A stretch of DNA of 64,000 nucleotides from a virus, in IMG/VR virus record IMGVR_UViG_3300027749_000042. One strand, given 5' to 3'. Under the pieces are notes generated by a model, which saw only the letters and a list, made by a program, of their open reading frames with translations, ran no database searches and had not been told where the DNA came from. Every line of letters begins with the position of its first letter. The stretch's first letter is position 1. Shown one piece after another: positions 1-64,000 of the stretch. Position numbers and translations under genes: made by a program.

Positions 1-2
1 GC

Positions 3-1172
3 GAACCAGAACCAACCGATATTCAATGGTTACTTGATAACACCGAGAAGTTTTGTCAAGAGAAGGCTGTCCATAACGCTATCATGGAAAGCATTACCAT
101 TCTTGATGGTAAAGATAAGAACCGCTCGTCTAGTAGCATTCCTGAGATCCTATCAGAGGCCCTTGGTGTGTCTTTTGATTCTCATGTTGGTCACGATTTC
201 ATCGAGGACTTCGGTGAGCGATATGATTTCTACCATCGCGTAGAAGAAAAGATTCCGTTTGATCTAGGTTTGATGAACGATATCACTCGTGGTGGTCTAT
301 CTCGTAAGTCTCTCAACATCATCCTCGCTGGCACCGGTGCTGGTAAAACTTTGATGATGTGCCACTTCGCAGCAAATAATCTTGCGTCTGGTAAGAATGT
401 TCTCTATATCACGATGGAAATGGCCGAAGAGAAGATTGCAGAGCGCATTGATGCCAACCTGCTGAATGTGCCACTAGAAGACCTTGGGCAGCTACCGCGT
501 GATATGTACGAAAAGAAGATTGAACGCCTTCGTGCGAAGACAACTGGCAAGCTTATCATCAAGGAGTATCCTACCGCGTCCGCACACGCGGGTCATTTTA
601 GGCATCTTCTGAATGAGCTAAATCTAAAGCGAAATTTTATGCCAGATATCATCTATATTGATTACCTGAATATCTGCATGTCCGCACGAATCAAGCCTGG
701 TGCAAATGTGAATAGTTATACATACATTAAGGCTATTGCAGAAGAGCTTCGTGGCCTTGCGGTAGAGAAAAATCTACCCATCGTATCAGCCACACAGACA
801 ACCAGGTCTGGCTATACTTCAAGCGACCCTGGGCTTGAAGATACATCCGAGTCGTTTGGTCTACCAGCTACAGCCGACTTTATGATTGCTCTTATCCGTA
901 CCGAAGACGCAGACGAGCGTGGGCAGGTAATGGTAAAGCAATTGAAGAACCGTTATGCTGATCCAGCTATCAATAAGAGGTTCATGCTCGGCATCGACAG
1001 AACCAAAATGCGTCTTTTTGATGCTGAGAATAGCGCACAGGATGACCTGATTGATGATAGTCGTGGTGGTAAGACCAAGCGGTCTGATTCTGTAATGGAC
1101 AACTCTAAGTTTGGTATGGAAGACCGTGAGCGTACCAAACCAAAGTCAAAGTTTGGTAATTTCAAATTCTAA
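3..1172 (+). CDS. 41: T4-like replicative DNA helicase gp41 (5' end outside window)
   Basis: Walker A AGTGAGKT, YITMEM, IDYLN, SATQTTR, QLKNRY; frame open to window start. Confidence 0.96.
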   Translation, partial: EPEPTDIQWLLDNTEKFCQEKAVHNAIMESITILDGKDKNRSSSSIPEILSEALGVSFDSHVGHDFIEDFGERYDFYHRVEEKIPFDLGLMNDITRGGLSRKSLNIILAGTGAGKTLMMCHFAANNLASGKNVLYITMEMAEEKIAERIDANLLNVPLEDLGQLPRDMYEKKIERLRAKTTGKLIIKEYPTASAHAGHFRHLLNELNLKRNFMPDIIYIDYLNICMSARIKPGANVNSYTYIKAIAEELRGLAVEKNLPIVSATQTTRSGYTSSDPGLEDTSESFGLPATADFMIALIRTEDADERGQVMVKQLKNRYADPAINKRFMLGIDRTKMRLFDAENSAQDDLIDDSRGGKTKRSDSVMDNSKFGMEDRERTKPKSKFGNFKF

Positions 1173-1202
1173 ATAGATATTCGACGGCTGGAGAATTAAG
1201 TA

Positions 1203-1430
1203 ATGCAGATTAAGATGTTCACAAAGGACGTGTGCAGTTATTGTGCTGCGGCCAAAGATTTCTTCAACGACCGCCATCTTGAGTTCACCGAGTTTAAGAT
1301 TGGCAAACATATTACCCGTGAAGATTTCGTTAAGCAGTATCCTGACTATCGTACAGTACCGCAGATTTTTATCAATGACGAACATGTTGGTGGTTACGAC
1401 GATTTAGTTAAGGATCCTAGATTTAAATAG
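1203..1430 (+). CDS. nrdC: glutaredoxin
   Basis: CSYC, TVPQIFI, GGYDDL. Confidence 0.93.
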   Translation: MQIKMFTKDVCSYCAAAKDFFNDRHLEFTEFKIGKHITREDFVKQYPDYRTVPQIFINDEHVGGYDDLVKDPRFK

Positions 1431-1439
1431 GAGACTAAA

Positions 1440-2282
1440 ATGTTAAAAACAACCATGGCTATACTCATGTTGGTGTTCTTGTGTAACACCGCAGAAGCCG
1501 AACCAAAGAAGAAAGTTTCAGCGAAGACCGCGGAACGCTACTGCAACCTAAGCGTACAAGACAGGTACGCGCATCTTGCAAAATTCTGCAAGCAGTTACA
1601 AGCAAAGAAGGTAGTTCCAGCTGCGGCTGTTGTTGCGTCTACATATGATGACGACACGCCTGCAAATTTCTTTAGACAGGATAGGGAGAGAGCCGAAGCA
1701 TCACAGTTTTTTGCTGGTTGGCAAAAGCTAGATGCACCACCGGTAGAGCATAAGAAGCCTAAAGCTAAACCGGTAATGGCTGTTATTGATTTGAATACCG
1801 AGCTTCCTAAGGGTAGCACCACACTATCTCAGTCGCACCACGAACAACCTGTGCGCCGTGAAAATCCACGCCCTATGTTTGCACCAGAGCCAGTGCGGAT
1901 CGCAAGAGAGTGGGAAGGACTAAATGTGAGAAAGGATCGTTCCGATCTTACCAAATTATTGTCAGTAGATCCAGGTCGTATTCCATGGTGTGCAGCTTTC
2001 GCAAATGCGGTATTAAACAAGGCTGGATACCAGGGCACAGGTTCTCTAATGGCACGAAGCTTTTTAGGGTACGGAATTCCTACTACATATCCAAGAGAAG
2101 GTGATATTGCGGTGTTCTCACGAGGCAAGAATAGCTCGGCAGGCCATGTTGGATTCTATGTCGGTGAGGAAACATTAGATGGTGTTAGATACATCAAGGT
2201 TCTTGGTGGTAACCAGAACAAAGAAGTTAGCGTAGCTTACTACCCAGCAAACAAGCTGCTGGGCTACAGAAAATTGGGCTAG
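1440..2282 (+). CDS. secreted cell-wall hydrolase, TIGR02594/CHAP-NlpC-like C-terminal domain; endolysin candidate
   Basis: N-terminal signal peptide (AEA); PWCAAF, GDIAVF, GHVGFY, LGGNQ. Confidence 0.8.
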   Translation: MLKTTMAILMLVFLCNTAEAEPKKKVSAKTAERYCNLSVQDRYAHLAKFCKQLQAKKVVPAAAVVASTYDDDTPANFFRQDRERAEASQFFAGWQKLDAPPVEHKKPKAKPVMAVIDLNTELPKGSTTLSQSHHEQPVRRENPRPMFAPEPVRIAREWEGLNVRKDRSDLTKLLSVDPGRIPWCAAFANAVLNKAGYQGTGSLMARSFLGYGIPTTYPREGDIAVFSRGKNSSAGHVGFYVGEETLDGVRYIKVLGGNQNKEVSVAYYPANKLLGYRKLG

Positions 2283-2314
2283 CATACAAGGAGGTGCCTT
2301 TTATTATGTTAGTC

Positions 2315-2344
2315 AGGGGGGAGCAATAACGCTTCCCCCTTTTT
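2315..2344 (+). terminator. Rho-independent terminator
   Basis: aggggggagc/gcttccccct hairpin followed by T run. Confidence 0.85.
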
Positions 2345-2352
2345 CGTTTTAT

Positions 2353-2360
2353 TATAAATA
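2353..2360 (+). promoter_or_regulatory. T4-type late promoter
   Basis: TATAAATA 7 nt before ATG 2368. Confidence 0.8.
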
Positions 2361-2367
2361 GGATACG

Positions 2368-2976
2368 ATGCTAAAATTCCGCGAGTTCATAGCTGAGGAT
2401 GTTTCTGGTAGTCTGTCGGTGTTTGACATTGACGATACGCTATTCAGCACCACGACACAAGTCCTCGTCAGAAAAGGTGGCAAGGTTGTTGAGAAATTGA
2501 CACCAGCCGAGTTCAATGTGTATGCGTTAAAACCTGGTGAGGAATTTGACTTCGCTCAATTCCGATCATCTAAGGTGTTCGCTGATACCGCAAAGCCAAT
2601 TGAGACGGTATTCAAGACGGCTAAGAAAATGATTAGCAGATTCCGTGCGCATCCTAACAAGCGTATTATCATCTGTACCGCTCGCGCGGATCTAGACGAT
2701 AAGAAGCTGTTCCTTGATACGTTTAAAAAGTATGGCTTTGATATCACGCAGGTGCATGTGTATCGCGCAGGCAATATTAAAGCCCCAGGTGCAGAAGCCA
2801 AAAAGCAAATTGTTCGTGACCAACTAAAAGCTGGCAAGTATCAGGTCGCTAGAATGTTTGATGATGCTAAGGCCAATCTGGACAAGTTCATTGAACTGCA
2901 TACCGAATTTCCAAAGATTAATTTTGAAGCATTCCTAATCCACGAAGATGGAAGAATAACCCGCTACAACGGATAA
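2368..2976 (+). CDS. HAD-superfamily phosphatase with N-terminal capsid-targeting-like sequence
   Basis: FDIDDT, TAR, K and FDD motifs; N-terminus MLKFREFIAE. Confidence 0.8.
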   Translation: MLKFREFIAEDVSGSLSVFDIDDTLFSTTTQVLVRKGGKVVEKLTPAEFNVYALKPGEEFDFAQFRSSKVFADTAKPIETVFKTAKKMISRFRAHPNKRIIICTARADLDDKKLFLDTFKKYGFDITQVHVYRAGNIKAPGAEAKKQIVRDQLKAGKYQVARMFDDAKANLDKFIELHTEFPKINFEAFLIHEDGRITRYNG

Positions 2977-2992
2977 CAAGAAAGGTATAAGC

Positions 2993-3379
2993 ATGACATA
3001 TATTCTAACACCAAACGGTCGTAGACCAATTGTTTCTATCAATGAATCTGCTGAGCAGGTAAATGATACCGAAATGGACATTGATTTTGATGTAGAACAC
3101 TTCCTTGATTATGTTATGGAAAATTTCCCTGAGCTAACCGAAAAGTACATTGAAGAAAACTACGAGCAGGTAGATGAGCTATCAAGAAAGACACTTGGTT
3201 CATATGCTTACAAGGCAGACAATCAGCTTGGTAAAGTTGATGCAACTGGTCCTAGTCACAAGGCTGGTATTCCAAGTCATTACAGAGGCAAGAACAAGGA
3301 ACTTGGTAAAGATCCTGTGGATAAGATGAGAGCTAGAAAAGCAGGTATCAAGCTTGCAGTTAAAAAGTTGGATAGATGA
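2993..3379 (+). CDS. putative internal head protein (acidic N-half plus one basic VDE|LS..TLGSY module)
   Basis: EQVDELSRKTLGSY...GIKLAVKKL shared with the 9107 ORF. Confidence 0.6.
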   Translation: MTYILTPNGRRPIVSINESAEQVNDTEMDIDFDVEHFLDYVMENFPELTEKYIEENYEQVDELSRKTLGSYAYKADNQLGKVDATGPSHKAGIPSHYRGKNKELGKDPVDKMRARKAGIKLAVKKLDR

Positions 3380-3392
3380 GGTATAATGGCAA

Positions 3393-4196
3393 ATGGCAAA
3401 TAAAGGTTTACAATTTGAATGGTGCATCTACCATCTCGTAGCTAAAGTGGATCCTAAAAAATTTGCTAACGATGCAAATGCCAAAACAGCCAAGGCCAAT
3501 TACGCCACGGCTGATGCAGATGTAAAAAAAGATGCCGAATATGCTATCGTTATGATACAAAAAGCGTATGGTAAAATCAAAGATATCGAAAAAACATCTG
3601 GTGGTGGGGTAGAACCGAAAACTGATCTATATATTACATGCGCTAAGAAAGCAATCAAATGCTCTCTAAAGCATGGTGGTTCTATTCAACTATCATCTGG
3701 TGGTATTAAAACGACAGTAAAATTTCTCAATGGTGTATTGAAGAATGTGTCAAAGAAGCCTGGGTATGACGCTAAAAAAATCAAATCAATAATGTCTGTT
3801 CTAGCTGAATTAGATGAGGGATATGGTGATCTTGGGAAAATGCGTAGAACACAAGCTGACGTTGTGTTAGGGAAAGCACAGCGATACAATGACCTTCTTC
3901 AAAATATTTTAGGATCTGGTAAAAATCCTGTGGTTTCAAAAGAGTATGAAAAAATAAAATTAGCTATTATTGAAGAAGCGATAACAGGGAAATACACTTT
4001 TGGTGCAACATCAAAATTGGCAGCAGATCATATCTTATCCGACAAAAAACTAGAATTGGTTACACCAGCACTCATCAAAACCGTTTCAGATAAAACTTCA
4101 GTTAGAATTAGACTTAAGGGTCGTGGTAAAGAAATGGTTGCCGGTAAAGAAGTTAGATTGAATGAAGTGGTAGTTAGCTTTGACACTAAAGCGTAG
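3393..4196 (+). CDS. putative PD-(D/E)XK nuclease-like protein
   Basis: GLQFE helix, PKTD, SLK; basic, AT-rich. Confidence 0.5.
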   Translation: MANKGLQFEWCIYHLVAKVDPKKFANDANAKTAKANYATADADVKKDAEYAIVMIQKAYGKIKDIEKTSGGGVEPKTDLYITCAKKAIKCSLKHGGSIQLSSGGIKTTVKFLNGVLKNVSKKPGYDAKKIKSIMSVLAELDEGYGDLGKMRRTQADVVLGKAQRYNDLLQNILGSGKNPVVSKEYEKIKLAIIEEAITGKYTFGATSKLAADHILSDKKLELVTPALIKTVSDKTSVRIRLKGRGKEMVAGKEVRLNEVVVSFDTKA

Positions 4197-4220
4197 TATC
4201 TGACCGGTTACAACATCCTT

Positions 4221-4249
4221 ATTATACCACGACAACACCAATTTGTCAA
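4221..4249 (-). promoter_or_regulatory. consensus sigma70 promoter on the minus strand
   Basis: TTGACA-17nt-TATAAT on the reverse complement. Confidence 0.75.
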
Positions 4250-4253
4250 GTAT

Positions 4254-4261
4254 TATAAATA
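4254..4261 (+). promoter_or_regulatory. T4-type late promoter
   Basis: TATAAATA. Confidence 0.75.
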
Positions 4262-4326
4262 GACAAGCAGAAAGCTAAGGCAGTCCTGCATGGTCGCGGT
4301 TAGGGTACGCCAATCCCGCTAGGAGT

Positions 4327-5511
4327 ATGATGAAAAGTTTCAAGAGCTTCGTGGTAGAAGCTGCGTTTTCGTCTGAGGAAGACAAGTCGCACTATACCCA
4401 CATTGAAGACGAGATTTATGTTTCTGGAAAGAAGTCCATTGCTAAGATCAGTGGTTACTTCCATGACCTCATAAAGGGCATTCCCGAAACTGTAAATCAA
4501 ACTAAGATCGACGGTGCTCCTAGCGTATTTTATGGCTATCAGAATGGTAAGTTCTTCGTAGCGACCAAATCAATCTTCAACAAAGATCCTAAGGTCAATT
4601 TCACTGTTGAGGATATCGAGCGTAATCACGGCCACGCACCAGGGCTTGTAGCTAAACTAAAGCTCGCTCTAGAATATTTCCCATACATTACAAACAACAA
4701 GAATGAGATCCTTCAAGGCGATATGATGTTCGCTAAGGTTGACTTGAAGAAGGTTGACATTGAAGGTGTTCAGCACTGGTTGTTCAAGCCAAACACAGTT
4801 ATCAATGCGGTACCTGTGAACTCGGTGCTTGGTCGTGAGATTGCTAAGTCTGTTGTTGGATTCGCACCACATACCAAGTACAATGCATCTGGTAGTCGCG
4901 TAACCATCCAAGCGCGTGACATGAAGAAAAACTCACATGTGTTCCTGATGCCAATTGACGCACCATCGTTGGATCATGTTGGTCATTTGAAGGCCCATAT
5001 CACAGAGGTCGATAAGCTCCTTGCATCTATACCGGGTGATGCGTTTGCATACATTTCATCCGAAGAGATGAATCCACATTTTCTTGCATATGCCAACTAT
5101 GTGATCCGTAATAACACCGATCAGTCGTATGCTGGTTTCCTTGCGTACATGAAAGAGAAGCTCCAGAAGTTCATTGACAAGGCTGCTAGTGAAAAAGGTA
5201 AAGCTTCAAAGCAGGTGGTATATGATACCATTACCAGCCAAATTGAATCCAATAAAAACCTAATCACAAATGTCCTTGATGTTCACAACAAGCTTGCTGA
5301 TATCAAGGATAAGATCATTGACGAGCTGGACACATATCAGCCTATCCGCAGATATTTTGAGAATGAGTTTGGTGCGTTGATAAAGACAAATCCAGAAGGT
5401 TATGTTCTTCTCGGTAAGCACGGTACTGCAAAGCTAGTCAAGCGCCGCGTATTCAGTATGCAGAACTTTGCTCAGGGTTCATTCAGAAAGGCGGCACCGA
5501 AAGATGAGTAA
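4327..5511 (+). CDS. RNA-ligase-like nucleotidyltransferase (DUF6267-like) with capsid-targeting-like N-terminus
   Basis: KIDG (motif I), QGD, EGYV (motif IV), KLV (motif V); MKSFKSFVVE. Confidence 0.65.
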   Translation: MMKSFKSFVVEAAFSSEEDKSHYTHIEDEIYVSGKKSIAKISGYFHDLIKGIPETVNQTKIDGAPSVFYGYQNGKFFVATKSIFNKDPKVNFTVEDIERNHGHAPGLVAKLKLALEYFPYITNNKNEILQGDMMFAKVDLKKVDIEGVQHWLFKPNTVINAVPVNSVLGREIAKSVVGFAPHTKYNASGSRVTIQARDMKKNSHVFLMPIDAPSLDHVGHLKAHITEVDKLLASIPGDAFAYISSEEMNPHFLAYANYVIRNNTDQSYAGFLAYMKEKLQKFIDKAASEKGKASKQVVYDTITSQIESNKNLITNVLDVHNKLADIKDKIIDELDTYQPIRRYFENEFGALIKTNPEGYVLLGKHGTAKLVKRRVFSMQNFAQGSFRKAAPKDE

Positions 5512-8299
5512 ATCTATCGTTATCGTACCGCTTGGTCGTTTCAATCCGCCACACAAAGAACACGCGCACCTAGTTGACGCAGTTATCAAGCTTGCTAAAT
5601 CAACACACAGCGATGCCAAAGTTTTTGTTTCGCGCACCGTCAATAAGAAGAAAGATCCACTGACACCACAGGAAAAGATCCGATTCCTGAATAAGATGTT
5701 TCCTGGTCATAAGAAACTATTTGATGTGCCACCGATTTCTAATCCATCAATGGTTGGGGTACTAAAGAGTTTGTCTGGTAAATATGATACCGTGCATATC
5801 GTATTGGGTGACGATAGAGTTGCAGAAATAAAAGCGTTTGTTGATAAGTATAATGGCGTTGATTACAACTACGATAAGATTGAGGTCCATTCGCGCCACT
5901 CTATCGTAAACACTCGCGTTGGTGATCTTGATGGCGTTCACGCATCCGACATTCGCAAGTGGGCCCAAGCTGGTAATTTTGCTAAGGTCAAAGATGCTAT
6001 GTCGGAACATCTTACCGATGCAGATGTAAAGCAAATGATCCGCATCATCCAATCGCGTCTAGGAAAAACAATGAATGAATCCGTAGTTGCTGAGGAAGAA
6101 ATTCCACTACCATCTGACGCTGAGATTGACAGATATCTCGACAAGCTAACCGACATGAGTGAGCTGGATCTTCGCGATGAAGATGCTATGATGTTGGATA
6201 TGATTGTATATGACGACGAGCCAAAGAATGTTCATGAAGGCCTAACATCTCAGCAACGCCAGAAGCGTTCACAAAAGATGAAGTCCATGAGCAAGCGTCT
6301 TGCTCGTCTGCGTAAGCTTAAATCAAAACAGATGCCAGCTGGGCAACGTCTACGCCTTCGTGCGCGTAAGGCTGCTATTATGATCCTTCGCGCTCGCGCA
6401 AGCGGTCGTAAGAACCTAGATTATAATGCGCTATCACGTTCGCAGCGCATCTCAGTTGATAATGCATTGACACAGCGTTTTGGTAAATCATTAAAGGGTG
6501 CTATCAATAGAATAGCCACTCGCATTCTTCCACGTATCCGTAGCAAAGCGCAGGCATCTGTAGCGCAGGCTCGCTCAACTACAAACGAGGCATTTCACAT
6601 GTTCCTAGAAGGCAAAGAAGGTTCTACAAAAGACAGAGCAACAGATATCAAGCAGGCTAAAGCAAAGAAGATTTCGGTATCAGATTGGGAAAAATCAAAG
6701 GCTGATGTTGCACATGATAGCCCATTGCATATTGACACCACAAAGATTGACTCAACAAAGGTCGATTCGACAACCGTTGATCGTGCTGCACCTAATCCAA
6801 CACATGCAACATCTGGTGCAAAACGTCTATCGCAGTTCCGCCTTCGCACCGAAGCGCGCTCTAGTGCAGCCGATGCTATAGATGCTGGTGATACAAACAT
6901 CATATATCAAATGCGTAAGGTCATCATTGCTCGCGGTGAGCATGATGTTGTATTTGGTGATAAGCACAAAGTAAAAATTTCTGTGGCTGATGCGAGAAAG
7001 ATGTTGGACCTGTTTCAGCACACACGTTTGCCTGCTGATAAGCAGAAGCTAACAGTGGCTGCTGGTAAGAGCTTGACTGCATTCAGAAGTGTTCTTTCTC
7101 ACGGTATTCCAAAAGATAAGCCTAAGATTTCTCTCGGTGGCAGAAAGCTTGATGAGGTAACATTCAATGCTCGCAATTGGAATCCAAATGATCCAGACGC
7201 ACCTCCTGGTATCACACAGGCTAATGAAAAGAAAAAACCATCAGTAAAAGAAGATTCGGAAGATCCAAATCAATCAAAGCGTTTGAATCAAAAGATGGAT
7301 GTTCTGTTGCGTCTTGGCCTTGTTGACACAACCGAGCTTCAAGGTTACCGTCGTGCGTTGCGTAGTAGCAAGCAGTTTGCTTTGCAAAGCCCAAAGCTTC
7401 GTAAGAACCTTGCGGACTTGCTTGACAAGCTTATTGATTTGACTACGCAAGATCCTGCAACATATTCTCGCGTTCGTTATAACGTAGTGAATAAGGAACT
7501 TGATAGTCAACCAAATCCGGACCTACGCAAGAAAGCAAAGAAGTCTGGTATGGCTGAAGATGTTTTGAATCAAGTCTTCGCTCGTGAAATGGCGGAATCA
7601 AACAATGTTAGTCGCGCATATAATCGCGTGGACTCATTTATTGCTGGCGGCTTCGCTGCTAAGTTGGATGAGGATCTAGCTGAAGATGGCGGGTATAAGA
7701 GTCCAACCGGTGGGTTAACTCAAAAGGGCCGAGATCGCTATAATAGAGAAACTGGTGGTAATCTGCAAGCCCCAGTTACTACACCACCATCTAAATTAAA
7801 AGCTGGATCAAAAGCCGCTGGTCGTCGTAAATCATTCTGCGCTCGCATGAGTGGTGTTGACGGACCGATGAAGAAACCAAACGGTGAGCCATCTCGTAAA
7901 GCCTTAGCATTGCGTAAGTGGAACTGCCGTAGTGAAGAAACAAGCATTGACGAGAAGCGTGGACTATGGGATAATATTCACGCTAAACAGAACCGTATCA
8001 AGAATGGTTCTGGCGAGCATATGCGTAAGCCAGATTCTGAAGGATCTCCATCAAACAAGGATCTCAGAGTTTCAAGAACAGAAGATATTACGGCCCGCCA
8101 TGCATCCCATAAAGTGATTCGCGTGAAAGACGGCAGTAACTTCAGATATCGTAAGGTATATGAAGAACCTATTAGTATAGCTAAATATTCAGTTGACAAG
8201 CCGATTGTTGGCGATGCAGCCGATGGTCCAGATAAGGTCACAAAGACACCAGCACATTTCAAAGAGATTCGTAAGGCGCTTGCTGGTAAACGAGAATAA
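5504..8299 (+). CDS. cytidylyltransferase-like (HxxH) domain fused to a multi-module putative head polyprotein
   Basis: GRFNPPHKEH, KDPL, LGDDR, ASDIR; C-terminal basic modules incl. GGLTQKGR...RRKSFCARM...RKWNC (DUF6321-like). Confidence 0.75.
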   Translation: MSKSIVIVPLGRFNPPHKEHAHLVDAVIKLAKSTHSDAKVFVSRTVNKKKDPLTPQEKIRFLNKMFPGHKKLFDVPPISNPSMVGVLKSLSGKYDTVHIVLGDDRVAEIKAFVDKYNGVDYNYDKIEVHSRHSIVNTRVGDLDGVHASDIRKWAQAGNFAKVKDAMSEHLTDADVKQMIRIIQSRLGKTMNESVVAEEEIPLPSDAEIDRYLDKLTDMSELDLRDEDAMMLDMIVYDDEPKNVHEGLTSQQRQKRSQKMKSMSKRLARLRKLKSKQMPAGQRLRLRARKAAIMILRARASGRKNLDYNALSRSQRISVDNALTQRFGKSLKGAINRIATRILPRIRSKAQASVAQARSTTNEAFHMFLEGKEGSTKDRATDIKQAKAKKISVSDWEKSKADVAHDSPLHIDTTKIDSTKVDSTTVDRAAPNPTHATSGAKRLSQFRLRTEARSSAADAIDAGDTNIIYQMRKVIIARGEHDVVFGDKHKVKISVADARKMLDLFQHTRLPADKQKLTVAAGKSLTAFRSVLSHGIPKDKPKISLGGRKLDEVTFNARNWNPNDPDAPPGITQANEKKKPSVKEDSEDPNQSKRLNQKMDVLLRLGLVDTTELQGYRRALRSSKQFALQSPKLRKNLADLLDKLIDLTTQDPATYSRVRYNVVNKELDSQPNPDLRKKAKKSGMAEDVLNQVFAREMAESNNVSRAYNRVDSFIAGGFAAKLDEDLAEDGGYKSPTGGLTQKGRDRYNRETGGNLQAPVTTPPSKLKAGSKAAGRRKSFCARMSGVDGPMKKPNGEPSRKALALRKWNCRSEETSIDEKRGLWDNIHAKQNRIKNGSGEHMRKPDSEGSPSNKDLRVSRTEDITARHASHKVIRVKDGSNFRYRKVYEEPISIAKYSVDKPIVGDAADGPDKVTKTPAHFKEIRKALAGKRE

Positions 8300-8320
8300 G
8301 TTCAAAATAAAAAAGGAGAA

Positions 8321-8665
8321 GTGAAAATGGATATGGATGTAATTATTGGTTGCGTTATTTTTTTAGCTATTGTTGGGTATTTGGTATATGCAAAGCCATG
8401 GAAAAATGAAGAGTTCATTGTTGCTGATGAGCAAGAAGCAAAGGCTGCGGTTGAAGAGGTAAAGGCAGCAGAAACAGTGGCTGCTAAGACAGAAGAGATT
8501 TTTGCTAAGGTAGTGGAAGAAGCTACTAAGCTTGATAAGGAAGTTGGAGAAGTTCTTAAAGAAGTAGTGGCTACTGTTGAACCTGTTGTGGAAGAAGCAC
8601 CAGTGGTTGTTATTGAGCCAGAAGATGCGCCGAAGCCTAAGAGAGGTAGAAAAGGAAAGAACTAA
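8321..8665 (+). CDS. membrane-anchored acidic protein
   Basis: N-terminal TM, E/V/A-rich, basic tail; AGGAG RBS. Confidence 0.65.
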   Translation: MKMDMDVIIGCVIFLAIVGYLVYAKPWKNEEFIVADEQEAKAAVEEVKAAETVAAKTEEIFAKVVEEATKLDKEVGEVLKEVVATVEPVVEEAPVVVIEPEDAPKPKRGRKGKN

Positions 8666-9105
8666 TGGATGAGCTTTCAGAATTACTGAAAAAGTCACTC
8701 GCTACAACATTTGCGTTTTATCTGAAGGCTCATAACTTTCACTGGAACGTAGAAGGACCATTCTTCTCGCAGTACCATGAATTTTTTGAAACACTATACA
8801 CCGATGCGTTTATAGCTACCGATGGCCTTGCAGAACATATTCGCACATTGAATGTTTATGCGCCAGGTTCATTCAAGCGTTTCGGTGAGCTATCATCTAT
8901 TCAAGACGAACTAACAGTTCCTAATGCTGCTGGTATGTTGAATCGTTTATACGATGATAACAATGCAGTTATTGCTACGCTTGTTCCTGCACAGAAAGCC
9001 GCGGAGATTGCTGGTGCGGTAGGAATTGCAAACTACCTACAAGACCGTATTGATATTCATAATAAACATGCTTGGATGCTAAGAGCAACAAAGAAAGGTA
9101 ACTAA
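8665..9105 (+). CDS. dps: Dps / ferritin-like DNA protection protein
   Basis: HNFHWNVEG, HEFFE, D.LAEHIR, KHAWML. Confidence 0.93.
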   Translation: MDELSELLKKSLATTFAFYLKAHNFHWNVEGPFFSQYHEFFETLYTDAFIATDGLAEHIRTLNVYAPGSFKRFGELSSIQDELTVPNAAGMLNRLYDDNNAVIATLVPAQKAAEIAGAVGIANYLQDRIDIHNKHAWMLRATKKGN

Positions 9106-9106
9106 A

Positions 9107-10855
9107 ATGTCTATTGATCCAAATAAATTTGGTATTAGCAAATCGCTAATTGATGCAGTAAATGAAGCACTCAAAGGTGGTCAGGTCAAGATTGATAAGA
9201 ATCATAATGGTAAGATTGATGGTCAAGATTTCAAGATGCTTCGTAAGGAAGAAATTGTTGATGAAGGCAATCCTGCTAATAAGGAAAAGAAGAACGCAGC
9301 TGCGGCGGCTGTCGGTGCTAAGAACCGAGATGGCCAATATCTAAGCAGAATGAATCCATCTGTCGCTGATAAGATTCGTGGTCGCGAAAAGATGTCAGGT
9401 AAAGATCGTCAGCAGCACGAAGAAGTTGAGCAGGTTGACGAGAAATCTGTATCAAAGGCTCAACAACACGCAGCCGGTGCAGCACTTGCTACACAGCGCG
9501 GCGAGTATGATGGTGGTAAGAAAGGCGGCGCAATCAATCGCATGGCTTCTATGAAGACTTCCGAGCTTCGCAAGTTTGCTGGCACAAAAACAAAGAGCCT
9601 TCCTACACACAAGGAAGAAGTCGAGCAGGTAGACGAGCTTTCAAAGGCTACTCTTGGTTCTTATGTAAACAAATCAGCAGCAAGTCTCGGAAAGGCTGGT
9701 TACAATGCGGGCAATACCGATGGCACTGCGGCTAAGTTAGATCCACATATTAATACTATAAACAAGAGATCAGCTGGCATCAAAAGAGCTGTAGGTAAAT
9801 TGGCTAAAGAAGACACTCAAATTGATGAGCTATCAACTGACACATATCACAAGGCAGCACACAAAGCTGCTAAGAAAGCTATGGGTGATGCTCAGGGTCG
9901 TTCTGGTCCTATCTTCAAGAAGTATGCTGGAATGGCTAATAAGTTCCGTGATAAGGGTATGGATCAGGAGAAGAAAGAGAAGGCGTCTAAGGATGCTAAG
10001 TCTGCAAAGATGAAAGCTTATCGTGCTGAGCGTGATAAGAATATGGAAGAAGAGATTCAGATTGATGAAATCTCGAAAGGAACTCTTGCATCTTATGGTT
10101 ATAAGGCCGGTAGACAAATGCAAGGTAATCAACCATCTGATCCTGATAAGTTTCGTAAGCGCACCAATCGTGAAAAGGGTTCTAAGTTGGCTTACGGTAA
10201 GTATTACGGCCACAAGGTAAAGGTACCTGCTACTGAAGAAGCAGAATCTGTTGATGAACTATCAAAAAATACTCTTGGTAATTATGCTCTAGCAGGAGTA
10301 AGAGACATTGCTTCTCGTCAGTATGCTCTTGGTAAAGGCGACAAATCTAATACGGGCAAGCTTATGAATCGTCGTAAGGGCGTTGATAAAGCAATCAGTA
10401 AACTTACTAAAGAAGCCACTGATCCTCGTGATTCAAGACCACAAACATATAGACCAAATAATACCGGATATGCTTGGGATAAACTATCAACAAGATCCTC
10501 ATCAAATCCTAAAGATAGTAAAGCAACTAAGTCTGGAAAACAATTAGGACTAAAGCATTCGATAAAGGGCGCATTAGGTTCTCATGGTCCAAAGGGTAAG
10601 TTGCCAGAAGCAACCGAGAATCCAATGGCAAAGCAACTGGCTGATAAGAAGGCTGCGATTCAGAAGACAATCGTTCAGAAGAAACTGCAGGTTATGCAGT
10701 CTAAAGCTAACAAGCAAATGTCTTCAATGAAAGAGGGTAAATGCTCTTGCACTGAAGGTAAAAAGTCTATGACATGTGAGACACACGGTGATAAAGCAAA
10801 GGGAATGAAGGGTGGCAAAGAGCCAATCCTAATGAACCCACCACTCAGAGACTAA
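9107..10855 (+). CDS. repeat-module putative internal head polyprotein
   Basis: recurrent [VI]DE linkers, EF-hand-like DKNHNGKIDGQD, DUF3008-like module. Confidence 0.7.
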   Translation: MSIDPNKFGISKSLIDAVNEALKGGQVKIDKNHNGKIDGQDFKMLRKEEIVDEGNPANKEKKNAAAAAVGAKNRDGQYLSRMNPSVADKIRGREKMSGKDRQQHEEVEQVDEKSVSKAQQHAAGAALATQRGEYDGGKKGGAINRMASMKTSELRKFAGTKTKSLPTHKEEVEQVDELSKATLGSYVNKSAASLGKAGYNAGNTDGTAAKLDPHINTINKRSAGIKRAVGKLAKEDTQIDELSTDTYHKAAHKAAKKAMGDAQGRSGPIFKKYAGMANKFRDKGMDQEKKEKASKDAKSAKMKAYRAERDKNMEEEIQIDEISKGTLASYGYKAGRQMQGNQPSDPDKFRKRTNREKGSKLAYGKYYGHKVKVPATEEAESVDELSKNTLGNYALAGVRDIASRQYALGKGDKSNTGKLMNRRKGVDKAISKLTKEATDPRDSRPQTYRPNNTGYAWDKLSTRSSSNPKDSKATKSGKQLGLKHSIKGALGSHGPKGKLPEATENPMAKQLADKKAAIQKTIVQKKLQVMQSKANKQMSSMKEGKCSCTEGKKSMTCETHGDKAKGMKGGKEPILMNPPLRD

Positions 10856-10919
10856 ATAGGAATAGCGAAACATATATTATGCCGAGTAGTCACAACGAAA
10901 AGCGAAAAGGAATAAGAAA

Positions 10920-11666
10920 ATGTCACTATGGGGTTTTAGTAGAGAAAGCACACAGGTAGCTTCCGGAGCAAATACGGAAGCTGCTATCCGCAAAGGTTAT
11001 CGCCCACTTCCACTAGCAGGCGGTATTGGTCACTCATTTGATTTACCAGATGGTGGTAGTTATGCAAACAAGCGTAACGTCATCGCAACATCTGCTGGAT
11101 GGGTTCGTCGTACCAATCGCGTATCAGATGGCAATCAACGTCAGTTTGATGAAATATTGGTTGCAGCAAATCCAGGCAGTGGATTTAGATATACATCTAA
11201 TACATTTCTTGGTAGTCCAGACATTGTAGAAATCTTCGTGAAGCTAAATGCTAACGGAGTTATTTCTGCAAACGCATCTGGTGCTAACCTATATGTTGTG
11301 TTCAATATGCCAGTTCATAAGCGCCCATCAGGTAACCTTATGTCAATTAGCATTGCAAACACTGCTGGTGGTAATAACGCAGTTGCTCGTATCACAGCAG
11401 CTTCGGCCGCTCGTGCAAACGTGGCCAATAACGTAATGATCTTCACTCTACCTGCAATGCGTGGTGGTGTTGGTTCTGCAAAGGCTACATATCATGTGAA
11501 CGCGCAATCAATCTCAGTAACTGGTGGTGGTAACCCACTTTATAATCCAGACTTCGGTGTTACGATTACAGCTAACCTTGTAATCACAGGCGCAGTTGCT
11601 AATAATCTTACTCGCTTCAACGGCGAGCGTATTACCAACTTCACAGTTTCACCAGGCGGGCGCTAA
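10920..11666 (+). CDS. putative virion structural protein
   Basis: G/A/N/T-rich beta protein, MSLWG start, late context. Confidence 0.55.
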   Translation: MSLWGFSRESTQVASGANTEAAIRKGYRPLPLAGGIGHSFDLPDGGSYANKRNVIATSAGWVRRTNRVSDGNQRQFDEILVAANPGSGFRYTSNTFLGSPDIVEIFVKLNANGVISANASGANLYVVFNMPVHKRPSGNLMSISIANTAGGNNAVARITAASAARANVANNVMIFTLPAMRGGVGSAKATYHVNAQSISVTGGGNPLYNPDFGVTITANLVITGAVANNLTRFNGERITNFTVSPGGR

Positions 11667-11687
11667 TAAAGGATCGGGAGCTGAATA

Positions 11688-12068
11688 ATGGCTGACAAGA
11701 AAGTATCACAACTACCATCAGCGACAACAGCGGCATCTCCCGATTTGCTCCTGATTGTTACTGACGCTAATGGAACACCTACATCTAAACAGATTACTGT
11801 AAAGAAGCTATTTGGTGCAGTTCCATCCAACACCGTGTTCAGTGGGTCAACACTCACTGTACGCGCACGTACCACAACTACAGCAAACGTCAATGTTACA
11901 AAAACTCTCACTGCAAATATTGTCAACGTCACATTAGGTAGCACACCAGCTTCCAATAATGCGACAACTGTTGGTATGGCTGTAGGAGAAATGCGTTTCA
12001 CAAATACATACATCTATATTGCAGTCAACGCAACTACCATAAAGAGAGTTGCGCTTAATACATTTTGA
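11688..12068 (+). CDS. putative virion fibre/decoration protein
   Basis: MADKKVSQL...DLLLIV...KQIT fibre-type N-terminus. Confidence 0.6.
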   Translation: MADKKVSQLPSATTAASPDLLLIVTDANGTPTSKQITVKKLFGAVPSNTVFSGSTLTVRARTTTTANVNVTKTLTANIVNVTLGSTPASNNATTVGMAVGEMRFTNTYIYIAVNATTIKRVALNTF

Positions 12069-12520
12069 GGTGTGATTTGATTCATAAGATAATTGAGTTT
12101 CTTTTAGATAATGGTGCAGATGAAAATGAACATAGTCACCGATCACTATTAGAGCATCTAACTGGTACAGCAAGTTTACTTATGGACTGGGGCTGCTCTA
12201 ATCATATTGTGTATGCTGGTTTATGCCACTCAATTTATGGTACAGATTCATATCATACAGTTACCATAGATCCATCAAAGCGCGATGAAGTTCGTGCGTT
12301 GATAGGAGAGAAGGCAGAAGCATTAGCGTGGGAGTTCGGCAATCGCAAGAACCCACGCATTGTTTCGTTTATAAAAAACCAAGAAATAGATTTAGTTGTT
12401 ATTGAGTGCGCGAACCTTATAGAGCAGAAAGTTGAGCCACATCATTTGGCTGCTGCTCTTGCTATATCATTACCACATGAAGTCCGCAAGAGCGTAATCA
12501 ATTATTTAAAGGTCTACTAA
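12065..12520 (+). CDS. HD-like (DUF6817-type) protein
   Basis: HSHRSLLEHL.GT, AGLCHSIYGT. Confidence 0.65.
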   Translation: MRCDLIHKIIEFLLDNGADENEHSHRSLLEHLTGTASLLMDWGCSNHIVYAGLCHSIYGTDSYHTVTIDPSKRDEVRALIGEKAEALAWEFGNRKNPRIVSFIKNQEIDLVVIECANLIEQKVEPHHLAAALAISLPHEVRKSVINYLKVY

Positions 12521-12903
12521 TGGTCGGTGCAACAGAAAGAATCGAAGCTGCTATAGACAAGCTCGCTGATATTTCCAGTGACTTGAAAGCTATGATTGCG
12601 GTTCAAGAAACCAGACTGACTCAGCACGAAAAGCAAGCTGAGGTTATTGAAACCAAATTGGAAAAACGTCGTGAAGAATTGGATCAGAAATTGAAAGATG
12701 TTTATGATACGATACGCACACAAGACAAAGCCATATTAGACGAAATAAAAGCAGTAAGAGAAGAACAAAATATACATTATGCATGTTTGAATGAAAAGAT
12801 AGCTGCTATTCAGAAATACATATGGATGGCTATTGGAGGTGGTACTGTACTTGGCTATGGGTTCTCGTTTATAGTCACATTTTTTAAGGTACTTGGGCAC
12901 TAG
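12520..12903 (+). CDS. coiled-coil protein with C-terminal TM; holin candidate
   Basis: heptad region plus hydrophobic C-terminus, upstream of spanins. Confidence 0.5.
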   Translation: MVGATERIEAAIDKLADISSDLKAMIAVQETRLTQHEKQAEVIETKLEKRREELDQKLKDVYDTIRTQDKAILDEIKAVREEQNIHYACLNEKIAAIQKYIWMAIGGGTVLGYGFSFIVTFFKVLGH

Positions 12904-12913
12904 TGAAAGAGAT

Positions 12914-13303
12914 ATGAAAGGTACCTTGGACGAATCAAATTTTTTTCTATTTGCCGCAAAGCATTATACCAATCCGTGCATTGACGCAATAGAGTTCAAC
13001 GAAGACCTAGATAGGATTAAAAATCTACGTCGCTTATTCAATCGCTATGAAAAGAAAGGTGAGTTGAAGGAACGGTTGATACTGAATCACTTGGTGGTTC
13101 TTTACAATGTGTTTGAGCCAGAAGCTTTGACGCGAATGCTGACATTTAAGTTATATGATTACCTTGAGTATCTAAAGCCATTCTTGTTGTTATTGAATTA
13201 TTGGCCCGAAGCTGTACACGGCATTGGTCAAAGAAACGAGACGATTAGATCCACAGACGTTATGATGGATCGACAAATAATGGATACACTAAGGAAAATC
13301 TAA
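12914..13303 (+). CDS. conserved T4-like hypothetical protein
   Basis: NFFLFAAKHY.NP, LKERLILNH. Confidence 0.7.
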   Translation: MKGTLDESNFFLFAAKHYTNPCIDAIEFNEDLDRIKNLRRLFNRYEKKGELKERLILNHLVVLYNVFEPEALTRMLTFKLYDYLEYLKPFLLLLNYWPEAVHGIGQRNETIRSTDVMMDRQIMDTLRKI

Positions 13304-13638
13304 TGAGCGAAATCAAAGAAGATGGTGCACCAGTCAATGCTACAGGCGCAGCAGTCGCAGGCACAGGTGGCGGTGTTCATTGGAGTAAGAGACAACCAAA
13401 ATTGGGCCTCAAAGGTACCATGAAAAAGTATGGGCAACCCATACTGTTCAAGACCCTTCGTCGTAAAGCTATAAAAGAAGCCAGACGCACAGAAGTGGAT
13501 TACCAGCATGAATTAGATCGTAAGAAAGATGCTGGTGCAAATGAATCAAAATCCGTATATTACAAAGTCTTAAAGAAGCGTTTGCCTGCGGTCAGTCGCA
13601 CAAGCGCAATGGGAGACGGTTCAGACGGGAGCGAGTAA
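13303..13638 (+). CDS. hypothetical protein
   Basis: translationally coupled ORF. Confidence 0.6.
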   Translation: MSEIKEDGAPVNATGAAVAGTGGGVHWSKRQPKLGLKGTMKKYGQPILFKTLRRKAIKEARRTEVDYQHELDRKKDAGANESKSVYYKVLKKRLPAVSRTSAMGDGSDGSE

Positions 13639-14111
13639 TGGGTATAGGTATCAAAGTCGCAATAGCGGCAATTCTTTTTTCCATCGTATCAGGTGGATAT
13701 TTCTACATTCAAGCATTAGAAGGTAAGTTAGAGGCTGCTGCGGAAGTTCAGCAGCGCATGGAAGGTGTTATCAACCAGCAAAAAGCGCAGATGGATAGGC
13801 AGAATGAAGATATCCAGAAGATGCAGGAAATCAACACCGAAATAACCAAAGACTTTATCAAGACACAACAGGAAGCATCTGACCTTCGCTCGAAGGTTGC
13901 AGCGCCAAGACTAACAGCCGCATCTATCGCAAATGCTGACGATGTTCAAATGAAAATCAATCGTGGTACCAAAGCAGCGTTTCGTTGTAATGCGATTGCT
14001 ACAGGTTCACCCTTGACAAAAGACGAGCGTTCTGGTACTATGAAAAATGCAATATGTCCAGAATTAATTTCTTCTCTTATGCCTAAGGGAGTGGCTGCAA
14101 ATGCAAAATAA
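13638..14111 (+). CDS. inner-membrane spanin (Rz-like)
   Basis: N-terminal TM, coiled coil, C-terminal Cys; overlaps lipoprotein gene. Confidence 0.8.
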   Translation: MGIGIKVAIAAILFSIVSGGYFYIQALEGKLEAAAEVQQRMEGVINQQKAQMDRQNEDIQKMQEINTEITKDFIKTQQEASDLRSKVAAPRLTAASIANADDVQMKINRGTKAAFRCNAIATGSPLTKDERSGTMKNAICPELISSLMPKGVAANAK

Positions 14112-14460
14112 AATCTTACTGCTATGCGCTACACTATTGTTGGCGGGTTGCAATTCAACACCCAAGGTATTTGATAAGCCAGTTCTGATTGATCGCCCAG
14201 AACTTATTCTACCAACGGTAATGCCAGCCACACAAAACGATGTGGAGTGGATTGTTCTCACACCAAACAATATCGAAGCTAAGATAAAAGAAATGGGAGC
14301 CAATGGCGGACCGGTGGTGTTATTCGCTGTGACACCTGCAGGCTATGAAACTCTTGCAATCAATGCGGCTGAGATGCGCCGCTATGTTGTACAACAAAAT
14401 ACCATAATTGCTGGCTACAAAAAATACTACCGTAACTACAAGCTAGAGGCTCAGAAATAA
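14101..14460 (+). CDS. outer-membrane lipoprotein spanin (Rz1-like)
   Basis: lipobox LLAGC, Pro-rich segment. Confidence 0.8.
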   Translation: MQNKILLLCATLLLAGCNSTPKVFDKPVLIDRPELILPTVMPATQNDVEWIVLTPNNIEAKIKEMGANGGPVVLFAVTPAGYETLAINAAEMRRYVVQQNTIIAGYKKYYRNYKLEAQK

Positions 14461-14461
14461 C

Positions 14462-14490
14462 TTGACTAGTGCGATAATTCTGATTATAAT
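14462..14490 (+). promoter_or_regulatory. sigma70-type promoter for primase
   Basis: TTGACT-17-TATAAT, 6 nt before ATG (probably leaderless). Confidence 0.7.
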
Positions 14491-14496
14491 GAACCT

Positions 14497-15501
14497 ATGT
14501 CTAATATCACTGATTCGAAATACATAGCCCTCATCTCTCCCAAACTCTTGGTATTCAAGAAGAAGGGCGGCGCATATAATTTTCGTTGTCCTTTCTGTGG
14601 CGATTCCCAGAAAAACAAATACAAAGCCCGAGGCTATCTTTTTCCAAAGAAAGATGGCTACATATTCAAATGTCACAACTGCGATCTAGGTACCTCACTG
14701 TACAAGGTGATTGATACCATTGATCCTAATCTCGCTCGCGCATACAAGCTGGAATCATTCAAGGAACGTGGCTTAGGTAACGAGCCATTGCAGTTCTCTA
14801 TTCCAGATGTTCGCAAAGAAATCATAACCAAGACAGTTCTGGATGATATGCTGATAAAGATCAAGGATCTTCCGTCAGATCATTTTGCTGTGCAATATGT
14901 CAAGGGTCGCAAGATACCAAAGGATCGTTACGACGATCTATATTTCGCACGGGATATGAAAGCCCTAGAAACACTTAACCCTGCATATGAGGGCCGCCTG
15001 GTATCAGATGCTCGCCTTGTCATACCGTTTCGTAATGCGAATGGTAAACTAACAGGCGTGTCTGGGCGTGCGCTCGGTACATCCACACTCCGATATGTCA
15101 CTATGCGTATTGAAGACGAAGCCCTTGTCTATGGGCTCGATAAGGTAGATACAACAAAAACTATATACGTTGTAGAAGGTCCCATCGACAGCATGTTCTT
15201 ACCGAACGCAATTGCTGCTGGTGGTACTGACTTCACACGCGCTGTGCGTACCATACCTACAGATCGTGTTGTGCTTGTTTTTGATAATCAACCGCGTAAT
15301 CCACAGGTCGTAAAGAAAGTTGAATCATTTGTCGCTGGTGGGTACGGGGTCGTCATCTGGCCAGATCACTGGAAATATAAAGATATAAATGAAGCAATTA
15401 TTGATGGTTTGTCGCCAGAAGCAATTCACTCTATAATAAATACAGCTACGCATACTGGCTTGTCTCTCAAGCTTGCGATACGTTCCTGGAAAAAGTGTTG
15501 A
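14497..15501 (+). CDS. 61: DNA primase gp61
   Basis: CPFCGDS...CHNC zinc ribbon; TOPRIM VEGPIDS, FDN, KDIN. Confidence 0.96.
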   Translation: MSNITDSKYIALISPKLLVFKKKGGAYNFRCPFCGDSQKNKYKARGYLFPKKDGYIFKCHNCDLGTSLYKVIDTIDPNLARAYKLESFKERGLGNEPLQFSIPDVRKEIITKTVLDDMLIKIKDLPSDHFAVQYVKGRKIPKDRYDDLYFARDMKALETLNPAYEGRLVSDARLVIPFRNANGKLTGVSGRALGTSTLRYVTMRIEDEALVYGLDKVDTTKTIYVVEGPIDSMFLPNAIAAGGTDFTRAVRTIPTDRVVLVFDNQPRNPQVVKKVESFVAGGYGVVIWPDHWKYKDINEAIIDGLSPEAIHSIINTATHTGLSLKLAIRSWKKC

Positions 15502-15562
15502 AATAGCCGAGAGCAATTCTCGGAACGATGTCGTTTGTTCAAAAAGAAAATTGGAGAATTAT

Positions 15563-17470
15563 ATGTCTAACTCGTTACCTTCCCTCTATCAGCAATTCAT
15601 TCACCTATCAAGATATTCAAGGTTCATGTGGGATGAAGGGCGACGAGAAAGTTGGAGTGAAACGATCAGCCGATTCTTTGATTTCTTTGAGAGTCATCTA
15701 AAGAGTAACCATAGTTATGATACGACTCAGATTAGAGCCGAACTTGAAGATGCGGTTTTGTCTCTCAAGGTCATGCCATCTATGCGTTGCATTATGACTG
15801 CTGGTGAAGCTTTGAAGCGTGAGAACATCGCAGCTTACAATTGCTCTTATGTTGCTGTGAATAGTCCACGGTCATTTGATGAGATCCTTTATATTCTTAT
15901 GAATGGTACAGGCGTTGGATTCTCTGTAGAGTCCAAAGACGTAGAACAACTCCCCATCGTTTCCGAAGATTTTCATACCAGCGACACCACAATCGTAGTG
16001 GCCGATTCTAAGCTTGGTTGGGCTAAATCACTCAAGGAACTTATCGGCATGCTTTATGTCGGGCAGATTCCTCAGTGGGACGTATCCAAGGTTCGTGCTG
16101 CTGGTACACCACTAAAGACGTTCGGTGGTCGTGCATCTGGTCCAGAGCCGCTTGAGGCTCTATTCAAGTTCTGTGTCGAAACATTCAAGAAGGCCGCTGG
16201 TCGTCGTCTAAACACATTGGAAGCCCATGATATCGTTTGTAAGATTGCTGATATTGTCGTTGTCGGTGGTGTTCGTCGCTCCGCTCTTATTTCTCTATCT
16301 GATCTTTCTGATGACCGTATGCGCGTTGCCAAGTCTGGTCAATGGTGGATGGATCAGTCTCAGCGCGCACTAGCTAATAACTCTGCGGTCTATAAAGAGA
16401 AGCCTGATATGGGTCTGTTCATGGAAGAGTGGAAGTCTCTCTATGAATCAAAGTCTGGTGAACGCGGTATCTTCAATCGTGCGAGCGCGAAGGCTACAGT
16501 TATCAAGCATGGTCGTCGTAACCCTGATTATGATTTTGGTACCAACCCATGCTCCGAGATTATCTTGCGCGACAAGGAATTCTGCAATCTATCCGAAGTT
16601 GTCGTGCGCGATACTGACACGATGGAAACTCTTAAGGAGAAGGTCTACTGGGCTACCATTCTTGGTACATGGCAGTCAACACTAACTGGATTTAAATATC
16701 TATCATCATCTTGGAAGCGCAACTGTGAAGAAGAGCGTTTGCTCGGTGTGTCAATGACAGGAATCATGGATAATGACCTCACAAATGGAAAACTCCCAGG
16801 AATTGAAGGCCGCTTGGCAGAGCTTCGTGAAATTGCAGTCGCCACGAATGCAAAGTTTGCTAAAGAATTGGGTATTCCGCAATCTGCTGCTGTTACCTGT
16901 GTTAAGCCTTCTGGGACTGTTTCTCAGCTTACTGATGCTGCTTCCGGTATTCATGCTCGTCATAATCCTTATTATATCCGCACCGTTCGTGCTGATAAGA
17001 AAGATCCACTGGCTGCTCTCATGATTGATGCTGGCATTCCAGTTGAAGATTGTGCGATGCGCCCTAATAATGTTTATGTGTTCTCGTTTCCAATGAAGGC
17101 ACCAGAGAATTCGGTATTCCGCACAGATATGACGGCCATTGAACAGCTTGAACTGTGGGTTACATATCAGGATCATTGGTGCGAACATAAGCCTTCGGTT
17201 ACCATTTCTGTCAAGGAACACGAATGGCTTGAAGTTGGTGCTTGGGTCTATAAGCATTTTGACAAGATGTCAGGCGTGTCATTTCTTCCATTCTCTGACC
17301 ATGTGTACAAGCAAGCACCATATCAAGACTGCACGAAGGAAGAATACGAGGCCTTCGCTGCTAAGATGCCTAAGGTAATTGATTGGTCTCGTCTCGGACA
17401 ATATGAGAAGACAGATAATACCACAGGTGCACAAGAATTAGCGTGTGTTGCAGGAGGCTGTGAAATCTAA
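15563..17470 (+). CDS. nrdJ: class II (adenosylcobalamin-dependent) ribonucleotide reductase
   Basis: PSMR, YNC, GGVRRSA, TNPCSEI, CNL, KPSGT, C-terminal CxxxxC; no NrdB adjacent. Confidence 0.93.
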   Translation: MSNSLPSLYQQFIHLSRYSRFMWDEGRRESWSETISRFFDFFESHLKSNHSYDTTQIRAELEDAVLSLKVMPSMRCIMTAGEALKRENIAAYNCSYVAVNSPRSFDEILYILMNGTGVGFSVESKDVEQLPIVSEDFHTSDTTIVVADSKLGWAKSLKELIGMLYVGQIPQWDVSKVRAAGTPLKTFGGRASGPEPLEALFKFCVETFKKAAGRRLNTLEAHDIVCKIADIVVVGGVRRSALISLSDLSDDRMRVAKSGQWWMDQSQRALANNSAVYKEKPDMGLFMEEWKSLYESKSGERGIFNRASAKATVIKHGRRNPDYDFGTNPCSEIILRDKEFCNLSEVVVRDTDTMETLKEKVYWATILGTWQSTLTGFKYLSSSWKRNCEEERLLGVSMTGIMDNDLTNGKLPGIEGRLAELREIAVATNAKFAKELGIPQSAAVTCVKPSGTVSQLTDAASGIHARHNPYYIRTVRADKKDPLAALMIDAGIPVEDCAMRPNNVYVFSFPMKAPENSVFRTDMTAIEQLELWVTYQDHWCEHKPSVTISVKEHEWLEVGAWVYKHFDKMSGVSFLPFSDHVYKQAPYQDCTKEEYEAFAAKMPKVIDWSRLGQYEKTDNTTGAQELACVAGGCEI

Positions 17471-17625
17471 TGCCAGATAGAGATATTAGATGCCCTTGCG
17501 GCGAATATGAGTATACCATTTCATTTGAAAAGAATGGTAAGAAAGACGAACCATCATTCTGCGCCTTTTGTGGCGCAGATGTAGAAGACGCGAAGATTGA
17601 AGAACTCGAGGAAGATGAGGAGTAA
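17470..17625 (+). CDS. small zinc-ribbon protein (51 aa)
   Basis: CPC...CAFCG with acidic tail; read manually. Confidence 0.7.
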   Translation: MPDRDIRCPCGEYEYTISFEKNGKKDEPSFCAFCGADVEDAKIEELEEDEE

Positions 17626-17628
17626 ATT

Positions 17629-17919
17629 ATGAAACAGTGGTTATATTATGGTTGGGTAACATTCAAACATTGGTTTCTCTTTACATCGTGGACAATTTTC
17701 CACAGTAAAGAGGACCGAGCAGAACTGGTAAAGCTGTACAATGAAAGGCTTTTTCAGAAGAAGCAGATGGCAATATATGTTGCATATTTTGGTCGATTGG
17801 CAAAATATGATGAAATCGAAGACTTTACCCGTCTAGATTTGTATATCGGTGATTTAAAAGCCGATAGGTTTGATCTCGTAGACGAGTACTACAAGACTAA
17901 GGAAAAGAAGGACGAATAA
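17629..17919 (+). CDS. hypothetical protein
   Basis: GAGGAG RBS, coupled to next gene. Confidence 0.6.
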   Translation: MKQWLYYGWVTFKHWFLFTSWTIFHSKEDRAELVKLYNERLFQKKQMAIYVAYFGRLAKYDEIEDFTRLDLYIGDLKADRFDLVDEYYKTKEKKDE

Positions 17920-18620
17920 TGATTTCATTCATCATACCATGCTATAACGAAGAAGAACATATCAAAGATTGCATACGTTCTATTCGTAAACATGTGTGGT
18001 ACGTGCCGTATGAAATCATTGTGGTTGATAACAATTGTACCGATAAGACCGCTGAAATCGCAGAACTAGAAGGTGCTTTTGTTATCAAAGAATCTCGCAA
18101 GGGTGTTGTGTTTGCGAGACAAGCTGGCTATGAAGCTGCTAAAGGTTTTCTGATTGCTAACATTGATGCTGATTCCAAGATAACAGATGGTTGGGTTTGG
18201 GAAGCATTGAGTTGCCTATCTAATGAAAATGTTGTCGCTGTAAGCGGTCCTCTTGAATATGATGGTGCTAGTTTTGGTTTAAAGGTAATGACGAAACTAT
18301 ATTATCTTCTTGGCAAAGTGAGCAACGATTATATTGGTGTGTTTCTTCAAGGTGGAAACGCTATGATTAAAAAATCTGCTCTAGATAAAGTTGGTGGATA
18401 TGATCTATCAATTGCTTTCTATGGCGAAGACACTATGACAGCAAAGCGCATTCATCATCTTGGTAAAATAGTATTTAATATGTACATGATTACCACGACT
18501 TCACCTAGAAGACTTGAAGAGCAAGGCGTCCTCAAGACGACCTGGCTTTATTTGACTAACTATTTTTCCGTGACATTCAAAAATAAATCCACAACGAATG
18601 ATTACAAGGATTATAGATGA
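17919..18620 (+). CDS. glycosyltransferase family 2
   Basis: IIPCYNEE, VVDNN, IDAD, GED. Confidence 0.92.
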   Translation: MISFIIPCYNEEEHIKDCIRSIRKHVWYVPYEIIVVDNNCTDKTAEIAELEGAFVIKESRKGVVFARQAGYEAAKGFLIANIDADSKITDGWVWEALSCLSNENVVAVSGPLEYDGASFGLKVMTKLYYLLGKVSNDYIGVFLQGGNAMIKKSALDKVGGYDLSIAFYGEDTMTAKRIHHLGKIVFNMYMITTTSPRRLEEQGVLKTTWLYLTNYFSVTFKNKSTTNDYKDYR

Positions 18621-19345
18621 AGTCATACCGAACAGTATTCATCTCAGATATTCATCTGGGCACGAAAATGAGTCAAGCAGACCAGCTGCTTGAGTTTATG
18701 AAAACATTTGAGTGTGAGAAGATATATCTTGTTGGTGATATTGTTGATTGTTGGGCCATGTCAAAGAAAAACATATGGTCTCAATTTCATAATGACGTAA
18801 TTCAAAAGCTTTTACGTCGCGCTAGAAAGGGCACAGAAGTTGTATATATCCCAGGAAACCATGACGATGTTATGCGTAACTATTGCGATAACGAATTCGG
18901 TCATATTATTATGGTTAGGGAAGCCATACATGTGGGAGTCGATAATCGGTTATATCTTGTTACTCACGGCGATCAGTTTGATGTGGTAATTAGAAATGCG
19001 GAATGGCTTGCACATCTTGGTTCATGGGCATATGATCTTAGTATCGACATGAGCCTTTTTATTAATAAAATCGGAACCGTGTTTGGTATGAAATACTGGT
19101 CATTGTCTGCCTATTTAAAAGGTAGAGTAAAAGAGTCGGTAAATTTTATTGGCAACTATGAAGAGACGCTATGTAATTATGTGAGAGGCAAAAATCTTGA
19201 CGGAATTATATGCGGGCATATTCATCATGCTAATATTCGTGATATTGGCGGTATTAGATATATGAATTGTGGCGATTGGGTAGAATCGTGTACCGCATTG
19301 GTTGAGAACCATGATGGTACATTTGAAATTGTGAAGTGGAAGTAG
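18617..19345 (+). CDS. LpxH-like/PlcP-type metallophosphoesterase (phospholipase C candidate)
   Basis: SDIHLG, GDIVD, GNHD, HGDQFD, GHIH, NCGDWVES; NDVIQKLLRRARKG. Confidence 0.85.
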   Translation: MKSYRTVFISDIHLGTKMSQADQLLEFMKTFECEKIYLVGDIVDCWAMSKKNIWSQFHNDVIQKLLRRARKGTEVVYIPGNHDDVMRNYCDNEFGHIIMVREAIHVGVDNRLYLVTHGDQFDVVIRNAEWLAHLGSWAYDLSIDMSLFINKIGTVFGMKYWSLSAYLKGRVKESVNFIGNYEETLCNYVRGKNLDGIICGHIHHANIRDIGGIRYMNCGDWVESCTALVENHDGTFEIVKWK

Positions 19346-19358
19346 ACTATATAAGTCT

Positions 19359-19820
19359 ATGACATATGAGAATGCGTGGACTTTTAATGGTAAGGAATTT
19401 GACAGTGAGAATATCGGGGATGCGTACGGCTTCGTTTACCTTATCACAACACCAGAGGGTCAGAAGTACATCGGTAGAAAGTACTTCTGGTCTATCAGAA
19501 AAGTTAAGGGTAAGACCCGTCGTCAGCGATCCGAATCTGACTGGAAAAAGTATTATGGCTCCAGTGATTTACTCAAAGCCAAAATCAAAGAATCAGACAG
19601 AAAACTCTTCCGAAGAGAAATTATCTCTTTACATTCGACCAAAGGTCGTGTAAACTATGAAGAAGTAAAAGAGCAATTCGTAAATGGCGTCCTGGAAAGT
19701 GACGACTATATCAATGACAATATCAATGGAAAGTGGCACCGTGGACCAGAACACATCACAAGCAAATCAAGATTCTCTTCCCTCTCATCTGGGCGGGCAT
19801 CTAAACAAAACCCACAATGA
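19359..19820 (+). CDS. denA: GIY-YIG endonuclease, T4 endonuclease II-like
   Basis: GFVY...YIGRK, ESDWKKYYGSS, NDNI. Confidence 0.75.
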   Translation: MTYENAWTFNGKEFDSENIGDAYGFVYLITTPEGQKYIGRKYFWSIRKVKGKTRRQRSESDWKKYYGSSDLLKAKIKESDRKLFRREIISLHSTKGRVNYEEVKEQFVNGVLESDDYINDNINGKWHRGPEHITSKSRFSSLSSGRASKQNPQ

Positions 19821-20319
19821 TCGTGGCACTCTCCTTCATTGTATCGAGAAGTTTCAAATCAAATCATTCCTCGATGTTGGCTGTGGCCCTGGCGGTATGG
19901 TTCGTCTCGCACAAATGCGTAATCTATTCTCATTAGGTATCGACGGCGATTGGGAAGTTCCTAAGGAAAAAGAAGCAAAGATTATCATCCACGATTTCAC
20001 AACTGGTCCTGCGCCATTAGACCGCGAGTTCGATCTTGGTTGGTCTGTCGAGTTTCTTGAGCATGTGGATGAACAATATCAGGATAACTATATGCAAGCT
20101 TTTGCTCGCTGTAAGTATGTTGCATGTACCGCTGCTGGTCCTGGTGCACCTGGGCATCATCATGTGAACTGCCAACTACCTACATATTGGCTTGATGTTT
20201 TTGATAAGTATGGTTTTGATTATGATGACGAGACCACACAGGAAATTCGTCTACACAAGTCTACCATGCAGAAGCCATTCATGCAGCGCACTGGTATGTT
20301 TTTCGCAAGGAGAGCATAA
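19741..20319 (+). CDS. class I SAM-dependent methyltransferase (start uncertain)
   Basis: LDVGCGPG, VEFLEH, GHHHVN. Confidence 0.85.
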   Translation: MDQNTSQANQDSLPSHLGGHLNKTHNDRGTLLHCIEKFQIKSFLDVGCGPGGMVRLAQMRNLFSLGIDGDWEVPKEKEAKIIIHDFTTGPAPLDREFDLGWSVEFLEHVDEQYQDNYMQAFARCKYVACTAAGPGAPGHHHVNCQLPTYWLDVFDKYGFDYDDETTQEIRLHKSTMQKPFMQRTGMFFARRA

Positions 20320-20540
20320 TGATTTCGCAATATTGGAGCACTGATAAAAAGCTTTGTGCTGAAGTCCGTTTGTTTGAAGAACGCAGATTGGGTCCTGATA
20401 CGGCCGCGGCTGCTAACATGTACGCGGTAGATTTCAAGCGCGATGGTGTGCTTGTCGAGACAAGATACTTTCCTGGCAAGAGTGAAGCCTATGCTGATAG
20501 CGCAGCCTATAACTGGACGATTGGTATTCTAAATCTTTAG
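20319..20540 (+). CDS. hypothetical protein
   Basis: GGAG RBS; paralogue of next ORF. Confidence 0.65.
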   Translation: MISQYWSTDKKLCAEVRLFEERRLGPDTAAAANMYAVDFKRDGVLVETRYFPGKSEAYADSAAYNWTIGILNL

Positions 20541-20548
20541 GAGATAAC

Positions 20549-20755
20549 ATGCAAATTTTAACGACACATAGTTGCGATGATGACCACCGTTGCGCTGACG
20601 TTCTCAAATATGAAGATGGCACATTTACAGTTCGGTTTCGTTTATACGAGACTGTAGTTAAGACACAAGATTTTTCAACCGATCAGCAAGAAGCTGAAGC
20701 GGCGGCTAAAGATTGGTCTATAGGTATTATGGTGCGTCCTGATAATTCTATGTAA
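20549..20755 (+). CDS. hypothetical protein
   Basis: GGAG RBS; CADV...AA.DWSIGI. Confidence 0.65.
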   Translation: MQILTTHSCDDDHRCADVLKYEDGTFTVRFRLYETVVKTQDFSTDQQEAEAAAKDWSIGIMVRPDNSM

Positions 20756-20769
20756 TAAAGGATTTAATT

Positions 20770-21501
20770 ATGATTGAACCTATTCGTATTTTCGTAGGCA
20801 CATCTTCTAACAATGAAGATGCTGAGGCTGAAATGGTGTTGGAATATACACTAAAGAAGCACGCCACGCATCCTATCCAGATTACATGGATGCGGCAGAC
20901 GCATGACACCAATTCGCATTGGGGTGGATGGGAAACAGAAAATTGGTCTACCCCTTTCAGTGGTTTTCGTTGGGCAATTCCAGAGGCATGTGGTTATCAT
21001 GGGCGAGCAATTTACATGGATGTGGATCAGCTTAATTTGCGTGATATCGCTGATCTATACGCAACGGATCTTAACGGGCGTCCTATGGCTGCTAGGCGCG
21101 GCGCTCGTTTTGGTGGTCATGAGTTTTGCGTCATTGTTATGGATTGTGAGCAGTTTAATGGTATTCTTACACCTGTGGCGCGAATGAAGCCTAACCCTTC
21201 TGCACATCATAGATATATCAACATGTTCTCGGGCAATGCGGAATATGTAACCGATCTTGATCCACGATGGAATTGTCACGATGGTGACGGATTAGTGCTT
21301 GACAATATCTGGCACTTGCACTATACTAAAATGAGTACACAACCTTGGAAGCCTGCGTGGTTTACTGGCAAAGCTGAGGAACATCCACGGCAAGACCTTG
21401 TGAAGCTTTGGCATGATATGCGAGCCGAAGCAGTTCTTAATGGCTACGCGCCACAGCTTACCAATGAAACATATGGCGACTATAACATCATAGGAAGATA
21501 A
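20770..21501 (+). CDS. GT-A fold glycosyltransferase (GT8-like)
   Basis: TPFS.FR, AIYMDVD, WN, HYT...QPW. Confidence 0.8.
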   Translation: MIEPIRIFVGTSSNNEDAEAEMVLEYTLKKHATHPIQITWMRQTHDTNSHWGGWETENWSTPFSGFRWAIPEACGYHGRAIYMDVDQLNLRDIADLYATDLNGRPMAARRGARFGGHEFCVIVMDCEQFNGILTPVARMKPNPSAHHRYINMFSGNAEYVTDLDPRWNCHDGDGLVLDNIWHLHYTKMSTQPWKPAWFTGKAEEHPRQDLVKLWHDMRAEAVLNGYAPQLTNETYGDYNIIGR

Positions 21502-21502
21502 T

Positions 21503-21733
21503 ATGGCTTTGCGTGAAGATATGGGAGGTGCAATGGAGATATTCAATCACATGTATTTCCTGAAGAAGGAGATTGCGTATCTTACGAGGTACGCTGAAGT
21601 CAATGGGCCTCATGATATGGGTCACATTCATACTACCATCAGCGTTCTTCAAGGCCGCTTTGATGAATGCAAAAAGTTCTCGGATGATTTTATGGCCAGT
21701 TCTCGGCATCTTCTTGATGGGATTACACTATGA
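21503..21733 (+). CDS. hypothetical protein
   Basis: coupled ORF. Confidence 0.6.
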   Translation: MALREDMGGAMEIFNHMYFLKKEIAYLTRYAEVNGPHDMGHIHTTISVLQGRFDECKKFSDDFMASSRHLLDGITL

Positions 21734-22446
21734 AACTATTTGCTTCCTGTGATTCCAAGTACCTTCGCGTACACGCGCCCGCGCTCGTAGCGTCGGCTGC
21801 ATATCATAATAACTCTATCCATATCAATGTGATTGCTCCTGGGCAAGATGATCGTGACATCCTTGATGATATGAGTTCCAAGTATCACAAGATATCTGAA
21901 TGGCCGCATAGTGATTTTAGTTGGTCTATGAGTACCATGTATGCTTGCCCTAAAGATTCAGAAGAACTGCGTACGGTTTATGCTTGCGATAGGTTCCTTA
22001 CCGCAGGTCTCGTTATGCAGAACCACGAATGCGATTTGCTTATCATCGACACCGACTGTTTGGTTATGCAACACATTGAACCAATTCTTGATGATCAGGT
22101 TGGATTGTTTCTTCGTGAGTCATTGCCCGGCACACAGGGTTGGGAAAATGCTGGTAGTCGTGTAGCAGCTGGTGCTGTGTTTATTTCACAAGAGGCTGTA
22201 CCATTCCTTGAGAAGGTTGAAAATCGTATCAGGAAAGGGCCTCTCGCGTGGTTCTTAGATCAGGTAGCTATCAATGAAGCTTATCAGGAAGATATTACTG
22301 ACTATCGTTTTAGGTATTTCGACGCGCAATTTATGGACTGGGAGTTCGTGGAAGGAACTACGATCTGGACTGGTAAAGGACCGCGGAAGTATGAGAACGA
22401 AAAGTACCTTGCCAAGAAAGCTTTCTTCGAAAGGATGATGCGGTGA
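21730..22446 (+). CDS. nucleotide-sugar transferase-like protein
   Basis: DTD motif, AAG, WFLDQ, KG.RK. Confidence 0.6.
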   Translation: MKLFASCDSKYLRVHAPALVASAAYHNNSIHINVIAPGQDDRDILDDMSSKYHKISEWPHSDFSWSMSTMYACPKDSEELRTVYACDRFLTAGLVMQNHECDLLIIDTDCLVMQHIEPILDDQVGLFLRESLPGTQGWENAGSRVAAGAVFISQEAVPFLEKVENRIRKGPLAWFLDQVAINEAYQEDITDYRFRYFDAQFMDWEFVEGTTIWTGKGPRKYENEKYLAKKAFFERMMR

Positions 22447-22649
22447 GATACTTCTGTTACCTGATAACAGGCGGTGAACGAGGCGAAACCTATGAAGTCG
22501 AAACAGTATCAGAGGAACAAATTCTTGATTGGGATTGGCGCGATTGGGTGCGCGAAGAACGTAAAAAAACAAACCCAAAAGAACTAACAAAAGAAAACTG
22601 TATCAATGATTGGGTTATTTTGAATAACGCATGGGAGAGTACGCCTTGA
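22443..22649 (+). CDS. hypothetical protein
   Basis: GTGA overlap. Confidence 0.55.
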   Translation: MRYFCYLITGGERGETYEVETVSEEQILDWDWRDWVREERKKTNPKELTKENCINDWVILNNAWESTP

Positions 22650-23614
22650 GAAAAGTAACAATCCTATTCCCTCGCTTGGATGTTGCGTTCAAGGAAGGTC
22701 CAGTTTCTGAAGGTCGTGGTGAGATTCCACCGATTCGTATTCACTGGCAGAATTTCAAAGATAAGCTGTTGCAGCATCATATGCTTAAGGCTGGTGATAA
22801 GGTTTCAGTTATTGAAAAGCCACTTTGGCAATTTACGACTGAGTTCGTAGAATCACTAGACGCTGATATCGTGTATATTCCACATAAGTCGACCGATACT
22901 TTTCCTGTGAGTGGAAAAGAAGTTCGCTACTATATGCAGAGCGTATTTCCTTTTCAGTTCTATATTGACTCAAAGGGATTTGCTGGTGGTGCATCAAGGT
23001 ATCCATTTGATTTTGACAGAGGCCGTGAGATTCCACCTGGTAGTTTCTATGCTCAGATGCAGGCTCGTGCGCTCGCGGGTGAGAGTAAGTTCGCACAACC
23101 GCCTATGGGTAAAATTACAGTTGAATCTGATGGCCCATATGTTCTGTTTCCATGCCAGATTCCACACGATGAAACAATCAAGTACCATTCCGACATCTCG
23201 GTACTTGATGCATTGATGGCTACATGTGAGGCTACAAAGAAACTAAATATGCCACTGGTGGTAAAAGGGCATCCTGTAAATCCAGGTAGCATGGCACCAC
23301 TATATCAAGCGATTAAGCAATACGATGATGTTCATTGGGTTGATGATGTGTCCATTCACGATTTGATTCCCAAAGCACATGCGGTTGTCGTCGTAAATTC
23401 TGGGACTGGTATGGAAGCAATGCTTCATAAACGCCCAGTGATTACCTTTGGTAGATGTGAGTATGATTGCGTGAGTAACAAAGCTACGGCGGATAATATC
23501 GTTGACGTTCTCAGGTCTCCTGTGTTCAACGAGAAGGAAGTACGAGCATTTTTCGAGTCGTGGTACGAATGGACTTACGACACAAGAAACGGTAATTCTT
23601 TTAACGGGCTATAA
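22631..23614 (+). CDS. KpsS/KpsC-like capsule glycosyltransferase
   Basis: PCQ.PHD, VKGHP, VNSGTGMEA. Confidence 0.75.
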   Translation: MGEYALRKVTILFPRLDVAFKEGPVSEGRGEIPPIRIHWQNFKDKLLQHHMLKAGDKVSVIEKPLWQFTTEFVESLDADIVYIPHKSTDTFPVSGKEVRYYMQSVFPFQFYIDSKGFAGGASRYPFDFDRGREIPPGSFYAQMQARALAGESKFAQPPMGKITVESDGPYVLFPCQIPHDETIKYHSDISVLDALMATCEATKKLNMPLVVKGHPVNPGSMAPLYQAIKQYDDVHWVDDVSIHDLIPKAHAVVVVNSGTGMEAMLHKRPVITFGRCEYDCVSNKATADNIVDVLRSPVFNEKEVRAFFESWYEWTYDTRNGNSFNGL

Positions 23615-23625
23615 GGAGAACGAAT

Positions 23626-23991
23626 ATGTCATACTGGGGTTATCACCTCCTATTGGACTGCGCTGAACTAGACCACGCAGCAATCACAGATGCGGATAAC
23701 ATCTATTATTTCGTCAAGCGTTTGGTCAAAGACATTGATATGGTTGCTTACGGCGAACCACAGATTGTAAACTTTGGCTCAGGCAACAAGGCCGGCTACA
23801 CATTGGTACAGTTAATCGAAACATCAAATATCGTAGCGCATTTTGTGCCAGATGATGGCATGGGTGGTAATGCTATGTACCTTGATGTATTCTCATGTAA
23901 GGAATATGACGATCAGATTGTCATCCAGCTGGTCAAGGAATATTTTGGTGCAAAGTATGTGCGTCCAAACTATCTCACAAGACAGGCGTAA
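23626..23991 (+). CDS. speD: S-adenosylmethionine decarboxylase proenzyme
   Basis: GYHLLLD, LIETSNI.AH, LDVFSC. Confidence 0.8.
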   Translation: MSYWGYHLLLDCAELDHAAITDADNIYYFVKRLVKDIDMVAYGEPQIVNFGSGNKAGYTLVQLIETSNIVAHFVPDDGMGGNAMYLDVFSCKEYDDQIVIQLVKEYFGAKYVRPNYLTRQA

Positions 23992-23996
23992 TTATC

Positions 23997-24025
23997 TTGA
24001 CAACCATTAAAGATTTATATATAAT
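23997..24025 (+). promoter_or_regulatory. sigma70 promoter for tRNA-Gly
   Basis: TTGACA-17-TATAAT. Confidence 0.8.
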
Positions 24026-24036
24026 GCATAGAGAAT

Positions 24037-24111
24037 GCGGGTGTAGTTCAGGGGTAGAACATCAGATTTCCAATCTGAGTGTCGCTGGTTCGATTCCAGT
24101 CACCCGCTCCA
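24037..24111 (+). tRNA. tRNA-Gly(TCC)
   Basis: cloverleaf, tcaga-tt TCC aa-tctga, CCA. Confidence 0.93.
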
Positions 24112-24224
24112 ACTTTCGCGAGTGGCTAGAAATAGCCCTCGTGATTGCTATCTGTAATTGGATGGCATTGAGTGTAGGAATCTTCCTACTATTATATAAT
24201 GTCTTTTTAGACTAAGGAGTAAAT

Positions 24225-24770
24225 ATGAAAAACACAATCACTACCATCTTCGCACTTGCACTAAGCACTTCCGCTTATGCAACTGACGTACCAAGCGGCA
24301 AGGTCGCTCCAAAGGCTCCCGTACCCGTCTTCGTAAGCGCCGACAATTATATCGGTGTTAATGTCGGAGCGAATGTCACTGATGGCGTCAACAGACAAGC
24401 TCCTACAGCTTTCGGCGTTATTGCAGGTCGTAAGGTTCTAGGTTTTGGTCCGATGGGTTTCACAGCAGAAGCCGCATATGATTACACCAAGGGCAATACT
24501 AACATGGTTTCAGGCAATGCGCTTGTATCATATACGTTTGGTCCTTTCTCTCCATACGCTCTTGGTGGTGTTGGCTATCGTTTTGTTGATAGCAAGCTTC
24601 CTGTTCGTGTTGGTGGTCCTAAGAATGAGGCAGTTTGGGCAGCTGGTGGTGGTATTAAGTTTGCGGTCACGTCCGCAATTGAGCTTGATGCTCGGTACCA
24701 TCGCGTAGAAAACTTTGACTACAAGCGTCCCGAAGATCGTATGTCTCTTGGAGTTAATTATAAGTTCTGA
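24225..24770 (+). CDS. Omp25/RopB-like outer-membrane beta-barrel protein
   Basis: signal peptide, A.D.P..KAP, PYALGG.G, terminal NYKF. Confidence 0.85.
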   Translation: MKNTITTIFALALSTSAYATDVPSGKVAPKAPVPVFVSADNYIGVNVGANVTDGVNRQAPTAFGVIAGRKVLGFGPMGFTAEAAYDYTKGNTNMVSGNALVSYTFGPFSPYALGGVGYRFVDSKLPVRVGGPKNEAVWAAGGGIKFAVTSAIELDARYHRVENFDYKRPEDRMSLGVNYKF

Positions 24771-25903
24771 TGATGAAAATATCCCTCACTGCGGATAAGT
24801 TTGGTTATTATGAAGTGGGGGGTAGAACCACATATAGTAAAATGGAAGCCCTTGAATGGGCTTCCACTACTAACATGAAGGCGGAGTGGAATTTTAATCG
24901 CTCCGCCTTTGAGTCTATGGATTGGAAGAAAGAGCCTACTGGTTCTCTTTGGGAAATGTACAAAGAGAGAGCGAGGCAAATCCGTGAAGAATACGATTAT
25001 GTTGTACTATGGTATAGCGGAGGTTCTGATAGTCATAATCTACTTTGGGCATGGTTGGATGCAGGTCTTAAAATAGACGAGATTGCAACAACATGGAATT
25101 ACGGTGCTACTGGCGATAAACAGAATCACTATAACGCAGAAATCACAAATGTGGTTTTGCCAGATATCGCAATGCTGAAAAATGCTGGTTACGAATTCGA
25201 GTTTCGTTTGATTGATATCTCACATTTCTGTATAAAACTTTTTAGTACATGGAATACAGAGTTTGAATATAACGTCAACTTCCATCTCAGTCCAAACAAT
25301 CCTGCAAAACACATATTCCGAAATGAGATTGACGATTATAAAAACATGATCGCTGATGGTAAGAAGTTATGTTTTGTTTGGGGTAAAGAAAAGCCAGTTC
25401 TTCAATATGAGAACGGTAAACATTTCTTCGTGTTTTCCGATAACATTGACAACACGGTTGGTCCATATGTTCAGAAAAAGTATCATCAAGGGTGGTATGA
25501 TGAGCTATTCTATTGGACACCTGATATGCCACAGCTGGCTATCAAGCAAGCGCATGTTCTAAAGAACTATGTGGAATCATGTATTGACGAATCGCAGTTC
25601 GAACCAAAGAGCGACACTAAATTTCAAACAGGTGGCTATTCGAAACGATTCGATGGGTATCTAAAAGATGCATATGTCAAGACAGCTATATATCCAAAAT
25701 GGTCAAATGATATTTTCTGTAATGGTAAAGCTGGATCTATGACATATAGCCAGCGTGATAGATGGTTCATCAAGTCGTCATTGCTCGAAAGACATAAGTT
25801 CATGTCAATAATGGATTCAATATATTCAGGTATCTATAAGAAAGATTTCTACGACAGACATAATTATTATCCATTTTACAGCTCAAGGTATTTTTTAGAA
25901 TGA
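24770..25903 (+). CDS. PP-loop adenine-nucleotide alpha-hydrolase-like protein
   Basis: YSGGSDS. Confidence 0.6.
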   Translation: MMKISLTADKFGYYEVGGRTTYSKMEALEWASTTNMKAEWNFNRSAFESMDWKKEPTGSLWEMYKERARQIREEYDYVVLWYSGGSDSHNLLWAWLDAGLKIDEIATTWNYGATGDKQNHYNAEITNVVLPDIAMLKNAGYEFEFRLIDISHFCIKLFSTWNTEFEYNVNFHLSPNNPAKHIFRNEIDDYKNMIADGKKLCFVWGKEKPVLQYENGKHFFVFSDNIDNTVGPYVQKKYHQGWYDELFYWTPDMPQLAIKQAHVLKNYVESCIDESQFEPKSDTKFQTGGYSKRFDGYLKDAYVKTAIYPKWSNDIFCNGKAGSMTYSQRDRWFIKSSLLERHKFMSIMDSIYSGIYKKDFYDRHNYYPFYSSRYFLE

Positions 25904-26352
25904 ACAAATTTTATGAGACGCACACGCGCACGATAGCGAAGACGCTGACGATCAGAGTTCTATTCACTCTAAGCCATCTCTTGAATGGATTCATCGTTAC
26001 CGGTAGTTTCGTTATTGGAGCGCAGATTGCAGGCGTAGCAGCCATCATCAATATGGTTTTATTTTGGATTCACGACCGTGCGTGGGAATTTGCGGCATTC
26101 AATAGAAAACCAGGTGACACCAAGTTATTTGTTGACGGGCACCCAAGAACTATTAGCAAGAGCATAACGTGGCGGGCACTAATCACAATCAATAATTTTA
26201 TGATTCCATTCATAATGACTGGCTCTTGGCAATCGGCTATAGCGTTCCTAGGAATAGCTACCGTACTAAATATTATCGTATATTATGCTCATGAACGAGT
26301 TTGGAATGGTGTTGTTTGGGGAAAGAGAGAAAAAGATGTCGTTCAGCAATAA
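25900..26352 (+). CDS. tandem DUF2061-like membrane protein
   Basis: two RT..K...R / H(D/E)R.W repeats. Confidence 0.7.
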   Translation: MNKFYETHTRTIAKTLTIRVLFTLSHLLNGFIVTGSFVIGAQIAGVAAIINMVLFWIHDRAWEFAAFNRKPGDTKLFVDGHPRTISKSITWRALITINNFMIPFIMTGSWQSAIAFLGIATVLNIIVYYAHERVWNGVVWGKREKDVVQQ

Positions 26353-27712
26353 AACATTTTGTACGATGCCTTGGTCGTCTATTATGATTTTGCCATCAGG
26401 TGATTTCAAGATTTGTTGTTTCACAGGCCACAAGACATCAGATGGTCGTGATAGCCATGGTGTTGCTATAGATGATGACGGCAATTCAATGAATGTCCTG
26501 ACGCATTCTATCAAAGAAGCAATGAATAGTAAATGGCATAAAGAATTGCGAGTAGCGCAGTCACAAGGCAAGCGCCACGAGATATGCAAGGTGTGTTGGG
26601 ATCGTGATGATGCCGCAGCGACACATGATGAGGCTGCAACATCATTGCGCGTCGTGCGAACCTACTACCAGAATGCTGATAGCGGAACAAATCAATCCCG
26701 TAAACATTTTGGTGGGCATCCTATGACGGGTGCTGTTCTACCTGAGACTGCATCTGATATCATGACCGCTGGTGGTTCGATTGACATGATGCCAATCAGC
26801 TTGGATATGCGCTTTAGCAATCTATGCAATGCTAAATGCATCATGTGTGAACCTCTCTATAGCACACTTTGGTACGGAGATCAAATCGACGTAAATCAAA
26901 AAGATTTTTTTGATGTAGGACCAAAACGATATAACATCATTACCAAAACATCTCCTACCGGCCGCAAGACATATACCGATGACATGCCAAATTGGAATGA
27001 TGACCCTCGTTGGTGGAAACAGTTTGATGAACTAGCACCACATCTTCGTCACGTTTATATCACAGGTGGCGAACCTTTCATCCAGCCTGTCCATGATGTA
27101 TTCATCGAAAAGCTTGTCGAGCGCGGCTTCGCAAAAAACATTATCATCGAATATGATACCAATCTCAGCGTTTTGAATCCAAAGATTTTGAATTATCTCA
27201 CAGAGTTCAAAGATGTTATCATTCGCATCAGTGCCGATGATGTCGGCGAAAGGTATAACCTTGTTCGCTTTCCATTGAAGTTTGATCGCATCACCAAGAA
27301 CATAGAACTACTAAAGGAATATGGGCTCCACGAAAAAATTGTCAATATCACATCATGCATTGGTATTCATACCATTTTTGCTCCACTTACCATTCACAGA
27401 TATTTTAGTGCGCTCGGCTACGATAAGTATGTGTTCCGTATCCTTCGCTCTCCACCACAGGTCGATATCATCAATCTACCTCGAGCGGCCAAAGAAGCCG
27501 TGATAAAAATTTATGAGCAATCGGATCTTCCGCATTCAGACCAAAAGCATGTTGTTGGTTATCTGAAAAACAATCTGGATGCTCTATCAGATGAAAAGGC
27601 GCGAAATCAAATTTCGATTTTCAGACATTATATGAATTCTCTCGATCGGTCGCGTGGCACAGATTGGCGTGCTACAATACCCGAGGTGGACGCACTTATT
27701 GCTAAGTTCTAG
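26336..27712 (+). CDS. radical SAM protein with N-terminal twitch/SPASM-like Cys cluster
   Basis: CNAKCIMC, TGGEP, TN; C..PW...CC...CxxC. Confidence 0.88.
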   Translation: MSFSNKTFCTMPWSSIMILPSGDFKICCFTGHKTSDGRDSHGVAIDDDGNSMNVLTHSIKEAMNSKWHKELRVAQSQGKRHEICKVCWDRDDAAATHDEAATSLRVVRTYYQNADSGTNQSRKHFGGHPMTGAVLPETASDIMTAGGSIDMMPISLDMRFSNLCNAKCIMCEPLYSTLWYGDQIDVNQKDFFDVGPKRYNIITKTSPTGRKTYTDDMPNWNDDPRWWKQFDELAPHLRHVYITGGEPFIQPVHDVFIEKLVERGFAKNIIIEYDTNLSVLNPKILNYLTEFKDVIIRISADDVGERYNLVRFPLKFDRITKNIELLKEYGLHEKIVNITSCIGIHTIFAPLTIHRYFSALGYDKYVFRILRSPPQVDIINLPRAAKEAVIKIYEQSDLPHSDQKHVVGYLKNNLDALSDEKARNQISIFRHYMNSLDRSRGTDWRATIPEVDALIAKF

Positions 27713-27759
27713 TGGTGTGATAATTTAGCAACACCAAATCATCTAGTGGTTAGGGCGCC

Positions 27760-27788
27760 TTGACAATAGGCCCCCTTTCTGGTATTAT
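27760..27788 (+). promoter_or_regulatory. early sigma70 promoter
   Basis: TTGACA-17-TATTAT. Confidence 0.75.
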
Positions 27789-27860
27789 AGGGATATGAGT
27801 TGAGGTTAAGGCATGAGCGTAGCAATAACGAGCGTATCACAGTTTGTTACCATTATTACC

Positions 27861-27889
27861 TTGACAATCAAGCAGAAGCCTAGTAAGAT
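27861..27889 (+). promoter_or_regulatory. early sigma70 promoter
   Basis: TTGACA-17-TAAGAT. Confidence 0.7.
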
Positions 27890-27919
27890 GGTTATATAGT
27901 CAGAAAACGGAGCTAAAGC

Positions 27920-28066
27920 ATGACAATAGAATATATCTTCGAAACCTTTCGTGCGCTTGAGACTGTTGCAGAGCGTGTTACATACTTGCAAGAACTTGCA
28001 ACTCTTTCGCTGCCGTACGATATCAATTATGAAGCGTTAATCCGTGCATGGCTTGCATCAGAATAA
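27920..28066 (+). CDS. small early protein (48 aa)
   Basis: GGAG RBS; MTIEYIFETF...; read manually. Confidence 0.65.
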   Translation: MTIEYIFETFRALETVAERVTYLQELATLSLPYDINYEALIRAWLASE

Positions 28067-28124
28067 ACAAAGATCGTAACATAAACAATTACAAAAATAA
28101 CCGACAAATCGCCGCTAGGTGCCA

Positions 28125-28153
28125 TTGACAATCCAATCCGCTCCTAGTAGAAT
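28125..28153 (+). promoter_or_regulatory. early sigma70 promoter
   Basis: TTGACA-17-TAGAAT. Confidence 0.8.
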
Positions 28154-28183
28154 ATAAAAGTAGGGTGAAATCAGAGGTACATC

Positions 28184-28717
28184 ATGAACTTTAAGCAAGC
28201 AGATCCGGTCGTCAACCTTCTCAAGGCTAATGGCAACCGCTTTACTCCCGCGCAGCTTGACGCCGCGACGGGTTCCGAACGCCGCTCCCGTCGGGCGCTG
28301 TTTCTCGCTCGTCAGATGGGTCTGGCTATCGAGGCAGTTCGTGATGGCGGCCGTGGCGTTACCGCTTACGTCCTTGCGTCTGGCGACCTTAGTGCCATTC
28401 CTGTCGCAGCGCCCAAAGCTGCTAAGGTCAAGGCTCCCAAGGTTGTAAAGACGCAAGCGCCGAAGGCGGTCAAGGACAAGGCGGTCAAGGTTGTCGATAC
28501 CTCTCGTCTGTCCGACGAGGCTAAGGCGGCAGTCAAGGCTAAGAACCTTGAGACCATGAAGGTTGTGTCTGCCAAAAAGCATCCTATCACCAAGCAAGCC
28601 ATGACCAAGACCCAAGAAGAGGTTCTTGAGGAGTTTGCCCGAATGGAATTGGCAGACAAGATCGACCCGCGTGAATATATGCCCGCCTTCCTTCTCAAGG
28701 AATCTTATAGCGAATAG
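28184..28717 (+). CDS. early putative DNA-binding protein (wHTH-like plus K/A/P-rich linker)
   Basis: GAGG RBS; PKAAKVKAPKVVK repeats. Confidence 0.6.
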   Translation: MNFKQADPVVNLLKANGNRFTPAQLDAATGSERRSRRALFLARQMGLAIEAVRDGGRGVTAYVLASGDLSAIPVAAPKAAKVKAPKVVKTQAPKAVKDKAVKVVDTSRLSDEAKAAVKAKNLETMKVVSAKKHPITKQAMTKTQEEVLEEFARMELADKIDPREYMPAFLLKESYSE

Positions 28718-28745
28718 CAGCTTAATTTAAGAGTACCACAGGCCC

Positions 28746-28774
28746 TTGACAATCAAGCCCGTCTGTGGTATCAT
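28746..28774 (+). promoter_or_regulatory. early sigma70 promoter
   Basis: TTGACA-17-TATCAT. Confidence 0.75.
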
Positions 28775-28788
28775 TAAGTTAAGATGAA

Positions 28789-29454
28789 ATGAACACGGAG
28801 AACATGGCCATGATTAAGCTTTCCAAAGCCTCTAAAATGCCCGCCAAATCCTGGTCGCTTCAGGCTCGCAAGACCTGCCCCGGTTCTATCGATCCGGTGA
28901 CAAAGGCCCCGGTTGAGGTGTGCGCTGGCTGCTATGCCACCGAAGGCTTCTACCAGATGCCTGACGCCATCGCATTGCGCGAACACAACCGCGAGGATTG
29001 GAAGCGCGGCGAGTGGGTTGATGATATGGTCAAGGAGTTGAAGCGCCAGAAATTTTTCCGTTGGTTCGACTCGGGTGACGTTTACCACCCGGCTCTGGCT
29101 TTCAAGATTTTTCTGGTCATGCAAAAGACTCCTCATGTCCAGCATTGGCTGCCCACGAAGTCTTACAAGGTCCCGCGCATCCGTGCGATCCTTGAGCGGA
29201 TGAAGGCCCTGCCGAACGCAGCGGTTCGCTATTCGTCGGACTTTATCAATGGCGCTTTTGAGCATGGTGAGCATGGCTCGACGGTTGTTCCGTTTGCCGA
29301 CTCCGAGACCGAAGCGTCCAAGGTGTGTGACGCATATGAGCGTGGTGGCAAATGTGGCGATTGCCGCGCTTGCTGGAGCAAGGATGTGGCTGTGGTTGCG
29401 TACCCCGCGCACGGGCGTCGTATGGGCAAGATTATGAAAAATCTTGCGGCCTAA
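28789..29454 (+). CDS. phage Gp88-like Fe-S protein
   Basis: TCPGS, CAGCYA, FRWFDSGD, HWLPT, CGDCRACW. Confidence 0.7.
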   Translation: MNTENMAMIKLSKASKMPAKSWSLQARKTCPGSIDPVTKAPVEVCAGCYATEGFYQMPDAIALREHNREDWKRGEWVDDMVKELKRQKFFRWFDSGDVYHPALAFKIFLVMQKTPHVQHWLPTKSYKVPRIRAILERMKALPNAAVRYSSDFINGAFEHGEHGSTVVPFADSETEASKVCDAYERGGKCGDCRACWSKDVAVVAYPAHGRRMGKIMKNLAA

Positions 29455-29457
29455 GGG

Positions 29458-29486
29458 TTGACAATCCTGCCAGCTCGTGGTATTAT
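29458..29486 (+). promoter_or_regulatory. early sigma70 promoter
   Basis: TTGACA-17-TATTAT. Confidence 0.75.
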
Positions 29487-29512
29487 GGTAATATGATGAT
29501 GAATGGAGAAAA

Positions 29513-29779
29513 GTGATGGCGCAAGTAGCAACCAAGTCAGTTTCGATCCGTAAGATCATGGCTCGCCCTACCTTTCTACAGGGTGCCCGTGACGCCGCAA
29601 ACGGTCTAGGCTTTTGTTCCGATTACGATGATTTTTCCACAGCGGAACAGTGGTCGTATGAGCGCGGCCGCCTGTTTTATTTTGCTACGGGACTCAAGGC
29701 GTTCCGTGCAGGAGCTGGCGTAAGGCGTGAAGCCATCGTTCTCTATAAGTTTGGCCGTGCCAGCTTGTCCATTCTCTGA
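29513..29779 (+). CDS. hypothetical early protein
   Basis: GGAG RBS; QWSYERGR. Confidence 0.65.
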   Translation: MMAQVATKSVSIRKIMARPTFLQGARDAANGLGFCSDYDDFSTAEQWSYERGRLFYFATGLKAFRAGAGVRREAIVLYKFGRASLSIL

Positions 29780-29787
29780 GGTGTCAA

Positions 29788-29997
29788 ATGAACCAGTTTT
29801 TGTCAAAGGATCCTGTGACGGCTATCACTGAAATCAAGGCTCGGTTGTATGACCGCCTAACCCGTAGCCGTCACCTGTTGCACCAATATGATTCCGCCAT
29901 GGCGGGATTGTCTCCGTCCGAGCTTGGGTATCGCGCTGGCATCCATGAGGAAATTATGTACCTAGAGCGTCTCCTAAACGATATCGAAAACAGCTAA
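29788..29997 (+). CDS. hypothetical protein
   Basis: GAGGT RBS. Confidence 0.65.
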   Translation: MNQFLSKDPVTAITEIKARLYDRLTRSRHLLHQYDSAMAGLSPSELGYRAGIHEEIMYLERLLNDIENS

Positions 29998-30005
29998 AAT
30001 AGACC

Positions 30006-30034
30006 TTGACAATCCCGTCCCGACCATATAAAAT
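30006..30034 (+). promoter_or_regulatory. early sigma70 promoter
   Basis: TTGACA-17-TAAAAT. Confidence 0.75.
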
Positions 30035-30053
30035 AAAAATAATGGAGAGTGTG

Positions 30054-30257
30054 ATGCAATTTTTAGCCAAACCTAATCTAAATAACTCCATAGGTCAAAA
30101 GGTGTTCGATACGTTGGCAGAAGCAGTCAAGTACCTAGAATACAAAACTGGGCACAAAATGGATTTTGTTGTCGATAGAAAGACGAAGGTAAAAACCTAT
30201 GACTGGGAAATCATCGGTAAGCTCAAGCGGATCGAAGCGCAACCCAATCGCGCTTGA
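30054..30257 (+). CDS. hypothetical protein
   Basis: GGAG RBS. Confidence 0.6.
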   Translation: MQFLAKPNLNNSIGQKVFDTLAEAVKYLEYKTGHKMDFVVDRKTKVKTYDWEIIGKLKRIEAQPNRA

Positions 30258-30399
30258 TTTGGCTACTACTAAATACCATGCTCGTGTCGTTGCATCTCGC
30301 AAAGGCTACAAGCGTAAAGGTCGCGTAGCTCAGCTGGATAGAGCAACGGATTTCTACTCCGTGGGCCGAGGGTTCGAATCCTTCCGCGACCGCCACTAA
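30199..30399 (+). CDS. ArfA-like basic peptide; codons 1-40 precede tRNA-Arg and the frame continues through the tRNA
   Basis: KRNPIALDLATTKYHARVVASRKGYKRKG resembles the ArfA core; GAAGGT upstream. Confidence 0.5.
   Translation: MTGKSSVSSSGSKRNPIALDLATTKYHARVVASRKGYKRKGRVAQLDRATDFYSVGRGFESFRDRH
30319..30395 (+). tRNA. tRNA-Arg(TCT)
   Basis: cloverleaf, CCA. Confidence 0.93.
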
Positions 30400-30415
30400 C
30401 AAAGAGGTTGACAAG

Positions 30416-30784
30416 GTGACAAAGATCGTTTATAATGGTTGCTTCGGTGGCTTTGGTTTGTCCGATGCCTGCATTCGTAGGTACCTCAAGATAAAGGGTG
30501 TCCCTTTTACTGAGGAAGATTCGGAATATCCTAGCTTTCGCAATGTCCGATTTCGTATCGGTACTAGCGTAATGAATGAGGGTGACTTTTTCAATGATTG
30601 GAATATTGAGCGGACAGATCCTGTTCTCGCTCAAGCCGTAGAAGAGCTTGGTAAAGCTGCGTCTGGTTATTGTGCTGACCTGTGCATCCGTGAGTTAGCA
30701 CCTGGTACGCGGTACATTCTGCGAGAGTATGACGGTTCCGAATGGATCGAAACCGAAGATGAAATGGAATGGAGTGTAGCATGA
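30416..30784 (+). CDS. conserved phage hypothetical protein
   Basis: N.CFGGFGLS, R.DP.L, EYDG.E. Confidence 0.75.
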   Translation: MTKIVYNGCFGGFGLSDACIRRYLKIKGVPFTEEDSEYPSFRNVRFRIGTSVMNEGDFFNDWNIERTDPVLAQAVEELGKAASGYCADLCIRELAPGTRYILREYDGSEWIETEDEMEWSVA

Positions 30785-31035
30785 TCCGCATTGCAGCCGT
30801 CTCAGCATTAGCCCTCGCGCTCGCGGGCTGCAATGCGACCGTGTATGGTCCTCGCCCTACCATGGATGTTTACGTTCCGCCTCCGCGGTATATCGCGCAG
30901 GAGCCAGTGTATATACCACAGCCTGTCGCTAGGCCGTATTATGCACCACTCCGACGCCCGCGGTGTGCTACTGTGTGGGATCGCACTCCTCATGGGTACG
31001 TAGAGCGTCAGGTTTGCGGGAACCATATCCCGTAA
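30781..31035 (+). CDS. proline-rich lipoprotein
   Basis: lipobox LAGC, GGAG RBS. Confidence 0.7.
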   Translation: MIRIAAVSALALALAGCNATVYGPRPTMDVYVPPPRYIAQEPVYIPQPVARPYYAPLRRPRCATVWDRTPHGYVERQVCGNHIP

Positions 31036-31042
31036 AGATTTC

Positions 31043-31119
31043 GGACTCTTAGCTCAGTTGGTTAGAGCAGCGGTCTTTTAAACCGTTGGTGCTGGGTTCG
31101 AGTCCCAGAGAGTCCACCA
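31043..31119 (+). tRNA. tRNA-Lys(TTT)
   Basis: cloverleaf, CCA. Confidence 0.93.
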
Positions 31120-31124
31120 TATAA

Positions 31125-31202
31125 CCTCCGTTGGTGTAGCGGTCCAACATACCCGCCTTTCAAGCGCGGAGATCATCGGTTCAAATCCGATACGGAGGAC
31201 CA
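31125..31202 (+). tRNA. tRNA-Glu(TTC)
   Basis: cloverleaf, CCA. Confidence 0.9.
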
Positions 31203-31213
31203 AAAAAGAGTGG

Positions 31214-31242
31214 TTGACAAAAGAGTGCCAACCTGCTACTAT
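31214..31242 (+). promoter_or_regulatory. sigma70 promoter driving the main tRNA array
   Basis: TTGACA-17-TACTAT. Confidence 0.75.
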
Positions 31243-31259
31243 ATAAGAATAGAGAATAC

Positions 31260-31270
31260 GCTGTTTGACA
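31260..31270 (+). promoter_or_regulatory. rrn boxA-like antitermination element
   Basis: GCTGTTTGACA vs boxA GCTCTTTAACA; no -10 follows its TTGACA. Confidence 0.5.
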
Positions 31271-31346
31271 TTGCTGGTAAAGAAAAAGAAACGCCGGGGA
31301 TTCCTGCTTTTAGAGTAGGGATTCTTACCCCATCGTGGGTGTAACG

Positions 31347-31449
31347 GTTGTTTCTTCTAAAAGAGCTATGCGATGCTGCCACATCGTTAGTGGCAGCTAC
31401 AAGATATCTCGTATGGGGTATGCAAGATAGCTCTTTTAGAAGAAACAAC
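31347..31449 (+). ncRNA. structured RNA A (perfect 23-bp closing stem, two internal hairpins)
   Basis: 31347-31369 pairs with 31427-31449. Confidence 0.65.
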
Positions 31450-31645
31450 TGATTAGGTATGGTGTTATGGAAAATCCCAGTGTTCCTGGGCAGCGCACAG
31501 TCCCTGGAGCCCTCTGTCCTGCAGGCACGGCATAAACTGAGTTGTAACTGAAAAGTGGGGTTGCTCCCACGCATAAGGTTACAGATTAAAGCGAACGGTA
31601 TGACAGTCTATCCATATCCATAACATAACACCATGCCTAATCAGT
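31448..31645 (+). ncRNA. structured RNA B (22-bp closing stem, multibranched interior)
   Basis: 31448-31469 pairs with 31624-31645 (one G-U). Confidence 0.65.
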
Positions 31646-31648
31646 TTT

Positions 31649-31725
31649 CGGAGATTGGCTCAGTCTGGTAGAGCATCGCGTTTGGGACGCGAGGGTCGCA
31701 GGTTCGAATCCTGCATCTCCGACCA
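31649..31725 (+). tRNA. tRNA-Pro(TGG)
   Basis: cloverleaf, CCA. Confidence 0.93.
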
Positions 31726-31730
31726 ATTTA

Positions 31731-31806
31731 GGACCATTAGCTCAGCTGGTAGAGCAGGAGACTCTTAATCTCTTTGTCGCAGGTTCGAGCCCTGCATGGT
31801 TCACCA
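31731..31806 (+). tRNA. tRNA-Lys(CTT)
   Basis: cloverleaf, CCA. Confidence 0.93.
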
Positions 31807-31811
31807 AATGA

Positions 31812-31886
31812 TGGGGCATAGCTCAGTGGTAGAGCAAACGCTTGATAAGCGTTAGGTCGCTGGTTCGGATCCAGCTGTCCCAACCA
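31812..31886 (+). tRNA. tRNA-Ile(GAT)
   Basis: cloverleaf, CCA. Confidence 0.92.
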
Positions 31887-31932
31887 AATGCATATATAAA
31901 CTATAATAGCATTCGTTGTTATTATAGTTTGA

Positions 31933-32008
31933 TTCTCGATAGCTCAGTTGGTAGAGCGTCTGACTGTTAATCAGAATGTCCCTGGTTCGAGCCCAGGTCG
32001 AGGAGCCA
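31933..32008 (+). tRNA. tRNA-Asn(GTT)
   Basis: cloverleaf, CCA. Confidence 0.93.
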
Positions 32009-32011
32009 ATT

Positions 32012-32122
32012 AGAAGAGGCGGTATCGGTGGAGCTTCATAGCTTGTTTCACGAACACCGAGAGAACATCCCATTGGTCGTGCGATGGTATTCAGTATCCC
32101 TATTAGTGGGAACGCCTCTTCT
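32012..32122 (+). ncRNA. structured RNA C
   Basis: 10-bp closing stem agaagaggcg/cgcctcttct. Confidence 0.5.
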
Positions 32123-32132
32123 TTTCATCCAC

Positions 32133-32207
32133 GGTCCGTTAGCTCAGCGGTAGAGCAACGCTTTTACACGGCGAAGGTCGGCGGTTCAATCCCGTCACGG
32201 ACTACCA
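32133..32207 (+). tRNA. tRNA-Val(TAC)
   Basis: cloverleaf, CCA. Confidence 0.92.
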
Positions 32208-32283
32208 GGGGGTATAGCTCAGTTGGGAGAGCGCCTGCTTTGCAAGCAGGATGTCGTCAGTTCGATTCTGGCTACCTCCACCA
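32208..32283 (+). tRNA. tRNA-Ala(TGC)
   Basis: cloverleaf, G3-U70, abuts tRNA-Val. Confidence 0.93.
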
Positions 32284-32286
32284 AGT

Positions 32287-32393
32287 TCAGGACTAACAGT
32301 AGAAGCAAATGGTTACCTACTGTGAATGACGAATTGATGCTGGGAGACCCGTTAAATCCTAACCATAGGTTGCATCTAGTAATCAAGTCCTGA
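32287..32393 (+). ncRNA. structured RNA D (three-way junction)
   Basis: tcaggact/agtcctga closing stem; acagtag/ctactgt and gatgc/gcatc arms. Confidence 0.5.
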
Positions 32394-32515
32394 TTCAGCG
32401 TGGTTGATGGACCGGAGTTGCGGAACCATCCGAGCAATCACAGGCTGCTCGTTAATCCGATGCTGTGTGTGTGGTTACTGGTGACACTCCTAAGCTGTAG
32501 GAACCTTATCTAATT

Positions 32516-32592
32516 GTCTCGTTAGCTCAACTGAATAGAGCATCGGTCTACGAAACCGAAGGTTGGGGGTTTGACTCCCTCACGGGACTCCA
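32516..32592 (+). tRNA. tRNA-Arg(ACG)
   Basis: cloverleaf with atypical D/T loops, CCA. Confidence 0.88.
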
Positions 32593-32655
32593 TATCGCGT
32601 ACGGGATGGTGTGGCTTGGCGAGGCCTGTGTACACAACACCATCCCTCTAGTTTT

Positions 32656-32731
32656 GCCCTTATAGCTCAGCTGGTAGAGCAACTGATTTGTAATCAGTAG
32701 GTCCGGAGTTCGAATCTTCGTGGGGGCACCA
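32656..32731 (+). tRNA. tRNA-Thr(TGT)
   Basis: cloverleaf, CCA. Confidence 0.93.
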
Positions 32732-32901
32732 TAATTCGAAGGGATGAGATCCTTTGCGTCACCACCTAACCTGAGTTCAAGCGGCCTTGGTGGATATAGG
32801 CTAGGGCTGCCTGAAGTGTCCCTGTTTCTTGAACCGTCTTGTCTCAGAACCTGTTGCGCGAAAAGGCAACCGCTGGATGGCAGTAACCAGTACCGAAATT
32901 T

Positions 32902-32976
32902 GATCCTGTAAGCATCTGGTGAGGCTGACCCTCTGTCTAAGGGTTGAGGAGGGTTCGATTCCCTTCAGGATCGCCA
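32902..32976 (+). tRNA. tRNA-Asp(GTC)
   Basis: cloverleaf, G73, CCA. Confidence 0.88.
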
Positions 32977-32982
32977 AAGTTT

Positions 32983-33059
32983 GCCCCTGTAGTCCAACTG
33001 GTAGAGGCACCGGATTTAGGTTCCGGGTGGTGGGAGTTCGAATCTCTCCAGGGGCACCA
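32983..33059 (+). tRNA. tRNA-Leu(TAG), short variable loop
   Basis: cloverleaf, CCA. Confidence 0.9.
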
Positions 33060-33074
33060 ATCTAAGGATATATT

Positions 33075-33533
33075 ATGCAAAAGATGATCGTGCTTGACAA
33101 TGTGTTTGATCCTGCTATAGTAGAGCAGTTGAAAGCGTTTGATTATGGTCCGCCAATGCCACAGCGTTGGTACGATTACGGCGTTAGCGCATTGCATGAA
33201 AAGATCCTTGAAATCGCGAAGGAACATTTTGATCTATCGCAGACAACTGGTTATGAAATGTGGGTCAATCAAAAAGCCGTTGGTTGGCATTTTGACCATG
33301 ATGAATACATATATAAGCGAACGCAGGAACTGATATTTCCTGCTGTGAGCATCGTGTACTATGCACACATTGAAAACATGCAAGGTGGCGATTTCACGTC
33401 CGAGAGTTTTCGATGCACACCTAAGACAAATAGATTGGTTATGTTCTCTTCGGACATTTACCATGCTGTGTATGATTACACAGGCACACGATTTGCAATT
33501 AGTATGAATCCGTGGAATAACAGGCCCGTATAG
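33075..33533 (+). CDS. 2OG-Fe(II) oxygenase-like protein; stop codon inside tRNA-Leu
   Basis: WHFD, GG, NRLVMF, H, R. Confidence 0.8.
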   Translation: MQKMIVLDNVFDPAIVEQLKAFDYGPPMPQRWYDYGVSALHEKILEIAKEHFDLSQTTGYEMWVNQKAVGWHFDHDEYIYKRTQELIFPAVSIVYYAHIENMQGGDFTSESFRCTPKTNRLVMFSSDIYHAVYDYTGTRFAISMNPWNNRPV

Positions 33534-33600
33534 TCCAATTGGAAGAGGCGTCGGTTTCAAACTCCGAATGTTGTAGGTTCGAGTCCTACTATGGGCACCA
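33524..33600 (+). tRNA. tRNA-Leu(CAA), short variable loop
   Basis: cloverleaf, CCA. Confidence 0.88.
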
Positions 33601-33615
33601 ATTTAAAGGTATATC

Positions 33616-34212
33616 ATGCAGAAATTCAATTTGTTTTCAACACCAGTAGCAATTTTTGATTTGCCGGATTTTGAAAGAATCAATAAAATTATTTTAGATG
33701 GCAATCTCAAAGGTGTTGCTGAGCAAAATGGTTCAGATACTTTTGAGTATTCACAAGACAGAAATATCTGGAGTCATAGATATAATGAAGGTATAAATAT
33801 TCTTCATGATTTCTTTTTGGAATCTGCTGCCAAATATGCAACTGAATTTTTTGAGATGGAATATAAACCAGATTTCTTTAGACATGCTAGAGGGTGGATT
33901 AATTTTTGTAAATATGGGCAAGAATATAGATTTCATAGTCATCGAATGACTACGATTGCAGCCACTTATTATGTGGATGTAGGAGATAAAGGTGGGATCA
34001 TTCGACTACTCGATCCTAGATCGACGTTAGGTTGGATTAGTCTTAATCCTGAACATTATAATGTGTTCAACTATAAGCCAAAAGCTGGACAGATGATTAT
34101 GTTTCCTGGGTGGCTAGTTCATCAAGTGTCGCACAATCAAACCGATAAAGATCGTGTGGCAGTGACAACAAATATGAATCTTATTCAGAAGCACTATGCT
34201 ACCTTAGTGTAA
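33616..34212 (+). CDS. putative 2OG-Fe(II) oxygenase (TIGR02466-like); stop codon inside tRNA-His
   Basis: W.N, HSH, YYV, DPR, FPGWL.H.V, R. Confidence 0.82.
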   Translation: MQKFNLFSTPVAIFDLPDFERINKIILDGNLKGVAEQNGSDTFEYSQDRNIWSHRYNEGINILHDFFLESAAKYATEFFEMEYKPDFFRHARGWINFCKYGQEYRFHSHRMTTIAATYYVDVGDKGGIIRLLDPRSTLGWISLNPEHYNVFNYKPKAGQMIMFPGWLVHQVSHNQTDKDRVAVTTNMNLIQKHYATLV

Positions 34213-34273
34213 TTGGTAAGCACCCGGTGTTGTGGACGCCGGAGTTCAAGTTCGAATCTTGGAGGTAGTGCCA
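34198..34273 (+). tRNA. tRNA-His(GTG), no encoded G-1
   Basis: cloverleaf, CCA. Confidence 0.88.
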
Positions 34274-34282
34274 ATATAAATA

Positions 34283-34357
34283 GATCCTAGAGCATGACTG
34301 GCTATGCGGGTGTCTCTAAAACATCGAATACGGGTTCAAGTCCCGTTAGGATCACCA
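34283..34357 (+). tRNA. amber suppressor tRNA (CTA)
   Basis: gatccta/taggatc acceptor; gcat/atgc D-stem; ggtgt-ct CTA aa-acatc; acggg-ttcaagt-cccgt; ACCA. Confidence 0.88.
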
Positions 34358-34377
34358 ACTGATAATGGAGTAATAAC

Positions 34378-34416
34378 ATGAAGGTATTTTTTCTGTAGGT
34401 TTTTCGTCCCCCATGA
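34378..34416 (+). CDS. minigene MKVFFL-(amber)-VFRPP-stop
   Basis: GGAG 7 nt before ATG; in-frame TAG at 34396, TGA at 34414. Confidence 0.5.
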
Positions 34417-34425
34417 ATTTTCTTA

Positions 34426-34454
34426 TTGACTTTGAATAATCACTATCGTATAAT
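34426..34454 (+). promoter_or_regulatory. sigma70 promoter
   Basis: TTGACT-17-TATAAT. Confidence 0.75.
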
Positions 34455-34478
34455 GTTAACATCAATAAGGAAACCAAC

Positions 34479-34895
34479 ATGTCTATCAAGTTAAAGATCA
34501 AGTCTAAACATCTCGCATTGGAAGCTGGCGTCATTCGGTTCGAGGAACAGAAACTCAAGCGCCAGATTGAATGGCTCAAGACACACCAAAAGGACGAGAC
34601 TAAAGTTCGTTTTATGTGGAAGTCATTGAATAGCCATCGTCGTTTTGATGTTCGCAATGAAGCTCGTGCTACTCTTCTCGCTCGCGCATACATAGAAGGG
34701 CGAATTTACAAAACGGTAGAACATTGTCGTAAAGATAATGGTACGTTCAAGACGTATATTTTGCCTCGTATTGTTTCAATGGTCATCAAATATGAGCATG
34801 GAAAAATTGAAAAGTTTATGAAGCCAGACGATGTAAAAGCCGTGCGCGACGAGGTCGTAGCGTGGCTTGAAGGTCAAGTCTGGGTTCAAGTATAA
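34479..34895 (+). CDS. basic conserved phage hypothetical protein
   Basis: AAGGA RBS; LKIK.K.LA.EA..IR.EE...VR.EAR...LARAY. Confidence 0.7.
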   Translation: MSIKLKIKSKHLALEAGVIRFEEQKLKRQIEWLKTHQKDETKVRFMWKSLNSHRRFDVRNEARATLLARAYIEGRIYKTVEHCRKDNGTFKTYILPRIVSMVIKYEHGKIEKFMKPDDVKAVRDEVVAWLEGQVWVQV

Positions 34896-34902
34896 AAGAA
34901 TT

Positions 34903-34996
34903 GGGTGAGTTGATGCTATGGCGTGTGCATCTCCGGACTGTAAATCCGGTCCCTATGTGGTAAACAATGTAGGTTCGACTCCTACCTCACCCACCA
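34903..34996 (+). tRNA. tRNA-Tyr(GTA)
   Basis: long variable arm, extended D-stem, CCA. Confidence 0.88.
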
Positions 34997-35000
34997 CTAC

Positions 35001-35081
35001 CATCGGATCGTGTGCCCACCGTGCGGCAGCCGATGTAAAACAAACCCGTGGCGCTTATGGAGCCAATTAACGGTGGGAACA
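35001..35081 (+). ncRNA. pseudoknotted RNA element
   Basis: catcgg/ccgatg stem; loop cccaccgt pairs with acggtggg (35070-35077). Confidence 0.5.
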
Positions 35082-35085
35082 GTTT

Positions 35086-35161
35086 GCCGATGTAGCTCAG
35101 TTGGTAGAGCGCACCCTTCATACGGGTATTGTCACTGGTTCAAGTCCAGTTTTCGGCACCA
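35086..35161 (+). tRNA. tRNA-Met(CAT), elongator
   Basis: cloverleaf, CCA. Confidence 0.88.
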
Positions 35162-35166
35162 ATTGA

Positions 35167-35241
35167 AGCAGAGTGGAGCAGTAGTAGCTCGTTTGGTTCA
35201 TACCCAAAAGGTCGGCGGTGCAATTCCGTCCTCTGCATCCA
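35167..35241 (+). tRNA. tRNA-fMet-like (CAT)
   Basis: 1:72 mismatch, TGGAGCAG D-arm; atypical T-loop. Confidence 0.8.
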
Positions 35242-35353
35242 ATATAGTCTCGCAGCGTTTGGATTACCTAGGGCTTGAAATCCAAGGTTCACGGTCACAA
35301 AGCGAGTGTGGTGGTACTGCATGGTAAGGTTCGCTCTTACCAACTATATACAT

Positions 35354-35429
35354 GCCGTCTAAGCTAATCTAGTGAAAGCGCCTGCCTGAAGAGCTGGAGA
35401 GCTTGGAGCGTAACCAAGAGACGGCACCA
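35354..35429 (+). tRNA. tRNA-Phe(GAA), atypical D/T loops
   Basis: all four stems pair; T-loop AGCGTAA; CCA. Confidence 0.82.
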
Positions 35430-35430
35430 T

Positions 35431-35438
35431 TATAAATA
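35431..35438 (+). promoter_or_regulatory. T4-type late promoter
   Basis: TATAAATA upstream of HNH gene. Confidence 0.65.
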
Positions 35439-35460
35439 CATCCGTAACAACGGAGGTATA

Positions 35461-35850
35461 ATGCCAAGAAAACCAAAAGATTTATATAAAGAAGATATAC
35501 GCGATAAACATGTTGGTCATGGAGTTGCTCGATCACCACATTGGTCAACTGTACAGCATAATCATTTAAAACTTGAACCAGCTTGTGCTGCATGTGGCGG
35601 CGGTTTGAATCTTAATGTTCACCATAAAAAACCATTTCACCTATTCCCAGAATTAGAATTAGAACCAACAAACCTAATCACGCTATGCATGGATGGCGAT
35701 AAAGATTGCCATATCAAGTTGGGTCATGGTGGCAATTTCAAAGCATATAATCCAGACGTAGAGGAACATGTGGCTATTGTAAATGCAGACTTCACACTTC
35801 TAGAAGAATATGCGAAGAAAGCAAAAAAGAATAGGTTGCTAGTCGGATGA
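35461..35850 (+). CDS. HNH endonuclease
   Basis: CAAC, VHH, NLITLC...CH. Confidence 0.85.
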   Translation: MPRKPKDLYKEDIRDKHVGHGVARSPHWSTVQHNHLKLEPACAACGGGLNLNVHHKKPFHLFPELELEPTNLITLCMDGDKDCHIKLGHGGNFKAYNPDVEEHVAIVNADFTLLEEYAKKAKKNRLLVG

Positions 35851-36494
35851 AACGCCTCGCTCTTTTTCAACACCATCCTGAATGTTCCAGGCAATGTTGT
35901 GATGGAATTGAGCGAGCATTATCTCCGCAATATGAAGTGAAGCTGTTTACGGTTCAAGATAATCTTGATGAGGTGCTAAATGATGTGGATGGAATTGTTT
36001 TCCCTGGCGGCATTGGCGACAGTGACAGTTATCACGATTTCTTTACACGTTCTAAAGCTAACAAAGTCGCAGCGTTTCTTGATAGAGGTGGTAGGTATAT
36101 CGGCATTTGCATGGGTGCTTATTGGGCTGGTTCTAGATATTTTGACATCCTTGATAAAGTAGATGCGGTTCAATATATCAAGCGGCCGACTGCTGAGATA
36201 CGCCGAAGTTATGGCACGGTCGCTGATATTGAATGGCTTGGTCAAAAAGAAAAGATGTTCTTCTATGACGGTTGTGTCTTTACAGGCACTGGAAAATATG
36301 ATACTATTGCCAAATATGCTAACGATGAACCGATGGCAATCATTCAAGGCAATCTTGGTTTGATTGGTTGCCATCCTGAGAGCGAGGAATTTTGGTATGA
36401 GAGCCCTTATCAGTATCTTGATGGATATTGGCACGATGGTAAACATCACCAGTTGCTACTAGATTTTGTGAATAGACTTTGGAGAGTTGGCTGA
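35847..36494 (+). CDS. BPL-N / class I glutamine amidotransferase-like protein; stop codon inside tRNA-Ser
   Basis: PGG, GICMGAY, HPE. Confidence 0.85.
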   Translation: MKRLALFQHHPECSRQCCDGIERALSPQYEVKLFTVQDNLDEVLNDVDGIVFPGGIGDSDSYHDFFTRSKANKVAAFLDRGGRYIGICMGAYWAGSRYFDILDKVDAVQYIKRPTAEIRRSYGTVADIEWLGQKEKMFFYDGCVFTGTGKYDTIAKYANDEPMAIIQGNLGLIGCHPESEEFWYESPYQYLDGYWHDGKHHQLLLDFVNRLWRVG

Positions 36495-36570
36495 GTGGCC
36501 TAAAGCACTCGTTTGCTAAATGAGCGAACCCTAACCGGTTCCGTGAGTTCGAATCTCACACTCTCCGCCA
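36481..36570 (+). tRNA. tRNA-Ser(GCT)
   Basis: long variable arm, CCA. Confidence 0.93.
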
Positions 36571-36586
36571 TATAAATAGACTAAAT

Positions 36587-36660
36587 ATCGGTGAAGTGTT
36601 ACGGTAGCACATCAGTCTCCAAAACTGAGGGCCTGGGTTCAACTCCTAGCACCGGTGCCA
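36587..36660 (+). tRNA. tRNA-Trp(CCA)
   Basis: cloverleaf, CCA; TATAAATA at 36571. Confidence 0.9.
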
Positions 36661-36826
36661 GAATGAACCGAGAAACTTTAGTTGGAACAAATCGACTGCG
36701 GGTGGTTCCGCTACGATCCGAAAAGTTCTCGCCTCATGGGTTCTCACTAACCAGAGAATCCTTCGTTTGAGGGAGCTGTAAAGGGGCAGCAGGCAAGCGT
36801 AGGAGATACGCACCCTTGCTTATAAC

Positions 36827-36918
36827 GGAAGTGTGGCAGAGTCTGGTTTATTGCTCTAGTCTTGAAAACTAGCGTGCCTGAAAGGGTACCGTGGGTTCGA
36901 ATCCTACCGCTTCCGCCA
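36827..36918 (+). tRNA. tRNA-Ser(TGA)
   Basis: long variable arm, CCA. Confidence 0.93.
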
Positions 36919-36976
36919 TTTCTGTTTACTATGTTGTATTGATGACAGGTTTGTTTCATGCAACATAGGAGCAAAA

Positions 36977-38722
36977 ATGAAAAGATTACTAGCAGCCGCT
37001 GCAATATTGTGTGCGGCAATTACAGCACCATATGCACAAACGCTACCATCAGGTTCGCTTGGTACGGTAACAGGCAACACAAGAAACACATGGCAACCAT
37101 TTACCTACACGTTTACTCCATCAACAACTGGAGCAAACTTTGTAGGTTTTGCCTTTCGCGAAGATCCAGCATTCTGGACATTTGACAATGTTACTTTGAC
37201 CGCTGCTGGTTCAACCACAAATCTTCTAACTAACGGAACATTCACTACAGGTGGTCGTTTTAGCGTAACAACCAACAATGGTGTTTCTAACATGCAAGCC
37301 CCAACAAACTGGGGAGTTTGGTATCAAAATGGAACATATCCTGCTGCCGCTGGCACTTGGACTGATATTGGGGGTGCTCATGGTGGCGTATGGTATGACG
37401 GCGCTGTTGGGTCGTTTGATGGCATTTACCAAGGTGTGGCTCTTACAGCTGGCACCACTTACACTATTGCTTTTGAAGTCTCTGGGAATAACACTTCTAA
37501 CGGTAGTTCTATTCAGCTTGGCGTATATGGCGGCGCTTGCTCAACTGTAAGCATCTCACCTGACCAGTGTACAATTCCATCATCTGTTGGCTTTACCACA
37601 TTAGCAACTCCATCACAAGGAGCAGCTGCAGGTAATCCAACACCACCACCTGTCACTCTTGTTAGTACAGCCAACGCACCATCAACAGCAACATCCTCAA
37701 CCGCATATGGAACATCTGTTGTTGCTTATAATGTTGCTAATGCGAGGGTAAATTCTGGTCAGTGGATTGCGATAACACGCACCACAACGCCAGTGACAAC
37801 GCGCCCATATACCATTACCACAGTGACAACACCACATGCGGTAGAAACATATAGCGATGGCACTACTGTCACAACTAACGGAACACCATTGACAACAACG
37901 CAAAATGGTGCTACTATAACAATCGGTCAACCAGTAGCGCAGACTGCATCTGTGTCTGGCGTATCTCTAAAGGATTCAATTGCGGTTCGTAATTTCAATC
38001 CATTCTTGGTCGATGCTCTATCAACTAAAGATGGTGCATGGGCTACGCCTAGCTTGGGTTATGCGAAAACAAGCGGTTCATTCCGTATCAGTGGGCTATC
38101 ATTTGGCTATCAGACAACCGTTGAGAATAACACAGCTGGTATTGCTGGCAATATATCCAAGATTGAAAACAGTGGCTTCGTCGGTTCATCTTCTAGCTCG
38201 GACGCATACGCGGGTACAGCTTACTTTCTAACAAAGCAGGAAGATGTTTGGATCAAGGGTGCAGTTGGTTATAGTGCCGCTGAATATGCCACGACAACAT
38301 CGTTGCCAGTGTTTGCACTTGTGAACAGTAGCACCGTGAAGACAAGAAACTACTACGGCGATATCACATTCTATTCCGCTAAGGAGTTTGAAGGATTCAG
38401 ACCACTTGTTGGTGTTGTGCTAAACAAGTCTGAGGTGGTATCGCAGGCCGAAGGTGGTAGTGCATTGCTATCCACATTGCCTGGTGTTGGTTCTTCATTC
38501 GAAGCAAGACCATATGTTGGTATCAGATATGACATTGATGATGTTTTCGGTATTGAAACAAGAGTGACACGTTCCAGAGATTTTGGTACTGTCGCGCAGA
38601 TACGCGCAAGCGCGAAGATTGAAATCGTAAAGGACGCATATATAGAACTAACAGCAGGAGCTGATAAAGGTTCTAATTACACCGGCGCAGTTGGTATGAT
38701 TGGATTGAAAATCAACTTCTAA
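36977..38722 (+). CDS. autotransporter-like outer-membrane protein
   Basis: signal peptide, beta-rich passenger, T/P-rich linker, amphipathic barrel ending in F. Confidence 0.75.
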   Translation: MKRLLAAAAILCAAITAPYAQTLPSGSLGTVTGNTRNTWQPFTYTFTPSTTGANFVGFAFREDPAFWTFDNVTLTAAGSTTNLLTNGTFTTGGRFSVTTNNGVSNMQAPTNWGVWYQNGTYPAAAGTWTDIGGAHGGVWYDGAVGSFDGIYQGVALTAGTTYTIAFEVSGNNTSNGSSIQLGVYGGACSTVSISPDQCTIPSSVGFTTLATPSQGAAAGNPTPPPVTLVSTANAPSTATSSTAYGTSVVAYNVANARVNSGQWIAITRTTTPVTTRPYTITTVTTPHAVETYSDGTTVTTNGTPLTTTQNGATITIGQPVAQTASVSGVSLKDSIAVRNFNPFLVDALSTKDGAWATPSLGYAKTSGSFRISGLSFGYQTTVENNTAGIAGNISKIENSGFVGSSSSSDAYAGTAYFLTKQEDVWIKGAVGYSAAEYATTTSLPVFALVNSSTVKTRNYYGDITFYSAKEFEGFRPLVGVVLNKSEVVSQAEGGSALLSTLPGVGSSFEARPYVGIRYDIDDVFGIETRVTRSRDFGTVAQIRASAKIEIVKDAYIELTAGADKGSNYTGAVGMIGLKINF

Positions 38723-38729
38723 AATATGA

Positions 38730-38804
38730 TGGGAATTAGTTAAATTGGTATAACGGGGGATTCTGACTCCCTTATTCGAGGTTCGAGTCCTTGATTCCCA
38801 GCCA
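38730..38804 (+). tRNA. tRNA-Gln(CTG)
   Basis: U1-A72, cloverleaf, CCA. Confidence 0.92.
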
Positions 38805-38808
38805 ATAT

Positions 38809-38883
38809 GGAGCCATAGCAAAACGGCAATGCGCGGGACTGCAAATCCTTGAGGTCCCAGTTCGAATCTGGGTGGCTCCTCCA
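38809..38883 (+). tRNA. tRNA-Cys(GCA)
   Basis: U73, cloverleaf, CCA. Confidence 0.9.
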
Positions 38884-38899
38884 AATATAGGATTATGTT

Positions 38900-39061
38900 A
38901 TGGCTCATAAAGCAAGACGGCGACCATCGTGGAAGAAACGTAAGTCAAAGTATTTTGAAAAGCTTAAAATTGAATTGGCAAAAGCTTTGCGAGATGAAAT
39001 ACAAAAAGAAATCAACAGAGAGATTTTAAGAGAGATTTCAGATGCAAACAGTACATGGTGA
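38900..39061 (+). CDS. small basic protein (53 aa)
   Basis: AGGA RBS; ...LRDEIQKEINREIL; read manually. Confidence 0.55.
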   Translation: MAHKARRRPSWKKRKSKYFEKLKIELAKALRDEIQKEINREILREISDANSTW

Positions 39062-39160
39062 TTTTGTTTATATGCTTTGTGGTTGGATGTATGTTTACAT
39101 GAAGCGTGTTGGTGAAGCGTATCACTATTACATTTCACATAGAAAGCTTCATTAAGTTAA

Positions 39161-39235
39161 GCGGGTATAGCTCAGTGGTAGAGCACTTCGTTGCCAACGA
39201 AGATGTCGTCGGTTCGACCCCGATTGCCCGCTCCA
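39161..39235 (+). tRNA. tRNA-Gly(GCC)
   Basis: cloverleaf, CCA. Confidence 0.93.
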
Positions 39236-39236
39236 A

Positions 39237-40421
39237 TCAATATAGCTTGTAACCATAAACGTCTTCGAATTTTTCATTTCGAATGGTGTCAAGTGTCTTC
39301 GTGAATGAGATGAAAAGGTCTTCTCTTTCAGGTTTCGTTTCAAGCATATGAGCCTTGATAGCAAGAAGCTCCTTCTTGAGAACATCAAAATTTGACGGGT
39401 GTAGAATTTCTATCGACTTATCAATCTCATTCATAACTCTTGCGCGAAGATCATTGTTTAGGTGTACCCAGTGAAGAGCATACGGTAGAGTTACCGAATA
39501 GCATCTTGTCTGCAAGATTGGGTTGATATCATAAATCTTCATCAAAAACTCAGCTAGATTTGCAAAGTCTAAAAGATTATACGGGCTGATAGCAATATTA
39601 TAATGCAAATTCCATAATGGAAGCTTTGAAAATTTTATGAAGTTTTCTTCAACCACATCCCATTTCGTACCTTTTCTATTGTACTCAGCAGCTTTCCCAA
39701 CACCGTCGATGCTCATTACGATTCTAGCTTTTTCAAATTGCATTAACCTATCTATGAAAAGTGGATTCCACACACTGCAATTGGTAAACATTTCCAATAC
39801 CACTTTTTTATGATATCCATTTTCAATCATGTGATCCATAAAATCATAGTACTGCTTTATCAGCAATGGTTCTCCACCTGTAAAACATACAGTTTTGACA
39901 TTATCTAATGACAGCTTTTTTAGTTCGTCGAAATTGCTTTCGGACGTGTTTGTGAAATCTCTGAATTTAAATTGTGTGTAGTTTAAAAGGACTGGGTATT
40001 CTTCTACTTCTTTTTGCCATTCAGAACTTGAATCTGCATTACACATTCTGCATTTAAAATTGCAAAGATTGCTCGCTCGCAATTCGATACGAACGATTTC
40101 TGTAGGATCTTCTGCGTTAAAATCTGATGATTGTCTATCTTCTCCTAGTCCATAACCATAGTTCCCAACACCCATCATTCTAATTTCACTTTGTCTTGAA
40201 CTTTTAAGCCCACGCTGTTCTTTTTTCCAACAGACTTCGCAGTTCTTCGGAACTTTTCCTTCTTTCAATTCGCTTTTGATGTTTGCAAGCCAATCGCTTT
40301 GCAAATAATCAATCGGTGACATTGTTTGTTTTTCCAAACTTACATGACACGGCGACGCAGTATTTTCATGGTAGTACAATCCTGTCCAGGGAGCGGGGCA
40401 AAAAAAATCATCGCTTGACAT
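39237..40421 (-). CDS. radical SAM protein (twitch-type); only clear minus-strand gene
   Basis: FCPAPW, CEVC, CNFKCRMC, TGGEP; GGAG upstream of ATG. Confidence 0.88.
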   Translation of the reverse strand: MSSDDFFCPAPWTGLYYHENTASPCHVSLEKQTMSPIDYLQSDWLANIKSELKEGKVPKNCEVCWKKEQRGLKSSRQSEIRMMGVGNYGYGLGEDRQSSDFNAEDPTEIVRIELRASNLCNFKCRMCNADSSSEWQKEVEEYPVLLNYTQFKFRDFTNTSESNFDELKKLSLDNVKTVCFTGGEPLLIKQYYDFMDHMIENGYHKKVVLEMFTNCSVWNPLFIDRLMQFEKARIVMSIDGVGKAAEYNRKGTKWDVVEENFIKFSKLPLWNLHYNIAISPYNLLDFANLAEFLMKIYDINPILQTRCYSVTLPYALHWVHLNNDLRARVMNEIDKSIEILHPSNFDVLKKELLAIKAHMLETKPEREDLFISFTKTLDTIRNEKFEDVYGYKLY

Positions 40422-40443
40422 AAATAATCTCCGAGTGTATAAT
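40415..40443 (+). promoter_or_regulatory. consensus sigma70 promoter for tRNA-Leu
   Basis: TTGACA-17-TATAAT. Confidence 0.8.
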
Positions 40444-40465
40444 CCTATTCTATATAGTGAGTAAT

Positions 40466-40541
40466 GCCCATGTAGGCCAATGGCAGAGTCAGGGGACTTA
40501 AAATCTCCACAGTGTCGGTTCGAGTCCGACCATGGGCACCA
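40466..40541 (+). tRNA. tRNA-Leu(TAA), short variable loop
   Basis: cloverleaf, CCA. Confidence 0.92.
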
Positions 40542-40554
40542 ACTAAATACCAGC

Positions 40555-41031
40555 ATGAGAAAACCAATGAACATTAATGAAGTCCGTGAATTTATCAGCA
40601 ACACCTCAGCAACTACAAAAATCTATATCGGTGCAGATTCGAAACGCTACTGTCGCAAAGACGGTAAGTGGATTGCCGACTACACGGTAGCGGTTGTTGT
40701 TCACTATGATGGCAACAAGGGCTGTAAGGTATTCGGTGATGTGACATCGGAGTTTGATTACGATAAGCGCCATGATCGGCCATCATTCCGTTTGATGAAT
40801 GAAGTCTATCGTGCAGCGAACATGTACCTAGAACTGTATGAAGCAATCGGCGACAGGCATGTGGAAGTCCACCTCGATATCAATCCCGATGAAATGCATG
40901 GATCAAGCTGCGTTATTCAGCAAGCGACTGGATACATTCGTGGGCTTTGTGGGTTCACACCAAAGGTAAAGCCAGAAGCATTTGCTGCATCATACGCAGC
41001 CGATAGATTGAAGGAGATTCTTGCCACATGA
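40555..41031 (+). CDS. RNase H-like YkuK (DUF458) family protein
   Basis: IGADS, RL..EV, VHLDIN, KPEAFAAS.AAD. Confidence 0.8.
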   Translation: MRKPMNINEVREFISNTSATTKIYIGADSKRYCRKDGKWIADYTVAVVVHYDGNKGCKVFGDVTSEFDYDKRHDRPSFRLMNEVYRAANMYLELYEAIGDRHVEVHLDINPDEMHGSSCVIQQATGYIRGLCGFTPKVKPEAFAASYAADRLKEILAT

Positions 41032-41621
41032 GTGTTACAATTGATGATTTTGTTTTGGAATATAATAACTTCCTGACACCTGAAGAATGTATGGGATACA
41101 TTGATTGTTATCATCGGTATGAATCAATGGGGCTCACAATTAATCGCCAAGCCTCTGGTGAACCGTCGATTAGAAAAGCTGATGACCAGATGTTTGTCAC
41201 TTCGCTTTTAGCCACAAATGAATTGAATATCTCTGACCTAGAACCGTTTCACTATTTTGTGAAAAAGTTTTGGGATCAAGCGTATCCGATTTATCGCCAG
41301 AAATATGGTGTGTTGACAGATATAAGTCAACACACCGTTCGCCTCTTGAAAATTCAGAAGACGCATAAGAGCGAAGGCTATCATGTTTGGCACTGCGAAG
41401 ATGGTGACCCAAATGCAATGCGTAGATTAATGACATTCATTCTTTACCTGAACAATATTCCTGATGGTGGTGAGACCGAGTTCCTCTATTACTCGAAACG
41501 ATATAAGGCTGAGGCTGGTAAGCTCATTCTATGGCCAGCAGGATATACTCACACGCATCGTGGTAACCCACCACTCAGCAATACCAAATATATACTAACT
41601 GGATGGGTTGAACTGTCCTAA
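41028..41621 (+). CDS. 2OG-Fe(II) oxygenase (prolyl 4-hydroxylase-like)
   Basis: WHCE, LYLN, GGETEF, THTHRG, KYI.TGW. Confidence 0.88.
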   Translation: MSVTIDDFVLEYNNFLTPEECMGYIDCYHRYESMGLTINRQASGEPSIRKADDQMFVTSLLATNELNISDLEPFHYFVKKFWDQAYPIYRQKYGVLTDISQHTVRLLKIQKTHKSEGYHVWHCEDGDPNAMRRLMTFILYLNNIPDGGETEFLYYSKRYKAEAGKLILWPAGYTHTHRGNPPLSNTKYILTGWVELS

Positions 41622-41632
41622 CAGATTGCGCT

Positions 41633-41709
41633 GGACGGATAGCATAAATGGAAAATGCCGGTCGCTCATAACGGCCCAGATGTCGGATCATACCCGGCTC
41701 CGTCTACCA
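41633..41709 (+). tRNA. tRNA(CAT), probably Ile2 (lysidine type); atypical T-loop
   Basis: four stems pair, ct CAT aa loop, ACCA. Confidence 0.75.
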
Positions 41710-41731
41710 CTTATCATTGAAGGAACATCAT

Positions 41732-42352
41732 ATGTCGGACGATGAAGTTTATAGAAGACCTAGTGAAATTCCTTATAAAAATTTAAATTATCCCGTCGAT
41801 AAGATCAAGACGATATCGCAAAAATTAAATTTATTTGTCGAACAACATACTGATATTTTGCAGAACCCTATTCGCAAAACACTCATATATTCAATAGTGC
41901 CAGACTTTGATCTTGTAAATCAGGAAGTTCCGGAACTAAAAAAATTGTGTGATTGGGTAGGAGCTAAACCTATTCGATATATGATCTTGCAAATCAAACC
42001 AAAACCAGCATGGCATCCAGGACTTGATCCGTATCATATAGATCCAACACCAACGAGAGTTAATCTCTTGTTACCAGTTAGGAATTGCGAAGGGTCTATT
42101 ACCAGATTCGTAGATGTTCCTCCTCGTTTTTTCAAAAAAGTTTGGTTAGAAGATCGACAAAAATATCAATACGATAATTTGTATAAAGGGCTTTATCGAG
42201 AATTTAAAATTGCTGGCGAATTCGAATTAAATAATGCATATCTATTTAATGCAGGATACCCACATGGCGTATTTTGTAACCCAGACATAATAGAGCCTCG
42301 AATTTCATTTAATGTTAATTTTGATGATGATGTATCGCATTTGCTAAATTGA
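41732..42352 (+). CDS. hypothetical protein, possible cupin/2OG oxygenase
   Basis: HID...PHGV...RI. Confidence 0.55.
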   Translation: MSDDEVYRRPSEIPYKNLNYPVDKIKTISQKLNLFVEQHTDILQNPIRKTLIYSIVPDFDLVNQEVPELKKLCDWVGAKPIRYMILQIKPKPAWHPGLDPYHIDPTPTRVNLLLPVRNCEGSITRFVDVPPRFFKKVWLEDRQKYQYDNLYKGLYREFKIAGEFELNNAYLFNAGYPHGVFCNPDIIEPRISFNVNFDDDVSHLLN

Positions 42353-42365
42353 TGATGGAGATATA

Positions 42366-43073
42366 ATGGCAGAGTTTCATATTCGAGGTGGATTAGGTAC
42401 GCAGATTTTATCCGTGTATGCAGCCTATGCGCTTGCTATCGAACGTACCACAACCGTATCTGATATCAAGTTCAACACAGGAAACTATCCACGCAATGAC
42501 CACGACCTGGATAGGATCTACATTGACGATCTTCTCGAATTTGAATCTCGACCAAACATATCTTCCATCAATGGTACCAACAAAACTCTGCCATTCAAAG
42601 AGCCACAATTCTCTTTGCTTCTAAAGCATTGGGATGAAGTGAAGACCAAAGTTTGGTTAAAGCCTACCATCAAAAATCAAACCAACGAAACGATTGTTCA
42701 TATTAGGCAAACAGATAGACCATTGGTTGCTATCGAAAAGTTTGACACCTTGATTGATTCGTTATCGTTGGCTTCTCATTATCCATATGAGAACTACCAG
42801 CCAATCATCATAAGCGAAGATGAGTCCGTCATTCAGCGATACAAGCTTCAACCTGTATCGGATGCATTGGCGGACTGGAAGCGTATTCTAAATGCCAAAA
42901 CTGTATATGGCGCTTATTCTACCTTCACATTATTGGCAGCTGCGTTGAATCCAGATCAGAAATTATTTTTCTTCTCACAAGAGAAATGCGACGATCCGAG
43001 CTTGATTTTACAGGACGATTGGTGTAAGATTAGACAATTGGTTGAGTTGTTTGGCAATGTTGAATGGATGTGA
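42366..43073 (+). CDS. GT11-like fucosyl/colitosyl transferase
   Basis: GGLGTQ, VHIRQTD, SED, STF. Confidence 0.65.
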
Positions 43074-43075
43074 AT

Positions 43076-44077
43076 ATGAAAACAGCACTGATTACTGGCA
43101 TAACCGGACAAGATGGATCTTATCTCGCGGAACTTCTTCTTGAGAAGGGCTATCGAGTCCATGGAATCATTCGTAGGTCGTCGTCGTTCAATACCGGGCG
43201 AATTGACCACCTCTTTGATAAGATACATCTGCACTATGGAGATATGACAGACGGCTCTAATCTTCTCAATCTAATCAGCACAATCCAGCCAGATGAAATC
43301 TACAATCTGGCTGCACAGTCGCATGTGAAGGTAAGCTTTGAAACTCCCGAATATACCATTCAAGCTGATGGTGTCGGTATGCTTAAAATTCTCGAGGCAG
43401 TTCGATCACTAGATTTGGACACCCGCATTTACCAAGCATGTACCTCTGAGATGTTTGGTTCATCTCCTTCTCCACAAAATGAAGACACACCATTCCATCC
43501 GTGCAGCCCGTACGGTAGCGCGAAGCTGTATTCATATTGGATCGGTAGAAACTATCGTGATTCTTATGGCATGTATGTTGCGAATGGTATTCTATTCAAT
43601 CACGAAAGCCCGAGACGTGGTGAGACCTTCGTCACGCGCAAGGTCACGAAGGCTGTAGCTCGTATTTCAAAGGGATTGCAGGATCATATTTTGATTGGCA
43701 ATCTTGATGCTGAGCGCGATTGGGGGCACGCTAAGGATTATGTGCTTGCAATGTGGATGATGCTTCAGCGGTCAGTCCCAGCAGATTTTGTCATTGCTAC
43801 AGGCAAAGCATATACCGTTAGGCATATGATCGAATGTGCGTTCGCGTATGTGAATATGACCATTCGTTGGGAAGGCAAAGGAATTAAAGAAGTTGGTTAT
43901 GATGATAATGGAATCGCTCGCGTTCGGATTGATAGTAAGTATTATCGCCCGAACGAGGTTGATTCCTTGCGTGGTGATGCAGCACTAGCAAATGCAATTC
44001 TAGGTTGGAAACCAGAGGTTACCTTTACCGAGCTTATACACGAAATGGTCCAAAGTGATCTGGAGGATTTGAAATGA
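43076..44077 (+). CDS. gmd: GDP-mannose 4,6-dehydratase
   Basis: [38 protein letters not shown]. Confidence 0.97.
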
Positions 44078-45225
44078 ATTACCCACTAGCAACTGATACA
44101 TGGAACTGGAGAGAAAAGTTTGCCATTCTGCGCGTGATGCGAAGCGGGCGATATACGATGGGACCAGAGGTCGCAAAGTTTGAAAATGAATTTGCGAAGA
44201 AGATGGAAGTTCGTAATGCTGTTATGACAAACAGTGGTAGTTCAGCTAATCTCGTTGGCCTTGCTGCGCTTGTTTATCTAAAAGAGATTCCAGCTGGTAG
44301 TGAAGTGATTGTGCCGGCGGTTAGTTGGTCGACCACTTATTTCCCTATTACGCAACTCGGACTTGTGCCTGTGTTTGTTGATGTTGGTATCAACTCATTC
44401 AATCTCACATTAGAAACTGTGAGAGGTGCGATTACCAAAAAGACTTGTGCGGTGTTCGCTGTCAATCTTCTCGGGCTACCATGCCAGTTGACAGAGCTTC
44501 GGCAACTGTGTGATGCTAATGACATTTATCTCATGGAAGATAATTGCGAAAGCCTTGGTGCATTGTATGATGTAAAGCAAGCTGGCACATTCGGTGAGTT
44601 CGGTACCTTCTCTTTCTTTTTCTCACACCATCTTCAGACAATGGAAGGTGGTATGATTGTGACAGATGATGATGAACTGGCAGATTACATGCGATCCATT
44701 CGCGCACACGGATGGGTGCGTGATGTTCGTACCGATCATCTTTACGCTAAGGGTTCTGTTGACCCATTCAATGAGAGTTTCCACTTTGTGCTTCCCGGCT
44801 ATTGCGTTCGCCCATTAGAAATGAGTGGTGCTATTGGATCTGTCCAGCTCACTAAGATGGATCGAATGATTGACGCTCGCAGAAAGAATGCTGAGACGTT
44901 CACTAAGCTTTTCGGTGATGACTTTCATATTCAGACTGAGAATCGAAGAATGAAGTCGAGTTGGTTTGGCTTCGGTGTCGTTCTCAAGGAAGATAGAACA
45001 GTTACGCGGGAAGCTCTTCTCACCGACTTCAAAAGGGCAAAGATTGAAGTTCGACCAATCGTTGCTGGTAATTTTGTCAATCAACCCGTTCTCGCGTACA
45101 TGAAGCATCGCGTCGTTGGACCGCTAACGAATGCACAACTGTTGGATAAGAATGGGTTCTTCTTCGGTAATGATTGGCGCCCATTGAAGAAAAAGATTAT
45201 AGCAACAAGGAAACTAATCGGATGA
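44074..45225 (+). CDS. colD: GDP-4-keto-6-deoxymannose 3-dehydratase (DegT family with His in place of the catalytic Lys)
   Basis: [28 protein letters not shown]. Confidence 0.85.
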
Positions 45226-46088
45226 CAGCCCTCATTCTCGGCGCAACAGGTATGCTCGGTTCAGCCATGATGCGCCGACTACCTGGATCTATTGGAATAT
45301 CAAGTAAGGATTGTGATCTACTCAATCAGAGACAAGTCCATGAAATCTTCGATTTTGATTTTGATGTGATCTACCATTGTGCTGGGCTTGTAGGTGGTAT
45401 CATGGACAACATGAATAACCAATATTATTTTCTGATGGATAACGCAAGGATGGCACTTAACGTCATCGACATGGCTAGGACATGCGGCGTTGAAAAGGTC
45501 TATTATATTTCATCATCATGCGTTTATCCAAATGCGTGTGAACAGCCGATGAAAGAGAAGCACATTCTAACTGGTCCTGTAGAACCAACAAACGGTGGTT
45601 ATGCTATGGCTAAACTTGTTGGTATGGAAGCTGCTAGATATGCTGGTTATGTGTCGATGATTCCTTGCAATCTATATGGACCCAAGGATAACTTCTCGGA
45701 GAGCGGACATGTTCTAGCATCATTGGTTCGCAAGGTGTGCGATGCTCAAAAGAATGGTAAATCATCTATTACAGTATGGGGTGATGGTACTGCGCGCCGT
45801 GAGTTCTTACATGTTGACGATTGTGCGGATGCTATCGTGGCTGCAACACAACTCGATGGTCCATATATAAATATTGGTTCAGGAGAAGATATCTCAATTC
45901 ATGATCTCGCTCGTCTTATCATAGATATTGCGCGTTGGGATGGTAATATCGTTTTTGATACAACAAAGCCTAATGGTATGATGCGAAAACTCCTTGATAC
46001 CTCGCTACTAGATAGCATTGATTGGAAACAAAAGATTAGCCTAGAGACAGGCATATCGCAAATGATTACAGATTATCGGAGCATGTAA
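45222..46088 (+). CDS. GDP-L-fucose/colitose synthase (Fcl/ColC)
   Basis: GATGMLG, VGGI, SSCVYP, YAMAK, NLYGP, REFLHVDD. Confidence 0.9.
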   Translation: MTALILGATGMLGSAMMRRLPGSIGISSKDCDLLNQRQVHEIFDFDFDVIYHCAGLVGGIMDNMNNQYYFLMDNARMALNVIDMARTCGVEKVYYISSSCVYPNACEQPMKEKHILTGPVEPTNGGYAMAKLVGMEAARYAGYVSMIPCNLYGPKDNFSESGHVLASLVRKVCDAQKNGKSSITVWGDGTARREFLHVDDCADAIVAATQLDGPYINIGSGEDISIHDLARLIIDIARWDGNIVFDTTKPNGMMRKLLDTSLLDSIDWKQKISLETGISQMITDYRSM

Positions 46089-47095
46089 TGTCTGCATTCT
46101 ATCCATTTCTTCGTTCACTGAATACCTTCTCGGTCGATGATATGTCGAGATTGTGTGAATTTTATGGAATGGCAATTCACGCAACAAAGACCAATCAGAT
46201 CAGGAATGCATTGCATAATGTCGCAACAATCATCATGCGACAGGAACCTGATCCGATTCTGTTTAGTCGTACCAAGAACCTACATGAATTGCCATATAGC
46301 ATCCTCGATGCTCGCAGAGGCATTCATGTTGCGCGGTCTGTATTTGCTAATGAAGTCCTCAAGCTTCGGCAGCGCAAGACCGCTAACAAATCAGCAATGG
46401 TGCAAACTTACATTGACGATGGGCTTGTGGTCATCAATGATTTTCTCGGTACCGATAATACGGATCTGATTAGAGAAATGAAACAGTTACCGATCAGCGT
46501 CAATAAGAATGGTTCGAATGTCATTAGCACAATGACTGATAATCCTGCTCTGCGTAGTTTTCTTTTCGATAGCAAGCTTCGGGATTGCGTGTTTGATTGC
46601 TTGATGATGTCCAAGACGCACAAGGATGCATCGAGGCAGTTCCTAGATAACACGTTTGTTCAGCGCGTTCACAATAAACCAAACGACGGCGATGTTCAGA
46701 AAATCATGCACTTCGATACCTACTATGATGCAATGAAGTTCTGGTATTTTCCTAAAGAGGTCAAACTTGAAAATGGACCCTTTACAATCTCGCCACAATC
46801 GCATATAATGAGTGAAGCTAGGTTGACATGGATGCAAAGCGCATACATGCGATATTATGATAAGACGATAGAGCCAGAGCGTACCTATGGGCACGCAGAA
46901 GGATCGCTGAGAGTTTTGCCAATCGAGATGGAAGCCATGGGACTTGGCGTTGTGCCAATGGTTGTGCCAAAAGATACCCTGATTATCTCGAATGTGTTTG
47001 GCTTTCATGGGCGTGGCGAAGCCGCAGTGGATTCGATCCGTGATGCTATTCATGGCTCAATTCGATTGAATTCTCCATTTGACAATGAGGAATGA
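46088..47095 (+). CDS. PhyH-like dioxygenase
   Basis: HFDT, ENGP, FHGRG. Confidence 0.7.
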   Translation: MSAFYPFLRSLNTFSVDDMSRLCEFYGMAIHATKTNQIRNALHNVATIIMRQEPDPILFSRTKNLHELPYSILDARRGIHVARSVFANEVLKLRQRKTANKSAMVQTYIDDGLVVINDFLGTDNTDLIREMKQLPISVNKNGSNVISTMTDNPALRSFLFDSKLRDCVFDCLMMSKTHKDASRQFLDNTFVQRVHNKPNDGDVQKIMHFDTYYDAMKFWYFPKEVKLENGPFTISPQSHIMSEARLTWMQSAYMRYYDKTIEPERTYGHAEGSLRVLPIEMEAMGLGVVPMVVPKDTLIISNVFGFHGRGEAAVDSIRDAIHGSIRLNSPFDNEE

Positions 47096-47107
47096 TTGTG
47101 TTATGAT
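47079..47107 (+). promoter_or_regulatory. sigma70 promoter
   Basis: TTGACA-17-TATGAT. Confidence 0.75.
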
Positions 47108-47128
47108 GAATTCAAATCGGAGTTCGTC

Positions 47129-47524
47129 ATGGCTATCCTTCCAATCTACTACACCACCACCAATTTTCGCAAACGCAAGGCTTCGTTGCCCACACGCGCA
47201 TCCGAGGAGTCTGCTCGTAAAACTGCAGAACTTCTGGCGCGTGTGGGCTACGTCAAACGTGATCGTGCGCCAGTCAAAGCCAAAGCAGACCAGTGGCAGA
47301 ATGAGCGCAATGTGGCACCTTTGACAGATGCTATTCCTGGCGGCATTGCAGCCAAGCGCGACAAGCTCAATGACCACAAGTGGAAGCGTGGGCTTGAAGA
47401 GACCAAAGAGACAATCAAAGAAATCCAAAACAAGGCTGCGCGTACTGCACCCGCGTATTCCAAAGGCGCTTACCAGTATATCACTGATGGCGCAGATACC
47501 AAAACTCTCGGTCGTAAAATCTAG
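47129..47524 (+). CDS. conserved basic phage protein
   Basis: GGAG RBS; APAYSKGAYQYI. Confidence 0.7.
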   Translation: MAILPIYYTTTNFRKRKASLPTRASEESARKTAELLARVGYVKRDRAPVKAKADQWQNERNVAPLTDAIPGGIAAKRDKLNDHKWKRGLEETKETIKEIQNKAARTAPAYSKGAYQYITDGADTKTLGRKI

Positions 47525-47536
47525 GAGCTATATAAT

Positions 47537-47785
47537 ATGTGGACGAAGCAAGAAATTTTCGAGATGGCGCGTGACGGTGTTATCCGTGTGACGTTTACCA
47601 AGTCTGATGGGACAGAGCGTATTATGGTATGTTCATTGTTGGATCAATATCTTCCTCCTATCATGGAAGATGCGGAAGTAACAACGAAGGATAATCCAAA
47701 TGTTCTCGCAGTGATGGATCTTCAAGCGCGAAGCTGGCGCTCATTTCGAATTAATTCGGTTATTAAAGTGGAGACAATGGAATGA
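47537..47785 (+). CDS. DUF2693/WYL-like SH3-fold protein
   Basis: VTFTK.DGTER.M.C.L, WRSFR. Confidence 0.8.
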   Translation: MWTKQEIFEMARDGVIRVTFTKSDGTERIMVCSLLDQYLPPIMEDAEVTTKDNPNVLAVMDLQARSWRSFRINSVIKVETME

Positions 47786-48765
47786 AACTTAAAATTACTG
47801 GCTTACGCGATACTGCAAAGCCGATGACAATTGATCCTGCACAAAATGGCACGTATGGGCATATCGGTTCGCAGGGCGGCACCGAGCAGATGTACAAGGG
47901 TCTTATGGACCGGTTGCCAGCTGAACTAAAAGAACCATTCAATATCATTTGTTCGCGTGTGCGCGAGGTAGATTCCTCGAAGCGAAATCTTCTTTGGTTG
48001 CATGATACCTGGGACGATCCTGAATCGCAGCATCTAAAAGAAAAGTCTAGTCTCGAACGGTTCGAAAAGCTGATCTTTGTTTCGAACTACCAGCAAGAAA
48101 CTTATAACATGGCGCTGCAGGTTCCTTATGATAAGGGTATCGTATTGCAGAACGCAATCGTTCCTATCGAGGATCATGTAAAGCCAGAAGGTACAATCAA
48201 TCTTATCTATCACACCACGCCACATCGTGGGCTAGAACTCCTTGCACCTGTCGTTGATTTTATGACAGATCGAGGAATTGATTACCATCTCGATGTTTAT
48301 TCGTCGTTTGCAATCTATGGTTGGGAACATCGAGACGATCCGTATCTGCCTCTTTTCGATAAGCTCAGAGCCAATCCTAATGTGACATATCATGGATTTC
48401 AACCTAATGTGGTTGTTCGTGAAGCTTTGAAGAAAGCACACATTTACGCATACCCAAACATCTGGCCCGAAACATCTGGCATTTCTGTTATTGAAGCCAT
48501 GAGTGCTGGCTGTGATGTTGTGTGTCCTAATTTCGCTGCATTGCCTGAGACAACTGCCAACTTCGCTACGATGTACGGTTGGTCAGAAGATGCCAACGTC
48601 CATGCGAACAGATTTGCCGGACTTCTAATGTTAGCTATCAAGAATTTCTGGGATCAGAATAATCAAAACAAGTTGAACTTCCAGAAAATGTACACCAACA
48701 ATTTCTACAATTGGGACTATCGCATTCAGCAGTGGGTTGGCTTCCTTGGCGGACTTAAAGGTTGA
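47782..48765 (+). CDS. GT-B glycosyltransferase (GT4-like)
   Basis: GGTE, WLHD, RGL, ETSGISVIEA. Confidence 0.88.
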   Translation: MKLKITGLRDTAKPMTIDPAQNGTYGHIGSQGGTEQMYKGLMDRLPAELKEPFNIICSRVREVDSSKRNLLWLHDTWDDPESQHLKEKSSLERFEKLIFVSNYQQETYNMALQVPYDKGIVLQNAIVPIEDHVKPEGTINLIYHTTPHRGLELLAPVVDFMTDRGIDYHLDVYSSFAIYGWEHRDDPYLPLFDKLRANPNVTYHGFQPNVVVREALKKAHIYAYPNIWPETSGISVIEAMSAGCDVVCPNFAALPETTANFATMYGWSEDANVHANRFAGLLMLAIKNFWDQNNQNKLNFQKMYTNNFYNWDYRIQQWVGFLGGLKG

Positions 48766-48790
48766 CAATACCTAAGCTGTGTGATATGAT
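48762..48790 (+). promoter_or_regulatory. sigma70 promoter
   Basis: TTGACA-17-TATGAT. Confidence 0.75.
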
Positions 48791-48816
48791 GTTCTCTAAT
48801 ATGAAAGGATCAATAC

Positions 48817-49944
48817 ATGGCTAAGAGTCTGCTACAGATGGCACCCAAGAAGAAGGTCAAGCGGATCACACCGCGCGGGCTAGATCAGAAGTATCTTGGT
48901 GAAGAGCCGACTTGGGAGGATCAACAGTTCCTTGGTGAGTCAGCTCTTTCATCAAAGATTGCTGGCGCATATAATTGGTACAACTATTTTTCAAACTCCA
49001 AGATGAACCGTGAGTTCCTCGAGGAGTTTATGGTTGCTGAAGGTATGTCCAAAGCTGCTTTGCAGATGATGAATAAGGTTGATGACCATCACATTCTCCC
49101 TAGCATATGGAAGATGGCGCGTATGATTACGATGGGTTACGATGCTCCCAAAGAGCGTCGGATAATCCTATTCAATGACATTACCGAAATTGTGAAGCGT
49201 GGTATTGCTATCGCTGAGGCTGAAAGGCCGCCGTCCGCTATGTCCAAAAGCACGGTGACAAACAATCTGCTGGCTGATGTTGAGTCTATGGTAGATGCTA
49301 ATGATGAACAGCTCACCAAATTTTACGAACTCCTGAAAAACAAAGCACCAAAGCCGGCGATGGTTACAGATATTGCTAACTATTACCAGCCGTGGGTTGA
49401 TGAAATGAAGGAAGCATACGCAACAAAAGACACCGATTTCAAGTATGCTTATCGTCATATGACCAAGAAACAAATCAAGGAGCGCATTGCTCTATTTGAA
49501 GGAATCATTAATGATTGCAAGTCTTATGTGGGTAATAATCGCAAGGCTGTTGTACGCAAGCCACGCAAGATCAAACCTAAGAGCGATACCGTTATCGTCA
49601 AAAGCCTCAAGTGCCAGAAGGAAGACGTTGACCTGAAAATCGTCAGCATTGACCCTACCAAGATCGTCGGCGCTAAAGAGTTGTGGACATTTAACACTAA
49701 ATATAATGTTCTCGCGCACTACGTTTCTGATACAGGTTTGTCTGTAAAGGGAACAACTCTTCAAAATGTAAATGATAAGTTGTCCTCGCAAAAGAAACTT
49801 CGTAAGCCAGATCAGGTGTTGCCTGGTATCACTGGATCTACATCCAAAGCTGCCATCAGGTCGTTTGAAGCTATCACAACCAAGGCCAGTGAACCAAATG
49901 GACGAATCAACGAATACACAGTCCTTCTTCGTGCAATCAAATAA
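48817..49944 (+). CDS. conserved T4-like hypothetical protein
   Basis: long ORF; NWYNY, SIDP.KIVGA, KLRKP, NGRIN. Confidence 0.75.
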   Translation: MAKSLLQMAPKKKVKRITPRGLDQKYLGEEPTWEDQQFLGESALSSKIAGAYNWYNYFSNSKMNREFLEEFMVAEGMSKAALQMMNKVDDHHILPSIWKMARMITMGYDAPKERRIILFNDITEIVKRGIAIAEAERPPSAMSKSTVTNNLLADVESMVDANDEQLTKFYELLKNKAPKPAMVTDIANYYQPWVDEMKEAYATKDTDFKYAYRHMTKKQIKERIALFEGIINDCKSYVGNNRKAVVRKPRKIKPKSDTVIVKSLKCQKEDVDLKIVSIDPTKIVGAKELWTFNTKYNVLAHYVSDTGLSVKGTTLQNVNDKLSSQKKLRKPDQVLPGITGSTSKAAIRSFEAITTKASEPNGRINEYTVLLRAIK

Positions 49945-50263
49945 TATCGTAAAGTTTCCGAAAAATAATCCTCGCGCACATGTGATCGTGATAGACGACA
50001 ACGATGAGGAACGGATTAAGTTCAAGCATGACTTTGTAGACCAAGCGGTACATGATGTTGGCAAAAAGCTTATGTACCTCTTGTCGACCAAAGGCTTCGA
50101 TATAACCACGCCAGAGTTTGACGATAGCTATACGTTCACGATGGAATCCCTTCGTGCTACTCTCTTGCAGTCCATGGGTGTTAGCCATCCTTTCCTCATC
50201 TTTATCAATGACTTCATAGAAGGTTTGAATAAGCTTGATGAAGAGCTTGACGACGACGAATAA
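49931..50263 (+). CDS. hypothetical protein (start uncertain)
   Basis: NIVKFP N-terminus, acidic tail. Confidence 0.6.
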   Translation: MQSNNIVKFPKNNPRAHVIVIDDNDEERIKFKHDFVDQAVHDVGKKLMYLLSTKGFDITTPEFDDSYTFTMESLRATLLQSMGVSHPFLIFINDFIEGLNKLDEELDDDE

Positions 50264-50275
50264 TCCGTGTACTAT
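50247..50275 (+). promoter_or_regulatory. sigma70-type promoter
   Basis: TTGACG-17-TACTAT. Confidence 0.6.
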
Positions 50276-50301
50276 ACAGAATGAAATAAGGAACCGTGGT
50301 A

Positions 50302-51162
50302 ATGATTCTCGTTGACTTTAGCCAAGTTATGATATCCAATCTGATGGTTCAATTGTCCAACAATGACCAGAAGCTTGATGAATCAATGGTCCGCCATATG
50401 GTTCTTTCAAGCTTGCGTATGTACAAGCAAAAGTTTCCTGAGTATGGCGAGATTGTCGTTTGTTGCGATGGTCCGTCATATTGGCGTCGGCAGGTATTCC
50501 CTCACTACAAGGCCAATCGGAAGAAGAACCGTGACAGTTCTGGGCATGATTGGGCTACCATCTTTGAATCCCTCCACAGAATCCGTGACGAGATTCGCGA
50601 CAACATGCCATATCCTGTGCTGATCTTTGATCGCGCAGAGGCCGATGATGTTATCGCTTCTCTGTGTCATGCATATGGTGAGACGATGAACTTGCCTACC
50701 GCTGAAAAGATCCTCATTCTTTCCAGTGATAAGGACTTCGCTCAGCTCCAGAAGTATGCCAACGTCCAGCAATACTCGCCCATCATGCGAAAGCATATTG
50801 CTATTGATAACCCTGAGCGGTTCAAGCAGTACCACATTCTGCAAGGCGATAGTGGCGATGGTGTGCCAAACTTCCTGTCCGTCGATGACACCTTCGTGTC
50901 TGGTGGTAGACAGAAGCCATTGCCCAAGAAGAAGCTTGAGGAGTGGACTACGCTCCAGCCCGAAGCATATTGCACTGGTGAAATGCTGCGAAACTATTAT
51001 CGCAATAAGAAGCTGGTCGACCTTGATGAGGTGCCTCAGGAATTGCAGACGCAATGCGTTGAGGCTTATCGTTCATACGAGCGGCAGCCGCGCAGTAAGA
51101 TCCTCAACTACTTCATTCAGAACCGCTTGCGTACACTAACGGAATCTATTGGAGAATTTTGA
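50302..51162 (+). CDS. rnh: T4-like RNase H / 5'-3' exonuclease
   Basis: LVDFSQ, WRR...YKANR, EADD, SSDKDF, GDSGDG.PN. Confidence 0.95.
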   Translation: MILVDFSQVMISNLMVQLSNNDQKLDESMVRHMVLSSLRMYKQKFPEYGEIVVCCDGPSYWRRQVFPHYKANRKKNRDSSGHDWATIFESLHRIRDEIRDNMPYPVLIFDRAEADDVIASLCHAYGETMNLPTAEKILILSSDKDFAQLQKYANVQQYSPIMRKHIAIDNPERFKQYHILQGDSGDGVPNFLSVDDTFVSGGRQKPLPKKKLEEWTTLQPEAYCTGEMLRNYYRNKKLVDLDEVPQELQTQCVEAYRSYERQPRSKILNYFIQNRLRTLTESIGEF

Positions 51163-51437
51163 TGACGGATCGGTTAGAGCGCGATATCACAGCGATGGAA
51201 AAAGAAATCCGGCAGTTAAAAACAAAGCTGGATAATTCCATCATTGATATCCGTGCAGTCAATTTTTATGGTTGGGTTAATTCTGCGCCAGCTATAAAAG
51301 CTAGAACTTGGGAAGTGGTGCGTCACGAAATTCAATACAAGCGTCAGGGGTCATCTGAGTGGGTATCTATTCCCACAATCAATCGAGACGATGAAAATTC
51401 ATATATAAAGATTGAAATACCAACTGGAGAACTTTAA
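51159..51437 (+). CDS. hypothetical protein
   Basis: GGAG RBS. Confidence 0.6.
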   Translation: MMTDRLERDITAMEKEIRQLKTKLDNSIIDIRAVNFYGWVNSAPAIKARTWEVVRHEIQYKRQGSSEWVSIPTINRDDENSYIKIEIPTGEL

Positions 51438-51439
51438 GA

Positions 51440-51874
51440 ATGAAAGCATTTCAAGACTGGCCCTGCATTGATATGGCAAAGTATGCCGAATTTGTTATGG
51501 CTGTGACAAGTAAGGAAAGTCGTGTAGCTGCGGATTTTCTTGACAGAGTGCGTGAAATACACTATGATAAGGATACAGTCATTAATGTGCCATTGCTTCT
51601 GACTGCGATGATTGGCTTGACCAGTGAAGCTGGCGAGGCCCAAGAAATCCTCAAGAAGGTTTTGTTTCAGGGCAAGCCATACACCGAAGAAACTCGTTAC
51701 CACCTAATGTGCGAACTCGGTGACGTAATTTGGTATTGGGTCAATGCGTGTAATGCGTTGCAGATTGATCCGAATAAGGTAATTGCATTGAATGTGGAGA
51801 AGCTTCAGGCTAGATATCCTGGTGGCACATTCGATGCCTTCTATTCTGAAAATCGTAAGGAAGGTGATATCTAA
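51440..51874 (+). CDS. mazG: MazG-like NTP pyrophosphohydrolase
   Basis: GL.SEAGE...KK, ELGDV.WY, N..KL..RYP. Confidence 0.9.
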   Translation: MKAFQDWPCIDMAKYAEFVMAVTSKESRVAADFLDRVREIHYDKDTVINVPLLLTAMIGLTSEAGEAQEILKKVLFQGKPYTEETRYHLMCELGDVIWYWVNACNALQIDPNKVIALNVEKLQARYPGGTFDAFYSENRKEGDI

Positions 51875-52167
51875 TGGTTAAGAAGTTGGTGTTGGTAGAA
51901 GCAATCTCGCAGTACCGCATGACGTATGTTATGGAAGTCGAAGACGATCCACAGCATGCCTTGGATGCGCTCACACTAGGTGAAGCCACAGAAGAAATGA
52001 GTCAGGAGTGGTTAGGTGAAACTATTTTCTCCCATCAAGAGATTACTGATGAACAGTATCTCAAAATTTTCAACGAAAGAAACGGTTACCTCGAAACTTG
52101 GACCGACGATCAAAAGCGAAAGTTCATTTATCGAGTTGACTATACAGGAGGATCCGTGGATGAATAA
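51874..52167 (+). CDS. hypothetical protein
   Basis: coupled ORF. Confidence 0.65.
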   Translation: MVKKLVLVEAISQYRMTYVMEVEDDPQHALDALTLGEATEEMSQEWLGETIFSHQEITDEQYLKIFNERNGYLETWTDDQKRKFIYRVDYTGGSVDE

Positions 52168-52582
52168 GCGACCGCCATTGGCAGGTATTATCGCAAAGAT
52201 TGAACTTCAAAAGACGAAGGCTAAACAGGTCGAGTTTTTGAGAAAGTACAGTTGCAAGGAACTCAAGATCGTACTTGGTTATGGTATGGACCCTGGTGTG
52301 AAGTGGTTGCTTCCTGAAACCGATCCTCCATACAAGGCTCTTGAGGAGTCTACTGATCAGGAAGGGCGCTTCTATAATGAGATCAACAAGCTTGAATATT
52401 TCATTGCATCGCCTGAAGGTTTGAATGTCAATCAGGTTCGTCGTGAGGTTCTTTTCATTCAGATCCTCGAGACAATTGATCCGCGCGATGCCAAGCTTCT
52501 TTTGCGTATGAAGAACAAGCAATTGAAGGTCAAGGTCGATGCGGTCAAGGAAGCGTTTCCTAATCTAACCACTAACTGGTAA
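52160..52582 (+). CDS. conserved T4-like hypothetical protein
   Basis: LP...PPY, RRE.LFIQ.LE, V.EAFP. Confidence 0.7.
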   Translation: MNKRPPLAGIIAKIELQKTKAKQVEFLRKYSCKELKIVLGYGMDPGVKWLLPETDPPYKALEESTDQEGRFYNEINKLEYFIASPEGLNVNQVRREVLFIQILETIDPRDAKLLLRMKNKQLKVKVDAVKEAFPNLTTNW

Positions 52583-52588
52583 GGTAAA

Positions 52589-53191
52589 ATGAACACAGCA
52601 TTTGTTATTGGTAACGGTATGTCGCGCACTGGTTTTGATTTGCTTCGCTTGAAGCCTTTCGGTACCGTGTTTGGTTGCAATGCTCTTTATCGGCAGTATT
52701 ATCCTGACTATGAGTTGCCCGATTATCTGGTGGCTATTGATGAAGGTATCATGCGCGAGATTGAAGCTTCGGACTTTCCGTCCAAGCGCGTGATCTTTCC
52801 TCCGATTGATGAGCGGTGGGAACCCGCTTCATGCAATCAGGGCCGTCCGCGTAGCAATGCTGGCATGAACGCAATGCGCGAGGCTATCAAGTTGGACTTT
52901 GACCAGCTGATCTGCCTCGGGTATGATTTCCTCATCAAGGATCCCGCTGCGTCTGTGTCCAATCTTTTTCATGGTACAGACAACTACGGACCCGAGACAC
53001 GCGCAAGCGCGAACGATAACCCTGGGCGTGTTCGCTACCTTCAGTGGCTCGTCAATCAGCATCCCGAGATTGATTTCATTTTCATCTTCCCCTCGGATGC
53101 TATCGTAACGCCTATTGAAGGTCCTAACGTGTTTATCAATACCTACGAAAACCTTCAGCAGTTTACAACCCAACTTGTGGATGCTCAATAA
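52589..53191 (+). CDS. hypothetical protein, sialyltransferase/MAF-like Rossmann motif
   Basis: VIGNG.SR, GCNALYR, LGYD. Confidence 0.6.
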   Translation: MNTAFVIGNGMSRTGFDLLRLKPFGTVFGCNALYRQYYPDYELPDYLVAIDEGIMREIEASDFPSKRVIFPPIDERWEPASCNQGRPRSNAGMNAMREAIKLDFDQLICLGYDFLIKDPAASVSNLFHGTDNYGPETRASANDNPGRVRYLQWLVNQHPEIDFIFIFPSDAIVTPIEGPNVFINTYENLQQFTTQLVDAQ

Positions 53192-53556
53192 TGAATATGC
53201 CTGCGGCCCTTGATCTCGCTCTTTCTATCTTCATCTGGTTTAGTTCATCAGCCTTCGGCTACTTTGCAGCACGATGGTTCTGCCGCAAGTTCCTGGATAA
53301 GGATGATGATGTCGTTTCGCTAGGTACGGTATCTGCGGACGATATCATGGACTTTTCAGATGATGATAAGCCTTTCGTTCCCGTGAAGATTATCAAGGAG
53401 AATGGTCTCCATTATGCATGGTTTACCAATAACAACCTATTTGCAGGCCAAGCGGTGAGCGACGCCGAAATCCGCCTGACGGTTCAGGATCATCTTCTCG
53501 ACCAGCTTGGGTTGAAGATAGCCTACGCCTATGAAGAACCAGAAACTGTTGCATAA
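53191..53556 (+). CDS. membrane-anchored hypothetical protein
   Basis: N-terminal TM. Confidence 0.6.
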   Translation: MNMPAALDLALSIFIWFSSSAFGYFAARWFCRKFLDKDDDVVSLGTVSADDIMDFSDDDKPFVPVKIIKENGLHYAWFTNNNLFAGQAVSDAEIRLTVQDHLLDQLGLKIAYAYEEPETVA

Positions 53557-53594
53557 TTTATTACAAAAATAATTCGTTTTTCTGAAATTATTTT

Positions 53595-53653
53595 TTCTAG
53601 TGATTTCAATGACTTAGTGGCATCCCTTTGCTAAGTTGTTGATTTTGCTAGAG
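53595..53653. repeat. imperfect inverted repeat with IHF-like half sites
   Basis: 16/23 dyad; AATCAACAACTTA matches WATCAANNNNTTR. Confidence 0.55.
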
Positions 53654-53673
53654 TTTTTTATAGGAGGGTACCA

Positions 53674-53702
53674 TTGACAATGGGGTGGATCTCTGGTATT
53701 AT
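53674..53702 (+). promoter_or_regulatory. early sigma70 promoter
   Basis: TTGACA-17-TATTAT. Confidence 0.78.
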
Positions 53703-53743
53703 TAGAATATAAGATGAGTTGAGAGACAAGAGAGACCTTGAGC

Positions 53744-53845
53744 ATGACAATAGCAGATACCGCCCTAATCTTCTCCCCCTTCATCGCACTGGCTACGGTC
53801 ATGCTGGTGGCTTTCGCCATCGTCGCCGTCCTCGACAACCGCTAA
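53744..53845 (+). CDS. small membrane peptide (33 aa)
   Basis: hydrophobic ORF after promoter; read manually. Confidence 0.5.
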   Translation: MTIADTALIFSPFIALATVMLVAFAIVAVLDNR

Positions 53846-53860
53846 CAGGAGCTTGACAAT

Positions 53861-53980
53861 ATGGAATATGCAACCTTCACCGCCGTTCTCCTCATTGTCG
53901 CGTTCGTGTCGTTTTGTGTCGGCGTCCGAATGGGTTCGGCCTACGTTGCCAAGCGTATGATCGAGGAGTTCGGCAAGTGA
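53861..53980 (+). CDS. small membrane peptide (39 aa)
   Basis: AGGAG RBS; read manually. Confidence 0.6.
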   Translation: MEYATFTAVLLIVAFVSFCVGVRMGSAYVAKRMIEEFGK

Positions 53981-54057
53981 ACACCGACACAACCACCACC
54001 CAGACCGACGATTACCAGATTCCCTACGTCTCCCTTCGCTAATACAGGAACTTGACA

Positions 54058-54261
54058 ATGACTGCTTTTCCCCGCGCCTTCACCGTTTACGGCTCTTTCT
54101 ACGGCTCGGACGAGCTTCCCGAGGCCGTCGCGTCTTTCCCCACCTATCTCGAGGCTGAGATTTTCATCCGTCATTACCACGACACCGACCCGGTGGTTGA
54201 GTATGATCGGTACCTTATTGAGATGACCGTCGGTGGTGTTCGCTTCGCCGCCTACGCCTAA
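54058..54261 (+). CDS. hypothetical early protein
   Basis: AGGA RBS. Confidence 0.65.
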   Translation: MTAFPRAFTVYGSFYGSDELPEAVASFPTYLEAEIFIRHYHDTDPVVEYDRYLIEMTVGGVRFAAYA

Positions 54262-54276
54262 TACAGGAGCACAGCA

Positions 54277-54495
54277 ATGTCCAAAGTGGCTATCCGACCA
54301 AGTGTGGCAGAATTCCTTGAAAAGTATCCGACCGTTGATGGCTATACCTTGCTTTGTGTTTGCGAGGAAATCAACCGTCGTACCGGTGCTGGTATTGGCG
54401 CTTACGGAATTCTGACGCAAGCCTTGCTTCTCGACAACGCCGGTAAATACCTAGTCCGCGTTTGCGAATCCTTCCAGAACCAATCTTCCAACTGA
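54277..54495 (+). CDS. hypothetical early protein
   Basis: AGGAG RBS. Confidence 0.65.
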   Translation: MSKVAIRPSVAEFLEKYPTVDGYTLLCVCEEINRRTGAGIGAYGILTQALLLDNAGKYLVRVCESFQNQSSN

Positions 54496-54500
54496 GGTAA

Positions 54501-54944
54501 ATGAAAATGGCTACTCGTTCCGCTATCGGCTTCCAGGAATTTGACGGCACCGTGACTGGCATTTATTGCCATTGGGATGGCTACCTCGAGGGCGTGGGTC
54601 GCACCCTTGTTGAGAGCTATTCGGACCTTGAGACCGTTCTCGACCTTATCGACCACGGCGATGTTTCGTCCCTTGATGCCACGATCGGTATCGCTCACCC
54701 GTTCTCCCGCTTCGGCACTGACCTGACTGACCAGCAGTGGGAGTCGCTTTACGGCGGCATGACCACCTTCTACACCCGCGACCGTGGCGAGACTACGCCT
54801 GCGCGTGACTTTACGGACGCCGACGCTTTCGTGGCTCATTACAGCGATTGCGAGTTTTTCTACCTGTTTGACGGCCACACCTGGTCGTACCGTACTCGCC
54901 GTACCACGGACTTTGTGCCCGTGACGGTCGAACTCCACGCTTGA
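54501..54944 (+). CDS. conserved phage early protein
   Basis: MATRS.IG, IYCHWDGY, Y.RDRGE. Confidence 0.75.
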   Translation: MKMATRSAIGFQEFDGTVTGIYCHWDGYLEGVGRTLVESYSDLETVLDLIDHGDVSSLDATIGIAHPFSRFGTDLTDQQWESLYGGMTTFYTRDRGETTPARDFTDADAFVAHYSDCEFFYLFDGHTWSYRTRRTTDFVPVTVELHA

Positions 54945-54969
54945 CAATCCGATCCAAACCAGCTATTAT
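54941..54969 (+). promoter_or_regulatory. early sigma70 promoter
   Basis: TTGACA-17-TATTAT. Confidence 0.75.
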
Positions 54970-54992
54970 TAGAGAATAGAAGGAGAGAACGA

Positions 54993-55271
54993 ATGGCACA
55001 TTATGGCTTTCACGAAGCACTCAAGCATGGCTTTGTAGTCGCGTCCGATCCCGCGCTAGATTGGGTCGTGGTCTGGAATGGCTTCAAGACCTTCAGCGTG
55101 TATGACCTTTGCACCGACGCCAACTGGAAGACCGGCCTGAACGAGGTTGATATGTTCACGTCGGATGTGGCTGACCACGAGGATGCCAAGCAATCCGCAG
55201 CCGACTATTTTGCCCGTATCTATGCCAGCTTTGAGGAAATTGAAGCCGAAGCAACCTTGATGGGAGTTTAA
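54993..55271 (+). CDS. hypothetical early protein
   Basis: AGGAG RBS. Confidence 0.65.
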   Translation: MAHYGFHEALKHGFVVASDPALDWVVVWNGFKTFSVYDLCTDANWKTGLNEVDMFTSDVADHEDAKQSAADYFARIYASFEEIEAEATLMGV

Positions 55272-55273
55272 AA

Positions 55274-55465
55274 ATGACCAAGCTTTATATTAGCCAGCGC
55301 GATGCTTGGGATGTTTCCGACTATGTGGAACAGCTTATGACCCTCAGTGAGGTCGTGGAAGTTCCTGGCGTGAATGAGCAAATCAGCCAGCTTCGGTATG
55401 AGATGCTACATAAGTTTACCAAGGAAGAACTTGAAGCCCAGGGCGTCGTCCCTCTCAACGGTTAA
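55274..55465 (+). CDS. hypothetical protein
   Basis: GGAG RBS. Confidence 0.65.
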   Translation: MTKLYISQRDAWDVSDYVEQLMTLSEVVEVPGVNEQISQLRYEMLHKFTKEELEAQGVVPLNG

Positions 55466-55476
55466 GGAGTAATAAC

Positions 55477-55965
55477 ATGCCGAATTGGTGCAGCAATACC
55501 ATCACTGTTTCCCATGAAGATGGCGAGCAAATGGCTAAGTTTGAGAAGGCTATGGGCGAAGGCAATCTGTTTCAGACCTTCGTTCCGCTTTCGAGCGGCG
55601 AGTGGGACTACGGTACTGCCTGCGAGGAGTGGGGTACCAAGTGGGACGTGAATGGTGGTGATTTCAATTTTGATGATATGGCTGGCGATTATAATACTGG
55701 CTTTGGTTTCTTTGATACAGCCTGGGGCCCTCCGATTGCTTTCTATGAAGCAATGAAGGAGCTTGGTTTCCAGATCACTGCTACTTACCACGAGCCGGGC
55801 CTCGCTTTCATTGGTCAGTGGTCCAATGAAGATGGCGACGAGTGTTTCGAATATGACTTCGAACAGGAAGACTGGCGTGATGGCATTCCAGAGGAACTGA
55901 CCGAGCAGCTAGAAGCTGATTACGATTCCTGGCTTGAATCCCAAGAAGAGATTGAGGAGGAATAA
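55477..55965 (+). CDS. DUF1281/YubB ferredoxin-like protein
   Basis: MPNWC.N, WGTKW, FDTAW.PP, EPG. Confidence 0.8.
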   Translation: MPNWCSNTITVSHEDGEQMAKFEKAMGEGNLFQTFVPLSSGEWDYGTACEEWGTKWDVNGGDFNFDDMAGDYNTGFGFFDTAWGPPIAFYEAMKELGFQITATYHEPGLAFIGQWSNEDGDECFEYDFEQEDWRDGIPEELTEQLEADYDSWLESQEEIEEE

Positions 55966-55967
55966 TC

Positions 55968-56231
55968 ATGCCGTACAAGACCGTCGAAGTTTGGATTGAT
56001 GACGAGGAAATTAAAGAGGGTATCGACGAATTTGATGACCAGGACCTCATTGACGAACTGGAACATCGTGGGTACTACGTCGAGAAAACAATCGCAATTT
56101 CTGGTGAGACCACGGACTCAATTGCAACGGCAATCTGGGCGCTGTACCAAGCATATATAACCGAGACCGATGCAGGTTTCAGACGAACCGCAGCTAAGGT
56201 ATTCTGGGAACATTTAGGAAAGACGGCCTAA
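55968..56231 (+). CDS. hypothetical protein
   Basis: GGAGG RBS. Confidence 0.65.
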   Translation: MPYKTVEVWIDDEEIKEGIDEFDDQDLIDELEHRGYYVEKTIAISGETTDSIATAIWALYQAYITETDAGFRRTAAKVFWEHLGKTA

Positions 56232-56467
56232 TGAACGAACTTATCCACGCCGAAATCAAGATTAGCTTTATGAACTGGATCCAATCCGAAATCTTTCGGA
56301 TCAAGGAAAACAATCCAGAAATTCGTGTGGGTCGGATCGCTCAGGATGTGACCGACACCGCATTTGCGGTTTTGCTCGGCGTGTGGGAAACCTCTCACGG
56401 TGCAAAGCAGATGGCCGAAGAGTTCTACCAAGTGGCTGATGCAATGGTGGCTAAGGCTAACCGCTAA
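56231..56467 (+). CDS. hypothetical protein
   Basis: coupled ORF. Confidence 0.6.
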   Translation: MNELIHAEIKISFMNWIQSEIFRIKENNPEIRVGRIAQDVTDTAFAVLLGVWETSHGAKQMAEEFYQVADAMVAKANR

Positions 56468-56478
56468 AGGATGATGAT

Positions 56479-57069
56479 ATGTTGATTGGTCTCTGTGGTC
56501 TCATTGGTTCTGGTAAGGGTACCGTCGCTGAATATCTCATGGAAGAGCATTACTTCCTTGGTGCTTCCTTCGCTGAAAAGCTGAAGGATGCCTGCGCTTG
56601 CATCTTCGGATGGGATCGTGATATGCTTGAAGGTGATACGCCTGAGAGCCGTCGCTTGCGTGAAATAGTTGATCCCTGGTGGGCCGATCGGCTTGGCATT
56701 CCTCATTTCAGTCCTCGGTTTGCACTCCAGCACGTCGGTACTGAGGTCATGCGTGGTACATTGCATCCTGATATCTGGGTGTTGGCTACTGAGCGGATGC
56801 TGAGCTACCATCTGTCGTTGGACTTCTCTGAGAACATTGTTATTGCCGATGTCCGCTTTCCCAATGAGATAGCTATGATCCGTCGGCTTGGCGGGCAAGT
56901 CTGGCATATCCAGCGTGGCAAATTGCCTGACTGGTTTGGCAAGAAGCATCCTGCTGGCATCCATGAGTCCGAATATGCATGGAATAATGAGACCTTTGAC
57001 CTGACGATCCATAACAATGAGACGATGAGTAGCCTATACAAAAAGGTTGACACCATCGTCCAGAAGTGA
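56479..57069 (+). CDS. 1: deoxynucleoside monophosphate kinase (T4 gp1-like)
   Basis: G.IGSGK.T, FA..LK, PR..LQ..GTE, DVRFPNE, HESE. Confidence 0.93.
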   Translation: MLIGLCGLIGSGKGTVAEYLMEEHYFLGASFAEKLKDACACIFGWDRDMLEGDTPESRRLREIVDPWWADRLGIPHFSPRFALQHVGTEVMRGTLHPDIWVLATERMLSYHLSLDFSENIVIADVRFPNEIAMIRRLGGQVWHIQRGKLPDWFGKKHPAGIHESEYAWNNETFDLTIHNNETMSSLYKKVDTIVQK

Positions 57070-57075
57070 TATGAT
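57047..57075 (+). promoter_or_regulatory. sigma70 promoter
   Basis: TTGACA-17-TATGAT. Confidence 0.7.
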
Positions 57076-57098
57076 GTTTCCACAATAGGAGATCAAGC

Positions 57099-57476
57099 AT
57101 GAAAGTTGGCGATGTGGTAACTGTTATGGTTCGCGATCCTCGCAATGCAGCCATGTATTGTGCTGGCGTTGTGCGCGAGTGGAACGAATACACCGGCACC
57201 ATCGTGCCTAATCTCAAAGGCTTTGGCCCTGATGTTTTCTGCCTGTCTACGGGTGATGCCAAGTTTCCCGTGCGCATGATAGAGAAGGCTAGGACCACAT
57301 TCTATCGTGCTGAATTTGAAGGTGCTACTGTCACGCCTACATCCAAGACCTTCATCGTCAAGGGTTCAAAGCCCGGCTCGTCATACACTGTTACCTGTGA
57401 TGGTTCGCACTGGAGCTGCACATGTGTTGGTTTTGGCTTCCGTAAAGACTGCAAGCATGTTCGGGAGTGCAAGTGA
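57099..57476 (+). CDS. SWIM zinc-finger protein
   Basis: WSCTC.GF.FR..CKH. Confidence 0.8.
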   Translation: MKVGDVVTVMVRDPRNAAMYCAGVVREWNEYTGTIVPNLKGFGPDVFCLSTGDAKFPVRMIEKARTTFYRAEFEGATVTPTSKTFIVKGSKPGSSYTVTCDGSHWSCTCVGFGFRKDCKHVRECK

Positions 57477-57781
57477 TGCCTTTCGGCGGATATAATAAAC
57501 TAGACGATGGTGAGTATAAAGATTTTTCACCGTGGGGCCCAAGGAGAGAACCGTTGATTACCGAAGAGCGTTTACACGAGATCATTACTCAAGCTGGCTT
57601 TCGCGTTGATGAAGATGAGATACTTTCTCGCTGGCGCGAAGGTGTGGATATTTCCGATGATGTTATGAAGCTTATCAAGTTGGTCGCTGAGGAGTGTATC
57701 AGACTTGGCGAAGAATCGCAATATAAATGCAGGACATTTCCTGTGTCGGTAGCAATCAAAGATCATTTTGGAATCAAGTAA
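57476..57781 (+). CDS. hypothetical protein
   Basis: GGAG RBS; IKDHFG. Confidence 0.6.
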   Translation: MPFGGYNKLDDGEYKDFSPWGPRREPLITEERLHEIITQAGFRVDEDEILSRWREGVDISDDVMKLIKLVAEECIRLGEESQYKCRTFPVSVAIKDHFGIK

Positions 57782-58065
57782 TGCCTAGATATTCGTTGGT
57801 ACGTGACAAAGATGGTGCTGGTGACTCCGGGCCTATGTGTGAAATCCTTGACGCTGAGAGCGGCACGGCTGTAAAGAATGCTGACTACCCTATGGTTGGT
57901 TATGGTGTTCGCGTTGGCTCGCCGTATGGTCGTACATACTCCGCACAAGATTATTGGCAGACAACACCGATTACCGAAATCACTGAGGAGTCTGTCAATG
58001 ATGAAGGTTTCTGGACCGTGAAGTTCAAGACCAAAAACTCAAGCTACATATGGAAGGAGTTTTGA
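57781..58065 (+). CDS. hypothetical protein
   Basis: WQTT.ITEI...F.T.NS.Y. Confidence 0.65.
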   Translation: MPRYSLVRDKDGAGDSGPMCEILDAESGTAVKNADYPMVGYGVRVGSPYGRTYSAQDYWQTTPITEITEESVNDEGFWTVKFKTKNSSYIWKEF

Positions 58066-58066
58066 T

Positions 58067-58285
58067 ATGACAGTCCGCATTGAATATATGATAGTAAATG
58101 TTATCGGTTCAGTTATTACCAATTGGTGTACAACGGAAGGTTCCGTACAAAATGATCCACAGGTGTACATACCTCGCGCATACGCGGCAGCGAATCGTTT
58201 TTCTCAAGGAATGAACGGTCATAAGGCGCGAGTCCGTATAGTTGATGAACAAACAAGCAGAATAGTGGATATGGTAAATGTCTGA
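58067..58285 (+). CDS. hypothetical protein
   Basis: AGGAG RBS. Confidence 0.6.
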   Translation: MTVRIEYMIVNVIGSVITNWCTTEGSVQNDPQVYIPRAYAAANRFSQGMNGHKARVRIVDEQTSRIVDMVNV

Positions 58286-58748
58286 TAAAGATGATATGTG
58301 GGAAGCTTTTGCAAAGATAGGTGAGCTAATGGAAGAGCGTGAAAAAGAACTTGACAATCTCGCAGAAACCTGCGATTATGATATGAAGCTTGCAGTTACT
58401 CGTTGGGTGTTCAAACACATTGCAGCTCATGGCGCAGAAGGTGGTTCTTATCGCCATCTGATTTATGATCGTCTTGGTTTTGGACCTGATGCTTATGCGC
58501 CATTGTGTAGTGATGGGCTATTCATCAGTAATGAGTTTGATGCTGAGGCTTTGCCGAATGCCAGACATATGCTCAAAGGAGCATTCGAAAAGGGTCGCGA
58601 AGATATGCGCGAATATCATTTCAAAGAACTAAAAGAAGTCCTGAATTGTTGTGATGAGCCAGGATGCTATGAAGTTACCAGCTGCGGCTGGCCTACCGAA
58701 GACGGCGGATACCGTCATACCTGTTATACCCATATGAAGGATAAGTAA
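58278..58748 (+). CDS. hypothetical protein with C-terminal Cys/His cluster
   Basis: GSYR.LIYD.LGF; CDEPGC...C..H. Confidence 0.65.
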   Translation: MSDKDDMWEAFAKIGELMEEREKELDNLAETCDYDMKLAVTRWVFKHIAAHGAEGGSYRHLIYDRLGFGPDAYAPLCSDGLFISNEFDAEALPNARHMLKGAFEKGREDMREYHFKELKEVLNCCDEPGCYEVTSCGWPTEDGGYRHTCYTHMKDK

Positions 58749-58749
58749 A

Positions 58750-58959
58750 ATGACTGATACCGTGAAGACGACTGTTACCTTTACCACCGAGACTGTTGGT
58801 TCGGCTGATGAGCATTATCCTGATAACATTACCACGCTTTCGTTTGATGGTACCGACGCGACCGTGACGACAATGTGTGCCCAGTTCGCGCAATTCCTTC
58901 GTGCGGCTGGATATACATATGTGGATCGTGTCGAGTTCACAACGGAGAATGATTTCTAA
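58750..58959 (+). CDS. hypothetical protein
   Basis: F..FL.A.GY. Confidence 0.65.
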   Translation: MTDTVKTTVTFTTETVGSADEHYPDNITTLSFDGTDATVTTMCAQFAQFLRAAGYTYVDRVEFTTENDF

Positions 58960-59588
58960 TGGATGATGATAAGTTTTTCGTGTTCGATGATGTTCTAACA
59001 AAAAAAGAACACGAGAATCTATTTAAAAGCATTAAGATGCTGAAGTGGACTAATATGTGGTCTTCGGTGCTAGGGTCTGAAAGAGAAAGTGGACCTTGGC
59101 ACTGGAATCACACATTCTTCGAAGCTAGGCAAAATATGCCAGCAATGACAATAGAACAGCTTGCAGAGATGGATAAACTTTATCCAGACCTTACTGCTCT
59201 ATACGCAAAAATCATGGACCTTTCTAAAAAGTATGTGGGCAAATGTGATATTTTGCGTCTATATTCAAACTGTAATCCATATGGTACCAATGCGTATGTT
59301 CACCAAGATGATGGTGATTATACCGCGATTTACTATCCTTGTACCGAGTGGGAATCAGAGTGGGAAGGTGGCACATGCTTTTATGAACGAGACGAGAACA
59401 AACGACTTGATGCCATTCGTTATGTTTCGTACAAGCCTAATCGTATGGTAATCTTCACAGGAAAAATACCACATCGAGGTATGCCAGTTGACCGACGATG
59501 CATTCTACCTCGATACGTTATCGCATCAAAACTTCAACGAGACGTTAATGATTCAGAATATGCAAAGGAATTTTTCAATGAAAAGTGA
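58959..59588 (+). CDS. 2OG-Fe(II) oxygenase
   Basis: HQD, W.GGT.F, PNR.VIF.G.IPH, R. Confidence 0.85.
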   Translation: MDDDKFFVFDDVLTKKEHENLFKSIKMLKWTNMWSSVLGSERESGPWHWNHTFFEARQNMPAMTIEQLAEMDKLYPDLTALYAKIMDLSKKYVGKCDILRLYSNCNPYGTNAYVHQDDGDYTAIYYPCTEWESEWEGGTCFYERDENKRLDAIRYVSYKPNRMVIFTGKIPHRGMPVDRRCILPRYVIASKLQRDVNDSEYAKEFFNEK

Positions 59589-59685
59589 TCTTGAAATGTT
59601 GGTGCGCGTGGACATGCATCAGAATGGCTATGATCCGGATACATGGGCTGATGTTGTGGAGTACTGGAACAAGCGCCTTGGCTAA
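59578..59685 (+). CDS. small hypothetical protein
   Basis: AAGGA RBS. Confidence 0.5.
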   Translation: MKSDLEMLVRVDMHQNGYDPDTWADVVEYWNKRLG

Positions 59686-59836
59686 GCTATGGCGCATCTG
59701 GGCCAAAGCCCTCGGCAGAAAAGCCGGCATTGATGATAGGGAGTCGGACCGGGTAGCACTGGTCCGAACTCTCATTATCATTTCGTACATCATAACCAAC
59801 TGTTTCATCATTGCTGGCGTGATCCGACATTGGTAA
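59678..59836 (+). CDS. small membrane protein
   Basis: WRIWAKALG...NCFIIAGVIRHW. Confidence 0.6.
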   Translation: MAKLWRIWAKALGRKAGIDDRESDRVALVRTLIIISYIITNCFIIAGVIRHW

Positions 59837-59839
59837 TGG

Positions 59840-59868
59840 TTGACTTCTGTGCGTTTACCATGTATTAT
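59840..59868 (+). promoter_or_regulatory. sigma70 promoter
   Basis: TTGACT-17-TATTAT. Confidence 0.65.
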
Positions 59869-59894
59869 ACACCTATGATGAGAGGAGAGCAGCT

Positions 59895-60575
59895 ATGAAG
59901 ATTGGCATTATGTCCGATTTGCATATGTACAAGACGGTACTAACCGAAGAGACACCTTGGGACTTTGAGCCTGAAGCCGATGTGTTCTATATCTGCGCTG
60001 GTGATATCTGCGAGGACAATGATGCTCGCGCACGATTTAACCAAAAGCATTACGATCACATGTTGTCTATCCATGGCAACCATGATTACTATGGCAACAC
60101 ATTCTCGGATGCCAAGTACCACACGATCCTGCGTTCGGTCAACGGCGTTCGCATTGCTGGTGCTACTCTGTGGACTGATGTTCGCGACAATCTTGCTTGG
60201 TATACATACAAGAAAGGCTTGATTGATTGTGCCTATATCGAAGACCTCACGCACGAGGCTATGATTGAGGCCCACGAGATGCACAAGCATTTTCTGTTTG
60301 GCATGGATGCAGATATCATTGTGTCGCATCATGCGCCTACGATGCGTTCGGTGCATGAACGCTACATGAACGATCCGCATAATGTGTGCTTTGCCAATAA
60401 TCTTGAGAAACAGATTCTCAATATGAAAAAGCCGCCGAAGCTTTGGATTCACGGACATACGCACGATGACTTCGACTATATGATTGGTGATACTCGTGTG
60501 ATCTGTCATCCGCGCGGCTACAAGAACGAGCGTGGCGACTATTGGAGATATGCTCCGAAGATTGTGGAGATTTGA
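59895..60575 (+). CDS. calcineurin-like metallophosphoesterase
   Basis: SDLH, AGD, GNHD, HHAP, HGHTH, PRGY. Confidence 0.9.
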   Translation: MKIGIMSDLHMYKTVLTEETPWDFEPEADVFYICAGDICEDNDARARFNQKHYDHMLSIHGNHDYYGNTFSDAKYHTILRSVNGVRIAGATLWTDVRDNLAWYTYKKGLIDCAYIEDLTHEAMIEAHEMHKHFLFGMDADIIVSHHAPTMRSVHERYMNDPHNVCFANNLEKQILNMKKPPKLWIHGHTHDDFDYMIGDTRVICHPRGYKNERGDYWRYAPKIVEI

Positions 60576-60576
60576 A

Positions 60577-60858
60577 ATGGTGAAGCAAATCAAAGGTTTC
60601 GTAATTGTTCCGCCTGGTGAAAATGCGTGGCAGCTAGGATACTGGACATTTGCTCCTACTGCTGGCGAAGCATGGTATAGAAAGCTTGGGCACGAGGTAC
60701 ATGATATCGAACGCCCTCGCCGTATTCAAGCATGGCATGATCGCGGACATAGACTAAGAGAAGCAACACTTACCATTCATCCCGGCGAGGATGAGATTGA
60801 GGCCACAAATGGTAAACCTTCCAACCCTAATCTACACGAAACAACTCATACAGAGTAA
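60577..60858 (+). CDS. hypothetical protein
   Basis: GGAG RBS. Confidence 0.6.
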   Translation: MVKQIKGFVIVPPGENAWQLGYWTFAPTAGEAWYRKLGHEVHDIERPRRIQAWHDRGHRLREATLTIHPGEDEIEATNGKPSNPNLHETTHTE

Positions 60859-61180
60859 CACTTATGCAAAATTCACCGAAGATACTGATCCACCAATCGA
60901 AACTATCATTGAAGCATCAGATGTTAAAGAACGCATCATGGAATATCTTGGCGCGGTTCTTGCAAGATGTTGGTACGATAAAGACCTCGCGCACGGATTG
61001 GCCTATTCGCCACACAAAGCATTAAGGAAGATAGGTGTCTTTCTGCCTGAAGAGCTTGAGATAAAGATTGAACGTAAAGACAAACAGCGCCCACGGCTCG
61101 TTATCTATGAATGGAACGGTGAGCGCACATTCAAAGTCCGTATCTGCTACTTGCAGATGATTATGATGGCAGGGAAATAA
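60809..61180 (+). CDS. protein with nitrile-hydratase-leader (NHLP)-like segment
   Basis: LARCWYDKDL...P..AL..IGV.LPE.LEIKI. Confidence 0.5.
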   Translation: MVNLPTLIYTKQLIQSNTYAKFTEDTDPPIETIIEASDVKERIMEYLGAVLARCWYDKDLAHGLAYSPHKALRKIGVFLPEELEIKIERKDKQRPRLVIYEWNGERTFKVRICYLQMIMMAGK

Positions 61181-61199
61181 CATAAACAAGGAAAATAAC

Positions 61200-61637
61200 A
61201 TGAACAGAGAAGATGCACCACACCTGAGCGATGACCGATTCAATGATTTGATTCTTGCTCTAGGCACTCTCAGAGAAGCAATCAAAAATCTCAATGAAAA
61301 AAACGAGCGACTTGTTTCTGGCCCTGGCGGCATCATGGAAATGAAGCAGACCATTGCTGATAAAGAACAGCGCATCGAAGAGCTGGAAAGCCGGTTTTTC
61401 ATGGTAAACCAATTTAAGTTGTATTTCCATGCTTTCAATAAAGCCGCCGACCGAATTGAGAAGCTAGAGACGGCATTGGAGCATACAATGGAGTGCTTCC
61501 TCGGTGCTAGAGAGGCGTTGAAGGAATGCGTCATTGAGCGGGATGAAGCCCGCAAAGCACTGGAAGGGAAAGAACCTCTCGAATGGACAGAGAACTATGG
61601 GCAAGGTTCAGAGCCGTGGTTGAAAGATGTGAAGTGA
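61200..61637 (+). CDS. coiled-coil hypothetical protein
   Basis: AADRIE.LE; AAGGA RBS. Confidence 0.65.
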   Translation: MNREDAPHLSDDRFNDLILALGTLREAIKNLNEKNERLVSGPGGIMEMKQTIADKEQRIEELESRFFMVNQFKLYFHAFNKAADRIEKLETALEHTMECFLGAREALKECVIERDEARKALEGKEPLEWTENYGQGSEPWLKDVK

Positions 61638-61789
61638 TGAAACTTGCTTGGTTATGTTACCCACACGATTATGGAGATGATCCAGATGATCTGTATCCTG
61701 TGATTCGTTTCGTAGAACCAGAGCGTTGGGTGTGGCGCAAAATTGTGCCTATCGTCTATGCTATATTAGAGGTTGACAACGATGAATAG
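61637..61789 (+). CDS. small hypothetical protein
   Basis: coupled ORF. Confidence 0.55.
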   Translation: MKLAWLCYPHDYGDDPDDLYPVIRFVEPERWVWRKIVPIVYAILEVDNDE

Positions 61790-62228
61790 ACGTAGTATGC
61801 TATCCTTTCTCGGTATTGGTGCTGTTGCTGGTACAGCCGTTGGTAGTCGTGGCTTTGATAATCCTGTTCCTTCTACTCATGGCACAACTTACGATATGGC
61901 ATATTCTATTACCAAAGAACCATACGACATTCCTATGGTAAAAGATACCACTGCATATGTCAAAGAAATGCAGGAACAGCTATCGCTAATCACTAGTGAC
62001 CCTGCTAAATGGATCGCTCAGAGAGTTACTGACGAAATGAAAGACTGGCGTATGGGATTTTCAGGTGTCAGGTTCAATGATATTGATCCCGATATTCGCA
62101 ACATGAAATCAATCACAGAAGTGGCTAAAATGCGTATATACTTTGAACGGCGAGCAACACGGCAAGCTGAAGTCAATCAAACGTCTTTGACACACCGCAT
62201 TGCAGAATATCTGGGAATTAACAAATGA
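61782..62228 (+). CDS. hypothetical protein with twin-arginine-like N-terminus
   Basis: MNRRSMLSFLGIGAVAG. Confidence 0.6.
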   Translation: MNRRSMLSFLGIGAVAGTAVGSRGFDNPVPSTHGTTYDMAYSITKEPYDIPMVKDTTAYVKEMQEQLSLITSDPAKWIAQRVTDEMKDWRMGFSGVRFNDIDPDIRNMKSITEVAKMRIYFERRATRQAEVNQTSLTHRIAEYLGINK

Positions 62229-62770
62229 ATCGGTTTATCCTAGACCAGAATCCAGTCAAGGCTGCGGAGTATCACTGCGATAAGCATGTGGTCAAGATGA
62301 TTCTCGAGGAAGCACAGATGCTTTCTACGGTCCATCGGATCATCGACGGCGATGAATATGTTGACGCATCATCTGGTCGCAAGATCAAACGGTGGCGTTT
62401 GAATGATGACCGTGAGCTTACACTATACAAGGCTACACATGTTGGTCATCCGTGTACGCAGTGGGCTATGCAGTCTTCGGACAACTATGTGTGGGCTGTC
62501 ATGTTATTCCGTGCGCTACTAAATGAGTATCGCCATCGGTATAACAAGGTACACAAATGCGAAATGTTGTGGCAAACTTTGCACCATAAGCCCAATGGTA
62601 TGAAGAACGGTCCTGTGTATGAATTTCCACAAGCTATGCCTGACGACTGCAAGCAGAATGATCCTGTCGAAGGCTATCGGAAGTACTACATAGAACACAA
62701 AGCGCATTTCGCAAAATGGACAAATCGGCCTGCACCAGATTGGTTTAAATATGACAAATCAAGCGTTTGA
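62225..62770 (+). CDS. pyrimidine-dimer DNA glycosylase-like protein
   Basis: HCDKHVVKM..E.AQMLST, HPC..W, QAMP, YR.YY. Confidence 0.8.
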   Translation: MNRFILDQNPVKAAEYHCDKHVVKMILEEAQMLSTVHRIIDGDEYVDASSGRKIKRWRLNDDRELTLYKATHVGHPCTQWAMQSSDNYVWAVMLFRALLNEYRHRYNKVHKCEMLWQTLHHKPNGMKNGPVYEFPQAMPDDCKQNDPVEGYRKYYIEHKAHFAKWTNRPAPDWFKYDKSSV

Positions 62771-63281
62771 AGGTGACATCAAAGATAATTATTTCTTTGT
62801 GGGTACCGATGGTGTTAAAGATATTGGAAAAATTTGCAGTGATTACAACGCAAAAACAGTTTTAGATTATGGTGCTGGAAAGACATTGTTAAATATACCG
62901 GGTGTAACTGTCACTCGTTATGATCCATTTCTACTCAACTATAATAGATTTCCTGGAGGCACATATGATATTGTGGTATGCCACAATTCTCTAAATCATG
63001 TCAATAAAGAACATTTGAATCAAACTTTAAATATTCTTTACGATTGTGTCAAATATGCACTGGTTACGAATATCCAATTCCCAGGAAAAAATAAAATTAG
63101 AACAAGCGAATATTTGCAAGCATTTGAAGCCTCACGGTTTACAACAAAAGACCATACTCGAACGTCACTAAACGCATTCGAAAAACTAATCAATGTGAAT
63201 ATCACACATATGCAACCACATTGGACTATAGAACCGGCCGTTCTATATTTTCTCCTAGAAAAAGGATCACAATGTTCATAA
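62751..63281 (+). CDS. SAM-methyltransferase-like protein
   Basis: VLDYGAGK, YDP, D.VVC...L.HV. Confidence 0.7.
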   Translation: MTNQAFEGDIKDNYFFVGTDGVKDIGKICSDYNAKTVLDYGAGKTLLNIPGVTVTRYDPFLLNYNRFPGGTYDIVVCHNSLNHVNKEHLNQTLNILYDCVKYALVTNIQFPGKNKIRTSEYLQAFEASRFTTKDHTRTSLNAFEKLINVNITHMQPHWTIEPAVLYFLLEKGSQCS

Positions 63282-63484
63282 AAGTAACAAACACCGCGAA
63301 TGAATTTCAAGGTGAAGCCATCTTCATTAATGTCGATCATATCACTGCGGTATATGACCATGCTAAAATTAAAGATGGTAGCTTGACAACCTTCATTCAT
63401 GCAAGAATTGGACCTCCGATCACATGGGAAGTTGAAGAGTCCGCCACACAAGTTATGAAACTAATCAAGGAAGCTACAGTATGA
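63272..63484 (+). CDS. FlbD-like small hypothetical protein
   Basis: MFIK.T, INVDHI, VEES..V. Confidence 0.6.
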   Translation: MFIKVTNTANEFQGEAIFINVDHITAVYDHAKIKDGSLTTFIHARIGPPITWEVEESATQVMKLIKEATV

Positions 63485-64000
63485 ACACTGCTAAAATTAT
63501 TGCTATGACAGAACCGAAGATTTGGACGGATGCACCCGGTGATCCTCAGAAGCTTTCGGTTGATGAGTTTATCGCATACGTGGCCCGCGTGAGTAATCCA
63601 TCTAATCAGAATAACTCACTGACAGCTTCAAAGCTTTTGAAGTACCTTGCGAAGCATAAGCATTGGTCACCGTTTGAGATGGTTGATGTGGTGATGGAAA
63701 TCAATACCACCCGTGATATTGGTAGACAGATCCTGCGTCACCGTTCATTCCGTTTTCAGGAGTTCAGTCAACGCTATGCCGATCCCACAAAAGACATGGG
63801 GTTCGTTACCCGTGAAGCCCGTCTACAAGACACAAAAAACCGACAGAACTCGATTGAGATTTCCGACGAAGATCTCAAACGGGAATGGCACAACAACCAA
63901 GTCATGCTCATCAAAGCAGCAGAACAAACATACAACTGGGCAATCGAAAACGGAATCGCAAAGGAGCAAGCTCGTGCTGTACTACCTGAGGGACTTATTC
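63481..64000 (+). CDS. thyX: FAD-dependent thymidylate synthase (3' end outside window)
   Basis: ARVS, HWSPFE, RHRSF.FQEFSQRY, KEQAR.VLP. Confidence 0.96.
   Translation, partial: MNTAKIIAMTEPKIWTDAPGDPQKLSVDEFIAYVARVSNPSNQNNSLTASKLLKYLAKHKHWSPFEMVDVVMEINTTRDIGRQILRHRSFRFQEFSQRYADPTKDMGFVTREARLQDTKNRQNSIEISDEDLKREWHNNQVMLIKAAEQTYNWAIENGIAKEQARAVLPEGLI

Follow-up and report, generated by a model that had tools for sequence, protein, structure and literature searches.

A small basic phage gene, probably of ArfA ancestry, runs without a stop codon into a tRNA-Arg gene

A 64-kb stretch of viral DNA from a large, presumably freshwater phage (64,000 nucleotides; IMG/VR record IMGVR_UViG_3300027749_000042), referred to here as the window, contains a genuine small basic phage gene that has no stop codon of its own and reads in frame into the adjoining gene for tRNA-Arg(TCT). 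We consider it probable that the product is an early phage protein that derives from ArfA and is directed at ribosomes, that the stop-less fusion to the tRNA is tolerated and possibly exploited, and that both forms of the product, a 40-residue form and a read-through form, are made.

The ORF occupies positions 30199-30399 of the plus strand and encodes 66 amino acids between an ATG and a TAA. The gene body comprises the first 40 codons (30199-30318), which include no stop, and codons 13-40 (30235-30318) encode the conserved family core, KRNPIALDLATTKYHARVVASRKGYKRK. Codon 41 (GGT) begins at nucleotide 1 of tRNA-Arg(TCT), which ARAGORN places at 30319-30395 on the same strand with an encoded CCA and which matches the Rfam tRNA model at 30319-30392 (68.1 bits). 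The first in-frame stop, a TAA at 30397-30399, lies beyond the tRNA, two bases 3′ of the encoded CCA, and would be reached only on unprocessed transcripts. An initial annotation of this DNA had described the same arrangement, with codon 41 on the first nucleotide of the tRNA and the sole stop past it, and our analysis bore this out.

Substitution patterns reveal that the ORF is under constraint as a protein-coding frame. Over codons 21-39, which lie clear of the upstream gene, comparison with 17 DNA relatives gave a mean dN of 0.17 and a mean dS of 1.27 in the ArfA-like frame (ratio 0.14); the other two frames over the same codons contained stops or gave ratios >5. Pairwise comparisons contained runs of third-position changes, including CGT to AGA with the arginine kept. 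The first 59 nucleotides of the ORF overlap, in a different frame, the 3′ end of a well-supported upstream gene at 30054-30257, a feature absent from the initial annotation. Two differences between the window and one relative (L007) within this overlap are silent in the ArfA-like frame; read in the frame of the upstream gene, the same changes replace Glu with Lys and Gln with a stop. The ATG is conserved and follows a purine-rich motif by 7-9 nt. This motif is a Shine-Dalgarno-like GAAGG in the window (30185-30189, plus strand, 9 nt 5′ of the ATG) and, at the equivalent position, AAGGAG in L146 and AAGGAA in L147. Homologues of the ORF were found only in metagenomes and IMG/VR contigs, and the more distant ones stand alone, each with its own start and stop. 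Because the low dN/dS ratio is confined to its own frame and the ATG and Shine-Dalgarno-like motif are conserved, we conclude that the ORF is a genuine small basic phage gene.

The upstream gene (30054-30257, plus strand) encodes 67 amino acids, belongs to no Pfam family, and has a GGAGAG Shine-Dalgarno sequence before its ATG. By tblastn, it is present in 11 of 18 related loci, all of this clade and at 51-73% identity, including L146 and L147, whose ArfA-like peptides retain the canonical motif described below; within the clade it is always paired with the ArfA-like gene. A sigma-70-like promoter (TTGACA-17-TAAAAT, 11 of 12 consensus matches) lies at 30006-30034 on the plus strand. As we found no terminator-like site between this promoter and the tRNA-Arg, the two ORFs and the tRNA should form one transcript. 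Directly 3′ of the tRNA-Arg is a second promoter-like site (TTGACA-17-TATAAT, 30408-30436, plus strand), a perfect 12 of 12 match that extends into the beginning of the following gene (30416, phrog_16527); TTGACA also occurs 3′ of the tRNA in L009, L129, L130, and L133. On one metagenome contig, the upstream gene and the ArfA-like peptide are fused in frame (P0167, 100 aa), through either a natural fusion or an assembly indel, and one may ask whether the two proteins act jointly. This fusion prompted us to consider programmed frameshifting from the upstream gene. Conservation of the ATG and of the Shine-Dalgarno-like motif, together with the separate starts of stand-alone homologues, led us to reject it as the main route.

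The in-frame junction with tRNA-Arg recurs, without a spacer, in many diverged relatives, a check that the initial annotation had proposed. Codon 40 (AAA or AAG) directly abuts nucleotide 1 of the tRNA in the window and in L001, L006, L009, L125, L127-L130, and L132-L135. At these loci, the peptides have diverged to about 57% identity and the tRNA sequences have diverged too; the tRNAs of relatives carry compensatory changes in the T stem. We surveyed the junction in the best 120 clusters, 43 of which belong to the clade and 77 of which lie outside it. The frame reads through into an intact tRNA in 32 of the 43 clade clusters, and the tails that follow codon 40 are 7-26 aa long, the stop falling within the D loop, within the anticodon loop, or 3′ of the CCA. 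Of the remaining 11 clusters in the clade, three carry the canonical motif and end in ordinary stops, which in L146 and L147 are TGA codons with no tRNA close by. All 77 listed members outside the clade are stop-terminated, 2-61 residues after the Y.R motif (median 12), and there was no tRNA within 1.5 kb of the six stand-alone loci examined. The initial annotation had stated that homologues of this kind, stop-terminated and not linked to a tRNA, would count against its proposal; among them are the closest orthologues with the canonical motif and the greater part of the family.

Some junctions in the clade are interrupted. In L007 (1055-1520) and L008 (221-690), an Endonuclease VII-family gene (53.9 bits) and a different tRNA-Arg(TCT) are inserted after nucleotide 11 of the resident tRNA-Arg, an arrangement suggestive of a mobile endonuclease cassette that has the tRNA gene as its target and carries a substitute for it. 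In L011 (220-823) and L131 (1615-2285), a 190-aa gene that belongs to no Pfam family sits exactly at codon 40, and the tRNA-Arg has been pushed about 590 nt downstream. In all of these insertion variants, which persist in nature, the ArfA-like frame acquires an ordinary stop 9-11 codons further on.

Sequence and profile comparisons make common ancestry of the window peptide with ArfA highly likely. The window copy itself is derived, falling short of the Pfam ArfA threshold and lacking the KGKGSY motif. Neither its 40-aa nor its 66-aa version matched Pfam ArfA (PF03889) at E up to 10, BLASTP yielded no alignment with E. coli ArfA, and the family profile had no match among PDB sequences. The lack of an ArfA match in NCBIfam is uninformative, as this collection has no ArfA model and E. 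coli ArfA itself is unmatched. At the motif, the window copy reads RKG---YKRK and lacks the KGKGS[YF] hallmark, which is present in 30 of 30 sampled bacterial ArfA sequences.

Homology of the window peptide to ArfA is transitive, since it runs through same-clade orthologues that retain the canonical motif and through profile comparison. Three same-clade peptides (P0164, P0169, and P0201) contain RKGKGSYSRK, have an MTGNSS...KRNP N-terminus in common, and score 36.1, 34.0, and 32.7 bits, respectively, against Pfam ArfA, for which the gathering threshold is 25.5 bits. P0169 is 67% identical to the window peptide over its whole length, with a single 3-residue gap that removes KGS, and the overlapping upstream gene is also present with P0164 (L146) and P0201 (L147), the two with readable DNA. 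A further relative, L138, scored 16.4 bits (E 0.006) against Pfam ArfA. In the tandem protein P0155 (70 aa), one repeat contains KGKGSF and the other the deleted form, KK-IY. The Pfam ArfA matches of the orthologues are limited to model positions 19-44 and leave out the RF2-contacting N-terminal part. As we read the alignments, the Ala that is invariant in the phage family is offset by one position from ArfA Ala18, which is part of the hydrophobic N-terminal segment through which E. coli ArfA activates RF2.

For the profile comparison, we aligned 110 family members that lack the KGKGSY motif, leaving out all canonical-motif sequences, with 30 diverse bacterial ArfA sequences gathered from 401 proteobacterial genomes. 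With hhalign, the two sets matched with a P of 3.6e-5 (probability 71.5%, score 26.3). Among 394 valid column shuffles, the top score was 15.3; the remaining 6 of 400 runs were excluded because hhalign gave an artefactual score of about 131 across 6 almost empty columns. A 9-sequence alignment compared with 11 enterobacterial ArfA sequences gave a weak result (P 0.019, probability 2.5%); the comparison turned informative only once both sides were diverse. On single peptides, an HMM built from the diverse ArfA set scored 6-10 bits, values that 1-7 of 2,000 composition-matched shuffles also reached. The alignment register was the same across repeated alignments and is that proposed in the initial annotation, and the conserved pattern of N(-11), hydrophobic, T-P, aromatic, and R.RVV reaches well into the mid-region of ArfA. 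The likeness that had been judged by eye therefore stands as distant homology, with orthologues that pass Pfam, one of them (P0169) 67% identical, but does not extend to a Pfam match or a KGKGSY motif in the window peptide itself. The profile check that the initial annotation had suggested was similarly divided, with no Pfam match for the window peptide and a significant hhalign match for its family.

Within phages, the window peptide falls in the family known as DUF7230 or phrog_20887. Residues 13-40 match positions 3-30 of the 46 in the phrog_20887 profile (E 4.4e-5, 24.4 bits), and relatives match both phrog_20887 (to E 4e-7) and phrog_2701. The window peptide did not match Pfam DUF7230 (PF23876), for which the gathering threshold is 27 bits, and the scores of L133 (20-25.5 bits) and L136 (20.9 bits) are below this threshold. 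A full member of DUF7230 (45.4 bits) is Acj9p003, a 43-aa protein whose gene adjoins rIIA among the early genes of the T4-like Acinetobacter phage Acj9. A profile search with 15 family members recovered 1,682 clusters at E up to 0.01, mostly of 32-65 aa, and united the window peptide, its relatives, and Acj9p003 in a single continuum; the members listed have in common the pattern K(P)RNPIAKDLRTPKYR.RVV.SKK.Y.RK. The window peptide resembles DUF7230, phrog_20887, and phrog_2701 in motif, in size, and in the loss of KGS, but differs from typical DUF7230 members, whose ordinary stop comes 2-61 residues past Y.R and which are not linked to a tRNA. When we searched GenBank phages by tblastn, the window peptide gave one weak match, to a Roseobacter phage (E 6), L137 gave none, and L138 gave only weak matches in T4-like Acinetobacter phages. 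Our literature search found no paper that names DUF7230.

The ArfA-like gene is not the only gene in the window that ends inside a tRNA. Two 2OG-Fe(II) oxygenase genes (33075-33533 and 33616-34212) and a GATase/BPL_N-like gene (35847-36494) have their stops inside the next tRNA, which is Leu-caa, His-gtg, and Ser-gct, respectively. In each of these three unrelated Pfam-domain genes, the stop codon is at nucleotides 8-15 of the following tRNA, and altogether a preceding gene overlaps 4 of the 28 tRNAs that ARAGORN reports in the window. Since three unrelated genes of the array also end in this way, gene-tRNA overlap is not specific to the ArfA-like gene. By their layout, tRNA 5′ processing would render the mRNAs of these three genes non-stop too, and the phage would evidently tolerate the removal of stop codons by RNase P. 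The array also encodes two suppressor-type tRNAs, one with anticodon TCA that reads UGA (31125-31202, called SeC by ARAGORN) and one with anticodon CTA that reads UAG (34283-34357, called Pyl). Stop read-through by these tRNAs could add to the ribosomes that reach mRNA 3′ ends. One additional tRNA, at 35354-35426 (Rfam, 41.6 bits), was not reported by ARAGORN.

A model that accommodates these data is that the ArfA-like gene descends from the ArfA family through the phage branch represented by DUF7230 and phrog_20887, which would have lost the KGS of KGKGSY to leave KG-Y. In the clade of the window, an ancestral deletion may have fused the gene to tRNA-Arg(TCT) and so deprived it of its own stop. 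Transcription would start from the promoter at 30006 and include the upstream 67-aa gene and the tRNA-Arg, and the ArfA-like gene would be translated from its own ATG inside the upstream gene. Unprocessed transcripts would give products of 47-66 aa with a tRNA-encoded tail of non-conserved length, which in the window would be the 66-aa read-through form. RNase P cuts at tRNA +1, which would place its cut between 30318 and 30319. As the ORF has no stop before the tRNA, such a cut would leave a non-stop mRNA, and cleavage to this product is plausible from the gene layout; the processed transcripts would end after codon 40. The basic C-terminal half of the protein is predicted to bind the vacant mRNA channel of ribosomes stalled at the 3′ end of an mRNA, early in infection. 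Ribosome release by this rescue-type factor, together with host rescue systems, may make the stop-less state tolerable and possibly exploited, and the fusion would then be part of an array-wide habit of genes running into the next tRNA. The data demonstrate the gene itself, its chain of homology, and how far the junction is conserved and where it breaks down. We infer ribosome binding, any recruitment of RF2, the cutting of this transcript by RNase P, and any regulation that may follow, including an ArfA-style feedback loop.

The length of the 40-aa form bears on whether it could act as ArfA does. Lys40 of the window peptide aligns with ArfA Lys42, and E. coli ArfA needs 47 residues: the protein is active when truncated at Asn47 and inactive when truncated after Met40 (PMC5378476). 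The bare 40-mer is thus between the inactive and active E. coli truncations, and it is shorter than every stop-terminated relative. At its start (GR...), the tRNA-encoded stretch is similar to the natural ends of certain short relatives, for example YKRKGRKR.

ArfA, the alternative ribosome-rescue factor A of Proteobacteria, is extended and becomes ordered only on the ribosome, where it occupies the vacant mRNA channel and brings in RF2 for the hydrolysis of peptidyl-tRNA. Both ArfA and the product of the window gene are small basic peptides, and their common core consists of N, hydrophobic residues, (T)P, an aromatic residue, R.RV, basic residues, and Y.RK. The E. coli ArfA string quoted in the initial annotation agrees with the translated arfA of NC_000913.3. 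Unlike ArfA, the window gene is phage-encoded and lacks both the KGS of KGKGSY and the hydrophobic C-terminal tail. It also has no internal hairpin of the arfA type, and its putative processing site is the 5′ end of the tRNA, the site for RNase P. The C-terminus of ArfA fills the vacant mRNA tunnel (PMC5378476). The arfA mRNA becomes non-stop through cleavage by RNase III or termination at an internal hairpin, and ArfA is tagged by tmRNA unless trans-translation is saturated (PMC8012679). As in arfA, the usable stop of the window gene would be lost once its transcript is cut. BrfA/ResQ of Bacillus subtilis also depends on RF2 and is made from a non-stop mRNA, through a terminator inside the ORF (PMC6881298). 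The parallel drawn here with the window gene would lie in this regulatory logic. As both BrfA and ArfA come from non-stop mRNAs, the logic recurs in unrelated rescue factors.

The junction itself resembles the tRNA punctuation of animal mitochondrial transcripts, reportedly described by Ojala, Montoya and Attardi in 1981, in which an ORF abuts a tRNA without a spacer and the mRNA 3′ end comes from tRNA 5′ processing. Mitochondrial mRNAs cut in this way have their stop codon completed through polyadenylation. To our knowledge, no such completion takes place in bacteria, and the processed product of the window gene would therefore be a true non-stop mRNA.

Phage homologues of ArfA have been noticed before. 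Gp30 of pelagiphage HTVC027P is annotated as ArfA, has a Pfam ArfA domain, and is expressed during infection (PMC12753301). Gp30 is phage-encoded, as is the window peptide, and is known only from annotation and transcriptomics, with no tRNA fusion described. Our literature search found no paper on a fusion of ArfA to a tRNA.

How much of ArfA biology the window gene has kept can be read in several ways. The initial annotation had suggested that the phage may rebuild the ArfA feedback logic through cutting of a tRNA by RNase P. In its full form, this circuit would substitute the tRNA for the hairpin that RNase III cuts in arfA, and the cut at tRNA +1 would be a designed route to a non-stop mRNA. 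As long as trans-translation works, the 40-aa product would be tagged by tmRNA and destroyed; it would build up as an active rescue factor only under tmRNA saturation. Homology to ArfA, the retention of the stop-less zero-spacer junction down to about 57% identity, and tails that vary over 7-26 aa, as expected of an unimportant tail, all fit this proposal, as does the fact that ArfA and BrfA, both known RF-dependent rescue factors, come from non-stop mRNAs (PMC8012679, PMC6881298); the tRNA-Arg, with its encoded CCA, is moreover a normal RNase P substrate. However, the canonical-motif orthologues of sister phages have TGA stops and no tRNA, nearly all of the 1,682-cluster family is stop-terminated, and junction-insertion variants with an ordinary stop survive in nature. 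Since three unrelated enzymes of the array lose their stops likewise, a special design is unnecessary, and since the junction has no intergenic base that could take a neutral indel, the fact that it stays constant argues only weakly for selection. In addition, the 40-mer ends at the equivalent of ArfA Lys42, between inactive and active truncations (PMC5378476). On balance, we regard a designed feedback circuit as improbable, although it deserves weight.

Rather doubtful, in our estimate, is that the gene encodes a DUF7230-type peptide in which rescue has been lost, with either ArfA ancestry or just a shared basic RNA-binding segment, and that its overlap with the tRNA reflects genome compaction only. 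Possible roles for such a peptide are to stop host translation, by blocking the mRNA channel or host rescue (tmRNA-SmpB, ArfA), or to bind other RNA. Loss of KGS has become fixed in hundreds of phage clusters, no match reaches the RF2-facing N-terminal part of the ArfA model, Pfam keeps DUF7230 as a separate family of unknown function, and the Acj9 member lies among early genes next to rIIA, all of which would suit a function other than rescue. Yet sister phages carry canonical and deleted forms interchangeably, as orthologues at one and the same locus, and the two forms occur in tandem within P0155, both of which suggest a shared function, and the conserved pattern extends far into the ArfA mid-region. 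That the ORF is instead a chance, untranslated open frame in the leader of the tRNA we consider extremely unlikely. It is short and overlaps the upstream gene by 59 nt, and with 28 tRNAs in the window, frames that run into tRNAs are easy to find, but the substitution pattern, with a dN/dS of 0.14 only in the ArfA-like frame, contradicts this explanation, as do stand-alone homologous genes in unrelated phage contexts and the PHROG and Pfam family matches. The reading that we prefer remains an ArfA-derived, ribosome-directed protein whose stop-less fusion is tolerated and may be put to use.

If the link to ArfA holds, DUF7230 / phrog_20887, a very common family, gains a testable function on stalled ribosomes, and many phages would bring their own factor for rescuing ribosomes or interfering with their rescue. 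Fusion to a tRNA would be a third independent route to a non-stop mRNA, after RNase III cleavage and intragenic termination, and a bacterial-world counterpart of mitochondrial tRNA punctuation. It also raises the general question of how phage array genes are expressed when their stop codons sit inside the next tRNA. A bolder extension, which strikes us as unlikely, is that the phage rebuilt the ArfA circuit on a tRNA: RNase P would make the non-stop mRNA, the factor would evade tmRNA tagging and build up only when rescue is exhausted, it would clear ribosomes stalled on its own mRNA and on at least three cargo mRNAs (of the two 2OG-Fe oxygenases and the GATase-like gene), and the more than 1,600 DUF7230 clusters would be unrecognised rescue factors. 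On this extension, the factor might also clear ribosomes that read past stops by means of the UGA- and UAG-reading tRNAs of the phage.

Searches with ARAGORN and Rfam found no tmRNA in the 64-kb window, and in related phage records the tmRNA matches were all below threshold and mostly of tRNA size. One record (G405, 103809-104141, locus L148) contains a 333-nt tmRNA match near a DUF7230 gene, which scores 28.4 bits against a threshold of 47. In the bacterial arfA genes at L112, L113, L118, L120, L121, and L123, the full-length frame ends in ...AA, with termini such as PYLMAA, LLLAA, SLLAA, RQAA, and SKAA that are reminiscent of the ssrA degron; such ends may destabilise the full-length bacterial ArfA product.

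What the first reader, a model, noticed from the sequence alone, without database searches (positions are those of the whole stretch)
34275..34416. Amber suppressor tRNA immediately followed by an amber-containing minigene ending in Arg-Pro-Pro-stop
Seen: a complete CUA-anticodon tRNA (34283-34357). Twenty nt later lies GGAG-N7-ATG AAG GTA TTT TTT CTG TAG GTT TTT CGT CCC CCA TGA, i.e. MKVFFL*VFRPP*. The rest of the window uses TAG as a normal stop in about 10 genes, so the genome is not recoded. Known: C-terminal Pro-Pro slows termination and provokes SsrA tagging, and RxPP-type motifs occur in arrest peptides. Inference: a self-contained sensor in which charged suppressor versus RF1 decides whether the ribosome reaches a stall motif, perhaps controlling processing or transcription of the array, or titrating release factors. 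A TATAAATA late box directly precedes the tRNA.
Basis: partly seen in the sequence, partly recalled or inferred. Interest (0 to 1): 0.85.

Follow-up and report, generated by a model that had tools for sequence, protein, structure and literature searches.

The report
Stop-codon-gated leader beside phage suppressor tRNA
A T4-like phage that uses the normal genetic code carries a UAG-reading tRNA followed by a tiny leader gene that can be read to its end only if that UAG is overridden. Comparison with about 115 related phage loci suggests this switches on translation of the next gene, which would give such phage suppressor tRNAs a concrete target.

Summary

**What is in the window**
- tRNA(CUA), 34283-34357.
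- Leader: SD GGAG, N7, then ATG..TAG..CGT CCC CCA TGA (34378-34416).
- TAG is an ordinary stop elsewhere in the window.

**What the relatives show**
- 106 of 115 loci carrying the downstream 138-aa gene have the same design: SD, start, 0-9 codons, TAG, 2-6 codons, Pro-Pro.
- There are 69 distinct nucleotide versions. Pro codons use all four third bases, and the final stop swaps between TAA and TGA.
- Seven further loci are amber-gated through longer upstream ORFs.
- The one lineage whose neighbouring tRNA has anticodon UCA has TGA as the internal stop.
- The sequence at or just after the final stop pairs with the Shine-Dalgarno of the 138-aa gene, with covariation (permutation 0/2000).
- Variants replace the stall with an ATGA overlap or an in-frame fusion, which keeps the same logic.

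**Best reading (about 0.7)**
- RF1 termination at UAG leaves the start site of ORF138 masked.
- Read-through parks a ribosome at [R/K/H]-Pro-Pro-stop and unmasks it.
- The function of ORF138 is unknown.
- Nothing here is experimentally tested.

**Novelty**
- I found no paper describing this.
- The scan has noted the same leader design on other phage DNA, there in front of PTH2-like genes.
- Two cultured phages carry the module: Synechococcus phage BUCT-ZZ01 and DSS3_MAL1.

The parts
34275..34282 (+). TATAAATA, a T4-type late-promoter-like box directly 5' of the tRNA
   Evidence: Sequence. There are 7 copies in the window, all on the + strand, against 2.78 expected. A TATAAATA or NATAAATA box lies 0-8 nt upstream of tRNA(CUA) in 16 of 61 distinct relatives. 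Its function is inferred.
34283..34357 (+). tRNA with anticodon CUA (amber suppressor), CCA encoded, short variable loop, G8
   Evidence: ARAGORN, Rfam 50.9 bits and a cloverleaf MFE fold. Relatives show compensatory changes in the anticodon stem with CUA kept. There are 66 distinct homologous or analogous tRNAs; all encode CCA, and 65 read UAG. The amino acid it carries is unknown.
34367..34370 (+). Shine-Dalgarno GGAG of the minigene, 7 nt before its ATG
   Evidence: Sequence. An SD-like motif is kept in relatives.
34378..34416 (+). Leader minigene: ATG AAG GTA TTT TTT CTG TAG GTT TTT CGT CCC CCA TGA (MKVFFL-amber-VFRPP-stop). The internal TAG is at 34396-34398 and Arg-Pro-Pro at 34405-34413.
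   Evidence: It is conserved in frame with codon-like variation in 106 of 115 loci.
34418..34429 (+). 5' arm of the anti-SD hairpin (TTTTCTTATTGA), starting 2 nt after the minigene stop
   Evidence: RNAfold. The duplex with the locus's own SD region is conserved with covariation in 61 distinct loci.
34426..34454 (+). Sigma-70-like promoter TTGACT-N17-TATAAT inside the hairpin. Transcripts from it would lack the 5' arm.
   Evidence: Consensus scan scores 11/12. The hexamers are kept with a variable spacer in the close clade. It is not general to the family. Its function is inferred.
34462..34473 (+). 3' arm of the hairpin (TCAATAAGGAAA), containing the SD AAGGA (34467-34471) of ORF138
34479..34895 (+). 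ORF138, a conserved all-helical 138-aa protein of unknown function and the gated gene
   Evidence: ORF list. 351 homologues in the first search and 2487 clusters in the profile search. AF2 pLDDT 89.5. No Pfam, PHROG, NCBIfam, PADLOC or PDB match.

Best explanation
This is a suppression-gated translational attenuator. The tRNA(CUA), the leader and ORF138 are presumably made from one transcript.

**Off state.** A ribosome starts at the leader's SD and ATG. If RF1 terminates it at the in-frame UAG, it stops about 20 nt short of a hairpin in which the sequence right after the leader's last stop pairs with the Shine-Dalgarno of ORF138. ORF138 then stays untranslated.

**On state.** If the phage's charged tRNA(CUA) decodes the UAG, the ribosome moves five codons further to Arg-Pro-Pro-UGA. 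That is a slow-termination context, with Arg/Lys/His at -2 and Pro at the P site, as in RAPP-type arrest. Parked there, the ribosome covers and melts the 5' arm, frees the SD, and ORF138 is translated.

**Net effect.** ORF138 synthesis from read-through transcripts reports that the suppressor tRNA is made, processed, charged and winning against RF1.

**Bypass in this clade.** In the window's clade a sigma-70-like promoter inside the hairpin loop would give an additional ungated early transcript.

**Shown:** conservation, coding signature, covariation and geometry.

**Inferred:** translation of the leader, stalling, unmasking, and which amino acid is inserted.
For: 1. **The leader is conserved.** 106 of 115 loci with an ORF138 homologue and at least 200 nt upstream carry SD, start, 0-9 codons, internal stop, 2-6 codons, CCN CCN. 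There are 69 distinct nucleotide versions (examples).
2. **It has a coding signature across the stop.**
   - The close clade differs mostly at third positions (AAG/AAA, TTT/TTC, CTG/CTC, CAT/CAC, CCC/CCT) and by TGA<->TAA at the end.
   - Pro codons use all four third bases.
   - The nearest in-frame stop upstream of Pro-Pro is TAG in 56 of 57 configurations and never TAA.
3. **The tRNA and the leader are linked.**
   - 69 of 78 viral loci have tRNA(CUA) upstream, mostly 99-126 nt from the ORF.
   - The single lineage with tRNA(UCA) has ATG TTG TGA ... CCA CCT TAA.
4. **The anti-SD hairpin covaries.**
   - Own-pair duplex energy averages -13.3 kcal/mol, against -7.5 for cross-locus pairs and -5.6 for shuffled arms.
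   - The locus's own SD ranks in the best 10% in 49 of 61 loci, and the permutation test gives 0/2000.
   - The 5' arm starts -6 to +6 nt from the final stop (folds).
5. **Alternative architectures keep the same logic.**
   - The leader runs through the hairpin to a TGA overlapping the ORF138 ATG in the L066 group.
   - It is fused in frame to ORF138 in L088 and L104.
   - An ~85-codon gene with TAG at codon 3-4 that ends in PP-stop takes the leader's place in L053-56, L094 and L138.
6. **The tails match known stall motifs.**
   - [R/K/H]PP is followed by a stop in 48 of 50 versions.
   - RGPP, RDPP, RSPP and REPP tails are followed by sense codons in 5 of 9.
   - RAPP-like motifs are published EF-P-resistant arrest motifs (PMC10951233, PMC12992588).
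7. **The context of the internal stop favours read-through.** The next base is A in 45, G in 17, C in 7 and T in 0 versions. From my own knowledge of amber context effects, a purine favours suppression.
8. **The genome is not recoded.**
   - This holds for the window and for G001.
   - The gp23 and gp20 homologues of four related records (G002-G005) have no in-frame stops.
Against: - There are no expression, toeprint or Ribo-seq data, so every mechanistic step is inferred.
- The 126-nt spacer does not fold better than shuffles (z = +0.60), and the hairpin is modest (-12.7 kcal/mol). Its support comes from covariation only.
- The internal sigma-70-like promoter means some ORF138 mRNA may bypass the gate in this clade.
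- Five of 58 final stops are TAG, which the suppressor could also read.
- The opal case is one lineage with identical copies.
- Most loci were found through ORF138, so the census does not show that every tRNA(CUA) has a leader. Unrelated phage tRNA(CUA) genes lack one.
- The tRNA has G8 instead of U8, and its aminoacylation is untested.
- The function of ORF138 is unknown, so the purpose of the gate is unexplained.
Confidence: 0.7

Rival explanations
1. RF1 or termination-capacity sensor. The same leader and hairpin work as described, but the physiologically varying input is host RF1 activity or general termination and rescue capacity during infection, with the tRNA(CUA) as a constant partner.
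For: - The UAG is a competition site by nature.
- By an unchecked first-reader note, the genome also carries a tmRNA and a possible ArfA-like ORF.
- prfB uses an in-frame stop to sense RF2 (own knowledge).
Against: - The tight physical linkage of the tRNA and the leader points to the tRNA as the matched partner.
- So does the switch of the internal stop to TGA with tRNA(UCA).
- The two readings are not exclusive.
Confidence: 0.12
2. Timer or AND-gate with no sensing role. The amber codon only delays ORF138 synthesis until the tRNA has accumulated, forming a feed-forward loop. The Pro-Pro-stop serves only ordinary translational coupling.
For: - The tRNA and its target appear to be co-transcribed.
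- Synthetic suppressor-tRNA feed-forward gates behave this way (PMC7969014, abstract).
- Coupling variants exist.
Against: - This describes a purpose for the same mechanism and does not offer a different one.
- It does not explain the strong conservation of [R/K/H]PP or RxPP tails better than stalling does.
Confidence: 0.1
3. Untranslated RNA element. The region is conserved as a tRNA 3' trailer, a processing site or a promoter UP element, and the reading frame is incidental.
For: - The region lies between a tRNA and a promoter.
- It is 100% identical between the window and its ~91%-identical relatives.
Against: - That identity run is not exceptional locally.
- Distant relatives keep the frame, the SD, the start, the internal TAG and Pro-Pro with otherwise unrelated nucleotides and different lengths.
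- Pro codons vary at third positions, and the final stop changes TGA<->TAA.
Confidence: 0.03
4. Toxic bar-like minigene. A short ORF that traps peptidyl-tRNA or release factor to damage host translation.
For: - It is a very short ORF with a strong SD.
- Some relatives have a start-stop form, ATG/TTG then TAG.
Against: - It does not explain the conserved in-frame post-TAG codons, the Pro-Pro, the covarying hairpin onto the ORF138 SD, or the fusion and overlap variants.
Confidence: 0.03

Closest known systems
Leader-peptide translational attenuators (ermC, cat, cmlA leaders)
   Same: A short SD-led upstream ORF. A hairpin sequesters the SD of the next gene. A ribosome paused at a defined leader codon melts the 5' arm and switches the gene on.
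   Different: The input is not an antibiotic. Access to the pause site is gated by decoding of an in-frame stop codon by a co-encoded suppressor tRNA. The system is phage-borne.
RAPP/RGPP arrest peptides ApdA, ApdP, and SecM (PMC10951233, PMC12992588)
   Same: The C-terminal tails have Arg two residues before a P-site Pro. Relatives carry true RGPP, RDPP or RSPP. They regulate the downstream gene.
   Different: The window has R-P-P followed by a stop, so the pause would be at termination and not at Pro-Pro bond formation. The leaders are 10-20 codons long with no signal sequence, and they are not upstream of sec or yidC genes.
PepNL of E. coli (PMC11890864)
   Same: A tiny leader in which the balance between stop-codon read-through and release-factor action sets the regulatory state.
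   Different: In PepNL, read-through by Trp-tRNA of the terminal UGA relieves the arrest. Here, read-through of an internal UAG is needed to reach the arrest site, and a dedicated suppressor tRNA does it.
prfB (RF2) autoregulation by an in-frame UGA
   Same: An in-frame stop codon early in a message acts as a kinetic sensor of termination against an alternative decoding event.
   Different: In prfB the alternative event is a +1 frameshift and the regulated product is the release factor itself. Here it is tRNA suppression, and the product is an unknown helical protein.
Stop-codon-recoded phages with suppressor tRNAs (Borges et al., bioRxiv 10.1101/2021.08.26.457843)
   Same: A phage-encoded tRNA reads UAG or UGA and makes the expression of phage genes conditional on it.
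   Different: Those phages have in-frame stops in many structural and lysis genes. Here the code is standard and the only evident client is one leader (or one small gene).
Synthetic amber-suppressor feed-forward gates (PMC7969014)
   Same: Target expression requires a co-expressed suppressor tRNA.
   Different: Those gates are engineered, with the amber codon inside the target gene. They do not use a leader peptide or SD unmasking.

Membership tests
tRNA (Rfam RF00005) | Covariance-model score above the gathering threshold and a cloverleaf fold | tested here: met
   50.9 bits against 29, ARAGORN and a cloverleaf MFE fold.
Functional amber suppressor tRNA | Anticodon CUA kept under structural selection | tested here: met
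   Compensatory stem changes occur with CUA retained. There are 66 distinct sequences with intact stems and an encoded CCA; 65 keep CUA and one reads UCA.
Functional amber suppressor tRNA | Aminoacylated and active at UAG in the host | not testable with these tools
   This needs an acylation northern, a reporter or mass spectrometry. G8 instead of U8 is unusual.
Leader-peptide translational attenuator (ermC/cat type) | A short upstream ORF with its own SD and start | tested here: met
   GGAG-N7-ATG, conserved in relatives.
Leader-peptide translational attenuator (ermC/cat type) | A hairpin masks the downstream SD, with its 5' arm within reach of a ribosome at the pause codon | tested here: met
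   34418-34429 pairs with 34462-34473. Covariation across 61 loci gives a permutation result of 0/2000, and the arm starts -6 to +6 nt from the final stop.
Leader-peptide translational attenuator (ermC/cat type) | The ribosome actually pauses, and the pause induces the downstream gene | not testable with these tools
   Only stall-type sequence motifs are seen.
RAPP-type arrest peptides (ApdA/ApdP) | An R-x-P-P core, with x = A, G, S or D | tested here: not met
   The window has F-R-P-P-stop. True RGPP, RDPP, RSPP or REPP cores occur only in 9 of 69 relatives' versions.
RAPP-type arrest peptides (ApdA/ApdP) | Encoded upstream of protein-localisation genes, with an N-terminal signal or TM segment | tested here: not met
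   The leader has 12 codons. The downstream gene is a soluble helical protein with no family.
Stop-codon-recoded phage (code 15 or 4) | Many genes, especially late ones, carry in-frame TAG or TGA | tested here: not met
   Coding density is high under code 11. TAG ends about 10 plus-strand genes. The gp23 and gp20 homologues of four related records have no internal stops.
T4-like phage (Kyanoviridae/Straboviridae-type) | gp23 major capsid and gp20 portal | tested here: met
   Strong hits in the related records G002-G005. A cultured relative of the module is classed in Kyanoviridae. The window itself holds only early and metabolic genes.
lambda bar-type toxic minigene | A 2-3 codon ORF whose only conserved part is start, last sense codon and stop | tested here: not met
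   The conserved in-frame post-stop codons and Pro-Pro argue against it.

The most novel reading that the evidence does not exclude
ORF138 may itself act on decoding of stop codons. It could antagonise RF1, or bind the suppressor tRNA or the ribosome. The tRNA, leader and ORF138 would then form a closed feedback circuit that sets, or flips, the level of UAG read-through in the infected cell. Such a minimal natural code-switch module in a standard-code phage could be the evolutionary seed of phage stop-codon recoding.
Probability: 0.15. Interest if true: 0.95.

Novelty: new variant of a known kind. Interest (0 to 1): 0.85.

Why it matters
- Suppressor tRNAs turn up in many standard-code phages with no known purpose. 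This module gives them a specific, conserved cis target and a testable function.
- It would be a natural leader-peptide switch whose control codon is a stop codon read by a dedicated tRNA. It joins three well-studied themes: attenuation, Pro-Pro or RAPP-like stalling, and nonsense suppression.
- It would be a natural counterpart of synthetic amber-gated circuits.
- It flags a very large uncharacterised phage protein family (2487 clusters) as probably tied to translation.
- Two cultured phage-host pairs carry the module, so it can be tested directly.

Tried and rejected
- **GenBank phages, DNA searches.** Near and distant searches found nothing.
- **Nearest relatives.** G001, L002, L006 and L007 are identical in the leader. 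The 126-nt identical run is not exceptional against local divergence, so they carry no information about it.
- **Exact tRNA 3'-half pattern.** It returned only the same four contigs.
- **Function of ORF138.**
  - No match in Pfam, PHROG, NCBIfam, PADLOC or by PDB sequence.
  - Foldseek against PDB gave nothing at E <= 0.001. The wide structural search gave only generic helical hairpins at Z about 8, including the SerRS N-terminal arm over about 64-75 residues, which is below what counts for helical proteins.
  - BFVD gave only uncharacterised relatives.
  - The profile search found no fused domains among the best 150 hits.
- **Other amber clients in the window.**
  - The 86-codon open frame after the TAG of gene 47096-47524 is a separate gene in relatives.
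  - A scan for ORFs preceded by start..TAG gave nothing convincing.
- **tRNA(UCA) at 31125-31202.** No TGA leader follows it.
- **PTH2.** The earlier scan notes on other phages describe PTH2-like genes behind such leaders. PTH2 is absent from G001-G004.
- **Amino-acid identity of the tRNA.** Its best resemblance within the window is weak: the acceptor stem is like tRNA-Asp and the anticodon loop like tRNA-Trp. It stays undetermined.
- **L154.** This short contig does not fit the pattern.

Full report
**1. The observation**

| Element | Coordinates |
|---|---|
| TATAAATA | 34275-34282 |
| tRNA, anticodon CUA | 34283-34357 |
| GGAG | 34367-34370 |
| ATG (7 nt after GGAG) | 34378 |
| TAG | 34396-34398 |
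| CGT CCC CCA | 34405-34413 |
| TGA | 34414-34416 |

- The tRNA is supported by ARAGORN, Rfam at 50.9 bits against a cut-off of 29, and a cloverleaf MFE fold.
- It sits in an array of 28-29 tRNA genes, all on the plus strand. The array also holds a tRNA(UCA) at 31125-31202.
- A crude gene call gives stops TAA 52, TGA 35, TAG 16. About ten plus-strand genes end in TAG.
- Coding density is already high under code 11, so the window is not recoded.
- The strict motif occurs once in the window, against 0.18 expected in shuffles (0.01 with an SD).

**2. What kind of phage this is**

- The window holds early and metabolic genes: ribonucleotide reductase, primase, a cytidyltransferase, an aminotransferase and radical-SAM enzymes.
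- The nearest held record, G001, is about 96-98% identical over most of the shared region.
- Records carrying the same module (G002-G005, 154-318 kb) encode T4-type gp23 and gp20 with no internal stops.
- Two cultured phages carry the module:
  - Synechococcus phage BUCT-ZZ01 (Kyanoviridae). Its leader is MGGDAS-amber-INLKPP-TAA.
  - Bacteriophage DSS3_MAL1. Its tRNA is annotated tRNA-Pyl and its leader is MKS-amber-IRPPP-TGA.

**3. The minigene is conserved as a coding unit that runs across the stop**

- The closest relatives are identical in the leader and give no information.
- In L006 and L007 the tRNA itself has about ten changes, including compensatory ones in the anticodon stem, with CUA kept.
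- Using the downstream 138-aa protein as a handle, I examined 115 loci with at least 200 nt upstream.
- 106 of them carry SD, start, 0-9 codons, an internal stop, 2-6 codons, then CCN CCN. There are 69 distinct nucleotide versions.
- Example leaders:

| Locus | Leader peptide and final stop |
|---|---|
| window | MKVFFL*VFRPP(TGA) |
| L015 | MKVFFL*VFHPP(TGA) |
| L017 | MKAYFL*VFHPP(TAA) |
| L019 | MKAYFF*VFHPP(TAA) |
| L021 | MKDMRL*IRPP(TAA) |
| L034 | MERYFA*LFKPP(TAA) |
| L032 | MSVLA*IRKPP(TAA) |
| L035 | MMYREGWEGL*PFKPP(TGA) |
| L036 | MSEQAVGG*NLIPP(TAA) |

- Within the close clade the differences are mostly synonymous third-position changes, and the last stop switches between TGA and TAA.
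- Across the family, Pro codons use all four third bases.
- Walking upstream in frame from Pro-Pro with any stop allowed, the first stop is TAG in 56 of 57 configurations and never TAA.
- L021 and L027 were found through a tRNA pattern, not through ORF138, and show the same trio.

**4. The link to the tRNA**

- 69 of 78 viral loci have a tRNA(CUA) upstream, usually ending 99-126 nt before ORF138.
- Several apparent exceptions have CUA tRNAs that ARAGORN miscalled because of odd anticodon loops.
- In L109 (identical to L130 and L131) the neighbouring tRNA has anticodon UCA. The leader there reads ATG TTG TGA GTA TAC GCG CCA CCT TAA.
- So the internal stop follows the anticodon, and the final stop is one that the tRNA does not read.
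- This is one lineage only, but it is the change the model predicts.
- Unrelated phage tRNA(CUA) genes (L023, L028, L029) have no leader. The leader therefore belongs to this module and is not a feature of every suppressor tRNA.

**5. The output**

- In the window, 34418-34429, which starts 2 nt after the leader's TGA, pairs with 34462-34473. That 3' arm contains the SD AAGGA of ORF138, whose ATG is at 34479.
- The same arrangement is the MFE structure in every locus tested, built from quite different sequences.
- Over 61 distinct loci:
  - The duplex between a locus's own post-stop segment and its own SD region averages -13.3 kcal/mol.
  - Cross-locus pairs average -7.5 and shuffled arms -5.6.
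  - The locus's own SD ranks in the best 10% in 49 of 61 loci.
  - The permutation test gives 0/2000.
  - The 5' arm starts -6 to +6 nt from the first base of the final stop.
- Geometry (inference from known ribosome footprints):
  - With TAG in the A site, the ribosome's leading edge ends a few nucleotides before the arm.
  - With the final stop in the A site, the ribosome covers most of the arm.
  - The mode of five codons between TAG and the final stop (three, then Pro-Pro) fits that distinction.

**6. Variants that keep the same logic**

- In the L066 group the post-TAG frame continues through the hairpin and ends at a TGA overlapping the ORF138 ATG.
- In L088 and L104 the frame runs in frame into ORF138.
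- In L053-56, L094 and L138 the leader is replaced by an ~85-codon gene with TAG at codon 3-4. It still ends in Pro-Pro-TAA inside the anti-SD arm.
- L108 has a longer ORF, then TAG, then KVFKPP-TAA.
- In all of these, ORF138 translation would depend on read-through.

**7. The stall motif**

- The residue before Pro-Pro is K in 21 versions, R in 18 and H in 12.
- [R/K/H]PP is followed by a stop in 48 of 50 versions.
- Nine versions carry RGPP, RDPP, RSPP or REPP, and five of those continue with sense codons.
- RAPP-like sequences, RGPP above all, are published EF-P-resistant arrest motifs (PMC10951233; PMC12992588).
- At R-P-P-stop the Arg sits two residues before the P-site Pro, as in R-A-P|P. 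The A-site ligand would be a release factor instead of Pro-tRNA. This parallel is my inference.
- That C-terminal prolines slow termination is my own knowledge (Hayes, Bose and Sauer 2002).

**8. Promoters**

- TTGACT-N17-TATAAT at 34426-34454 lies inside the hairpin.
  - Transcripts from it would start at about 34461 and lack the 5' arm, so they would escape the gate.
  - It is conserved in the close clade but not family-wide.
- TATAAATA is enriched and strand-biased in the window.
  - It recurs just upstream of tRNA(CUA) in 16 of 61 contexts.
  - Here it abuts tRNA nucleotide 1, so a T4-type start would fall inside the tRNA.
  - Its role is open.

**9. ORF138**

- It belongs to a very large stand-alone family of 110-180 aa proteins, with 2487 clusters at E <= 0.001.
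- It has invariant polar residues (alignment A2).
- The model is confident and all-helical, with a long helical hairpin (pLDDT 89.5).
- No family, PDB or informative fold match was found.
- Its function is unknown.

**10. Comparison with what is known, and novelty**

- Five full-text searches, three of them aimed at suppressor tRNAs or leader peptides, and reading of Borges et al. found no description of a leader gated by a suppressor tRNA.
- The closest published things are:
  - ermC/cat attenuators;
  - RAPP and SecM arrest peptides;
  - PepNL;
  - prfB;
  - recoded phages;
  - synthetic amber gates.
- This scan's earlier, unpublished AI notes describe the same amber..Pro-Pro-stop leader design in other giant phages, mostly in front of PTH2-like genes. 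PTH2 is absent from this lineage.
- I file this as a new variant of a known kind: leader-peptide attenuation with a new input.

**11. Verdict**

| Question | Verdict |
|---|---|
| Observation | confirmed |
| Best explanation | suppression-gated unmasking of the ORF138 start site, confidence about 0.7 |
| Experimental status | untested |

Noticed in passing
L053:874-1140 and L094:895-1149 (relatives): An ~85-codon gene of unknown family starts ATG TCT TTA TAG (or ATG TCG TAG) and ends Pro-Pro-TAA in the anti-SD arm. It is a real protein gene that appears amber-gated at codon 3-4 and takes the place of the leader.
   Followed up: partly
L087:942-1017, L071:222-297, L100:886-959: tRNAs near start-stop leaders (ATG/TTG TAG ...KPP) have odd anticodon loops. 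Two have a 6-nt loop CCCUAA and one has UUCUAGC. ARAGORN calls their anticodon 'ct'.
   Followed up: partly
window 35354-35429: Rfam finds a tRNA (41.6 bits) with anticodon GAA that ARAGORN misses. Its T-loop (AGCGTAA) lacks the usual TTC. Relatives have a normal tRNA-Phe at this place.
   Followed up: no
window 31203-31648: After tRNA(UCA) comes a TTGACA-N17-TACTAT promoter-like site. A long imperfect inverted repeat follows at about 31350-31450, in a 450-nt stretch with no convincing gene. Relatives have tRNA-Glu(CUC) directly after the tRNA(UCA) instead.
   Followed up: no
window 36571-36578 and 35431-35438: Further TATAAATA boxes sit at tRNA junctions. One lies 8 nt before tRNA-Trp. The other lies just after the odd tRNA and before the HNH gene.
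   Followed up: no
L123:3385-3803 (Synechococcus phage BUCT-ZZ01): ARAGORN predicts a permuted tmRNA with tag ANDETFSMALAA about 500 nt downstream of the ORF138 homologue. A first-reader note reports a permuted tmRNA in this window's genome too.
   Followed up: no
window 34283-34357 and relatives: The suppressor tRNA has G8-A9 instead of U8 in 19 of 66 distinct sequences. The discriminator base varies (A in 51, G in 13).
   Followed up: partly
window 33075-33533, 33616-34212: Two 2OG-Fe(II) oxygenase-like genes inside the tRNA array take their stop codons from within the following tRNA genes (Leu-CAA and His).
   Followed up: no
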